Assembly (NCBI GenBank): GCA_000388065.2
Contig: KB932208.1
Source: Fonticula alba ATCC 38817
Lineage: Eukaryota > Protista > Nucleariida
Direction: 5' to 3' (one strand)
DNA: 64,000 nucleotides
The notes below the pieces were generated by a model, which worked only from the letters and a program-made list of their open reading frames with translations, did not search any database and had not been told where the DNA came from. The position numbers were made by a program, and so were the translations under genes. The stretch's first letter is position 1. Every line of letters starts with the position of its first letter. Positions 1 to 64,000 of the stretch are shown here, piece by piece.

Positions 1-193
1 TTGTCGGGCTTGGTGATCGGCCTCGCGAAGAATCCCTGCAAAGCGAGCAGGCCATGCGGATGCGGGTCAGCCAGAGGGCGGGGCGGGCAGGCAATAAAGA
101 CACAGGAAGGGGCGCCAGCAACGCGCGTACATAAGGGTGATCGCGACGCCACGAGCGACGCTCCTCCATCAGCCGGTTCTTGGCGAGGGACAT
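1..193 (-). CDS. UBC9: SUMO-conjugating enzyme E2 (Ubc9), 5' part; the gene runs off the left edge
   Basis: Not in the ORF track. Exon 1 (193-131) reads MSLAKNRLMEERRSWRRDHPY. A GTACGC..CAG intron (130-36) follows. Exon 2 (35-1) reads GFFARPITKPD. This matches the Ubc9 N-terminus (RLxEERKxWRKDHPFGFxAxP). Confidence 0.92.
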   Translation of the reverse strand, partial: MSLAKNRLMEERRSWRRDHPYVRALLAPLPVSLLPARPALWLTRIRMACSLCRDSSRGRSPSPT

Positions 194-2276
194 GATGACA
201 ATGAATGTGAAGCAACCGGTGGCGAGCAGGCAGTGGGTGGACTTGCGATGCGAGAGAGAGAGAGAGAGAGCTGGAGGGAGGATAGAAAGACAGCAGAGCG
301 GGAGAGGCAGGAAGAGGGGGGAGGAGATGCGCAGGGCGGATGGTGTGTGCACACGCCGAGACGGGAGAGGGATGAAGGCCGCATGGGCGCAGGCGGCCCA
401 GGCAGGTTCCGGATGAATGCCCCGGTGGCAGACTCCCGCCACCGACGGCTGGATTGCCGGCGCCGGGCCGGCGCCGCTTCGCCGGCCCCACGGTCACCAT
501 CAGCCAGACCGTTTCCCAAGGCAGCCACACCGCAGTGGTCCCGGGACATGGTCTGCCAAGACTCTCCGCGCGTCCGCCCACCGGGGGGGGGGGGCTGGGC
601 ATGGGGCCCGCGCCCCCTGGCCCGCCTGCTGAGATCTCCCCGGGAGCCTGCCCAACACTGGCCAACACATATACACCCGGGCGCGGGCCAGCCAAAGGGC
701 GCGCTACCCTGCGCCGGTCCCCGCGCTTCCAACACGCAGGCACGCCGGCAGAGCAGAACACACGCTGGAGATGGTTCTGGGTCATGAGCTCCCGCCGGCG
801 GCCGCCCATCCCCCGGGCGGGGAGACCTGCTGCTGCACAACACCTTAGACCGGAGCGCGCATTGCGGGCGGCGGTTGGCCGGCCGTAGTGCCGAATCAGG
901 GCACCGGCAATCGATCAGCCAGGTCTGCGGGGCAAAATCCGCCCCTGTCATGTGACGTATCTCCGGATGATATGGCCCTGGATGTGGCAGGATTCTCACG
1001 GATCCGGTCTTACGTCAAAGGGGCGGGGCTTTGACGGAAGCCATACCGGAAATCTGCTCCTGGTGGGGGGGGGGCGACACTCTCGGGACATGGGGGGGGG
1101 TGCGCACCGAACCCGTGGAATATTCCGTCGCCCGGAAGGAGAGGGTCCGGCAAGTCGGCCCGGGGCGGGTGGGCGATCCAGCAAGAGGGAAGAAAATATA
1201 TGTTTAATAATGGGCCTTCAAGCCTGATAATGGATGTTCGCGGGTCTTGTTTCGGGGTTGTTCGCGCATGCTCTTCGACACACACACACACACACACACA
1301 CCTGCTCGGGTCTTTGCTCCCGACAGACACCCGGGGGGAGGACCTGCTCCTTTTTTCACCTTCGGTGCTCGGTCAAGGGGCAGATGTGGAAAAGCCACGC
1401 CTGCTCGGGTCACTGCCGGCCCCGGGCGCCCCGCAAAGGCCCAAGGTCGGCGGTTACGTCGCCCCGCATTCCGCCCCCTTAGAATGCTGTTTGGAATCTC
1501 AGACAATCACATGGGCTCGCCACGAGACTCCCGCGTAGGAACCAGATGATCCTGCCCTTCGGTCTGGTGGAATTCCGCTACACAAGCCTGGCCCGCACGG
1601 GCCGGGCGGGGATTTGGGTATTAAAAAGGACACAGCTGGGTCGCGTCCGCCAGAAGGATTCTGGACGAGGTCGAACGGCCGGTCGGGGGGGGGGGGAGGG
1701 GGGGGGGCAGCTGCGGTGCACAAGAGCCAGCCTCGGAAGCGTTGCCCCTGAGGACGGTCGCCAGGGCCGTCGCGATACTCCCCCGAGGCGCCGGGCCGCC
1801 GCGGTGGGAGGGGGAACACCCGCCCATCCCGCCTGGTGGGCTTTGAGCCCGGGCTTTTCNNNNNNNNNNNNNNNNNNNNNNNNNNNNNNNNNNNNNNNNN
1901 NNNNNNNNNNNNNNNNNNNNNNGAGGCGCCGGGCCGCCGCGGTGGGAGGGGGAACACCCGCCCATCCCGCCTGGTGGGCTTTGAGCCCGGGCTGGCCGCG
2001 GCCAATCGCGGGGAGGTGCGAGCGGCCCATGGCCGAAAGCATCCCGTGTACGTTACCTGCTGACACACATGGGTAAGGACCCTGGACCGGGGATGCGGGG
2101 GCAGATGATCCGATTTTCTTCGGGGCCTTTTTCTCAGGGCACATTGCCTCAGGGGCCTGGGTCCCGGAATCCAGCCTTCGCCGCCGCCCCCCGCCCCAGC
2201 TCCCTGTCCCCCCCCCCCTTTGCCCCTTGCGCCTCGACTCCCTCCCTCCCTCCCTCTCTCTCCCTGTTCCATAGCC

Positions 2277-3197
2277 ATGTCCTCCGCCTCTCCTGCCTCC
2301 TTCATTGCCCGGGCCTCGACCTACGTCAAGTCGCCGGCCTTCCGCCAGTACATTTTCAGCACCGTACGTGATGCTCCGTCCCTCCTCCCGCCCTGCCGCC
2401 GGCCTGGCGTTGCTCATTGCTCACACATCCACTCGTCCCTCCCCCTTCCCATCGATGCCTGGCCATCACCCAGCACTTCTGGGGCCCGGGTGCGTCTGTG
2501 CCCTCTCTTGCTCTTCCTGTCGCTGCGTTTTGCCCGCCCTTTGGCGCCCCCATCGCGCGAGCCTTTCCACTGACACCCCTGTGCCCATGGGACCGGCTCC
2601 AGTCGCCAACTGGACTCTCCCCCTGGCGGCGATCGCCGACACCAAGAAGTCGCCCGAGCTCATTTCCGGGAACATGACCGCCGGTAAGTGCCCCCCCCCC
2701 CCCCCCCCCCCCCCACCCCCCCCTTTGCTCCCTGGTCTCGCGCCGCCTCCGCGCGCCAGGCATACGCTGTCCGCCTTTCCCCCTCTCCTCCGTTTCATCT
2801 GCCGGACCGTCGCTCACCCTGGACCTCCCCTCCCTCCCCATCGTGGTAGCCCTCGGCGGTTACTCCCTCCTGTTCATGCGCTTCGCCTGGCAGGTCCGCC
2901 CCCGCAACCATCTCCTTTTCATCTGCCACCTGGCCAACTTCGCCGCCCAGACCATCCAGGGCTACCGCTTCATCAACTACCACTACCTGTGCGTCTCCCT
3001 CATCTCCATGCTTGTCACCCTCCTCCGGGAGGGGAGGGAATTCGCCCTGTGTCGCTGACCCTTCTTCCTGTCTCTTTTGTTTGTTTGTTTGCTTCCTTCG
3101 GCGCTCTGTCGTCCACAGCACCGACAAGTCGACCCTGCCCGTTGTTCCTGGGGCCACCCCCCGGGCTGGTCAGACTCCGGTCGCCAGCCAGGACTAA
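2277..3197 (+). CDS. MPC1: Mitochondrial pyruvate carrier 1 (5 exons)
   Basis: Exons are 2277-2363, 2474-2489, 2603-2683, 2850-2988 and about 3119-3197. The spliced product reads [66 protein letters not shown], which is diagnostic of MPC1. All introns are GT..AG and in phase. Confidence 0.95.
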
Positions 3198-3336
3198 TGT
3201 GTCTGCCCGAGCATGCCGGCTTTCCCACGCCAGGGCTCTTGCATTTGGAAGGACACACGCGCCAAATGAGATGCCCTTGTGAATGTTACAATATACGCCA
3301 CTACAGCTGAAGCCCGCCATGTACACCTGCACACCG

Positions 3337-3384
3337 GCGCGCGCGCGCGCGCGCGCGCGCGTGCATGTGTGTGTGTGTGCATGC
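3337..3384. repeat. (GC)12 followed by a (TG)n-type tract: 48 bp of alternating purine/pyrimidine, Z-DNA prone
   Basis: Read directly, between the convergent 3' ends of MPC1 and PTAR1. Confidence 0.85.
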
Positions 3385-3499
3385 CCCTTTCCACTCCTCC
3401 TTCCGCCCTCCTCTCTTCGCGAGCATGCCACTCGCTCGGGTCGAGGCACAAACCAGGGGGGGGGGGGGGCATGTCCCTTCGCTTGTCGGCGGTGATGCC

Positions 3500-5710
3500 C
3501 TAGGAGGCGGTTTTCTCGGCCTCCGCAATGGCCATGGCAAAGGGACGCGCCGGTCCCCCGGCGAAAGCCCACCGGACAAACACCTGGCAGCTCCGTGCCA
3601 GGCGGGCCTGTGTCTCGGCACGCGTATCCCCGAATGTGGCCACAGTGGCGGGATCGCGGCAGTCGGCAATCTCCCGGTCCAGCCAGAGGAGCTCATTCTC
3701 CAGCTCCTGGCGGATGGACTCCTCCGAGGCGGCACCGGGCGGTTCCGGGCTTCCGGCCCCCTCGGCGGCCGCATCCAATAGCGGCCGCAGAATCCACTGG
3801 TATCGGGCGTACAGCAGGAATCGCAAGTGGCTCCAGAGGGCCTCGCGCCCGGGGTACGACCGGATGAGCGACCGGGCCAGGGAAAACTCCACCTCCAACA
3901 CGGCGGCCGCCTGTCGGTGAGCCGCGCGCATCAAACGCAGGGACACCCCCGGAAGGGGCGCCCCCCCCGCGAAGGACCCCTGCGCATGGCAGCCCGGCGA
4001 GTGGGGACCGGCACGAGCGGCAAACTCCCGCCACGCCCGAGTGATCACATCGTCGGCCAGCGGGAGGGACTCGGCCAGGGGGGCTCCCGAGTCGAGTGCT
4101 GCCCCGGGTTGACGTGCCTGTCGCACGAGCATCAGAGTCAGCAAAAATTGCCGGTGCTGCAGGGCCGCATGGTCGCTGATGGCGGCAACCGCCTTCTCCG
4201 TGGTCTCGGCCAGCTCGCGGACAATCTTAAGCCAGGGGACACCACCAGGAGGGCGGGCAAAGGAGGGGGGAGGGGGGGGGGGAACCAGTCGGAGGCGGCC
4301 AGCAGCCGGAGAGACAGGGGCCATGCGCGGGGTCAGTGTTGTGTTTCACAGCCCGGAGAGGGTGATCCTGGCGCACCAATTCCGGCGTGTCGAGGTAGCA
4401 CGAGGCGACCACCTTCCGGTGGGTCCAGGCCATGTAGTTCTTCGGGTAGAGCTCGACAATGCGCCCGCAAGCCGTGATCTCCGACGTCCATGCATGCTGG
4501 GGAGCCCAGGAGGCCCCGGGGAAGGGGGAGGGGCGATCTCAAGGTTAGATTTCTTTCGCGCGCCCCCCCCTCAAAACCGCTGGTGGCGACACACCTCATC
4601 GAACACCCTGTGGGCCTTCATCCAGGAAATGAACCAGCGACTGGCCGGCAGACGGGCGGGCGGACGGGCGGGCGGGCGGGCGGGATTAGCGGTGTGCACA
4701 CGAGGCCGCGGGAGAGATGCGGTCCAGTGCGCACCGGTGTGCCCACGCATCATGGGCCTTTGTCTGTTTGCTGAGGGCAAGACGAATGGCGCGCGCTTCC
4801 ATACGGCGCAGATGCCGGTGCACCAGGGCCTGGCGCAGGGCCGGCGGGCACCGATCGCACGAGGGCAGGGGCCCCGTGGCGGCTGCCCGCGCTGCCCACC
4901 ACTCGAGCAGGTCCTTGCGTGCGTTCCAAGCGGTGCCCACGTCGGGGTTGATGCAAAGATGGGCCGCGGTTGCGGCGCCCAGGAGAAGGGCAGCGGCTGC
5001 CCGGTCTTCATGGCCCGCCAGGTCGAAGGATGGACATTCGCACCAGCCGCCGGCCGGCAGGAAGTCCGACAGCGAGTCCGAGGCCAGGGAGGCGGCCAGG
5101 CCGGCGATGCTGGCCGTGCGGGCCCACAGCCACGCCGGATGGTCGAAGTCCTCGGATGCGGGGCCGCCGCCGCGCCAGCGGGTCAGGGTGCGGAAAAAAT
5201 GCCCATGCGTCATGGCTGCCAGCAAGTCCACCGTATCAAAGCGCAAGGCCAGGCGATGCCGCCAGCCGAGGGAGTCGTTCAGCAGCCGCCCGGGGCAGGA
5301 CACGCCGTCGCCATAGTAGACGGCGTTTTGGTTGGTATCTGGCGAGGCGTCGCACGAGGCCAGGTGCACTGGCCCCGGGGCGCTGAGCAGCATGCCGATC
5401 TCGCAGCTGTTTTTTCCCCACAGCAGAGGCCGCGCGTGGGGAGCGCCGGAACAGGGCAGGGGGGCCGTTGGGCAGGAAGGCGATCAGGGCATTGCGGCGG
5501 GGAGGGGGGGCAAAAAAAAAGGACGGGACCAGCGTACACGTCCGGGCCCAGAGGGCCGCCCATCAGCAGGAGTAACAAGTGCAGGGCATCTGGCAGGCGG
5601 GTGGCGACATGGGCAAGTTGGGTGCTGAGGTCTTCGCGCGAGGTGGTCGCATTGGCCTGGTCGAGGGCTCGCGTGACTGCAGGGTGCAGCAATCCGGCCG
5701 TGGGTTCCAT
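3500..5710 (-). CDS. PTAR1: Protein prenyltransferase alpha-subunit repeat protein (PTAR1/Ecm9-like, GGTase-III alpha), about 5 exons
   Basis: Spliced motifs CEIGML, HLCINPDVGTAWNARKDLL, LALSKQTKAHDAWAHRRW, EITACGRIVELYPKNYMAWTHRK, SDHAALQHRQFLL and LIRSYPGREALWSHLRFL follow the PTAR1 repeat pattern in order. Confidence 0.82.
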
Positions 5711-6011
5711 GCTGAGGGGATACCGCGGGATGGGCAGCGGAGTGAGGGAGAGTGTGCGAAGTGGAGGCGGGGGAGGGGGTGTCTCGTGTCATTAGTCGGC
5801 CCGGGGTGCGGCCGTGGCGGGTCATGGTGGCCTTTGGAGGTCTTCCGAGTGGCCGATCGCAAGCGGGAGGAGGGGACCGAGGGGGGTGGTCCGCAATGCA
5901 AGATGGACCACTACGCGAGTTATGGTCCCTCGGCGGGTGAAGGGGCCAAGTGACACTGTTTCCGGAAGGCCAGCTCTTTTTGTGACAACCACCGAGGTCC
6001 GGAAACAAGAA

Positions 6012-6084
6012 GCCTCGATAGCTCAGTTGGGAGAGCGTGTGACTGAAGATCACAAGGTCACCAGTTCAATCCTGGTTCGAGGCA
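6012..6084 (+). tRNA. tRNA-Phe (GAA), intronless, copy 1
   Basis: 73-nt cloverleaf: acceptor GCCTCGA/TCGAGGC, D arm GCTC/GAGC, anticodon stem TGTGA/TCACA around CT-GAA-GA, T arm ACCAG-TTCAATC-CTGGT, discriminator A. Confidence 0.98.
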
Positions 6085-6091
6085 ACTCTCC

Positions 6092-6096
6092 TTTTT
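6092..6096 (+). terminator. Pol III T5 terminator of tRNA-Phe copy 1
   Basis: TTTTT lies 7 nt after the tRNA 3' end. Confidence 0.8.
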
Positions 6097-6280
6097 CCGT
6101 TTCATCGACCTTTGCCCCGAGGCAAGGTGTGTTTATTTTGCCCGGACAACACACCTTCCGGCAGTATGGGGCCGGGAAAAGAAGCAGGCGAGCCTGGGAA
6201 AGTGGCAAGAGCAGAGGAGTGGGGATCTATCTATGAGGGATGTATAGGTGACAAGGAGAAAGGGGGCTCGCCGGGCTGCC

Positions 6281-9200
6281 TCATGGGAGGGGGGATTGCG
6301 GGGAGGTCCCGCAAGCCGTGGTGTCCATCGGCACAACGTGCTGATGGAGGAAGAGCCCGGCCATGCGCTCGTAGACGAGCAGCATTTCCCCGCGTTTGTT
6401 GATGATCTCTCGGGGAGAGAACCACTGCTTGAGCGGCCCGCCCGGGAGGCCGGCCCAGCGGGCCGCGGCCCGGCGTCGGGAGGTTGGCTGGCGCCGGGGG
6501 GGCACCATCGTCGCCGGGGAATCGCCGAGATCGCCATTTCCGGTGAGATCCTCGGTGATCGGGGCTTCGGCCGCGAGTGCCGGGGCTGAGCCCTGCTCGG
6601 GGGCCTCGTCCACCAGTGTGACGGACTCACGGCGGAGGTTCTCGCCCAGGAGGCGGCGTGCGGTCAGGCACCCGCGCAGGGCCACTGCATAGCCGGACGA
6701 GGCAACCAGCTCCTGGAGAAGGCTCCGGGAGTGGACGACACCGAAGGCCTGGGCCGCTGCACCGACCGCGGTGTCAGGCGGCGTGATATCGATGCACATG
6801 CGGTTTATGGAGAGCCCGGCCGGCATGGTGGTCGGGTGGTGCGGGGAGAGGAGGGTCTCCAGGAGAGCCAGTTCCGCCTCCGGGCCGAGGGTCGGCGCAC
6901 ATGGGCCGCTGCTTCGAGCGCCGGCGAATTTGAAGGAGGACTTGTAATGTACGACCTCGTACATGACCTTTGTTCGTTCGGCATGGATGAGTAAGGGGCT
7001 GAGCACCGGGATGGGGGGGGGGGGTGGATGCGTATGGTCATGGGCAGGGCTGGGAGGGGAGGGCAGAGACGAGAAGGGGGGGGGGAGGGGATTCGCACAG
7101 CAAGCAGGTAATACAGCCTCGGAGCGGCGAGGAAGTTCTCAATATACTGAAGTAGGAAGATGCCGCAGTCGGTAAGATTGGATTGCAGGGGCAGGCGCAC
7201 GGCCCGGAAGGACACACAACTGGCCATTCGTGTGATGGACTCTTTCAGCACGAAGGTTTCCGGCAGCTGAAGGGACTCCGGCCGACGGGGGGCCTCCTGA
7301 CTGGCGAGATCTTGGCCAGAGGGATCCTGGCCGGGGGCAGGAGAGCCGGCGGTGGGAGCCTTGGAGGACGCCGGCTCAGAGGCAGCCTCGGCCTCCCGCC
7401 GGGCGAGGGATTGCGTGAGCATGAAATCCAGATACCTTCCAGCAGGGAGAGAGAGAGAGAGTGAGAGAGGGAGAGAGGGGGGAGGGGAGGGGGACCGTAA
7501 TGTCAGGCGGAGGCTGGCACAGGGGGGCGGGGNNNNNNNNNNGGGGGGGAGGCGGAGAGCTGGCCACTCGCGCGTGCCCAGGGGCGCGCGCTGAGATCAT
7601 GTTTTGGGCAGATAAGCGCGGGCCCAAGCCCTCGCGGCTGCCGACTCTTGTCCTGTGTGCCGGTGGGGCGGCCATCCCCGCGCTGAAGCCCGGGGCCCGT
7701 GAAGAATGGTCCCGGAGGGGGGCTGGCCGCGGCATCGTGAGAAGCATGGCCGCGGCACACCGCTACCACGCCCCAAGGGATGGGGACGGGCCGATGTTAT
7801 TGCCGGCCAGACGGGGGGATCGCGCTCCCGAGGCGCGCAGGCCGCAGGGGGGGGGAGGATGACTCGGCCATGCACCAGGCCGAGAGCCATGCACGCACGC
7901 AAGGACAGGGTTGATGGTGGAGCGGGTGACGCGATGGTCGTGAAGGGAATCAAGGACAATGATGAAGGGACTGCGCGCGCGAAAGGGCACGAGTGAGTGG
8001 ACTGGTCATGGAGCAAAGGGAAGATCTGGATCAAAGAATCGGCCGCAAAGGGGGCGGGGGTCGGGGAGAGCGCGAGCGCTCTCGTACGTGTAGGTATCGG
8101 TGTAGCTGGTCAGACAGTGCAGTTCCTCCTCGGAGAGAGTGTCCGGCGGGGATGCCTCACCGGGGACGGCATCCTCGAGGACCAAGTCGAGGCTGCTCTC
8201 CTCCGCCGGGTCTGGCGAAGAAGACGAGGCGGTCCCAGGATCGGGCGAGGCCCTTTGCTCGGCCAGCAGGTCCAGTGCCACGGCCGGTCCCCCGGAGTCC
8301 GTGGGAAAATCGGGAGAGGCGCCTGGCGGTTTGGCCGGCGAGGTGCGCAGGTGATCGGCAGCCAGGTCGATGGCACGTCGGACCTCGGCCGTTCGTCGGG
8401 CGGCTTCCTGGCGGCTGCGAAGCTGCCGGCGGGTGAGCGCAGGCACGGGAACCGGCGCAGGGCGCCCCCGCTGGGGAGGTCCATTCGGGTCAAAATGCGC
8501 CAGGTAGTCCGGGCACTCGAGCAGGCGTCCGGGATAGCAGACAACCACTGTCAGCCAGTGAACCCTGATTTGGGTTTCGGCAGGGCCGATGGAGAAAGAG
8601 AGGTTGGCCGAAAGGGCGTTTCAGTCGAGGGAGTATGGTTAGCGGGGGAAAGCAGCAGCAGCAGCAGCAAAGCCAACCCCTCCCCCCCGGGACAGTGACA
8701 GCCACCACGAGCGCACATATGATTGACCGGAATCACCCAGAAGTCGCGCTGCAGCAGGTCCACCCGGCGGAGACTTTGTGATAGCAGCGTCAAGGGCTGG
8801 CCATTTTTCCTGCAAGAAGACCGCGGGCCATGGGCATTGAGAAATAGAGGGCGGTCAGCAATGCGTGACACCAGGGCCGAGAAGGGGGGCGGGGAGGCGT
8901 CGGGCCCCGAGGCGGCACGCACAGGAGCTTTGACAGGCGAGTGAAGAAGAAGGTGTTGAAGATGTGCACCGAGGCCGGCGGCGTGGCCGGGGCCCGGGGG
9001 ATCGATTCGAAAGCCTCGTCATGGGATGACTGAATGGAATCGATGAAGACTTCGGGCAGACGAATGTGGTTCAAGTGCGCCGGAGCCGGCCCCGTGGCGA
9101 GACCAGCGGCCAGGGGATAGACATCGTGCGCGAGATACCTTCCGGGGGGAGCCAGGCCGGGCGGGGGGGGGGAGGGGCAGCAATCGAGAAAAGCCCGCCG

Positions 9201-11831
9201 GCAGACGGTGTCCTGCACGCACTTGAGGTAAAAATCGATGGCCGAATCATTGAGCATTTGATTGGAGGCAATGCGACCGACCTCCTCGATGCCGATCGAC
9301 ACGGCCCCGGACCCGGAGAAGGGGAACCAAAAGAGCGGGCAGAAGGCCGTGGTCGGATGGGCACCAGCCGCCACCGGGGGATGCCAGCTGGCCGATGAGC
9401 TGGCCAGCAGGCGACAGGCCCGTTGGGCCACGGCACGGCCAAAGGCCGGGTCCAGCCGCAGCAGACTCGGCGACGCGGCCAGAAGGGCATCGGCCGCGGA
9501 AGAATGAGCCCGCCGGGCCGCGGCCGCACTTTCCAGCAGAGACTTGGCATGGGCGTGAATGTCATCCGTGGCATAGGGGTCCGTGAAGGGCTTGCGCCTG
9601 GACAGGCGCCGAGCCAGGGCAGCCAGATGCTTGACCACGGTGTTGGCGCTGGCTAGCGCGGCGGCGGCGGCCTCGGCCGCCTCCTTCGGGAAGGCCGTGG
9701 CCGGGGCAGTCTCCAGGTCGAAGAGAAGCTGAATGCGCGCCTGGAGCGCGGGCAGCAGGAACCCCAGCCCGGGAATGCTCACCGGGTGGGCATTGCACTG
9801 CCGCCGGGAGGCCATCAGTGTGGCAAGGGAAAAGGCCTCGAGTGCCGAGGTGTCGGCCGGGAAATCGTCCAGCAGCTCGGACGATGACGAGGAGGGAGGC
9901 TGCCGGCGGACTCGGGCCGAGCGCCGAGTGCCGGAGGGGGCCGCTGGCGGGGGCGGTGGCGGTGGCGGCGGTGACGATGGCGACGGCGGCGATGAACAGT
10001 GCGGCGGCGACACCGGGCGCGAGGGGGAAGGCTCCTGCTCGGACGGCGTGGGCTCCTGCGCGCATGGCCCGGTGGGATGGCTGGCTGCTGGGGCCGATGC
10101 CCCGGGGTCCGGGCTGCTGGCTGACAGGTCGATCGCGGCGATGGTATGGCCGGCTGGAGCCGGCGTGGCCGGGGCAGATCCGAGCCCAACCACGTCGATG
10201 TCCACCGTGGCCGCGCTGGTGGGCGAGGCAGCGGAAGCAGCCTCCGGCGGCTGGGAAAGGGCCATCTGCGAAAAGGCCATGGGAAGCAGGGAAAAAAGGG
10301 CAAAGAAAATCATCCCCCGGAAGTCCCGGCTGCCATGGGTCACCGTGGTGGCCGTCAGCAGGGCATGCGCCGGGCCCAGGAGCTCGGCAGCAACGTCCGT
10401 CAGCGAGGTGAAGGCCAACGTGCCAGGCCAGCCCTCGGGCAGGGGCCCGCCCCATGGCAGGACCCGGCAAATGGCCTGCACCACAAATGGACAAGTGGGT
10501 GCCTCGGCCCCTGGGATGCTGGAGGCCGGGATCCTTTCCTCGGACAGATCGTGCGACAGGTCTTCAAAGGGATCGGCCTGGATGACCGGGGCGGTGGGCG
10601 GGGTGTCCGCCTGTGGCGATGGTTGCTGTGGCTGCTGCTGCTGCTGACCGTCGATCTGGCGCTCGTTCGGAGGCACGGGGCCGGAAGAGGGGCCGAGGGT
10701 GGCCGGCGGCCCGGGCGAGTCGGTACGCCGGCGTTTGGATCTCGGCTGGAAGAATTCCAGAGGCCGATTGTCGCGAGTACGTATGGTTGGGGGCCGGGGC
10801 GCGGAGGCCGGCTCCTCGGATGGGGCATGGAGCCCCGTGAGAGACAATCGCCGGCCTCCGGAGGCGGAAAGGTGAGAGTGAGATGCTCCCCCGGTGTGGG
10901 AGGTGAGGGATCGGCCGCGATCATTCCCAGGGCGATGGGCGTGCCGACCACCCAGTGGACCGACCACCGGCGAGGGCACGGACACCGTCGGCCGGGGCAG
11001 CTGGGTGGCGGTCATTGAGTGCGTGGTCTCCAGGGAGGCCCGGCTGGGGGCGATCCCCGGGCGCAGGGACCCGGCCGAGGAGAGCATTTGAAGGGTGCGG
11101 GACATCTGCTGTGTCGATGGCCGGGGAAGGCCGGGCAAGGGGGTGGCGCTGGCCGGCCGCAGGGGAGGACCGTCAGTGGGCTCGGCCAGCAGGGCCGACG
11201 AGTCGAACAGCGGCGCGACCGCGGGGGATGCCTCCCGCAAGGGGCCTCGAGCCGATCGCATGGCCGACTGGCTCATCGGCGAGGGGGGGATGAGCGAGTG
11301 CCCGAAGGCCAGACGCCGCGAGGGGGTTGACGGGCTGGCGGGCGGGCTGCCGGTTGATCGGTCAAAAAGAGTTGGCCAGACGCGTGTGCGTGTGTGCGAG
11401 GAGCAGGGAGCAGGGGAGGGAGGGGGCGGAGCAGGGCAAGGGAAAGAGCCCCGGGCGCGGGAGGGCTGTTGCGCGTGTCGACATACCCCCATGAGGCGGC
11501 CTCCCGCCGAGAGGAGGAGGGAGTCGAGGGACCGGGCCGCCGGCGAGCTCCGGCCGGCGAGGGCGGCGACGGATCGACAGGTGGATCGCCTGTCAGGTCG
11601 ACGTCATGACCCTTTGAGCATGGGGGGGGGGGGGGGGATGTGCGCGTGAGAGCGGACACGAAAGAAGACAGGCCCAGGAGATGAGGCAGTCAGCAGAGGC
11701 GGATCGCGAGGGAAGAGCATGAAGGGCATCGGTGCGTGCGGGAAGTGGCTGCTCACCTCGAGGGCACCCCGGCGCCCGGCATCATCCGACACCCCCGGCT
11801 GGTCGGCGCTGCGTGACGACGACGACGACAT
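6281..11831 (-). CDS. ULP2: SUMO-specific isopeptidase, Ulp2/SENP6-7 type (peptidase C48), about 9 exons
   Basis: Catalytic motifs are spread over in-phase exons: LNDSAIDFYLK, HIFNTFFFTRL, FWVIPVNHMVHWLTVVVCYPG (His), PFIIVLDSL (Asp), QSNLTDCGIFLLQYIENF (Gln/Cys) and C-terminal WFSPREIINKR. Two upstream exons (ATG 11831, MSSSSSRSADQ..; then GHDVDLTGD..) splice in phase into the long exon. Confidence 0.88.
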
Positions 11832-12368
11832 CGGGCTGGGGGGGGGGAGGGGAGGAGAGGGGGGAGAGGGGCACAAGGAAAGCGGGGAACCAGGGGCAAG
11901 GCAGGCGGGNNNNNNNNNNAAGGCAGGCGGGCAAGTAAGCGGAGAGGGGGAGGGGGGAGGGAGGAGGGGAAGTCGTTGGTCCTCCCTGGCCGCCGTTGTG
12001 CGGCAGGGGGCCCGTACTTTTATGCGCATCTAGTCCCGGCCCCGGCTCCGGTCCTGGGCCCGGCTTGGCAGGCGCGTTGGGACCCCCCCCGCCCGTCCCC
12101 CCCTCGGACCATCGGTCTGACGCCGGGAGCTGGTCCCGGCAGTCGGCCGGGCCGATGGTGCGCCACCACTCTGGGCCATCGGTGGGGATGGAAAAGAGCG
12201 TCCGACAGCCAGTGCCCCGATCCGGCCCCGGCCCGGGCTCCGGCCGAGGCGGATACGATGGCGGGCGCTCGCGCTCGCGTCCGTGCGCCCGGCGTGTCCT
12301 CGCGCGGCGTGCCCCTGCGCGGCGGGAGAGATCCGCGAATCGGGTGCCGGACGGGAGCGGCGGAAAAG

Positions 12369-12374
12369 AAAAAA
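12369..12374 (-). terminator. Pol III T6 terminator of tRNA-Phe copy 2
   Basis: An A6 run on the + strand (T6 on the - strand) lies just downstream of the tRNA. Confidence 0.8.
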
Positions 12375-12381
12375 GGGAAGT

Positions 12382-12454
12382 TGCCTCGAACCAGGATTGA
12401 ACTGGTGACCTTGTGATCTTCAGTCACACGCTCTCCCAACTGAGCTATCGAGGC
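12382..12454 (-). tRNA. tRNA-Phe (GAA), copy 2, identical to copy 1
   Basis: Exact reverse complement of 6012-6084. Confidence 0.98.
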
Positions 12455-13200
12455 TTGATGTGAGGACCAGCTCGCGGTTAAGCTATATGTTTCACGTAGA
12501 TTCCCAACCGTTGGCACTCGCGCATCTTCCACATGGTTCCTTGCCTGGCTCGCCTCGCTCCCCTCGGGTCGGCTCGTGGCGCGCGCGCGTGCGGAACTCG
12601 CGGCATGCCTGGGATTTTGTGGCACCGCGCGGCCGGGTCCCCGGCCCCTGGGGCCCGCGGCAGATCCCCCTCTCTCCCCCTTCATTCCCCCCCCCCCNNN
12701 NNNNNNNNNNNNNNNNNNNNNNNNNNNNNNNNNNNNNNNNNNNNNNNNNNNNNNNNNNNNNNNNNNNNNNNNNNNNNNNNNNNNNNNNNNNNNNNNNNNN
12801 NNNNNNNNNNNNNNNNNNNNNNNNNNNNNNNNNNNNNNNNNNNNNNNNNNNNNNNNNNNNNNNNNNNNNNNNNNNNNNNNNNNNNNNNNNNNNNNNNNNN
12901 NNNNNNNNNNNNNNNNNNNNNNNNNNNNNNNNNNNNNNNNNNNNNNNNNNNNNNNNNNNNNNNNNNNNNNNNNNNNNNNNNNNNNNNNNNNNNNNNNNNN
13001 NNNNNNNNNNNNNNNNNNNNNNNNNNNNNNNNNNNNNNNNNNNNNNNNNNNNNNNNNNNNNNNNNNNNNNNNNNNNNNNNNNNNNNNNNNNNNNNNNNNN
13101 NNNNNNNNNNNNNNNNNNNNNNNNNNNNNNNNNNNNNNNNNNNNNNNNNNNNNNNNNNNNNNNNNNNNNNNNNNNNNNNNNNNNNNNNNNNNNNNNNNNN

Positions 13201-15327
13201 CCAGCGCGGTCGCCCCCAGAAGAAGGGCGGCAACAAAACCGCCAAGAAGAAGCGCGTCAACCCCAACAAGATCATCGACGATGGGTCCGGCAACGCGGTC
13301 GACACGTCGGTCCCCCGGTCCTTCGTCATCTCCATGGGCAAGGTGACCTCCACCGTGCGGGAGCTGATCGCCGACTTCCGGAGTGTCATGGAGCCGAACA
13401 CGGCCGCCCGGCTGCGCGAGCTCCGGCGCAATACTCTCAAGGACTTTGCCAATGTCGCCGGTCCGATGGGTGTCTCGCACACGGTGGTTTTCACGCAGAC
13501 CAACGTCGGTGTGAACATGCGGATTGGCCGCATGCCGCGCGGGCCGACCCTGCACTTCCGTGTGCTGCGCTACGCCACCCTCGGCGACATCACCCGCTCG
13601 CAGGCCAAGCCCCGGTCCATGGTTACCGAGCTGAAGACCGCGCCCCTGGTCATCCTGAACAACATGAACGCCGATGACTCGCCCAACGCCTCGGAGAAGG
13701 ACAAGATGACGGCCCTCATGCTGCGCAACATGTTCCCCGCCGTGGACGTGGAGACGGTGCGACATGCTGCCTTTCCCCGGCCCTGTGCCTTGGCCCCCCC
13801 CCCCCTCCCCCCCTCTCGCTGCTCTCCTCCCATGCACATTGGTGCCCCGGCTAACTTTACCTCCGGGCTGGCCCGGCTTTGCCCTCGCCTTTCCCCATCC
13901 CACGCAGATCCGCCTGACGGATGCCCGCCGTGTGGTTCTCTTCAACTACAATGATGACACCGATACCATCGACATGCGCCAGTACCTCATCACCATGGGC
14001 TACGTTGGCCTGTCGAAGAAGTGCGCGCCCCTCTGGCTCTTTTGTCTCCTCTCCCCTGGTTCCCTGCCTCGGGCGGGGCGTTGCTGGGGCCCCCTCGACT
14101 GACCTCCTTTTGCCGCAGCATTCGTCGCCTGGTGCAGACTCGCATCCCGGATCTCAGCAAGCTCGAGGACATCAGTGAGCATATCCTCCGGTGTGTTGAC
14201 CTTTGCCCGCCCTTCCCTTGCCGCTTCTGTTCCTCCCCCCCCCCCCCCGCGGCAGCTGACGATGTGGCCCGGCGCCCTACTGACCCCCGTCTCCCCCTTT
14301 CCCACTTCGCACGGCCCACAGTGATGGCGGCATGACCTCGGACAGTGAGTTCGAGGATACCCTCAACACCGACAATCATGTCACCCTCTCGCAGAACTAC
14401 ATCGGCCGGTGTGTACAGAGGATCTCGACCTGCCTCCCCCGCTCACTTCCACCCTCTGACCTATCTCCCTCCCTCCCTCTCTCTCTCTCTCTCTCCCCAC
14501 CCCCCGTATGTGGATGCACGCAGCAACCACACCGAGAACTCGCGCCGGTCCATCCGTCTGGCCGAGGTCGGCCCGCGGCTGGAGCTGCAGCTCCTCAAGA
14601 TCCAGCAGGGCTTCTGCGACGGCGAGGTCCTTTACCACAGCTACAGTGCGTTTGCCCGTCTTCCCCCTCCCTCCCTCCCTTCTTTCCTCCTCTCCCCCTC
14701 CAATGTCCCTTTCAAAAGCTGACCCCCCTTTGCCGGACCCGATCGCCCTATCCCCTCCTGCGATCTCCCACAGTCAAGCGCACTGCCGAGGAAATTGCCG
14801 CCAAGAAGCTGGAGCGCGAGCGCCGTGCCAGCCTCAAGGCCCAGCGTCGTCTCGAGCAGGAGCAGAACGTCCAGAAGAAGCAGCAGAAGATGGAGGAGCT
14901 GCGTGCCCGCCAGCGGGAGATTCACGAGGCCAAGTATGGTGCCCTGCGCAAGGCGGCCCAAGAGGAGGATGCCGATGTGGAGGACGACAGCAGCGACTCC
15001 GATTCCGAGGGCGGCCACGCCCAGCGCCCGAAGTTTGTCTCCGGCGCCGGTGCCTCCGACAGTGAGGCCGACGGGGACTTCGATGATGATGACGACGACG
15101 ACGATGATGATGATGACTTTGACTCGGATGACGAGGCCGACGACGATGCCACCATCCGGGGGTATGTCAACAACTCCGACGATGAGGAGGTCTCGGAGGA
15201 CGACTCCGACGCCGAGGAGGAGGCCGCCGGCACCGCCGACGAGGATGATGATGATGATGATGATGAGGAGGAGGAGGAGGAGGATGAGGCCCCTCCTCAG
15301 CCGACCAAGCGCGCCAAGCACAAGTAG
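13201..15327 (+). CDS. PPAN: Brix-domain 60S biogenesis factor Peter Pan/Ssf1; the 5' end is lost in the N gap
   Basis: Motifs VPRSFVISMGKV, DFRSVMEPNTAARLRE, RMPRGPTLHFRVLRY and IRLAEVGPRLELQLLKIQQGFCDGEVLYHSY, then an acidic tail ending KRAKHK*. Five introns are in phase. Confidence 0.95.
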
Positions 15328-16835
15328 AGTGAGGCGCCCGGCTCTTCTCCCCGCCCATCCATGTGTTCCCCTGCCTCTTGACCGATCGGACGGGAGGGCG
15401 AGAGAGCTGGTGAGAGGGCAAAAAGGGAAAGAAAAAACATGCGAGAAAAAAAAAGAAGAAGAAAAGGACCACGGTGCATATGGTCCACCCTTCGCGCTCC
15501 TCTCTCCTGCGCGTTCTCCCCCTCCCACTTTGTCTCTTATTTTTCCGCCACTTTGCCTCCGTTCGCGGCCTTTCCCTCCTCCCACTCCCCGGCCTGCTCT
15601 CCCCTCTCGTCGAGACTGTGGAGCGGGGGGGGAGGGAGGGGGGGGGGGCCGGTAGCCGACTGCGCGCGCACGCCAGCAAGGTCCGCGGCTTCTTGTGAAA
15701 CCCGAATAGAACCAAACGCCCCATCACGCGGCCTGCTCACATGGCTGGGGCACATGACATGGCCGGGCTCCCCACGCATGCCGGTTGCCCTTTCACACGC
15801 CGCCGCAGGTTGGTATGTGAAACGCTGTTGGCCGGATGCCGGCGGATGTGCCGGAGGCCATGGCTCCCTCTGGAGAGGGGAGGCGGCACGGCCGCCTGGC
15901 CCCGCGCGCCTCGCCGCTGGCTTCGTGCGTAGGTCCGGCCCCTATTCCGAGCACCGGGCCGAGATCGCTGCCCCTCCCTGAGGGCCGGGCCGGGGGGGGG
16001 GGGGGGGGGAGCCGTGGTGAGGGGGGCGTCGCGAGCAAGCCCACGGTGGTCGAGCTTCGCCGCCCCGGGGGCCAGCGGGGAGCATCTCCCTCTGGATTGG
16101 GATCCACCGCCGCAGCGGAGCATGTCGCGCGGCCGGGAGGGGAGCTCTCTGGCGGTCCGGTGCCCAGGCGGAAGCATTTGCGAGCGGCGCGCTCCCCACG
16201 CGCCAACCGGCGGGCTGCCATCTGCAACCGGCATGCCGGCCGGCGGCCGACCGGCGAGGAGGCGATAGTGCCGGATGCGGCCGTTCGCCGGTCGGCCGGC
16301 CGGCCGGCCGACCGACCGCCTCTGCCGCGGTGGTGCGGGGGAATTCCTGCCTTGGCCCGGGGATGGGGGGGCCGAGGAGCGCGCGTGTGCCCGTTTGCCG
16401 GGGCCCGCCGCGAGTGGGCCCCGCGCATGTGCACGATCGCGCAGGATTTTTTTTTTCCGCCCAATGGGCCTAATTAAATCCCGCTTTCGGCGGTCTTTTT
16501 GTTCCGACCGCCGCCGACCCGGGCTGTGGGTGCCCCGGTCCGAGACCCTTTGCGCTCCGGGCACATGCAAGTGTGCGTGCGCGACATCGCGACCGGCCGG
16601 CCGTGCCGGCCCGATGCCGCGCCGGCCCTCTCCTGCTTCCTTGGCCGTGTACCCGTCGGACGCCCTCGCCCTGCCCGAGGCAGTTGGCTCGATCCATTCC
16701 CCCCCCCCCCCTGGAGGCCAAGCCGCCGGGGGGGGGGGGGGAGGGGGGGGGGGGGGGGGGCGGGGGAGAAAGAGAGAGCATGAACTTAAAACCCGGCACG
16801 GTGCCGTCGCGGTGCCTGGGCTGCCCTGCCCCCCT

Positions 16836-16873
<38 letters not shown>

Positions 16874-17565
16874 GCCTCCCGCCTCTTTGTCGCCTGCCCC
16901 CGCTCCCCCTTCAGCATCCCATCCTACGCACGCGAGCAAGCACCCTTTTGGTAAGCTCCCCCTCCCTTCCCCCTCTCGTCATCGCCTTTCCGCTGCGCTC
17001 TGCTGCACTTCCTTGCGTGTGCTGCCTATGACCGCTGACTTTCTCTCGCCCTCCCCCCCTCCTGCCTTGCCTCGATTCTCCGGCCCGCTCGCCGCTTGCC
17101 GTTTGCTACTTCCCTCTCGGCAGCTGGTCGCCAATCCACTTTCGTCCTTCTCTGTGCGTTTCTCCCCTCCTCCCCTCCTCCTCTCCTCCTCTCCTCCCCT
17201 TCTTGTCCGACTTGTCGGCCTTCCGCTCGCTTGCGGCCCACGCCGGGGCCGATCTTGCGTGCTGTTTTTTTTCCGAGACATTTTAAGCACGCCTTGGAGG
17301 GGGCCGGGGCCGGGGTCGGTGAATTTGCTGTCAGTGCTTTTGGTACCACACGTGATCCTGCCGACGAATAGTCGCCGCCCCTTCTCAGCGGCACCTGCCC
17401 TGGCTGGATGCGCGGTCGATCCCGGCTCCCCCCCTCTCGCTCCTGTGAAGCACCTCATGCAACTGGTTTTTTTTCCTGGCTCCCTCCGGTCGCGTGTGTG
17501 TGTGTGTGTGTGTGTTGTGTGGCGGCCGGGGCCGGGGTACCCGAGTGGGGGTGCTACGCAGGGGG

Positions 17566-17597
<32 letters not shown>

Positions 17598-17796
17598 TGC
17601 GGTACTCTCCCTGCTGGGGCATGCCGCGGTCTTCCGGCCAGATCTGCCGCACAAGCGGCGGGGCGACACATGAATCCCACCATGCTTTCCGGCGGCCCCA
17701 TCCTCAGCCTGATCATCCCCCCTCCCCCCCCCCCCCCCCTCCTCCCTATCTCCCTCCCTCCCCCTGTCCCCCTCTCACCCCCTCCTCCACACCACC

Positions 17797-20700
17797 ATGA
17801 CCACGGCCCCCCCGGCAGACCCCCCGACGAAGCAGCACCAGCCGTCGCAGCCACCGTCGCCGCAGCCGCCGGCTTCCCCATCCGCCACGATAGCCGCTCC
17901 AACTCCCGGTGGCCCGACCCCTCCCCAGTCGACTGGTACATGGTCACCAAGCTGCCACCTCTTTCTGCCCCTCTTTCCGCCCCCCTCCCCATCACCCCCC
18001 GCCTTTGGGCCTTCGCCTCTCTCGGCACCGGCTGACCCCGTTGATTTGTGCAGACATGCCGCCCGCCGATTCGGGACCCGCCTCTGAAGCCCCGGTCACT
18101 CCCATCAAGCAGCGCCGCGGAATGTCCCTCACCTCGGCCCTCACCCCGGCCAAGGAGGTCTTCGGCCCGGAGAGTGACACCCTGCTCCCGGTGTCCACCC
18201 CGGCCCCCGGAGCCGCGACCCCCGCGGCCACCGCCGCGACCCCCTCCCGGACTAACGTCAACTCCCCGACACGTGAAGGTGTGTCTCTTGCCCCTCGCGC
18301 ATTCCCGCTCTCCTCGGCCTCTCTTTCTCCCCCCCCCCCCTCCCTCGGCCTCTTCCGCTGCCTGTGCCTGACTCCCCTTTTGCCCCCCCCCCCCTGCCAC
18401 GTAGCTGTCAAGAGCTTCTTCAAGCTCGGTGGCAAGGCCGCCCCGGTGGCCGAGCTGCCCCCTGCCCCGCCGGCCGGCCGGTCGGCAGCCGAGCTCCAGG
18501 TGGAGAACGCCCAGCTTCGCGAGCGCCTGGATGATTTCGAAAATTCGCAGATGCTCCTGCAGGAGCAGAGCACCATCCTCAAGACGGAGATTCGCGACCA
18601 CGGCCGGCGCACGGCGCAGCTCGAGCAGACCATCACCCAGCTGGGCAATGAGAAGAAGCAGGCTCAGGCCGAGCTGGCCCGGCTGAATGCCCGGCTCGAT
18701 TCCTCCGGGCAGCTGCTCAATGCCTCGGCCGAGCGCATCAAGACCCTGGAGGCGGCCCTGGCCACGGCCGAGGAGCGCCACCGGAAGCTGTCCCATCGCG
18801 AGGCCGAGCTCCAAGGCCGGCTGACCCAGCTGCAGGGGGACTTCTCGCAGCGTGAGGAGCAGCTCCGCCGGCAGCTCCGCGGTGTGGAGGGTACGCATGC
18901 ATCCCTGTGCCATCCATCTTTCGCCCGCCCCATGTGGTGCCCCGGCCTCCGTGGCTGACCTGCCCCGTCGGCGCTCTCCCCCTCTGCCGGATCCAGACAC
19001 CTCGGTCAAGTCCCGCGTCGAGACCTCGCACATGGAGTCCACCATTGCATCGCTGCGGGAGCAGCTGCGCGAGGCTCAGGCGGCGGCGGCCGCGGCGGCC
19101 GTGGCCGCCACCGGCTCCGATGCCGCCCCCGACGCCGCCGAGGCACTTGCCGCCCTGCAGAAGCAGCTGGCCGAGACCCGCGTCGCCTGCGACCAGGCTC
19201 GCGACGAGCGCGACCTCGTGTCCTCGGAATTGGCCACCCTTCGCGCTCAGCGCGACCAGCTGGAGGATGAGCTGGCCACCCAGCGCCAGCGGATCCACGA
19301 CCTGGAGGCGCGCCTGGACGCGGCCGAGGCCCAGCTGACCTCCTCCACATTGGAGGCCACCCAGACCAAGGGCGAGCTGGAGCGTCGCTCCGAGACCATG
19401 CAGGCCGACCTGCGCCAGCTGGAGCGCCAGAACACCACCCTGACCAGTGACCTTGCCACGGTCAACAAGCAGCTGGAGTCCACGCGCGAGGAGCTGGCCA
19501 CCGCGACCGGCGAGCTGGCCGACAAGTCGCGCGAGTGCGACCAGCTGCTGGCGCATTTGGAGCGTGCTCGTGCCGATCTCGAGTCGCAGGCCGAGACCGG
19601 GTCCTCGAGCCAGGAGCGCCTGCGCGCCGAGCTGGCCGAGGCCGAGGCCGAGCTGGCCCAGCTGCAGGGCCGCATGGATGCCGGCGCCGCCGAGGCCGCG
19701 GACCTTCGCCAGGAGATCGGCACTTTGGAGGCCCGGGCCGGCGAGCTGACCGAGCGCCTGGCTGCCGAGGAGGCCGCTCGCCGCCAGGCCGAGGAAGCTC
19801 TGGCCACCAGCGAAAAGCTCCTCGAAACGGCCGAGGCCGAGCGGGTCGCTCTGGATGAGAGTGTGGCCCAGTTGACCGCCGCCCGGGCCGGCCTCCAGCA
19901 GGAGAAGGACACCCTGGCCGAGAAGCTGGCCGCCGCCGAGGCGGCCACCCAGGAGGCTGCCGGCCATGTGGCCGATCTCCAAGCCAAGGAGGAGCGCCTT
20001 TGCGCGCAGATCCTCTCGCTGTCCACCGAGCTGGAGGCCTTCAATGGCCAGGTGCAGACCCTGAGTGGCGAGGCCGACGAGCTGCGCCAGCAGGTGGCCA
20101 CGCTGGAGGGTCGCCTGGCTGAGGCCGAGGCGGATGCCGAGCGCCGCGCCGAGGCTCACGAGGCCGAGGTCGCCAAGCTCAACGCCCAGGTCAAGGCCCT
20201 GGAGGAGCAGGGCGGGCAGCTCCGCGCGGAGCTGACCACCGCCCGGGCCGAGATCGCCGGCTTGGAGGAGCAGGTGTCATCGCTGGCCCCGGAGGCGCAG
20301 CGTGTCCCGGGGCTGGTGGCCGAGTGCGACACGCTGACCACTCGTGTGGCCGATCTGACCCGGGACTTGGGCAGCATGACCGACGAGCGGGACGCCCTGG
20401 CCCCGGTGGCCGCGCGGGTGCCGGGCCTTGAGGCGGATTTGGCCGCGCTTGGGGCCCAGCTGACCGAGCGCGAGGCGCGCCTGGCCGAGGCGGCCACCCT
20501 TGCCGACGAGCAGGAGGCCCGCCTGGCCGAGGTGACCGGGCAGCTGGAGGCCGGGACCCGCCGCGCGCGCAAGCTCGAGAGCGACCTCGAGGCCGCGCGG
20601 GCCGGCGGCCGTGCCCTGAGCGCCGAGTGCGAGAAGCTCACCAAGGAGCGGGACTCCCTGGATGACGGGCTGCGGACCCTGCGCCGGCAGCATGATGAGG

Positions 20701-21458
20701 AGGTTCTCCGGACGGCGCAGCTCCGGGACGACCTCCAGGCCATGACTGCCCAGCTGGAGGCCACCCAGTCGGAGTTCCGGGCCAAGGAGCGCCGGCGGAC
20801 GATGCTCATCCGCGATCTGCAGCAGCAGCTGGCGCAGGAGCACAACCGCCGCGGGCAGCCGACCCACTTGCCGGACTACACGCGGAGCCTGGCCGTGAAC
20901 CTGGCCTCCAAGTCGCCCTTCGGCACCGGGACCGGGGGCGGGTCGTCGTCGTCGCGGTCCTCCTCGCGCACTGCCTCGGCGGCCCCGTCGCCCGAGCCGG
21001 CCGATGCGGCTCTCTCGCCGGAGGAGATCCATCAGATTGCCACGGAGAATGCGCTGCTGCTGGGCCGCATTGCCGACCTCCAGGAGGCCCAGTGGCGTGC
21101 GGATGACGAGCTGTCGCTCCTGCGTGACCGGGTCACCACGGCTGAGAAGTCCCTCATCGCCAAGACCGCCATCATTCGCCGGTACACCGGCGCCGAGACC
21201 CTGGACCTTTCCCCGAAGCCGGGCACCAGCACCACCAACCAGCTGCAGCAGCAGACTCGCGCCTCGCCGCAGGACTACCGGCTGGCCGTCGAGGCGAATG
21301 TCCGGCTGCAGGCCATCCTGGAGGATGTCATGATGCAGAACCAGGCCCTCCAGCGGAGCTTGGACCAGTTCACCAAGAAGGAGGCCGCCGGGCAGCCGGC
21401 CACGCCCCTGCGCACGTCGACCTCCAACCACGGTCCCTTCACGCCGAAGGCCAAGTAA
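17797..21458 (+). CDS. Long coiled-coil protein with a CCDC186/GRIPAP1-like C-terminus (4 exons)
   Basis: Four exons join in phase. About 700 aa of heptad-rich E/A/L/Q/R sequence is followed by LIRDLQQQL..LLGRIADLQEAQW..KTAIIRRY..NVRLQAILEDVMMQNQAL, which resembles my recollection of the CCDC186/GRIPAP1 C-terminal blocks. Confidence 0.7.
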
Positions 21459-22287
21459 GGGGCCAGCATGAGGTGAGAGAGGGAGAGAGGGGGGGGGGGG
21501 GGGGGGGGGGAAGGAAAGAGGGGGGAAATGGGACGCGGCATTCCGGGAATGGTTGCCCTTCCTCCATGCGCGTGCTCCGCCTCTGCCCTCGGCCTTTTCT
21601 TGTGTCCGTGTCCCTCCCCCGCCAAGATGTCTCCCCGCGACTTGTCGCCCTTCCTGCGTCTCTCCTTCTCGGCCTCCATGGGCGCATCCGGCCCATGGTG
21701 ACTGGCCCCTCCTCCAGGTGCATGTGCTTGTTGCCTGCCTCTCCTCCCCTGCCCCCTTCCGCCAAATGTGCCCTTGTGCGTGCGTGACAGTGCAATCGCC
21801 CACGCCGGCCACGCCGACCACAGCCCCAGGCAAACCCCCACAAATGACCCCACAAGCAAGAACTTCAATACACCTTGTCCTTGTCCCGGTTCAGTTGGCA
21901 CTTCTCGATGGCCGGGGGCTGGTCCTTTGACCGGGGTTGATTGCTCCGCCCCAGGGGGGGGGGGGGTGTATGTGTGTGTGTGCGCTGCCGGGGCGTTTGT
22001 CATGCCGCGGGCGGGCCTCTGCCCAGGGAGCCGTGGGCGATCGTCCGCATTTTTCCCTTGATGCCCACAACACATGTTCCTGGCGTCCCGCTGCTCCCCC
22101 GTCCCCGGCGGAAGGTCGACCGTGCAGGGTTTTGTGAGACTCCGGGCAGCCCCAATGCTGGCCTGCCCCCCACCCGTCATCACCCCCACCATCCTCGCCA
22201 TCCTCCTCCCCGCACACACACACACACACACACTTGCTCCCCGGCCACCTCCCACAGACGCCTCCTGTGCACGCCCACACACCCATC

Positions 22288-22834
22288 ATGCTTTCCCTCC
22301 GACTGTTGTCTCGCGCTGCCGCCGCTTCCTCCCCGGTCCGCGGGGCTCGCCCCCTCGCCTTGTGCGTGCTCCACCCGGTGCAGTGGTGTCCCGGCAAGCA
22401 TGGCCACTGACCCCGCTTTCCCCCTCCTCCCCTCTGCTTTGGTCGCGTCCATCGCCCAAATGATGGCCACAGTGTACGTGTCTCCTCTCAGGGGGGGGCC
22501 TCTTTTGGATGCCGCTCTCGCGGGCTTCGGCCGGAACTTCTCTCCCCCCCCCCCCCCCCCAACTGACCGCGGCATTCCGCTCGACACCCCTCCCGCCTCC
22601 TGCCCACAGTACTCCACCACCCCCACCGAGCCCAAGGAGACCCCCGACACGGAGGACGAGCCCCCGACCATGACCGTCGAGCAGCTGGCCAAGTCCTCCC
22701 CCACCCCGACCCAGAACCTGCCATCCTACCCGGGCGGGCAGAACCCCATCACCGGGGAGGTCGGCGGCCCGAAGGGCGCCGAGCCCACCCGGTTCGGAGA
22801 TTGGGAGCGCGGCGGCCGTGCCGTGGACTTCTGA
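22288..22834 (+). CDS. SDHAF4: Succinate dehydrogenase assembly factor 4 (Sdh8/DUF1674) with a mitochondrial presequence
   Basis: The C-terminus NPITGEVGGPKGAEPTRFGDWERGGRAVDF* is the family signature. The N-terminus MLSLRLLSRAAAASSPVRGARPLA is presequence-like. Preferred model: exons 22288-22361, 22473 and 22610-22834. Confidence 0.92.
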
Positions 22835-23389
22835 GTGGATCACGTGCGACGGAGATCACCTCGCGCGCGCCACATGCCGGGCCGGTTGTTTACGCGCCAC
22901 CAAGGCCTCCCTGGCCGGGGCGCGTCCATGCCCGAAACAGAAAATATACACAGCACACACGTTGCCTTCGCCTCCTTCCGCGTTCCCCCTCTCCCGGCTG
23001 CGGGTGTGGTTTTCTCCGTCGGCGCGGGCCCGGCGCAGGTCACTCGGTGGTCTTCAATGCTTCTGGAAGGGACCCGGCATGTGGACATGCGGGACTGCCA
23101 ATGGAGCTCCTGGGAACGTGTCTCGCCGGCCAGGGGTGTTGGAGGGACTGGGGGGGGGGGTCCTGAGCCCGGACACCCCTCCGGCCGAAGGGTGGCAGAC
23201 AGCGGCCGGGGGGTGCGAGGGGCAATCTTCGGGCGGCGCCGCAGCGGGGATCCGCCGGGCGGGATCCCCCCATCCCCCGCCTCCTTGGTTCTGGTCCCCC
23301 CCCCTCTTGAACCTTTCCTCTCCCCCTCTCTCCCCTCTCCCCTCTCCCCTCTCCCCTCTCCCTCCTCCAATTGCCGCCCCTTTGTTGCC

Positions 23390-24184
23390 ATGACTCACCC
23401 GAGCGGCGCCGACACCTCTCCGGACACTGAGCCGACCATCGCCGAGCAGAATGCCCGGATCCTGCGCGAGCGCCTCAGCCACCTGCGCCGCAAGAGCGAT
23501 CGCATGGACGGCGCCGACGGGAATGCCGTCTCCATGGACGAGATCAACCGCATGAGCAATGAGGAGCTCGGCTTCGAGCGTGCCACGCACTCGGCCCCGG
23601 AGCAGATCGGCACCTTCCGCCGGCTGTGGAACGGCTTCAAGGCTGACCCGCTTCCTCCGACCGGCGTCATGTGCGTCTGCCTTTCTCCTCCCCTCCTCCG
23701 CACGACCTGCGTCTGGTTTCTTTTTTTTTTCTTTCCCTCCCACCACCGCTGCCTCCCTGCTGACTCTCGCTCTTCCTCCCCCGCCCCCCCCCCCCCCCCC
23801 CCCCCCCCCGTGTACAGTGTTTCCCTGGGGATTGTCTTCGCCGGGCTCATTTCCAGTGCCAATGGCAATGTCTTCCGCTCGAACTTGCTGATGCGCGCCC
23901 GCATGGGTGTCCACATCCTCACCGTGTCCTACATCAGCTACCGCATGTATGGGTTCCAGGAGCGCATGATCCGCGAGCAGGCCGTCGATGCCTTCACCCA
24001 GGCTGGGATGCTGGACCAGTATCCCAACTACACCACCCTGCAGTTGATGATGCTGCGCGTGCCGCCCGAGGTCCGGGAGATCATGTCCCCGGCCCCGCTG
24101 GAGCCGGTCCAGCGCACGTCCACCGCCGCGGCCTTTACCCAGTACATTCGGAACCTGAATGCCGACGAGCAGGAGAGCGAGTGA
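23390..24184 (+). CDS. HIG1-domain respiratory supercomplex factor (Rcf1/HIGD-like), 2 exons
   Basis: After removing intron 23671-23817 the protein reads FKADPLPPTGVIVSLGIVFAGLISSANGNVFRSNLLMRARMGVHILTV. This matches the HIG1 pattern (FxxxPLVPxG..SxxxMRxR). Confidence 0.8.
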   Translation: MTHPSGADTSPDTEPTIAEQNARILRERLSHLRRKSDRMDGADGNAVSMDEINRMSNEELGFERATHSAPEQIGTFRRLWNGFKADPLPPTGVMCVCLSPPLLRTTCVWFLFFFFPSHHRCLPADSRSSSPAPPPPPPPPVYSVSLGIVFAGLISSANGNVFRSNLLMRARMGVHILTVSYISYRMYGFQERMIREQAVDAFTQAGMLDQYPNYTTLQLMMLRVPPEVREIMSPAPLEPVQRTSTAAAFTQYIRNLNADEQESE

Positions 24185-24524
24185 ACTCTCTGCTGTGCAC
24201 ATGCGGCTCTTTGGGCTGTTGCCTTTCTTCACCCCCCCCCCCCCCTCCCCCGGCTCCCCGGCTTCTCTCAATCACATGGACGTCGCTGCTCCGCCCGTAT
24301 TCTGCCTTCCTCTCACCCCCGAATAGACCGAGCTGCCCTTTGCTTCCTCTCCCTCCCTCCTGCGCCCTGGCCATCGCCCTCTTGCCATTTGCATGATCTC
24401 CCCCCTGGTCCCCTTGGCCATTGTGTCGCCTCCAAATGAGCCCGTGTCCTCCCGGGGAGGATGCGATGACCGCGATGGCGACTCGTGCCAGGGGGGATGC
24501 TGGTTCTATTATTCTTTTTTCCCC

Positions 24525-27500
24525 TTACACGAGCTCGCCCTCGGCGATGCCGCCACTGCAGGAAAGGCCATCCTGCCACGCAAGCAAATGCCGCCACACC
24601 ATGTCCACCGACCGAGCGCTGCTGATGATGTCACAGTGCCCGGGGGCATTGCCCGGCATGGAGTGCACGATGAGCGGTGCGCTCGGGACGTCGGCGCTGG
24701 CGCCGCCACCGCCGCCACCCGGGGCCGCGGCCATCCCGTCCGAGGCACTCGCCATGGCCATGGTCGGGGAGGCCGCCGCCGGAGCTTGGGAGCAGCCACC
24801 AGCCCGGCCACACGATGCCCGAACCATCTCAGCCTGCCAGTCCGCATGGACCTGGGACACGGGGTACGCCTCGTCCGTGAAGACAAGGCACCGCGAGCGG
24901 GGGTCCAGCATGGCGCTGGATCGACAGTCAGCACACAGGGCCGCCGCGCGAGCAAAGCCAAAGAGACTATCCCGATGGCTGACAAAGTCGTCTGCTTGCC
25001 CAGGCACATGAGGGGAAAGTAGGGGGGGAGGGGAGGGGAGGGGAGGGGGGGAGCGGAGCGGGGGGGGACGGGGACAGGGGCCATGCTCGGCCGGCCAGTG
25101 GATGGCGAAAGAGAAGGACCGGAAGACAGGAGGGCGGCGACAAAGGCAGCCGGCGCCAGGGCTATCGCCCATGCCCCAGAGGGGGAGNNNNNNNNNNNNN
25201 NNNNNNNNNNNNNNNNNNNNNNNNNNNNNNNNNNNNNNNNNNNNNNNNNNNNNNNNNNNNNNNNNNNNNNNNNNNNNNNNNNNNNNNNNNNNNNNNNNNN
25301 NNNNNNNNNNNNNNNNNNNNNNNNNNNNNNNNNNNNNNNNNNNNNNNNNNNNNNNNNNNNNNNNNNNNNNNNNNNNNNNNNNNNNNNNNNNNNNNNNNNN
25401 NNNNNNNNNNNNNNNNNNNNNNNNNNNNNNNNNNNNNNNNNNNNNNNNNNNNNNNNNNNNNNNNNNNNNNNNNNNNNNNNNNNNNNNNNNNNNNNNNNNN
25501 NNNNNNNNNNNNGGGGGGGGGGCGAGGCACATGCACGCACCCTTGGTTGAGCAAACCGAAAAGACCGGCACCGAACGGGAGACGCTGCCACAAGAGGCCG
25601 CCCGCGGCCGCAAGTTGAAAACCTCCTCGGGCGAGGTGCCGGAGTTGAGAGACACAAAGTCCAACAGGACGCCCGTGGGGAAGGTGTCGAAACTGGTGCG
25701 AATGTATGCATCCAGTGCCAGGTCGGCGTCCTGGAGCAGCAGCGAGTCCCGCTGGGCGGCGGTCGGTTGCTCCGGGTCCGGGGCAGCCAACGCCGCGGGC
25801 GCCGGCGGCGAGGGCGTGGTGCCCGCGGTGCCGGCGCCCGGGCCGCCGCCGCCGCCGCCGCCGCCAAGGCGACCCCCGCTGATGGAGCCCTTGGCACAGA
25901 TGTGCTCCGCCAGCCGGGACATGTCGCCCCCATCGAGGGTCGAGTCCACCGGGTACGAGTAGGATGAGGGGAGGTGGTGGCCACCGGGGAAAGACCGGAA
26001 GAGCCGGCCCGCCGGACTGAGGGTCCGTGAGAAGGGGTTTTCCCAGAGGATGAAGCGCTGCCGGGCCAGGGCAGGACCAAAGAGGGATGTCGGCAAAAGC
26101 AGGGACCCCGGCCGGAGGGAGGAGAAGGGCAAGAAGGACACCAGGGACAGGGGCCGCGGGGTGGAGGGGCCGGCGGCGGGGCCGGCGGGGGCCATTCCCG
26201 AGGCAGGTGCCGATGCGGCGCCGGTCGCCTCGCGCCGCGAGCCCGGGGCCAGGGAAGATCGACACTCGGGGCCGGGCGGCGGCCGGCTCACCGCCAACGA
26301 GGAGGAGAGGGAGGGCGAGGGGTGGCGCTGAAACCGGTCGTCCCCCGGCTCGAAGAGGCAGCTCCGAGCGAAGGCCACTCGCAGGACACGCAAAAAGCGA
26401 ATGAGGCAGGTCCACAGGAAGGAGGTGATGTGGGACTTGACTTGGGGATGCTCTCGGTACGAGTAGGACCAGATGCCGGCCATGTGGGCCACCGAGGCGA
26501 CGCGCGCCTCGCGCAGATGAACCTGCGCCAAGGCCAGCCCCCCGCCGAGACTGTGCCCGACCAGATCGACCCCGGCAAAGGGGCAGCGCGCGCGCGAGCA
26601 CGCGCACCGGTCCAAATGGCAGGCCGAGGCGCCGGGCGAGTCGATCGCCGGTGGACAAGGGGAAAGGTCATCCGTGGACACTGGGGCCGTGGTGTCGCCC
26701 ATGCTGCCAGTGCCGGCATCGGCATCGGCCACCGGGGCCGGGGCCCACCGGCGAATGAAGCCAATCGCATCCAGACAGGCAGGCAAATCGGCGCGAATAT
26801 ACTCGCCAATGCGATCCGGAGTGCGCATGGCATTCAGAGGATCCGTGGCAGGGGTCGCCGGCGGCCGGGGCCTGGCCGCAGGGGAGCCCGCTGGCAGCAG
26901 GGGATCGGTGTCGCTGGCGGCGCCGGCGCCGGGCAAGTCGCCGGGGGGGTCGTCCGCCGCCTGAAGGCCGAGCTGCTTGGCCGCCAGGGCCACGGGAGCG
27001 GCAAGGGATGGCGAGCGACAGCGCCGGAGACCCTGGCACTGGCTGCCGGCCACAGGGCCGGCAGTGGGCCCCGCCGCCCCGGGGCGCAGCTGCCGACTGA
27101 CCTGGCTCAAAACCGACGCTCGGCCGGACTCGGCCGTTCCACGCAGGGACACGGCATAGACATCCCGCCCGGCGGCGGCCAGCATGTTGAACGGGGAGAA
27201 GGGGAATTCCCAGCCGGCCTGGTGTTCGAGGCCAAGCTCGAGGGTCGGGCCGGTGGGAGAGCCCTCGCCGGCGAAGGGGCATCGGCTCACGTGCGAAGCA
27301 TAGCAGGCGCCGGGCCCCTCGCGGCGGAAGGTGGCCCACGATAGCGGAGCAAAGGGATTGGCCACCGTCGAGAAGCAGGAGCAAGCCGGCGAGTGCCAGG
27401 CGAAGCGATTCTGAGCAAACCCATGTACCAGCAGCACCGGTGACCCGGCCTTGGCCGAGGTCCAGGCCAGGGGGTTGCCTGTGTGCAAGAAGCGCCGCTC

Positions 27501-28585
27501 GAGGATGACGCTGCCGCCTCCCAGGGCATCGGCGATGTCCAGCTGGTAGAGCTACCCGGCGGGGGAGGCGAGAAGGACAGTCAGTGGCAGGGCATCGGCC
27601 GGAGGAAGCAGGAGGCAGCAATGCGACAGGGGCCCCTACCTGTTCGCAGAGGACCACCGAAATGGGCTCGCCGTGGGGGAGGAGCAGGGAGTGCACCGAC
27701 TCGGTGACCAGGCGAGAGGAACACAGTTGGATTTGAACAACCGGCAGTGAGCTGGGTCGATGGAGAGACACGAAGCGCCATGCCAAGGCAACGGGGACAC
27801 AGGTCAGGGAACAGGCAACGGGGGGGGGGGGGGGGGGGGGCATCAGGCGAGGGACAATCTTTTGCTCGCGGACATGGCACGCACAAGTCCGCCAGCGGGC
27901 GGGGCACTCCAGGAGGAGGGAGGGCCTCATCGTCCGCGGCCGAGGCACAGCGACAGCCCGAGCCGGGGGACACCCCGGCAGCATGGCGGCCGATGCACAG
28001 GGGGATGGCCTGCGGCGCGGGGCTGGCCTCGGTCGGTGAAGGGGCCGCGGTCAGGGCGCCGGGGGATTCCCCCTCGGGCCCGGCGATCTGCCGACCGGGT
28101 GAGGAGGACGACTTGTCGTCGCCGATGAGCAACAGCCCCGGGGTCGGCTGGCCGGAGAGGATGAGCCCCAGGCAGAGGCGGAATTGGAGGGTGGTCCACC
28201 AGAGAAGCCCCGGGGCCAGGAAGAAGATTTGCACCATCAGGAAGCCGGCATCCACCAGGGTCAGCGCCATGCGCAGGAGAAAGCCGAGGAGGCGCTTGAG
28301 AGGCCCCTCCGGGGGGGAGGCAGCGACGCCGGACCCTTCGGCCGGAGCCAGGGCCGGCAGCAGGAAGGACCCGCCCCGGGCGGATCCCGCTGACGAGGAG
28401 GCCCGCCGGCGGATGATCGCAATTTGGGAAAGGGAGGGCCACCATGCCGAGGAGCCAGTCATCCCGGGCAGGAGGGACGTTGCGCTCTCGTGGCCGGGGG
28501 TCGGAGGGGGCGGCGAGGGGTGTTCCGCCGGGCCGAGCGATGCGCCGGCCGCAACAAGGAGCGGCGGCAGGGGGAGAGTGGCCAT
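24525..28585 (-). CDS. Alpha/beta-fold hydrolase with an N-terminal hydrophobic segment (at least 4 exons; a gap lies inside an intron)
   Basis: PVLLVHGFAQNRFAWH (oxyanion region), DVYAVSLRG, VDLVGHSLGG (nucleophile Ser), STKDDFV after splicing (Asp) and GHCDII (His). Confidence 0.85.
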
Positions 28586-28819
28586 TGCGGCCAAGCAGCG
28601 AGAGGCCGACGCAGACCGGCGGGCGAGAGAGAGAGAGAGAGAGAGGGGGGGAGAGAGAGAAAGGGGAAGAAGGAGGGCGGAGCACGCGGAGGGCACTCGG
28701 CGATGAGACAGCGGATCGGCGGGGGATGGAATTCGAGATGCGCGGCCAGACGGGCAAGGTAGAGCCCTTCCCCGGGCTCTCTTATGTCCCGGCAGCAAGC
28801 GGGGCCAGGGTGGGCACGG

Positions 28820-28864
28820 GGATGCGGCGGATGCGGCGGATGCGGCGGATGCGGCGGATGCGGC
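28820..28864. repeat. Perfect tandem repeat (GGATGCGGC)x5 upstream of the hydrolase start
   Basis: Read directly. Confidence 0.9.
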
Positions 28865-31800
28865 GAGTGCGGGGCCCGGGGTGTGGGCAGGAGGGAGGGG
28901 AGGGGGGGAGGAGGAGGAACAGCAGAGAGACGGCGATACACCGCGGCCCGAAAGGCCGGAGGGGGGCTAGATCCGTCTGGCCGAAAAGTGCCCCTCGGTG
29001 CCCGCGCCCCCGCCGGACTCCGATCATGACCAAGCCACAGAAGACCGGAGGGGGGTGGCACCAGGCGGAGGCCCCCCCCCCCCCCCCGGACTTTGGCCCC
29101 TGGTGCCAGCTGATCGTATGCCATTGTCTTGAAACAGCACCCCCGGAGGCCGGCCTGTGGGCTGAGATCCGGCAACCAGTCCTTGCGAGACGCGCGCGCG
29201 CGCGCATACACACACGCACACGCACGGAGATCTACCAAACGTCCGGCCCGGCAGCAGGGGGGGATGCCTTCCTCCCGCGCGGGATGAGACCACACGCGTG
29301 CGCGTGTAGGCCGGCTCACATGCGCGCCCTCGTATGCTGGTGGCATGTCCATGGCGGCCAGGGCGGGGCCCAAATTACGCCGGCACATTTATTCATGCTT
29401 GCTGGGTCTTTCTCTGGGTGCCCTCGGTGGTGGCGGTGACGGCGGCCGGATGGAGGGCCGGGCCGGGCCGGGCCGGGCCGGGCCGGGCAAGCGGACGGGA
29501 CAGCCGCCCTTTCCCAGGGCCGCGGATGCCTATTCGCCGAGACCTTGTGCTGCCAAAATTGCAGGGGCGCTCCCCGAGTCCGCCCCAGGCCGGCGTGGGC
29601 ATGGACAGGGGGAAAGGACGCGCCCGACCGGGCGGCCTCACGCAGGCGCCTGCGCGTGGACGCCCGCATGTGCGCCGGCGGCCACACATGCGCCTGCTTG
29701 TCCACGCCGGCGCGCATGTCCCGGTAGACAGTTCGAGGGAGGGCCTTTCCGCTGAACTCGACGTGGGAAAGGAATTTCCCGTCCCGGTGCAGGCTCTTTC
29801 GGGCTAAGGCACGGCCCAGCTCCCGGAGCGGCGGCCCTTCTCCGAAGGCGACATATGGGGCCCATGAAGAGAGCGGGCAGGTTAGTGGTTTGGCCGCGTA
29901 AGCAAGCGGCATGTGGGCCCCCCCCCCCCCTCTTTCCCCCCCCCCCCCCCCTCGCGGTGGCTTTCCTCCCCATCCGCCGGGGGTGCCCTCCGTGTTGCCC
30001 TTGACAAGCCTACCGACCAATGGTGCTCCGCATTTGGGGCCTGGGGCCGAGAAATGGCCTGCGCACGGGGGCCAAATGCACGCGAATCATCAGGGCGCGC
30101 ACATTCACTCGCATGCGCCGGCCGGCTGGAAGGGGGGGGGGGGGGGGGGGCGTATGCCGGCGTGCCCCTAGGGGGCTTTTTCCTGGTGCCAGCCGGTCGG
30201 CCAGAAGGGCGGGGTCGACGACTACAACAACAACAACAAAGAGACCACACACCATTGCGGCCTTGGAGAATGGTGAGGCCCCGGCGTGGGTGTTGATTTC
30301 CGGGCGCCCCGTGGCCCTGGAGGGGCGGGGGGGGGCGAGGGGGCAGCGGCCGAAGACACTGGTGCTCGGGCCACCCGAGGCCGGCAGGACTGCCATGGCG
30401 CGCCCGGGCTGCATCCGCTTTGTCCAGCTTCTCCGCGAAGGAAGGGGCCGCAGGGGGGGGGAGCCCTTTGGTGGGGTCAGTTTCGGGCGCGGCCAGGCCC
30501 TTGTGCCCTTGGCAGCGACATTTCCAACGGCACCCTTGGGGAGGTGCGAACATGCGCCGGCTGGTCGGGCGGAGGACAGCGGGCCCCCGGGGGGCCGGGG
30601 ACGCGCACGCGCGCGCGCGCCATGACAAGACGCGCCCCGGGCGCGGCTTCCTCCAGGCGGACTAGCATTGGGGAATTCCAGGGCACACTCTACTTCTTCG
30701 GGTCCCCACCGCCGGCCGGGGATCCCTCTCCCGAGCAGGCAAGGAACACGGTCGCCCGGGCCGCCTGTCCCCGGGGTGCTCTCAAACATGGTCCCCTCCC
30801 TGGGTGCACGCGTCTTTGCGCGCACAACAAATGCAAGCCCGACTGCTGGTCGTCCGAATGCTGTGGCCACCGGCCGGGCGGGGCCTGCGACTCCGGGGCT
30901 GACAGGACCGAGCAAAGGCGGGAAATGCATTTGGCAGATGGGCTCCGGGGAAGGGGGGCGAGTCGGAGACAGAGACGGATTCTGCCGAGGGATATCCCGG
31001 CTACCAGGAGCCGAATTGGTGGGCCCAGCGCCCGGGAAGGACAACTGGCTGGTCGGTGTCGCCGAGACGCGCCCTTTCTCCAGGGACCGAGCTAGTCGGT
31101 GCGTGAGTCGGCCACTGAGTGAGCGGTGGGGCGCTTGGGCATGCGTGTGTGTGTGTGTATGTGTGTGTGCGCGCGTGCGCGCGAGTGGGACAGGCCCCCG
31201 GGCCTGGGCGCTTGCCCATCCTCCCCGGACCTACCCCCCCCCCCCCCGAGGGGTGAGGCGGCCGCCGCCCCGGCCCCCTCGCCTCCCTGGCTGGGCGCCC
31301 TCGGGCACATGCGAGCGCCTGCCGGCTCGCCTGTGGATGACCGAATGCCGGCGGTTACCAGCCCGGATCTTGCGCCCAGCAGGCCGAAGCTCCGGACAAC
31401 TGCCGGCCGCGGGGCAAGGGCGAGGGGCCGGGAGGGGGTGACAACGACACATCGCGAGGAGCGGCAGGGGCGCGGGCCGGCCCGGGGGCGGGCNNNNNNN
31501 NNNNNNNNNNNNNNNNNNNNNNNNNNNNNNNNNNNNNNNNNNNNNNNNNNNNNNNNNNNNNNNNNNNNNNNNNNNNNNNNNNCGGTTGTGTCTCACGCGC
31601 CTCTCAGGCGGGGCTCTCGCGCCCAAAGAAGGAGGCTCTTGAGGGGCGTTCAACTCCCACGCGCAATGGCCTAGCACACCCGCCATGGACCGCGGTCGCG
31701 ATCCTGCCACCGCCCGGGGCCTCCCCGTGTGTTGGATGGGCGGTGGCGGACCGGGCGGCTGGCTGTGCCGCCCTAGACTCTATTAAGCCCGGCTCGGCGC

Positions 31801-33926
31801 ATGAAGGGGGACGCAGACCGGGGGGGGGGGGGGGGGGGGGTGGCTGGCCAACCGGCCGGGCAGTTCGGCCGGGGTCCACCCGGAGAGGGGTGCCGGCGCG
31901 GCACGAGGGGGGCGGGCAGTGTTGTTTTTTGCCCAGCACCCCGGCGAAAGGTTTCAGCCAAGGGCGGCCCGGCCCCCATGCAGGACGGAAAAAAGCCCCG
32001 CAGAACCGCCAGTCCTCCTCAACCTCCGGCCGTTTCACGCTCGAGGAGGCCGGCGAGCCGGCAGGGCCTACCGAGGCATCCAGCCAACTTGGTGCGCTGG
32101 CAAAAGTGCCTAGGCCCGCTCTTGGGCAAGGGCCGAAGGGGGGAGGGGGGGTGGAGGGGCGGGGGCCGACTGCGGCCCGGTCCAGCCATTTAATAGGCGC
32201 CCCGTGTGGGAAGTCGGCCCAACACGCGCCCCATGTCAGGGCCCCCCCCCGCAAGCATGCCCGGCGGACATGCACGCGCCCGTGCCCTGCGCCGAAAAAG
32301 CGCGAGGGACACAGGGCAGACAGGACGGCGCTGCTGCGCCCGCCCCCCCCCCCTCGGCGCCGCGCGCCTCTCTGCACCCCCGCGTCGAGGTGAAAAGCCC
32401 GGCGCCAACACCCGGTTGTGCTCTCCTCTGTCCTTTTCCCCTTTGCTGGGCCCCCCCCCCGGCAGCCGCTGCTTCCCTTGCCCTCTCCCGGCCGCGCGGT
32501 GGATGTGTCAGCCCCGTGTGTTTTCCCGACCCGGAGTCCCCCCGAGGCCGCCCCCGGCAGACCGCCCCCTGAGAGCACACGCCCGAGACGGGGCCGCTCG
32601 AACGGGCGGGGCACGAAAATGAACATCACACGCCCCCGCCGGGCAGGTGTGATCCCGCGCGGAGCACCGGGGGCCAGGTCACGCGCGACCAAAACGATGC
32701 CACCAAATCCGCGGCGCCCGGACGAGGAGGAGCAGGACGAGGCCCAACGGCCGCCCAGCCCCCAATCGGAAAAAAATGTGGAGGGCATGTTCTCCGGGGG
32801 TGGACGCGTCCCCCCCCCNNNNNNNNNNNNNNNNNNNNNNNNNNNNNNNNNNNNNNNNNNNNNNNNNNNNNNNNNNNNNNNNNNNNNNNNNNNNNNNNNN
32901 NNNNNNNNNNNNNNNNNNNNNNNNNNNNNNNNNNNNNNNNNNNNNNNNNNCCCCCCCGAGCTGAACCGCCCTAATCTCGGGCCTTCTCCTGGGCTCTCTT
33001 CTCCTGGGCGCCTGCGCTTTTCCCCCCCTTCCCCGTGCATGTGCCCCGCCCCGGCGGCCGGGACGGAGGGGGGGGGGGAGAAGCCACGGCAGGGTGGCAC
33101 CGTGCTGATTGCCAAGTCCGTGGGCATGTGCCTGGGAGGAGGCCCGGGCGATCGGCCGCTCATGCAGGCTCCCCCGCGCCCGGCTAGGAGGATGTAGTCA
33201 TGCACAGCGGGAGCGGCCCCAGACTCCGCGAGCCAGAGCTCTCTCGGCGGGGGTGGAGGGGGGGGGGGGCGAGTGCCAGACATTTGCCCGCACTCGCTCC
33301 CACCTTCCAGCGTCCCTGGATGGACAACGCCCCCCCCCCCCCGCACAGGAACGCCCCGCGCCCGCGCCCCCTCGAGCTCCGAACGAGCCGCCTGGTCAGG
33401 AGGGCGGGCCCAGAGCAGCCCAGGATATGCCACTCTTGGTCAAGGCTGACGGCGGTGGCGACCGTGTCACGCGCCCCTCTCGCAGCCCGCCGCCTCGCCC
33501 CGGGGCCCCCCCAGAGGAGCCGACACAGAGGCGCATGTGAGCCCGGGGGGGATAGCGGGGAGGGCGCGCGGGCAGACGGCCAGCACGCGCCGTGACCGGA
33601 TCAGTGTGCGAGGGGACCGCGCGTCTATTGTTTTCATTTGCCGCGCCTGACTTGAGGCCCCGCCGGGGAGACCCCCACAGGCGCAGACACTCGCTCATGC
33701 GTGTTCTCCCCCGGGCGGGGGGAAGAAGGGTCTCGGGGTGTAGGCTCTTTTTGGCTGCCCCCGCGCCCCTGGCCACTTTCTGCAGACACACCGCCCCCTC
33801 CCCCCCCCCCTCGGCGCCCCGCTCCTCCCTGCTCTGTTCCCGCCCCCCCCCCTCTCCCCTCCCTGTGTATCAACCTCCCTGTTCGCCTGTCGCGCTCCCC
33901 TCCCCCCTTCGAGCGCCAAGAGCACA

Positions 33927-36900
33927 ATGCGGCAGCCTCGTAACCTCCCGGCCGCTCTGATGCTGCTGGCCCTGATCGCGGTCCTGGGCCTGGCTATGGG
34001 TGCCATGGGCCTGCCGGTCTCGGCGGCCGATGCCCCCGAGCCGTCGAAGGTGCATCCGATGCTGTGTCTGGCGTCCCCCTCTTCCGACACCACTCACGCC
34101 ACGCACACCCCTGGCCTGTGTGTGTGTATGTCTTCCTTATTCCCAGGATCACTCGTTCCCCTAACCCCCTCGTCCCTCCCCCCCCCTCCTGCTACTCGCG
34201 CCAATGCGCACAGCTCTGCTACTTCGAGGACCCCAACACCAAGGACATCTACGACCTGCGCCCCCTGCAGCGCACCAGTGCCCCAAACTACAAGGACTTC
34301 TCCCTGGACCCCAACCGGGAGTTCCTCTATGTGCTGAATCTTTGCGCGCCCGTGGTCGCGGAGACCTTCGAGTCGGCCTACGGCCCGACCAAGTGCCCGC
34401 CGGGCGGCGTGCACGCCTGCCAGATTGACATGCTCAATGACATGGAGGATGAGGTCTACAGCCTCGGAACCCTCTCCGAGGTGAACATCCTCGCCCCCGG
34501 GCAGCTGGACATTGTTTTCACCGGCGGCGATATGTGCCGCCGCAGCAACATCCCCCGGAGCATTTCCATCCTGGCCGCGTGTGATGAGAGTGCGGATGAC
34601 ACCTCGCCGCAGTTCGTCGGCGAGTTTGCCGTGCGTCGCCCCCACCCCCTCCCCCGCCTCTTGCCTGTCTCTTTGCTCGGCCCTCCCCATCATCGGCGGC
34701 AGTGTGCCACGACACATCTTCCCACGTCCATTGCCCCTGTCTGTGGTCTTCTCCCCCCCCCCCCCCCCCCCCCTCCCTCTCTGTCCGCTTTTTGGCCCCA
34801 AAAGAAAGCGCGCTAATGCCCCCACTCCTGCCCTTGTCGCCTCCCCCCTCCCGCCTTCGTCCGCTGGCACGCACATCCCAACCGCCAGTGTACCTATTCC
34901 TTCATTTGGGTCACCAAGCATGCCTGCCCGATTGTCACCCCCAAGCCCACGACCCCGATCCCGAACCCGGAGAACTGCTTCATCGAGGATCCCGAGCACA
35001 ACATCCGCTACGACTTCACGGCTCTCTCCCTGCCCCCGGGCCAGCACTATGCCATCAACCTGCCCAAGACCATCACCGGCGAGGACTCGCGCCTGCTGCT
35101 GAACATTTGCGGCAATGTCGAGCACCCCAGCCTCCCGGATGGCACCTCCAATGCCGGTGTCATCCACGTGTCCGGCCAGAGCGACCCCGCGTCGGCTCGT
35201 CTGCACGCGGTCACCGGCCGCACCTCCCCCTCGAACATCGTCATCAACAACTCCGGCCAGAGTCTCTCCTACACCTTTGCCAATGGTGGCGATTGCCAGA
35301 ACTCCGACGGCAAGACCGTCCCCTTCACCACGACCATCCTCTTCACTTGCAATGCCTCGCTCTCCGGACGCCTTGGCACGCCGGTCTTCATGAAGCACAG
35401 CGACAAGTGCTCCTTCCTGCTGGCCTGGAACAGCCCCGTTGCCTGTGGGCAGATGATTGAGCAGACGTGCGTCATGTGTTCGCTCGCCTCCGTGCTGCGC
35501 TTCTGTGTGTATGCGCGCGCGCGTGTGTGTGTGTGTGTGTGTGTGTCTCACCCTCCTGCCATCCTCTCCCCCCCCCCCTCCCCTCCCTTCCCCTGCCCAA
35601 CCCTCCTCAACCCCCCTCGCCGTGGGAAAAATAGCTGCAATGTCAATGACGGCACCAACAAGGTCGATCTCTCGGCTTTGACTCTGCCCTCGGACGCCAA
35701 GACCAACTATGCCCGTTCGTTCCCATAACCGCCCATCTCCCCCTGGCTGCCTCCTCTGCGCCGCCCTCCTATGCTCTCTGGTCCTGTCGCCGCAGATGCA
35801 CTGACACCCATTTGCGCCGTCTCTCCCTCCGCCGCCCTGCTGTAGCTCTGGTCCTGGCCGAGAACAACAAGCCCAACCACGAGTACCTGATGAATGTTTG
35901 CGATGACCTGGTCCCCGCGCAGAACCCCTGCCGTGAGGGTGTCTCCATCTGCATGATCGACAAGTCCTCTCCCGGTCAGGCTGGCCTCTCGCTCGGCAAC
36001 AGTGGCACCCTGAAGAGTCCGTTTCCCCTCTGGCCCTTTTCGCTGCCCTGCTTCTGCATCCCCAACATCCCTCCCTCTTTTCTTTGCCCCCTTCCCGCGC
36101 TCCCCAACGCCTCCTCTCCTTCGCCACCCTACCATGCCCATGGCCCAAAACTCACCCCACCACCACCACCACCACCCCCTTCCGCTTTTTGGACGCCACA
36201 CCCTGCAGCCCAAGATGGCAACACGGTCATGCGCTTCTCCGATGGCGATGCCTGCCCGGGCTCGAGCCACACCAACCCCAACGGCGCCTTGCGCATTTCC
36301 TCCGATGTGCATTACCTGTGCGACCCGACCGCCGGCGTCGGTATCCCCCGTTTGATGTCCATTCGCGAGGAGCAGTGCCACTACCTGTTCACTTGGAAGA
36401 CCGCGGCCGCCTGCGAGAAGGCGATCATTCCTCCCCCGGTGCGCTTTCTCCGTCCACCATCGAACTAGGCCCCGCTCCTCTCCCTCCCGCGCCCCGCCTG
36501 GCCCATGTGTAACTCACGCTCGATGTCCCCTGCCCCTTGCGGGTGCTGCTTCTCCCACCCAATAGGCCTCCGGCGGTCTTTCGGGCGGCGTCATCGCCAT
36601 CATTGTCATGCTGTCCCTTGTGTCGGTCTATGTCATCGGTGGCATCGTGTACAACCGCTTCTTCATGAACAAGAGCGGCCTCGAGCAGATCCCCCACTGG
36701 GAGTATCTGGAGGCTGGCTACTACTCGGCCAAGCACATTTTCGTGCGTCTCCCCACCTGCCTGCCCTCCGGGTCTGCCTCATCGCCCTGCTTCGCTAACA
36801 CCCTCCCCCATGCATGGCCTGTGTCGATCGCCGGGCAAACAAAAAATACCGCCATCCCCAGACCGGCAACCGGGCCCCGAGCGGTTCGATCCAGATCTAA
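33927..36900 (+). CDS. Type I membrane P-type lectin / mannose-6-phosphate receptor homologue with three MRH domains
   Basis: A signal peptide precedes three Cys-patterned MRH repeats (YDLRPL..LNLC..CTYSFIWVTKHAC; YDFTAL..LNIC..CSFLLAWNSPVAC; VDLSAL..MNVC..CHYLFTWKTAAAC). A TM helix and an MPR-type tail YNRFFMNKSGLEQIPHW follow. The last exon ends TGNRAPSGSIQI* at 36900. Confidence 0.9.
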
Positions 36901-37727
36901 TGTGCTCGCGGATGATGATGCACACATCGCCCGGCTGGCATTCGGGAAGCACACTCACATCCATTTCTCCCTGACATTGCGCATCCGCCCGGCCACCGTG
37001 TCCCCCCCTTTGCCTCTTGTACATTTGCCATCTTTCAAACATCCCCCGCCGCGCCGGGCGCAGGTGCGCGCGCGCGCCTTGAGCATCCCTCCTCCCTCCC
37101 GAAGAATATAGCCATCTACTCAAGAAAAACAAATGGACGCACGACGTGCGTGCGCGTGTCAAGATGCGTCCCCACGTCTCGAGGCGCGCTTCTGGGCGTG
37201 TTCCCCTGCAAGTACTACCCGGCTGTTGGCAAGGAGGAAGATCTATTGGAGGAGGGGGAATGTTTGCTCTGTTGATAACAAGGGGAGGTGAGGGGTGAGA
37301 ACAGAGAGAGAGAGAGAGAGAGAGGAAGGGACCATCAACACCAGGTGACTCGTCTAGACATGAATTACACTGGCAGGGGCANNNNNNNNNNNNNNNNNNN
37401 NNNNNNNNNNNNNNNNNNNNNNNNNNNNNNNNNNNNNNNNNNNNNNNNNNNNNNNNNNNNNNNNNNNNNNNNNNNNNNNNNNNNNNNNNNNNNNNNNNNN
37501 NNNNNNNNNNNNNNNNNNNNNNNNNNNNNNNNNNNNNNNNNNNNNNNNNNNNNNNNNNNNNNNNNNNNNNNNNNNNNNNNNNNNNNNNNNNNNNNNNNNN
37601 NNNNNNNNNNNNNNNNNNNNNNNNNNNNNNNNNNNNNNNNNNNNNNNNNNNNNNNNNNNNNNNNNNNNNNNNNNNNNNNNNNNNNNNNNNNNNNNNNNNN
37701 NNNNNNNNNNNNNNNNNNNNNNNNNNG

Positions 37728-37815
37728 CTCATCCCGGAACGGGAGGGGGGGGATGGGGGGGAGGGGGGGGAGGGGGCGACAAATGGTGTCGTTGTTGCCG
37801 TCGACGTTGTCGTTG

Positions 37816-37846
<31 letters not shown>

Positions 37847-40579
37847 TGACAGGCTCAGAGTGGGCGAGGAGTCCCCCAGCTCCGAGGTGATGGAGAAGCT
37901 GCTCAGAGGGTCGGAGCCAAAGTCGACATCGCCGGCTGCCGGCTGCGACGCCTGAGCATGACGCTGGAGGTGGGGAGGGAGACCCGGAGGAGCGGCGTGG
38001 GATTCAGCCAGTTGGGCACTCCCACGGAAATCGGACATAGGCGAAGGCGGCGAGCTGAGTACCGACGCGGCCGCCGGGGGGAGGGCCCCATTCGAGGTCG
38101 ACTTTGGGTGCTGAGCCGCCGACGCCCACATGCCAACTTGGCCGGGGGGCAGGTCCGCCGCCTGGGAGGGGGCGGCCTGGCGAAGGGCAGCCACCTCGGA
38201 GACAACACCCAGCACCGGTGAGCTGGCTGGCAGGGACCCGGGGCTACTTTCGTCCAAGGCCCCCGGGCCAGACGCCGCCCGTCGGATGTGCACCGACGGG
38301 GCGTCGGCCATGACCAGCACCGTGTCCAGCACGCGCACCGGGCCGTCCGAGCCACTGGACGCCGATGACGACGCCGAGCACAAGAAGGCTGCAGAGGGAT
38401 CGCTTTCACGGCTGCTCGGAGCCTCGGGCGCCGGGCTGTCCACGGAAATGTCTGATGAGCTGCCAAGTGGGGCGGCTTCCGGTCCGGCGCCAGCGGCGAG
38501 GGCCTCGGGTGATCCAGCCAACAGAAGGGGGACCTAAAAGGAGGGAATTCACGCGCGATGGAGAAGTGTGGGCAGGCAGGGAGAAGGTGGTCAGCGGCGA
38601 AGGCACACAGGCGTGGGCGGGGAGGGGGGGGGAGGGGGGGGGAGGGCCCAATAGCCAGCCAAAAGAGACGCACAGGAGCCTTGTCCAGACTCGGGGAGGT
38701 ATCGTGGTCAAGGAAGACACGGTTCAGGACAACCCACTCATCGTGGCTGGAGGGGCATGAATGTGAGGGCACAGTGCAGGAGAGGGTCAGACAGGCACAT
38801 GGAGAGCAGACAGAACAACGGACAGCCGGCCAGACATACCGTGAATTCCAGCCACGATAGTGCACCAAGTAGAACCGGGTTGCCGGATCGGCTGGGTCGC
38901 TGACTGGCAGGGCAGCCGCCGGATCCGCGGCCACCGCCGTGGTCGTCAGGACCCCGTCCTCGTCAGGCAGCGCGACCAGAAGTGGGGCTGAGTACCGGCA
39001 AGACCCACTCTCCCCGCCCCAGGAGAGCGGCTGGACAATGCTCCGCCGAACAACCGACCGGTAGGCCATTTTGTCACCGTGGCTAACAAGAACCGAGTCG
39101 CCGGGCTCAAACAGGCGCTGGAAGCCCACGGGAGTGGGCGTGATAGCGCAAGGCAGATCACCTGTGCAGGGATAAATCGAAGAAGCCATGTACGACCCGG
39201 AGGCGGAGGGGAGGAGGGGGGGGGGGGAAGAAAAAAGCCCGCAAGAGGGCGAGGGCGGGAATTAGCTGCGGCCGACCAAAGGACAGTAACCGGGCAAAGG
39301 AAAGGGGCGCGCAGGGGGAAAGAAACACGAGGCGACGCACTCTGGACAAAGGTCCGGGCATACGAAGACGGCCCAGGCGAGACGCTCGAAGGCCACGGGG
39401 CATCCAAGGCAGAGTCGGGGTCAGCGGTCGAACACCAGGCCGGGAGGCCGGCAGACGACGAGGATGTGCGTCGGCGTTTGACCGGGGTCACGGGAGCGGG
39501 GGGCACACGCCCTTGAGTCCCTTTCGGCCGCTGAGAAGAAGATGCCCCGGCGCGGGAAGGAGTGCCAGCTAGGGCCGTCGCGGTTTTCCCCGCTCGGGAG
39601 ACACCCGCCGCAGCAGAGGCAGGAGCGGCACCCGAAGTGCGAGTGGCGGAGGGAGTGGCCCGGGCCGATCGCGCGGAGGCGGTCATTGGAGTCGAGTTCG
39701 TCGGAGGATCGGTCCCGATGAATCTCGGCAATTTGACGATAATTGAGGGCCCAAGAGCCGATTCCAGCCAGCTGGGCAGAGCAGTGGAGGTTGTGGCCTG
39801 GCTGGCGGGGGCCTGGCTGGCGGGGGCCCGGCGAGTCGACTCGGCAGCTGGGCCGGCCTTAGCGGGGGCTGCCTGGTAGGGGCACATTTGTGAGCTATAA
39901 GGGTTCCATCGTGGCCAGCGGAAGTGCCTCGGGAGGGTGCCGGTGGCCAGGTATTGCAACGCTCGACGAAGGCCGAGGGACCCACGGAAGGAGATGCGAG
40001 TCAGCTGGCTGGCCAGCATTGGCAGGGCCGACAGCGAGGGCAGACAATCCTCCGGCGCAAAGAGGGCACGCTGCTCCGGGTCCCCGGATGCATGTGCCAG
40101 CTCGGCCGCACTTGGGTAATACCGGTTGAGGAGTGTACGTAGGGGCTCCTGTCCGGGAATCAATCGAGCCGTGTGGGCCATCTGCACCACCGAGTAGGAA
40201 AGATCCTCGAAATACCGGACGACCACCTCCCCCGGGCCGGGTCGGGCAAACATAGATGGATCCATCTCGTCATAGGGCACCGTCTGCGGGGAGGGAGCGA
40301 GGAGGGGCAAGCCGCCAGGTGAGAAAGGGCAAGGGCAAGGGAGGCACAGGGCATCGCCGGGGGGAGGCGGGGGGGGGGGGGGGGCGGAGCGCACCATGGC
40401 CGGCCACCAGAAGGTGTCTTTGTCTTCGAGAGGATCAACCAAAACGACAACACGCTCCAGATGAGCTGCGTGTGCATGGTGATGCCCAGGGGTACATGGG
40501 GAAGAGGAATTGGGGGGAAGGGGAGGAGGTGAGTGAAGGAGGGAGAGAGAGATGGGTGAAATGAGAAAGAAACGGAGAA

Positions 40580-40614
<35 letters not shown>

Positions 40615-42876
40615 GAGAGAGAGGGAGAGAGAGAGAGAGAGAGGGAGAGAGAGAGAAAGAGAGAAACAGAGACAGAACCATGTGACGGATTCAACGCACG
40701 ATGTCTGATGCGGCCAGAGGGCGGGAGGGGAAGAACCAAGAGGGAGGTAGATGCACATCAGGCCGGGTCAGCATAAGTGGGCCAGCCGCGGCTTCGGAGG
40801 GGAAAGAGGAAACAGGCGGGAAAGACGTACACAACACGGAAGCCCTTCAGGGGGAGCAGGGCACTCGGCCGAGACACAGGGTACGGACTGCAGAACAACT
40901 GGACAAATAGCTGCAGCTCGCTCTTGACGGCTTGCAGCGATCCGGGCTCCGGCGTGTGGTTCCGGTTCCGGCCATTCGCGCCGGGCCCACGGACGTTGGT
41001 CTTGATGGCAGCAAAGCGCCTCACCCGGGACATGGCCTCAAGAGCCCGCTGGCAGAGAGATGGATCCGATTGGAGGAGATGCAGCGAAAGCCCTGGCAAA
41101 AAACTGGCCCGAAGCGATGTCCCCGGGAAAAGCCCGAGTTGCAGGGAGGCCGCACTCAACTCCGACTGGCCATACTGGAACTGAGCGGTGAGCCCGGTGG
41201 AGTCAACCACCGACACGAAGAGCCCAGGCCCGGCGCTTGGGCCAGACCCCGGCCCTGGGGGGGTGACAATGCCGCTGACAGTGCCCAACTCGCCTGGACA
41301 CCCACTAGGCCCATAGCCACCGGGGACTGTGTCGGACTCCCCATTCGATTGCGCGCCTGACAGGGAGCTGCATGGAGCATTCGCAGCGGGCTGACCATGG
41401 GGACCAGCCGAAGAGGAGAACCGCAAGGTCCGGGCGGGGGGCCGGGGGGNNNNNNNNNNNNNNNNNNNNNNNCCCCCCGCCCCCCGGGCGGGGCGGGGGG
41501 GGGGGGGGGGGGGGTAACATTAGTGTGCGACGCGGAGAGGAAGAGCAATGGACCTCGATAGATGCCATCGCCAAGGAGGGCGGGGAGAGACAGCAAGAAG
41601 GAGTGTACGAGGAGGACATACTCGGCGACGCTTCAGGATGCGAGTGGGCCAGTGATGACCAAAGATCGACAAGTGTACCACACACGACCGGCACAAATCC
41701 CAGGGGATCGTGGAGTTGCTGATGGGCACGTAGGACAGCGGGTCATCCGGGTTGGTGGGGTTGCCACTGGGCAGTCCATTGTCAGCCGGTATAGGCTGAG
41801 CCGGGTAGAAGTCCTCCGAGGTCCAGGTGAAGCTGGTGGTATCAACCTTGCAGCCGCAGTCGCGGCACTGAGATTGGTGTCAGACAAGCCAAGAGCGAAG
41901 TGGGCAAGGAGAAGGAGGCCGGCAGAGTGGGCGGCCAGGATGAAAAGACCCTCGCACCGAGAGCTCAAGGGGGTTTGCCGGGCTGACTGTGGCCGGGGTC
42001 GCGATGGGGGGTGTGCGCCGCCCGGAGGCGGCGGGGCCTCGCTTGGCGTTGCCGGACAAGGCCATCGAGGAGGAAGAGGAGGAGGCGGTGGGGCCGTCGA
42101 CCACCATCCCGGCGTCAGACGCCAAGGCCGGGGGTGGGGGTGATCCGGAGGTGCCGGAGTGCGGGGTGACTGCATGACTTCCGGCATCCCGGGGATTGGG
42201 CCCGCCAAGGAACACCTCGGCCGGACTGCTGCCCCCAGTGTCGGAGCCGGACGCCGAGTCGGCCGAGGTCGTGACGGCCGGCACCGGCGACGTCGCCTCG
42301 GGCATGGCCTGCACCGCGGATAACCCACCCGACGATGTGGGACTGGTTGTCTCGGTGGCCTCGGCCGTCTCGCAGAAGGGCGAGTAGAAGTGGAAATACT
42401 GTGCCGAAGCCAGGGCTGACGAGGAAGACAGGTCGCAGGCCACTCGCGAGGCATGGGTTTTGGCCTCTTCACGATGCACTGAGATTGAGAGGACGAGGAG
42501 GGGGAGAGGGGGGGGGGACAGCCGGCAGGAGGACACCGGATTCGCCATGGTGTGAGTCGCAGGGGAATGCATCAGGGCCGGGCGGGGAAGGCGACGGTGC
42601 TGACCGCCAAGGCCGCACCATATTGTGGACGCTGGCGCTGGGGCCGGGTTGGCCGGGCGCGAGCGGGTGGCTCGGCCGGCCTGTCATCCACATCCGTGAG
42701 AACGAGGTCGGCCGGGGCGGGTGCCTCCAAGTCGGAGGCCGCTCGCGGGGACTCTGCACGTGCGGCCGGACGCTGGGCTGCTGTGGAAGAGAAAAGGTAG
42801 GAAGTCAGGGATTGGCCAAGTGAGGCGGCAATCAGGAGGAGCACGTACACTTTGAGAAGGCTCCCTTCTGCTCGCT

Positions 42877-42952
<76 letters not shown>

Positions 42953-43782
42953 CAACCAAATCGCGGGATGACCATGAGACAGAGGTGCGGTCAGCAGGGG
43001 CACACCACCAAGCCGCCGGGGTGCAGGTGAGGGGAGAGAAACTCCGCAGGAAAGAGAGATCGTACCTTTCGCACGTTTCACACTCGCACTCGATATTACC
43101 TGGGCCAAAGTAGTCGGCTCCATAGAAGACGGTGATCTCTTCGCACGGGCCGATACTGCGCAGGGCCATAAAACAAACTCCATGCTGACCTGAGGGGATG
43201 AACTATGTGCAAGAGTCAGCTGCTCGGGGTCATCTGTGGGAGCCGGTGCAAATGCATGATGGAAATGGAGGGCGAGCGGGGGNNNNNNNNNNNNNNNNNN
43301 NNNNNNNNNNNNNNNGGGGAGGGGAGACAGAGGGAGATGTGGAGGAGGAGGAGCAGGAGGAGGCGGAGGACGAATTGGGAAACACACCCGGCAGTTGGGG
43401 TTGCAGTCGTGGTTGACAAAGCGTGCGGGTCCGAGGAACAGGCAGTTTGCGCCCTTGCTGGTACTGAACATGACCGAGAAGTCTCGCTGGTCGCTGTCCG
43501 TCAGACGGCGCTCCTCCTGGGTGGTCAGCCGGGCGACATACCCAGCACAGAGGAGGATCTGATCCCCAGGGTTCCAGGACTTGATCGACCGGACGCAAAC
43601 CTCCTGCTTGCCGGAGCGATAGCGATCCGTGACGGCCACCTCGAAGCCGGCCGTCGGGAGGAACATGCTGAGGTAGCGCTTCATGTGACTGGCGGGGGGG
43701 TCGTGGGGGAGTAGGTGGATCGGCCTCCGGCGACCACCAGCTGGCAGATGGCCGTGTGGGGAAGGGGCGAGGGAGGGCGAGG

Positions 43783-43813
<31 letters not shown>

Positions 43814-44213
43814 CGATGGACAAGGGGGAGGTTGTGCCGAGGAAGGAGCGGGGGACATACTCCTTGAAGCCAATGCGGTCCTCCGGCGCCAAGCGCTGCC
43901 AGAAGGGTTGAGCGAGCTTTTCCGGGCCGGAGAGGATCTCAAGGTCCATTGGCGAGGCCAGGGCCGGGTTGGTTTCCTGGCCGAATTGCTCGGCCTCGAC
44001 ACCGAGAATCAACTCGTAGAAGGCTCGCTCCAGGTCCCGGTGGAGGACCAGACGGCGGACCACGGCGATGGCCCGGACTCGATCGACCGTCTTCGACCGG
44101 TACCGGGGGCTGGCTTTGTGCACGGAAATGCCGAGCAGCGGATCGGTCAGCAGGTTGTTGCACAGGTCATCATAGGCGACCAGCTGCCGGAAGGTGAGCT
44201 CCGGCCGGGACAT
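37728..44213 (-). CDS. SET9: H4K20 methyltransferase Set9/SUV4-20 family with added Cys/His motif, PWWP-type and chromo-barrel domains; the 3' end is lost in the gap
   Basis: SET region: YDDLCNNLLTD, FKDHMKRYLSMFLP, RDFSVMFST..LFLGPARFVNHDCNPNC, EEITVFYGADYFG..CECETCE. I traced the downstream exons in phase through to FWWPAM..VVVRYFED and YLVHYRGWNSRHDEW. Confidence 0.88.
40581..40664. repeat. Compound (GA)n microsatellite in a SET9 intron
   Basis: Read directly. It is (TC)n on the sense strand. Confidence 0.9.
42877..42950. repeat. G74 homopolymer (poly-C on the sense strand) directly abutting a SET9 3' splice site
   Basis: The sense strand reads C74-AG|CGAGCAG. The run length may not be accurate. 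Confidence 0.75.
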
Positions 44214-46984
44214 GGCTGGCCAGGGAGGAAGGGCCGATCCGCGTTCCGGCGGATCGCACGAGGGGGAGGGAGAAGGAGGAGGAGAAGGAAGAGGGAAAGG
44301 GCGGGGAGGGGGGGGGGGGGGNNNNNNNNNNNNNNNNNNNNNNNNNNNNNNNNNNNNNNNNNNNNNNNNNNNNNNNNNNNNNNNNNNNNNNNNNNNNNNN
44401 NNNNNNNNNNNNNNNNNNNNNNNNNNNNNNNNNNNNNNNNNNNNNNNNNNNNNNNNNNNNNNNNNNNNNNNNNNNNNNNNNNNNNNNNNNNNNNNNNNNN
44501 NNNNNNNNNNNNNNNNNNNNNNNNNNNNNNNNNNNNNNNNNNNNNNNNNNNNNNNNNNNNNNNNNNNNNNNNNNNNNNNNNNNNNNNNNNNNNNNNNNNN
44601 NNNNNNNNNNNNNNNNNNNNNNNNNNNNNNNNNNNNNNNNNNNNNNNNNNNNNNNNNNNNNNNNNNNNNNNNNNNNNNNNNNNNNNNNNNNNNNNNNNNN
44701 NNNNNNNNNNNNNNNNNNNNNNNNNNNNNNNNNNNNNNNNNNNNNNNNNNNNNNNNNNNNNNNNNNNNNNNNNNNNNNNNNNNNNNNNNNNNNNNNNNNN
44801 NNNNNNNNNNNNNNNNNNNNNNNNNNNNNNNNNNNNNNNNNNNNNNNNNNNNNNNNNNNNNNNNNNNNNNNNNNNNNNNNNNNNNNNNNNNNNNNNNNNN
44901 NNNNNNNNNNNNNNNNNNNNNNNNNNNNNNNNNNNNNNNNNNNNNNNNNNNNNNNNNNNNNNNNNNNNNNNNNNNNNNNNNNNNNNNNNNNNNNNNNNNN
45001 NNNNNNNNNNNNNNNNNNNNNNNNNNNNNNNNNNNNNNNNNNNNNNNNNNNNNNNNNNNNNNNNNNNNNNNNNNNNNNNNNNNNNNNNNNNNNNNNNNNN
45101 NNNNNNNNNNNNNGGGGGGGCCGGTGTCGGGTCCACGCGACAACCTGCCCCTCGTTCGCGTCAGCAAGGTACCCCCCCCCCCCCCCCCCCCCTCCCTCTT
45201 TCGGCCCCCCCCCCCCCCCCCCCCCCCCCCCAGCCCCGGCTCGCTCGCCTTCCTTCTCCTTCGCTTCCAAGACTGGGCCGCCTGCCCCGGCCCTGCTCCC
45301 CGCCTTAGCCGGCCGGTTCCACCCTCTCCCGTCTGGCCACTGGCCCGTAGCCCTGGTCCCCCGATGCGCGCGCGCGAGCGGTGGCCGCCGTTCCCACCGC
45401 GCCCGGTGAGCAATTAAACAGCCAGTTCAACAGAGGGGAGCGGGCCACTCCTCCCCAGCATGATATATCCCTCGCCCGCCCAAAGGGAGGGAGGGGCCAC
45501 CCCCCATCATTAGATCGACCGGAATAGCGAGGCCCCCCCCCCCCCCCCCCTGGAGGCCGTCCGCCCGGCCGCGGTCTCCGGGGGCATGCTTACACACGGA
45601 CGCACCCCGCGCGCCGGCACGCAGGCGCTGCCGGGCGCATTCGCGCGCCTCCACGCGCGGGCGGCCCAGCCAGCCGGCCAGTAACGCGCGCGCTTAGACG
45701 GCCTCCGGGCCCCAAGGCCCGCCTTGTCCCGCCTTTTGAGTTCCCAATTCATGACCCCCCGCGTCAGGTGCAGCCGGCCGGGTCGGAGGCTGCTGACCCT
45801 GCGCGCCGGCGGACCCTGCGCCGCGGTGTGCCGGGATCCCCCCCCCCCCTCTGCCGGAAAGCGCCCGCTGCTCGGGCGGGAGGCGCCAAGATGGCACCGC
45901 GCCCGTGCCGCCGCCCTCGTCCACACTCCCGCCCGCCCGAGGGGGCCTGGCACACAGATGACCCACTCTCGCGGAGCCGCCAGTCTGCCCTCCGACGTTT
46001 CGCTCCCGCACCCCCCCCCGCCCCCGGGCGCCTCGGGACACAGGGCCGAAGCACGGCAGGCAGCCAAGCCCGGCCAGCCTCCGGCGTCTTCCCCCGTCGT
46101 TCCCCGCCCTCGTCCCCCCCCCCCCCGGTCCTCTGGCCGCGTACTCATGGCGGGAACGCATGCGTGACCGCGGCGTGACCATGGTGATGGAGATCCGCCC
46201 GCCCGTTCGCCAAGCATCGCGAGACACGCCCGGGGGGGGGGCGGCCCTTTTTCGTGGACGCTCCTCCTGGCAGGCCTTGGTTGATGCTGGTGTCCGGCCG
46301 ATCTTCCTCCTGGCAGTGCTCGCTGAGCGGGTGCGGCCCCTTCCTCGCCGCCGGTGAGGCGCGCGGTGCCCCAACTTAAGCACGAATCCGCGTCCACCAC
46401 CTCCCCACAACCAGCCGGTCAAGTAGGGACAATCTGGTCGGGAATGGCGCCCCAGATGCGTAATCGAGTCAGACAGAACCGCATTACACGGTTAAATGTA
46501 CACCCATGTTAAGTTTCCGGTCCCAGCGGCCGGAGGTGCCCCCCCCCCCCCCGCCCGCCCGTCCGGTCGTCCAAACAGGCGCCAGCCCCTCGGGCGGGGG
46601 AGGGCGGGGGAGGGCGGGAGGGAGAAGGTGGGAAAGCATCTTCATGCAGCATCCTGCCCACCCCCCGCATGCCAGCCCTTCGCCGAAAGGTGACCACGAA
46701 GCCGCCAGATCATTCCCCACCCAAAGGGGGTCGTGCTCCGGGCTGGGGTCCTCGATCGCGTCCATCGAAGAACGCGAGCCCCTTCAAGAACCGGTGCCCT
46801 GGTTCACGTCGCGCCAGGCGGCCCCCATCCTGTTCGCCGACGCTCGTTCCTCCCCCCCCCCCTTTGCCCTTTGTCGCGACCTCTTTCCCTCTTCCTTCGC
46901 TCTTCCCCCCTCCCCTCCCCTCTCTCCCTCTATCGCACCCCTCCGCCCCACGCCTCGACAGCCTTCGGAAAGCACACCAGGACC

Positions 46985-48525
46985 ATGCTCAGCGGCGGGC
47001 CCTTCTCCACGCTTGTTCGGAGATCCTTCTCCACCTTCCGTCCGCCTGGCAAGCGGCCGAACTTCCTCAATTCCGATCGCTCGCGCCGCGTCGCCGAGGC
47101 CGCCAGCAAGCCGCTCTATGCCAACCAGTCGGCCTCGGCCTCCGGCCAGGGGACCTCCTCGTCGCAGACCCCCGACAGCAACCCCTCCGCGCACTACACC
47201 CCGTCATACATGCCCCCGGAGACTCCCTTCTCTTCCTCTTCTTCCTCTTCCTCCTCCTCCTCCTCCTCCTCCTCCTCCTCCTCCTACTCCTCCTCCTCCT
47301 CCTCCAGCGCCGCGGCGGGCCACGCCTCGACTTCCAGCTCCTACGAGGCCGGGGTTTCCGGTGCGCCGCCCGTCACCTGGCCCGGTGCTGAATCTACCCC
47401 TCTCGATATGGCGCGCTTCATGCTGAATATGCCGTATGTGATCCTGCGCCGTCCCATGCGCTGGTCCAACCTCCTGCTGGACATCGATGTGGCCTTCAAG
47501 TACTCGATGGACACGCCGCGCGCCCACACCGACCCGGCCTTCGTGCAGGTCCCCGGCGCTCCGACCGAGCTGACCCCCCTCGGCGAGGCCATCGAGATGA
47601 GCAACGGCCTGAAGGGCTTCCTCCAGCGGACCCTCCTCAAGCGTCGCCACTGGTCACACATCCGTGTGCAGGACTTCTACGGGCGCGATCTATTTGTCAT
47701 TCGGCGGCAGCCCTTCCTGGTGAACTCCGTCACCCGGATCTATGACCCCTCTGAGACCATGCTTCTGGGCGAGGTCCGCCAGGTGTGGCACCTGCTCAGC
47801 CGCAAGTATGATCTCTATGCCGAGTGCGTCGGTCCTTCGCTCTGACCTCCGGGACCCCTGCCTGGGTCTCTCCTCGTCGCCGTCTTTCGCCCTCTCTTTT
47901 TCCTGACAACTCATCTTGGCACCCTCCCCTTGGTCTCTCCCTCGCCCCTGGGTCTCTCCCTCGCCCCTGGGTCTCTCCCTCGCCCCTGGGTCTCTCCCTC
48001 GCCCCCGGGTCTCTCCCTCCTCCCCGCCCCCCCCCCCCGCCCCCCCGCTTAGCGGCGAGCGTTTCGCCCATACCGATGGTGGCATTTTGGCTTGGACCTA
48101 TCCGGTCCAATCGACTACAGATGGCCAGCTGATGACCGTCACCCAGCGTGTTTTCACGGCGCTGGCGCGCGAGGTTCGGCCGCCCCTCTTTTCCTTGCCC
48201 CTTCCACTTCCTCTCATCCCCTCTATCGGTGTCTTCTGCCCTCCCTCCGACGGACATGTGTCCTTCCCTATTCCCATGCTGACCTCGCCTCCCCTGTCTC
48301 ACCCTCCCCCCCCCCCCCCCCCACCCCCGGTCACACCGCACTGGCAATCAATAGCTGTTCGTTGACCAGAGTGTCTTCGTGGTGGGGATGGACGCCCAGC
48401 CGCCGAACTGGCCGGGGCCGCCCAATGCCTCCCAGCGGTTGGGTGTCGTGCCGGAGAAATACCGGCCCGCCCTGCTCGCTCTGGCCTTCGCCATTGACAT
48501 CGACTATTTTGCTTTCCGGCATTAG
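46985..48525 (+). CDS. Phospholipid scramblase-family protein, mitochondrial Aim25-like (3 exons)
   Basis: Presequence-like MLSGGPFSTLVRRSFSTF. Motifs include VILRRPMRWSNLL, FLQRTLLKRRH, LGEVRQVWHLLSRKYDLY and C-terminal RPALLALAFAIDIDYFAFRH*. Confidence 0.85.
47932..48019. repeat. 19-bp minisatellite GGTCTCTCCCTCGCCCCTG, about 4.6 copies, in a scramblase intron
   Basis: Read directly. Confidence 0.9.
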
Positions 48526-48922
48526 AGCCACCAACAGCCATGCCATGTATCTGCACACGCGCGTGCATCCCGTTGCTGTTGTCCCCGTGTCCCATACACG
48601 CAGGTGGAGGCAGACCCACCCAAGTCCCAGTCTATGCGAGCGTCTATTTAGTGTGTGGGTGTGTGGGTGTGTGGGTGTGAAAAAATGGGAGACAGAGGGA
48701 GGGGGAGAAAGAGGTAGAGAGGGGGCGGGGGGAGGAGCAGAAGGAGACAGGGAGATAGAGGGGAAAAGGGGGGGGGGGGAGGGACACAGTGCCGCATGCA
48801 GCCGGGCGGGCCAGCAACTTCTATTCACAGGCGTGGCTACCTCTCGTCCCTCCTTTCGGAGCTGGGGCTCCTTGGCTCTGCCATCTCTCGGTGGCGGCTG
48901 GAGGCCGCGCCGCCTGTCTCCT

Positions 48923-54158
<5,236 letters not shown>

Positions 54159-55072
54159 CCTGGCAGGAGAAGGGGAAGAGGGGGAAGGGGGGGNNNNNNN
54201 NNNNNNNNNNNNNNNNNNNNNNNNNNNNNNNNNNNNNNNNNNNNNNNNNNNNNNNNNNNNNNNNNNNNNNNNNNNNNNNNNNNNNNNNNNNNNNNNNNNN
54301 NNNNNNNNNNNNNGGGGGGGGGGTGGCGAGAGGGAGAGAGGTGAAAGGGAGAGGAGGGGAGGAGCCGGCCCGGAAGAGGGAAGGGGCTTCGCCAGGGGAC
54401 GACGGGGAGTGGGAGCTGAGACGAGGGGGGCGAGCGGCACCAGGGACAAGGGAGGTGGGTGCCAGACAGGCGCCGCCGGTGCCTGCGGACGGCCGCCTTT
54501 TACGGCACTGCCTGGGCCCATTCTGCGCACCAGCCCTGGCGGAGGGAGGAGCGGGGGGGGGGGGGGGGGAGGGGGGGACGCGACGCACCGAGAGCCCAGC
54601 TACCGCCGCTCCGGGGCCGAGGGTCGCACCGCAGCCGGAGTCCGTGGGCGGGATCTTGAATGGGCGTTGGCACATGCGGATCCCATGTGCTGGTGGCCGG
54701 CCGGAGGCGCGGGCGAGGGGGATCCCGGCCTAGCCAGATGGCGGCGGCGGCGGCGGCGGCGGCGGCCCGAACATTTCTTTTTGGGGGTTGGTGGGGGGGG
54801 GGGGTCCCCCGGTTCCGGGCGCGGCGGTGGCAGGGGCTCGCGGCCGGCGACCCTATTCATCAGTCCGCGCGTGTCTGGAGCTCCGCTCCTCGCAGCGTGG
54901 AGCGAAAAGGGCAATCACCCTCTCGACCTTGATCTCGATTGCCGGTGGAAGCTTTCGCCCCTCTTCTCCCCTTGTTGCTTGCCCTCCCCCCCCCCTCCCC
55001 CTTTCCGCGCCCGCCGTCGTCCTTTCCCCCGGATCCCCCCCTCCCTCCCTAACGGCCCACCTTGCGTCGGAC

Positions 55073-57925
55073 ATGGCCACTCGCCGGCTCCTGCCCGTCG
55101 GCAGCGGACCGTCTGCCCTGGGACGGCTGTTGACCTGCTCATTGGGTCACTCTCGACCGACGGCACTGTTCTCCGGGTCTCCCCTTGTGCGGTCCTTCGC
55201 CACGGGTGCCGCTCCAATGGTCGATGCTGGTACGCCCCCTGACCCTGAGGCTTTCGCACTCGATCCCCACTCAGCCGGCCCTCTGACACATTGCCTTCGC
55301 ACTGGTGGATGTGTGCAGCGCCCGCCGCCGAGGCTGCCCTTCCAGGGTCAGCCGACGCCGCTTCTCCCCCGGTGGCCCGGGCAAAGAAGCCGGCCAAGCC
55401 CCCGAAGCCGGTTCCTGTCAAGATCACCCTGCGCGATGAGGACCTCCAGGAGCAGTTTGTTCGGGGCTTCGGCAACGGCGGCCAGAAGGTCAACAAGACG
55501 TCCAGCTGTGTGATTCTGTCGCACGCGCCGACCGGCATTGTCGTCAAGGTGTGTCCGCTGCCTTTTTCACGCTTGTGCATGCACTTCCCCCTGTGTGCTT
55601 ACCTCCTCCTCCCCCCCCCCCCCCCACACCGACCTCCCCTCCATTTCCCATGGAATGGCAACACAGTGCCAGAAGACCCGGTCCCGGGAGCAGAATCGCA
55701 AGGAGGCTCGGAAGATCCTGATCGGCCTTCTGGACCAGCGGATCAACGGAGACCTCTCCAAGCAGGCGCGCAAAATGGACAAGATTCGGCGGCGGAAGAG
55801 CCGCGCCGACCGCCGGTCCCGCGCCAAGTACGACACCGCCACCGCGGCCGCCGGAACGGCCGCCGGGCAGGCCGCCTCGGTCTCCGACGCCCGAGACCAT
55901 GACAGTGATGACGATGGCGGGGAGGAGGAGTACTCGGACACGGAGTTCGACTCCGACTTCGACTCCGACTCCGACTCCGCCTCGGGCCCTGACAGCGATG
56001 CTGAACGGGCGGATGGCAGGTCATCCGGGCCGATGATCCGGACCCCCGGCGCGGCATTTGCCCCTTCCGCTCCTGTGTTGTTTTCGCACCCGCCGCCGGA
56101 CCGGCAGGACTCGGCCATCACCTCGGGTCTGGCCCAGAGCCCAAGCGAGCAAGCCGATGCCTCGGACTCCGAGGTGCCCTGGGATGCGCACATTCCCTGG
56201 GACGCGCACCTTTACTGGGATGCCAATGTCGAGACCCTCGCGGGCTCTCCTCCTGGGCCGACACCATCCGCGGCCGACCAGACACCGGTGCCTGTGGAGG
56301 GGTCTGGCAAACCGCTCGACATGGTGCCGGAGATGCTGCACTCCATTTTGGGCGAGGCGGCCAGCCGGGATATCCCCGAGCAGGACTTCAACCTGGCGGA
56401 CTTCCTGTCCGAGGAGGACCGCTTGCAGCTGGCCCAGCTGCAGGCGCGCGAGGACCAGGACAAGAAGGCCATCCAAGAGTTGTCATCTTTGTCTGACAGT
56501 CCGGAGGCCCTCCTCCAGGAAGCCATGCTCCAGGTAAGCCAGATATATGCCTCGCAGCTGGCTGCTGCCCACAGCTTGGTCGAGGTTCTGCGTGAGGCTC
56601 TGGCCCCCCTGGACACAGGCATTGCCCCAACCCCGGCGGCCGAGGATGTCGAGGCGCCCATCTCGCTGGATCTGCTGATGGAAATCCTTGCCCTGGTGGA
56701 GCTGATGGACTCGCCTGCCCGGGCGGCGGAGCTGCATTTGGCGAACCAGCGCGGGCGACGGACCTCTTCCTTGCCGAATATCGAGCTCCCCCGGGACCTG
56801 TCTCCGGAGGAGCAGGAGTTGGTGGTGCTCCTGCCGGTCATCCATGACACGCTGGTGGAGCGGGTCGCCGAGAGGCTGGATGCCGGTGCCGGGAGGAACT
56901 ACTCCGGCGAGGAGCTTCGACAGCTCTCGGAAAGCTTGGACTGGGAGCGAGGCGAGCGGGCCCGGCGTCTTGAAGCCCAGCGCCAGAAGGAGCAGGCCGC
57001 CCTGCAGGAGAAGGAGCGCCGGGCAAAGGAGGCCTCCGAACGGTCGCGCAGAGGGCCGCCTGTCCGTGGCGCCAGGCGTCTGGACCGGAATCAGCACACG
57101 GCTCTGGAGGCTGCGAAGCCGGGCCCCAGCCCCCATGGCGTCTCACCGGAGGTGCTGGACATCCTGTCGGGTGCAATGCGCGGCGGCGCCGGTGGTCGAA
57201 TGGGCAACTGGCCCGGGCTGCCTCCTGGCATGACGGCGGTCATGCCCCCGCCCGCTCCTCAGATGCCGCCGTCCAGTCCCTTGACCGGCCCTCCGCGGTC
57301 GGCCTCCAACCGGCAAATGGTCGACAATTTGCTGCAGCAGGCGCGAACCCTGCACCAGGTTGGGAAGGGCGGCCAGCGTGGCGGCGCCAGCGGCGGCATG
57401 CGTGGCGGCGGCGGCGGACGCGGTGGCGGGGCGCGCGGCGGCGGTGGCGGCCGGCGCTACTACAGCACATCTGCCAGCGCACCCCCCCCTTCGGAGGGAT
57501 ATGTGCTCCGTCTTCTGGGGACGCCAACCTGCCAGTTGTGTGACCTATCGGCCGAGGCGCTGGTCGCTGCGGCGCACCGGGTTTTCCCTCGTCCGGCTGA
57601 CGCGCCGCCGGCTCGCTTCGGCTGGGAGTACCGGTGGCCGGAGCACGCCCCGGTGCATCTGGAGCGGGTGGACCTGACGGCGGAGCACTTCCGCGGGACT
57701 CCCCTCCAGCGGCGGCTCATCCTCCATGTGCCGGTGTTGCTTTTGGCCGACGCCAAGGCCGACTCGGATGCCTGGACGCCGGCCTGTCGGCTGTTCCCGG
57801 ACGCCCTGGCTCACGATCTCGGCCTAGAGGTGTCCCGCCATCGGGTATCCGAGGAAGTGGCGCGCACGCTTCTTGAGACCTTGGCTGCTGGGGGCTCCAG
57901 CGACCCGGATGCCGAGGTGGACTAG
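55073..57925 (+). CDS. MTRFR: Mitochondrial GGQ peptidyl-tRNA hydrolase MTRFR/C12orf65-like, fused through a long linker to a C-terminal glutaredoxin-like DUF836 domain (3 exons)
   Basis: Presequence ending VRSF|A. RF-1 region LRDEDLQEQFVRGFGNGGQKVNKTSSCVILSH..CQKTRSREQNRKEARKIL, with GGQ at 55477-55485. The last exon (55667-57925) is one open frame ending in LRLLGTPTCQLCD..VPVL..HRVSEE. Confidence 0.88.
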
Positions 57926-58371
57926 CTGCAGGGCTGTCGATTTGTGGCGTGCCGTTAGCTGGTAGGCCAGAGCGGAGAAGGGGTGGGACCCCCCCCCCGC
58001 CCTGTGCCAACATCCAGGCCTCTCCCCCCCCCCCCCCCCCCTGTCGCACTTGATGACCATAGAATAGAGTGGAGTGGGCTGCATGAGTCAAAAGAAGCAC
58101 ATGCGGCTTGAGAGGCCGGTGGCTGGGGAATTGTCTAAGTGTAGTAGCGCGCGTGCATGGCGCCAGGAATGTGTACAGAGGAGGGTGCGGCCGGGTGGGC
58201 GGGCGGGAGGAGGACGTGGAGCCCGCCTCCCTCGGGGTGGCAAAGCAGCGCAAGGGGAGGAGAGGGAGAGGGGATATGCGCATGGGGGCAGCGCAGGGAG
58301 ATCCCTCGCCAGCAGCAGACCGTGGCATCGTGAAAAGGGCGACCGGACAGGAAGAGGCACTTTGGGAGCCC

Positions 58372-58973
58372 CTAGAAACGAGCGTTGTTACGGTCAATGT
58401 AGTTGATGAGCTCCTTGACAGTCATGGAGGTGGGGTTGATCTTGGAGATCTGGTTGTCGGCTGCCATTTCGGGGAAAGGGTGGCACAGGGAGGACGAGGC
58501 GTTAGCGGATGGACGAGAGACGGCCTCAAGAGAACGCGGAGAGCGGAGAGCGGAGAGCGAGGGGGAGGCGGAGAAAGGCATAGCCGAGGGCACAAGAGGC
58601 CGGGAACGTACTCCAAACAACCTCGATCACCGGTTCAGACATGTCGCTCTTGACAACGGGCTTGACCTCGCAACGGCCGTTGGTGTTCCGGCACTTGTCA
58701 GTCATGACCTGAGACAGGAGAGCGCTGCGGTTGCGCGGCGTGGCAGCAGGGGCGGAGCGAAGGCGAGGAGGAGGGGGACAAATAGTCAGACAGGGAGGCC
58801 GATTGGAGCAAGGCTGTATGGCAGACGGGGAGGAGCATGGGGGAGGGGCTCCCTCGGGGAGGAGGTCACACTTACCGGGTGGATGTCGACTTGGGATGGA
58901 AAGGAGAAAAGGTGAAAGTGATCGACTTCATGTTGTTCAGGCGCAACAGGTACGAGGGCTTGATAATACCCAT
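58372..58973 (-). CDS. MRPL53: Mitochondrial ribosomal protein mL53 (yeast MrpL44-like), 3 exons
   Basis: The spliced product is MGIIKPSYLLRLNNMKSITFTFSPFHPKSTSTRALLSQV..EPVIEVVWTDNQISKINPTSMTVKELINYIDRNNARF*. It matches the mL53 pattern (FxPF..R..L..P.+.V.+.D....+.P..M...EL). Confidence 0.85.
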
Positions 58974-59620
58974 GATGGGAAGGGGGGAGGGCAGCCGAGC
59001 CTGAGCGAGCAGACAAAAGCAAACAAAGGTGGCGGGAGGGGAGAGGGGGAGAGGACTACTTTGCGGAGTGGAGAAGGTGCCCCATCTGGCAGCCGGCTGT
59101 TGAATTTGCTCGTCGACGTGGGTAGATCGACGCACACCAGAGGGCACCCAGGGGGGGGGGGAGGGAGGTGAAGCACAGGCATGTCGGCCCTCCGCGACGC
59201 GAGGGGCCAGGCCGGCGACGGAGGGCCGCGCACACGCCCGCAAGAGCGCCCAACTGCCGATGGATGTGGCCCTGGCTTTCCCTAAATATTGCACGTGATT
59301 TCCAACTACCAGCGCATAGCATTGGGTTGGGGTTTACGAAAGTGGGCGCGGTGCCGCAAAGAGAGGGGAGTCTATTGTACGGTGTATTGGGTTGGTAGGT
59401 GTGCCCCACAGGAGGTGGGTGCATCTCTCCCCTTCAGAGGGAGGGAGCTGGCTGCGCTCTGGCAGGGAGGAGGGGGGNNNNNNNNNNNNNNNNNNNNNNN
59501 NNNNNNNNNNNNNNNNNNNNNNNNNNNGGGGGGGGGGGGGGAGGAGAAGGCGAGCGCACGCGTGCGCGCACGCATACGCACCAAAGAAAGGGGAAGGGGC
59601 GTGCCGGTGTTTGGCGATTA

Positions 59621-61726
59621 TTAGTGGGCACCGCCGCCAGTCCACTCGATGGTCTTCAGGTCAATGCCCTCCTGGATCATGTCCCACAGGGGGCTCATCT
59701 CACGGAGCTTGGTGACGTTATCGATGGTCTTCTGCAGGCAGAACTCGATCTCGGCATCGGTGGTGAAGCGACCTGCATTCCGGGGGGCGGGGGATAAGCC
59801 GAGGTTAGTGGGGGGGAGAAGGGAGGAAAGCCCAGCGAGAGGGGGAAGGGGAAGCAGCACATGGAGGCGCGCTCCGTCCTCGGCCTCTCCCGCCGCCCGC
59901 GATGAGCGTATGTATATGCATGTGTGCGTGTGTGTGTGTGTGAAAAACACACGCAGGGAGGTGGGAAGAAGCATGTGCCCCGGGAACGCACCGATGCCGA
60001 AGCGGATGCTCGAGTGGGCCATATCCTCATCCTGGCCGAGGGCACGCAGGACATAGCTCGGCTCGAGGGAGGCGCTGGTGCAGGCCGACCCCGAAGAGAG
60101 GGCCATATCCTTGAGGGCCATCAGGAGGGACTCGCCCTCGACACAGGAGAAGGACACGTTCAGGCAGCCAGGCAGCCGGATGGGCGAGCCGGCCTCCTGG
60201 GGGCCATTGACAGCGATGTGGGTGAGACCCTCCTGCAGGCCGGCCAGCAGCCGGGCGGACAGCCGGGAAATGCGCTCATGGTCGTAGTCCATCTCGCGGG
60301 CGCAGACATCGGCCGCCGCGCCGAGGCCGACCACCAGCGAGGTGGGCACGGTGCCGCTACGCACACCGCGCTCCTGGCCACCACCGGACTGGAGGGCCTC
60401 AATGCGAACACGCGGGCGACGGCGGACATACAGAGCACCAACACCCTTCGGGCCGTAGATCTTGTGGCCACTGATGCTGAGTAGATCGATGTTCATCTTC
60501 TGCACGTCGATCGGGATCTTGCCGGCGGCCTGGGCGGCGTCGGTATGGAAAAAGACCTTGTTCTCGCGGCAAATCTGGCCGATCTCCGTCAGGGGCTGGA
60601 TGACACCAATCTCGTTGTTGACGGCCATGATGGACACGAGGCAGGTCTCCGGGCGGATGGCAGCGCGCAGGGCCTGGACATGGGCATCCACCGAGGAGAG
60701 GGGAGGGGAGGGGAGGGGAGGGGCGGAGGGGGCATGAGTACAAGGCTCGGAGTGAACACCAGAGGGAGGAATCGGCCGAGAGCGGCCGGGCGAGAGGCGA
60801 CCGGTGGCACGCACATCCAGGTCAATCAGGCCGTTGCTCTGCACCGGGAGGTAGGTCACCTCGAAGCCCTCCTGCTCGAGGACACGGCAGCTGTCCAGCA
60901 CACACTTGTGCTCGGTCTGGGTGGTGATGATGTGGTTCTTGCTCTTCTTGTAGAAGCGGGCCACACCCTTGATGGCGATGTTGTTGGACTCGGTGGCGCC
61001 GGAGGTGAAGACCACCTCCTTGGGGTCGGCGGCGCCGATCAGCGAGGCGACCTGCTCGCGCGCGGTCTCCACGGCCCCCTCACTGTCCCAGCCATAGGCG
61101 TGGGTGCTGGAGTGGGGGTTGCCATAGAAGTGCGACGTCATGTAGGGGAGCATGGCATCGAGGACGCGGGGGTCCTATGGATGGCGGCGGATGGGTGGAT
61201 GGATGGGTCGACGAACGGGTGAGGGAAAGCATGGAGAGGGCTGGGAAGGCAGCCGGGCCGACGAGGGGGGCACCGGGGGACATAGCAAGAGAAGGGGGCA
61301 GGGGGGGGGGAAGGGGGAGGAAAATGCTAACACACCATCGGCGTGGTAGCCTGGGCATCCAGGTACAGGGGGAGAGTGGTCATGTCGCTCTGCTCGCGCG
61401 AGGAGATGTCCTTGCGCACGGTGGGGATCCCATAGGTGCCAGCACCACCGCCGTAGTTCTGAGTGGCGAAGGAGCTCGCCCGGTCAGATGGCCGAGGGGC
61501 GGCCGAAACCCCAGTAGAGTCTGTCCCGGGAACAAGGGGCAGCGGGGAAGACGAAGGGCGGAGGGGGGGAGGGGGGAGGGGGAGGGCGGAGGGTGAGCTT
61601 TTGGATGCATGAAGAGGGAAGACACCGGTGGGCAGACGCACAGGCAGCGACGGCACGAGGGGTCGCCGAGCGGAGGGTAGCCTGCGCAACGATGCGCTGA
61701 GCAAGACGGCTGCCGCTCGCGCGCAT
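59621..61726 (-). CDS. NFS1: Mitochondrial cysteine desulfurase (5 exons)
   Basis: Motifs [46 protein letters not shown] (PLP lysine) and [17 protein letters not shown] (catalytic Cys). The presequence starts [11 protein letters not shown]. Confidence 0.98.
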
Positions 61727-61826
61727 GACGTGGGAAGAAATCATCTTTCAGGGGGAAGGAGGGGAGGGGCGATGCATGGCGAGAGGTGAGCACCTGGTGG
61801 GACACAAAAGGGTGGGGCATGGAGGC

Positions 61827-61862
61827 GGGGGGGGCGGGGGCGGGGGCGGGGGCGGGGGCGGG
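61827..61862 (+). repeat. (GGGGGC)n G-quadruplex-prone tract about 100 bp upstream of the NFS1 start
   Basis: Six G-runs separated by single C residues. Confidence 0.7.
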
Positions 61863-64000
61863 AGAGGCAAGACAGGAGGTGGGTACAGTTACGGGAGTGT
61901 CCGGGACAGGAGAAGGTGGAAAATGGGGGTGGGGTGGGTGGGGAGGGGGGGGAGGGGGGAGGCGACGACAGAAGACAGGGGGGACGGGGAAGGGAGATGT
62001 GGAGGCCCCCAAGGTCTGGGGAGGAGACTGGCGGGGGGGGCAAAAAGTCAGCCGGACGATCTTCCCTTCCCGGCTGCAGCGGCCGCGCCCTCGCCCCCCG
62101 CCCCGAGCGGCACACTAGTGGTCCGGCCAGGGTTAAAATGACACGTTGTGCACTGGCACACCGGCCTTGGCGCCGCCCCCCTCTCATCCCGGCGGCCGCG
62201 GGGGCGCGGATTTCCATGGCTGAGTGCGCGCGCCCATGGCGGGTGTGGAAATCACCTCAGAGTGATACGTTCTCGGACCCCCTCGCCGCCCCCCGGTCCC
62301 GCCCCCGCGTGCACCTGGCGAGCGGCCCGGCGGGACGGTGGGACTGGACCGCGCGCGAGCCCGGGCGACAAAGTGGGGGGTTGCCGGCGGGGGGGGGGGG
62401 GGGGCGGGCGGGCCAGCCCCGGTTATGCAGGAGGCACCCCTTGGCCGGCCAACAAACGGGGGCTTGGATGGTCCCCCTGTGCCTTGCTTGTCCGACGAGC
62501 GGCGGCCACCTTCCGGAGGGAGCCGGGGGCATCCACCCCATCAGTGGGCACCCCCACGGTGGGCGGGCTGAGGGCGGGGCGCGTGGATGACCCCTGTAAG
62601 TAAGCAGCGAGACAAGCCGGGGGGGCGGTCAACATGGCGAACGTCAGGATGGCGTGAACATCCGGGGCGTGATTCGTCGCGGTCAGCAGCCCCTCATGTG
62701 TTCTCCGTGGAATGGCGGCTATGTTGTTCAACATGCAGGCCGGCGATTTCGCGCCAGGGCGGGGGAGATCGGACACGGCGGCCTGTTCGCGGGAATAACG
62801 TCCGCGGCGGCGGCGGGAAGGGGGGCCGGGCGGCGGCGGCGGCGGGAACAGCGAGGGACAGCGAATTCTCACCATCATCATAGCCCCCTTACGCACAATG
62901 TGGGTCCCGGTTTTTTCGGGAAGCCGCGGGGGGGGGGGACAGGGGAACTCTGGCCGCGGAGGCTCGCAAGGCCCTGGCGGGTATTTGTCCCGGCCTGGCC
63001 CGGCCCGGCCCCCCCCCCCCCCCCCCCCGGCTTTCTGGTATGTGCGGGCCAGGATGCTTGGGGGAGTAAGGCGGCGCCGAAAGGGGGGGCAGACGAGGGG
63101 CGCCCGGGCCCGTGCGGGGGTGGAGGGGCGGGGGGGCGTCGACGAGGTTCGGCCTGCGCCTGTCTCCCCGGCCCGGGCGCCCCTTTGTCCCCTGTCGCCC
63201 CTTCCCCCCCCCCCCCCCTGCCCCCTCGCCTGCTCTGTGGGCGCTTTCCAACCGAGTGTGCATCGCCCGCTGGCTGGCCGACAAGGGCGAGTCCACTTGA
63301 CAAGCTTGGACCCACTGCTGCTCATCATGGGGGGGGGGGGGGGGGAACTGCGAGAGGGAATAATGCGCATTTATTATTTATTGCCCCTCCGTTCCCCGGG
63401 GGCGCCAACCCAACACGCCCCGACCCCCATCGCCGGGGCATATTGCCGCAGTGGCAGGGGCGCACCACGGTGGGTCAGCCCTCGGGTCTGCCTGTGGTGG
63501 TCCGTCTGCTGAGAGTGCTGACCCCCCCTCTCTCTCTCTCTCTCTCTCTCCCTGGGGCCGTCCCCCCTCCCGCGCGCCCCCCAAAAACACGACTCTGTGG
63601 CGGACCGGCCTGGCCGGCTGCCCCGACGGAGGCTCGTGTCTGACCCCCGCTCGGCCCCCCCCCCCCCCTAGGACGAGGGGGGCGGCACACCCTCGGGAGC
63701 CTCTGCACGACTGGCTGCTGCCATTTGGCGAACAGACGCACGACCGCGCCGGGGCGCGCCTGAACGAATGTCTCCAGGACAATTGTGTTTTCTCCACACA
63801 TGCCTGCTGGCGCTGGCACTTCGGGAGATCCCCGCCCCCGTCCCCGAGGGGAGGGCGGTGCGCAGACAAGGGCCGGACGGGCCCGGAGAAGTGGAACGAG
63901 GGGGGGGGGGGGGCGGGCTCGGGCCACCAGGCGACTGTGCCGTTTTGCCCTCCCGCCGGGCAATTGAATGAGTGGAGGGGCCTTGCAGGCCTGCCAGCCT

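Follow-up and report, generated by a model that had tools for sequence, protein, structure and literature searches.

The gene H696_04936 of the nucleariid Fonticula alba is a real, lineage-specific gene fusion, whose single open reading frame is predicted to encode two unrelated mitochondrial proteins behind one N-terminal presequence. The first is the ribosome-rescue factor MTRFR (C12orf65), which is clear from sequence comparison, and the second, whose identity is probable, is a small CxxC redox domain of the Glrx-like (DUF836) type. By analogy with composite precursors of fungi and plants, the whole chain may be imported and then cut by MPP and Icp55 so as to give a protein of ~16 kDa starting at S729; we hold this tentatively, at somewhat less than an even chance. 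The full proposal, namely that one Fonticula precursor, split by MPP at a retained internal presequence, supplies both a hydrolase for mitoribosome rescue and a redox protein of the DUF836 type, is one that we rate as unlikely. All positions given below are those of the window, the whole stretch of 64,000 nucleotides of contig KB932208.1 that was analysed.

A spliced gene with an N-terminal MTRFR module

H696_04936 lies on the plus strand and comprises three exons encoding 881 amino acids, a length in which our rebuilt translation and the public model agree. The public record describes a 'hypothetical protein' with a precomputed RF-1 domain only, an exact-sequence look-up returned the genome record and no assembled full-length transcript, and no paper on the gene came up in a literature search. 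Exon 1 (55073..55229) contains the start codon and the putative N-terminal mitochondrial presequence, as judged from the translation and from a scan of charge and motifs, and its donor joint (55228>55318) is present in an RNA contig. Intron 1 (55230..55318; 89 nt, GT..AG, joint in RNA run X1) is followed by exon 2 (55319..55548), which encodes the first half of the RF-1/MTRFR domain, including the GGQ codons at 55477-55485 (Pfam RF-1 E 1.4e-12 on this piece, and alignment to human C12orf65). Intron 2 (55549..55666; 118 nt, GT..AG, joint in RNA run X4) contains a C15 run detected by TRF. Exon 3 (55667..57925), delimited by its open frame and by RNA contigs, spans 752 codons and ends in a TAG stop codon at 57923..57925, and an RNA contig covering 57839-58013 extends the 3' UTR to at least 58013.

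The RNA evidence consists of four small contig sets (runs X1-X4) from two samples, which are assembled contigs and not single molecules. The splice joints of both introns are present in these contigs, with 89 nt skipped after 55228/9 and 118 nt after 55546/8, and the transcripts are therefore spliced. Over exon 3 the contigs follow the genome colinearly between 55665 and 57909 (e.g., in X3 with the stretches 55681-56887 and 56861-57909, in X1 with 56846-57909), with a break at 56846-56887 common to all four runs, and they show no joint, insertion or deletion within the exon. As they carry no such joints, there is no hidden intron that would shorten the release factor or skip the linker, and a cryptic intron ending MTRFR early was rejected. 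Two genes merged by an annotation or assembly error were rejected as well, since there is no in-frame stop and the RNA contigs follow the genome. An initial annotation of this DNA had described a last exon open for about 750 codons, to be read as one exon over 55667-57925, and both points agree with the frame measured and with the unspliced coverage. The frame stays open within a region of 68% GC, with a coding-type excess of GC3 over GC2 in one frame throughout; this codon-position pattern is weakest at 57167-57540, which corresponds to the low-complexity junction discussed below. The contigs are shallowest over exons 1-2, and their depth in the 3' half is about 1.0-1.4 times higher, a gradient that fits 3' bias but is also compatible with an additional internal transcript.

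MTRFR/C12orf65-type factors are mitochondrial and act together with MTRES1 on stalled large ribosomal subunits. That the N-terminal module is an MTRFR orthologue, with a peptidyl-tRNA hydrolase domain, is clear from its sequence and agrees with the initial annotation: Pfam RF-1 (PF00472) matches residues 86-180 with a significant E of 1.9e-24 and 86.3 bits, where the cut-off is 35, and the catalytic-type motif is present as G-N-G-G-Q (55471-55485). The best matches among solved structures are human C12orf65/MTRFR (7a5h_C, E 6.4e-25 over residues 68-183) and its mouse counterpart (2rsm, E 1.2e-21), with the class I release factors RF1/RF2 (1e-13 or weaker) and ArfB (1e-4) far behind in the same search. 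The first part of exon 3 (55667..55828) contributes the second half of the domain and a basic C-terminal tail, which aligns with 7a5h_C up to residue 183 (residues 33-146 of that chain being covered). Codon-recognition domains are absent, and only ~60 residues precede the RF-1 domain; the first 50 residues of the protein are acid-free and basic, resembling a presequence that ends in RSF|AT (residues 40-44), where the bar marks the putative cut. The human protein (PDB 7a5h chain C, 166 aa) likewise combines a GGQ RF-1 domain lacking codon-recognition domains with a basic tail at the C-terminus, and it has a mitochondrial presequence such as is predicted for Fonticula, whereas the Fonticula protein is ~700 residues longer and has GNGGQ instead of GPGGQ.

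Behind this module lie ~500 orphan residues (184-679, at 55829..57316), which consist of an acidic D/S tract, W-D-A-H repeats, an acidic helical segment and a P/G-rich low-complexity stretch. TRF attributes part of the D/S tract to a (CGACTC)6 repeat and the W-D-A-H repeats to an 18-nt tandem repeat. The region has coding-type GC3 and colinear RNA contigs, no Pfam family at E<=10, and nearest atlas neighbours at 0.42, which is noise; in our reading, it is probably lineage-specific sequence. The idea that the region holds a further known protein, MTRES1 for example, was rejected, as neither a Pfam family nor an atlas neighbour was found.

The junction and its possible processing

In the composite precursors Arg5,6, Atp25, Etp1, Rsm22-Cox11 and rice RPS14, every junction is marked by an MTS-like stretch together with an MPP motif; these precursors depend on a strong presequence at the N-terminus, and MPP cuts them once they have been imported (PMC8734313). 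Atp25 has been described as 'two fully functional precursors fused in tandem', and mitoribosome proteins take part in most of the known cases (PMC5063612). Rsm22-Cox11, Arg5,6 and Atp25, the internally MPP-cleaved precursors which the initial annotation had invoked as precedent, are among these cases.

In H696_04936, the corresponding place is occupied by a presequence-like leader of 49 residues (680-728, at 57317..57463), recognized by its hydrophobic moment, its lack of acidic residues and its net charge of +8. It begins with an in-frame Met (ATG at 57317), which opens a segment with one hydrophobic and one basic face, and continues through an R/G repeat to the R-Y-Y that precedes S729. On a home-made score, the start of the leader ranks within the top 5-9% of windows for hydrophobic moment and has a net positive charge. 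The acid-free run proper covers residues 683-738 (56 aa, with 8 K+R and 20 G), the Asp of M-V-D standing directly before it. RYY|ST (57455..57469), a candidate site for MPP (R-2) and Icp55, lies 12 residues ahead of the first strand of the C-terminal fold. The published MPP consensus is [R][AFR][FLY]|[AKLS][HSTQ] (PMC5063612), and in this strict form it fits neither RSF|AT nor RYY|ST. When position -2 is left free (R-x-[FLY]|[AKLS]-[HSTQ]), exactly two matches occur among the 881 residues, namely the N-terminal site and RYY|ST; by shuffling, the chance of such a match in the 33-residue junction window is ~2.5%, in a test that was chosen after the fact. The RYYS at 57455-57466 and the ATG at 57317 had been placed correctly before. 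The further claim, that RYY|S shares an R-3 MPP/Icp55-type motif with the N-terminal site, stands insofar as the relaxed consensus fits both, whereas the loose R-3 pattern itself occurs six times in the protein.

These features suggest the following scheme. Two once-separate mitochondrial genes would have been joined by read-through, the second still carrying its own leader, so that the Met, the amphipathic basic helix, the Arg-rich spacer and R-Y-Y|S-T would be the remnant of its 5' end. Once the whole precursor had been imported by means of the N-terminal presequence, cleavage by MPP behind R-Y, in the flexible, Gly-rich junction, would be followed by trimming of the Tyr by Icp55. Two products would result, a long MTRFR and a stand-alone Grx-like protein of ~16 kDa that begins at S729; yeast Atp25 and Arg5,6 are the precedents for such a split.

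Gene fusions mostly yield multidomain proteins that are not cleaved. The Fonticula protein may accordingly be imported and stay whole, in which case a long MTRFR would carry the Grx-like domain permanently at its C-terminus and the junction would be only a low-complexity linker left by the fusion or by repeat expansion; we regard this as doubtful, and as the closest competitor of cleavage. The R/G tract is largely a triplet-repeat expansion, namely a degenerate (GGC)n or 21-24-nt tandem repeat at 57368..57457 (TRF), and it sits in a ~110-residue P/G/R-rich stretch that contains a single acidic residue. The R/G-rich, acid-free stretch noticed in the initial annotation is real as far as residues 683-738 are concerned, but weaker as a sign of an evolved signal because most of it is repeat expansion. 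Classical presequences are helical, and judged by its composition (20 Gly in 56 residues) a Gly-rich repeat leader of this kind does not resemble one. A crude composition score even rates the basic tail of MTRFR as more presequence-like than the junction, and as the home-made moment and composition scores fail to separate the junction from other basic stretches, little weight is given to them here. The recurrence of the loose R-3 pattern points in the same direction. On the other side, we know of no functional link between MTRFR and DUF836 proteins that would favour a permanent union, Ydr286c being tied to CoQ6 synthesis. RYY|ST, the sole internal match to the relaxed consensus, lies in an accessible, flexible region shortly before the fold, and all described mitochondrial fusions of two unrelated complete precursors are cut at the junction (PMC8734313).

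The closest parallel to the cleavage scheme is yeast Atp25 (Rsf + M domain; PMC5063612), in which an N-terminal factor acting on the mitoribosome is likewise fused to an unrelated mitochondrial protein, and in which an N-terminal presequence is combined with an internal MTS-like segment ending in a site of the R-x-[FLY]|[AKLS]-[HSTQ] type, so that two complete precursors stand in tandem. Import assays, site mutants and digestion with purified MPP have proven the cleavage of Atp25 (PMC5063612), whereas that of the Fonticula protein is proposed by analogy. Moreover, Atp25 is conserved among fungi and the Fonticula fusion is seen in one species, in which the modules are ~500 orphan residues apart and the internal leader is Gly-rich. 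Arg5,6, S. pombe Rsm22-Cox11 and Etp1, and rice SDHB-RPS14 (PMC8734313) resemble the layout proposed for Fonticula in that one nuclear gene with one presequence supplies two mitochondrial proteins across an MTS-like junction with an MPP motif, although the protein pairs differ from that of Fonticula. Arg5,6, in particular, combines enzymes for successive steps of one pathway and is conserved throughout the fungi; for the pair seen here, we know of no functional link.

A rather unlikely alternative is that the Grx-like protein is made, alone or additionally, from a shorter mRNA starting in exon 3, with translation from the ATG at 57317 giving a 202-residue precursor with its own presequence. 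The long open reading frame would then represent read-through of formerly adjacent genes, the downstream promoter surviving, a history to which we assign the same low probability. The textbook amphipathic, basic start behind the Met at 57317 would suit such a precursor, as would the minimum of coding periodicity at 57167-57540 and the higher contig depth in the 3' half. Directly ahead of this Met lies a mildly C-rich patch (57215-57320), which faintly recalls the strong C-richness of the gene's own 5' region; it gives only a hint of a former 5' UTR. Against an internal start, the contigs run colinear through 56846-57909 with neither an end nor a step near 57317 (contigs as such carry no 5'-end information), the depth gradient fits ordinary 3' bias, and the context of the ATG is weak, with C at -3.

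The probable Glrx-like domain at the C-terminus

Cleavage before S729 would release residues 729-881 (153 aa), whose folded part, probably a Glrx-like (DUF836-type) thioredoxin-fold domain with an insertion, is encoded at 57500..57892 and was delimited by Pfam and by atlas features and structure. Taken alone, the 153 residues match Pfam Glrx-like (DUF836, PF05768) with E 3.1e-4 and 21.4 bits, below the gathering score of 26; the match spans positions 2-70 of the 77-position profile, with two insertions, and there is no competing Pfam family at E<=10. The CQLC motif, which had been placed correctly at 57530-57541, comprises residues 751-754, ~10 residues into the match, and is followed by Asp. 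This CxxC-Asp, the V-P-V near 57728-57736 (in a putative cis-Pro strand) and the H-R-V helix at the end all stand at the positions expected by the profile.

Searches based on features other than pairwise similarity led to the same family. In the atlas language-model search, the first match to the domain scored 0.91 with 184 of 256 features in common, and 63 + 29 of the best 100 fell into PF05768 sets, which include fungal Mgp12-type clusters of 96-113 aa. The stored ESM model (residues 737-874) aligned to Glrx-like clusters of 91-93 aa with a TM-by-hit of 0.78-0.81, thioredoxins scoring lower. By direct comparison, phmmer of the 153 residues against 1.84 billion representative proteins found, apart from the protein itself, nothing but an artefact of tandem repeats (P0002), the PDB sequences gave two chance matches only at E<=10, a word-index search gave no match at E<=10, NCBIfam had no match to the domain, and tblastn against plasmids produced one chance match. 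An AF2 single-sequence model reached a pLDDT of 35, with no confident fold. Taken together, the C-terminal module is very likely a thioredoxin-fold CxxC domain, and it probably belongs to DUF836 although it misses the Pfam threshold for the family. The DUF836-like domain claimed in the initial annotation is thus made probable by the Pfam match, the atlas neighbours and the structural alignment, but the profile score on which a formal assignment would depend lies below the gathering threshold.

That the domain is a decaying remnant or a thioredoxin fold of another family, in which case a two-protein polyprotein would be the wrong frame, is very improbable: the sub-threshold Pfam score, the failure of NCBIfam, phmmer, PDB and word searches to find a homologue, the two insertions and the poor AF2 model speak for it, but CxxC-Asp, V-P-V and the H-R-V helix occupy their expected places in the profile, PF05768 accounts for nearly all language-model and structural neighbours, and GC3 is strongly coding, at 0.82-0.92, over 57542-57740.

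Among the members of PF05768, yeast Ydr286c is mitochondrial and has recently been linked to CoQ6 synthesis (PMC13350749), and human C5orf63 has been used as a mitochondrial import substrate (PMC8664129); these data suggest no tie with ribosome rescue. Ydr286c/Mgp12 and C5orf63 share with the Fonticula domain the small CxxC thioredoxin-fold module, but they stand alone, whereas the Fonticula domain is fused, scores below the Pfam cut-off, contains insertions and has no pairwise-detectable relative.

Distribution and biological meaning

A word-based database search for other proteins of 485-1541 aa with an MTRFR domain found none besides H696_04936, and no full-length relative of exon 3 other than itself was found in the database. 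Within the reach of word-based searching and of the nucleariid data in the database, the MTRFR-DUF836 pairing looks species-unique, in keeping with the initial annotation, which had not recognized it from any other organism.

To our knowledge, fewer than ten MPP-processed composite mitochondrial precursors have been described, all of them from fungi or plants, and several involve mitoribosome proteins. If true, the proposal presented here would make H696_04936 the first composite precursor of its type from a holomycote outside the fungi, and one that joins a new pair of proteins. It would also place a ribosome-acting factor at the head of a tandem precursor, as in Atp25, which would support the idea that fusion renders translation-interfering mitochondrial factors harmless in the cytosol. 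We know of no genetic tools for Fonticula alba. For the present, the gain is a better annotation, in that a Grx-like domain previously unrecognised in a 'hypothetical protein' is described, together with a testable hypothesis. If confirmed, H696_04936 would represent an independent case in the sister lineage of fungi and would provide a data point on the poorly understood DUF836 proteins (Mgp12/C5orf63). As the leader of the second gene has apparently been kept, it would also offer a snapshot of how composite precursors arise.

The last exon of H696_04936

Within the last exon of H696_04936, the gene joining an MTRFR part to a probable Glrx-like C-terminal domain through an orphan linker, all four RNA contig sets share a break at 56846-56887, at which the contig ends overlap by 18–27 nt and leave no loose ends. 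None of the 14-mers of this interval is repeated elsewhere within the 64-kb window, and the break may mark a transcript boundary, or it may stem from a dip in coverage or a branching of the graph. At position 56587 the genome carries T where all RNA contigs carry C; the change is synonymous (GTT to GTC, Val436), and the mismatch is probably either a strain difference or an assembly base error. The orphan linker also contains two plus-strand coding repeats, namely a (CGACTC)6 repeat (55948-55983), which encodes a D-S repeat lying in a strongly acidic tract whose net charge over 30 residues is −14, and an 18-nt tandem repeat of 2.6 copies (56177-56223), which encodes P-W-D-A-H-type repeats.

Assembly gaps and the upstream gene

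Assembly gaps flank the locus on both sides, as runs of N at 54194-54313 and 59478-59527, in addition to which there are 11 other such runs. One gap lies ~760 nt upstream of the H696_04936 start codon, within or beside the 3'-most part of a long minus-strand gene (about 49073-54158), whose 1310-aa product matches no Pfam family.

The downstream neighbourhood

Downstream, and convergent with H696_04936, lies the minus-strand gene of the mitoribosomal protein mL53 (58126-58973; PF10780; 99 aa). The two genes leave ~110 nt between their 3' ends, with a C18 run (58024-58041) in this interval. The RNA contigs place two introns in mL53 (58461-58611 and 58725-58875, minus strand; CT..AC on the plus strand). 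Each is exactly 151 nt long, and the two are not repeats of one another. Adjoining mL53 is a minus-strand class-V aminotransferase gene (59621-61744; L001:10549-12672 in locus coordinates; PF00266), whose 493-aa product is possibly an Nfs1-type cysteine desulfurase. If so, H696_04936, mL53 and the aminotransferase would form a row of three mitochondrial genes.
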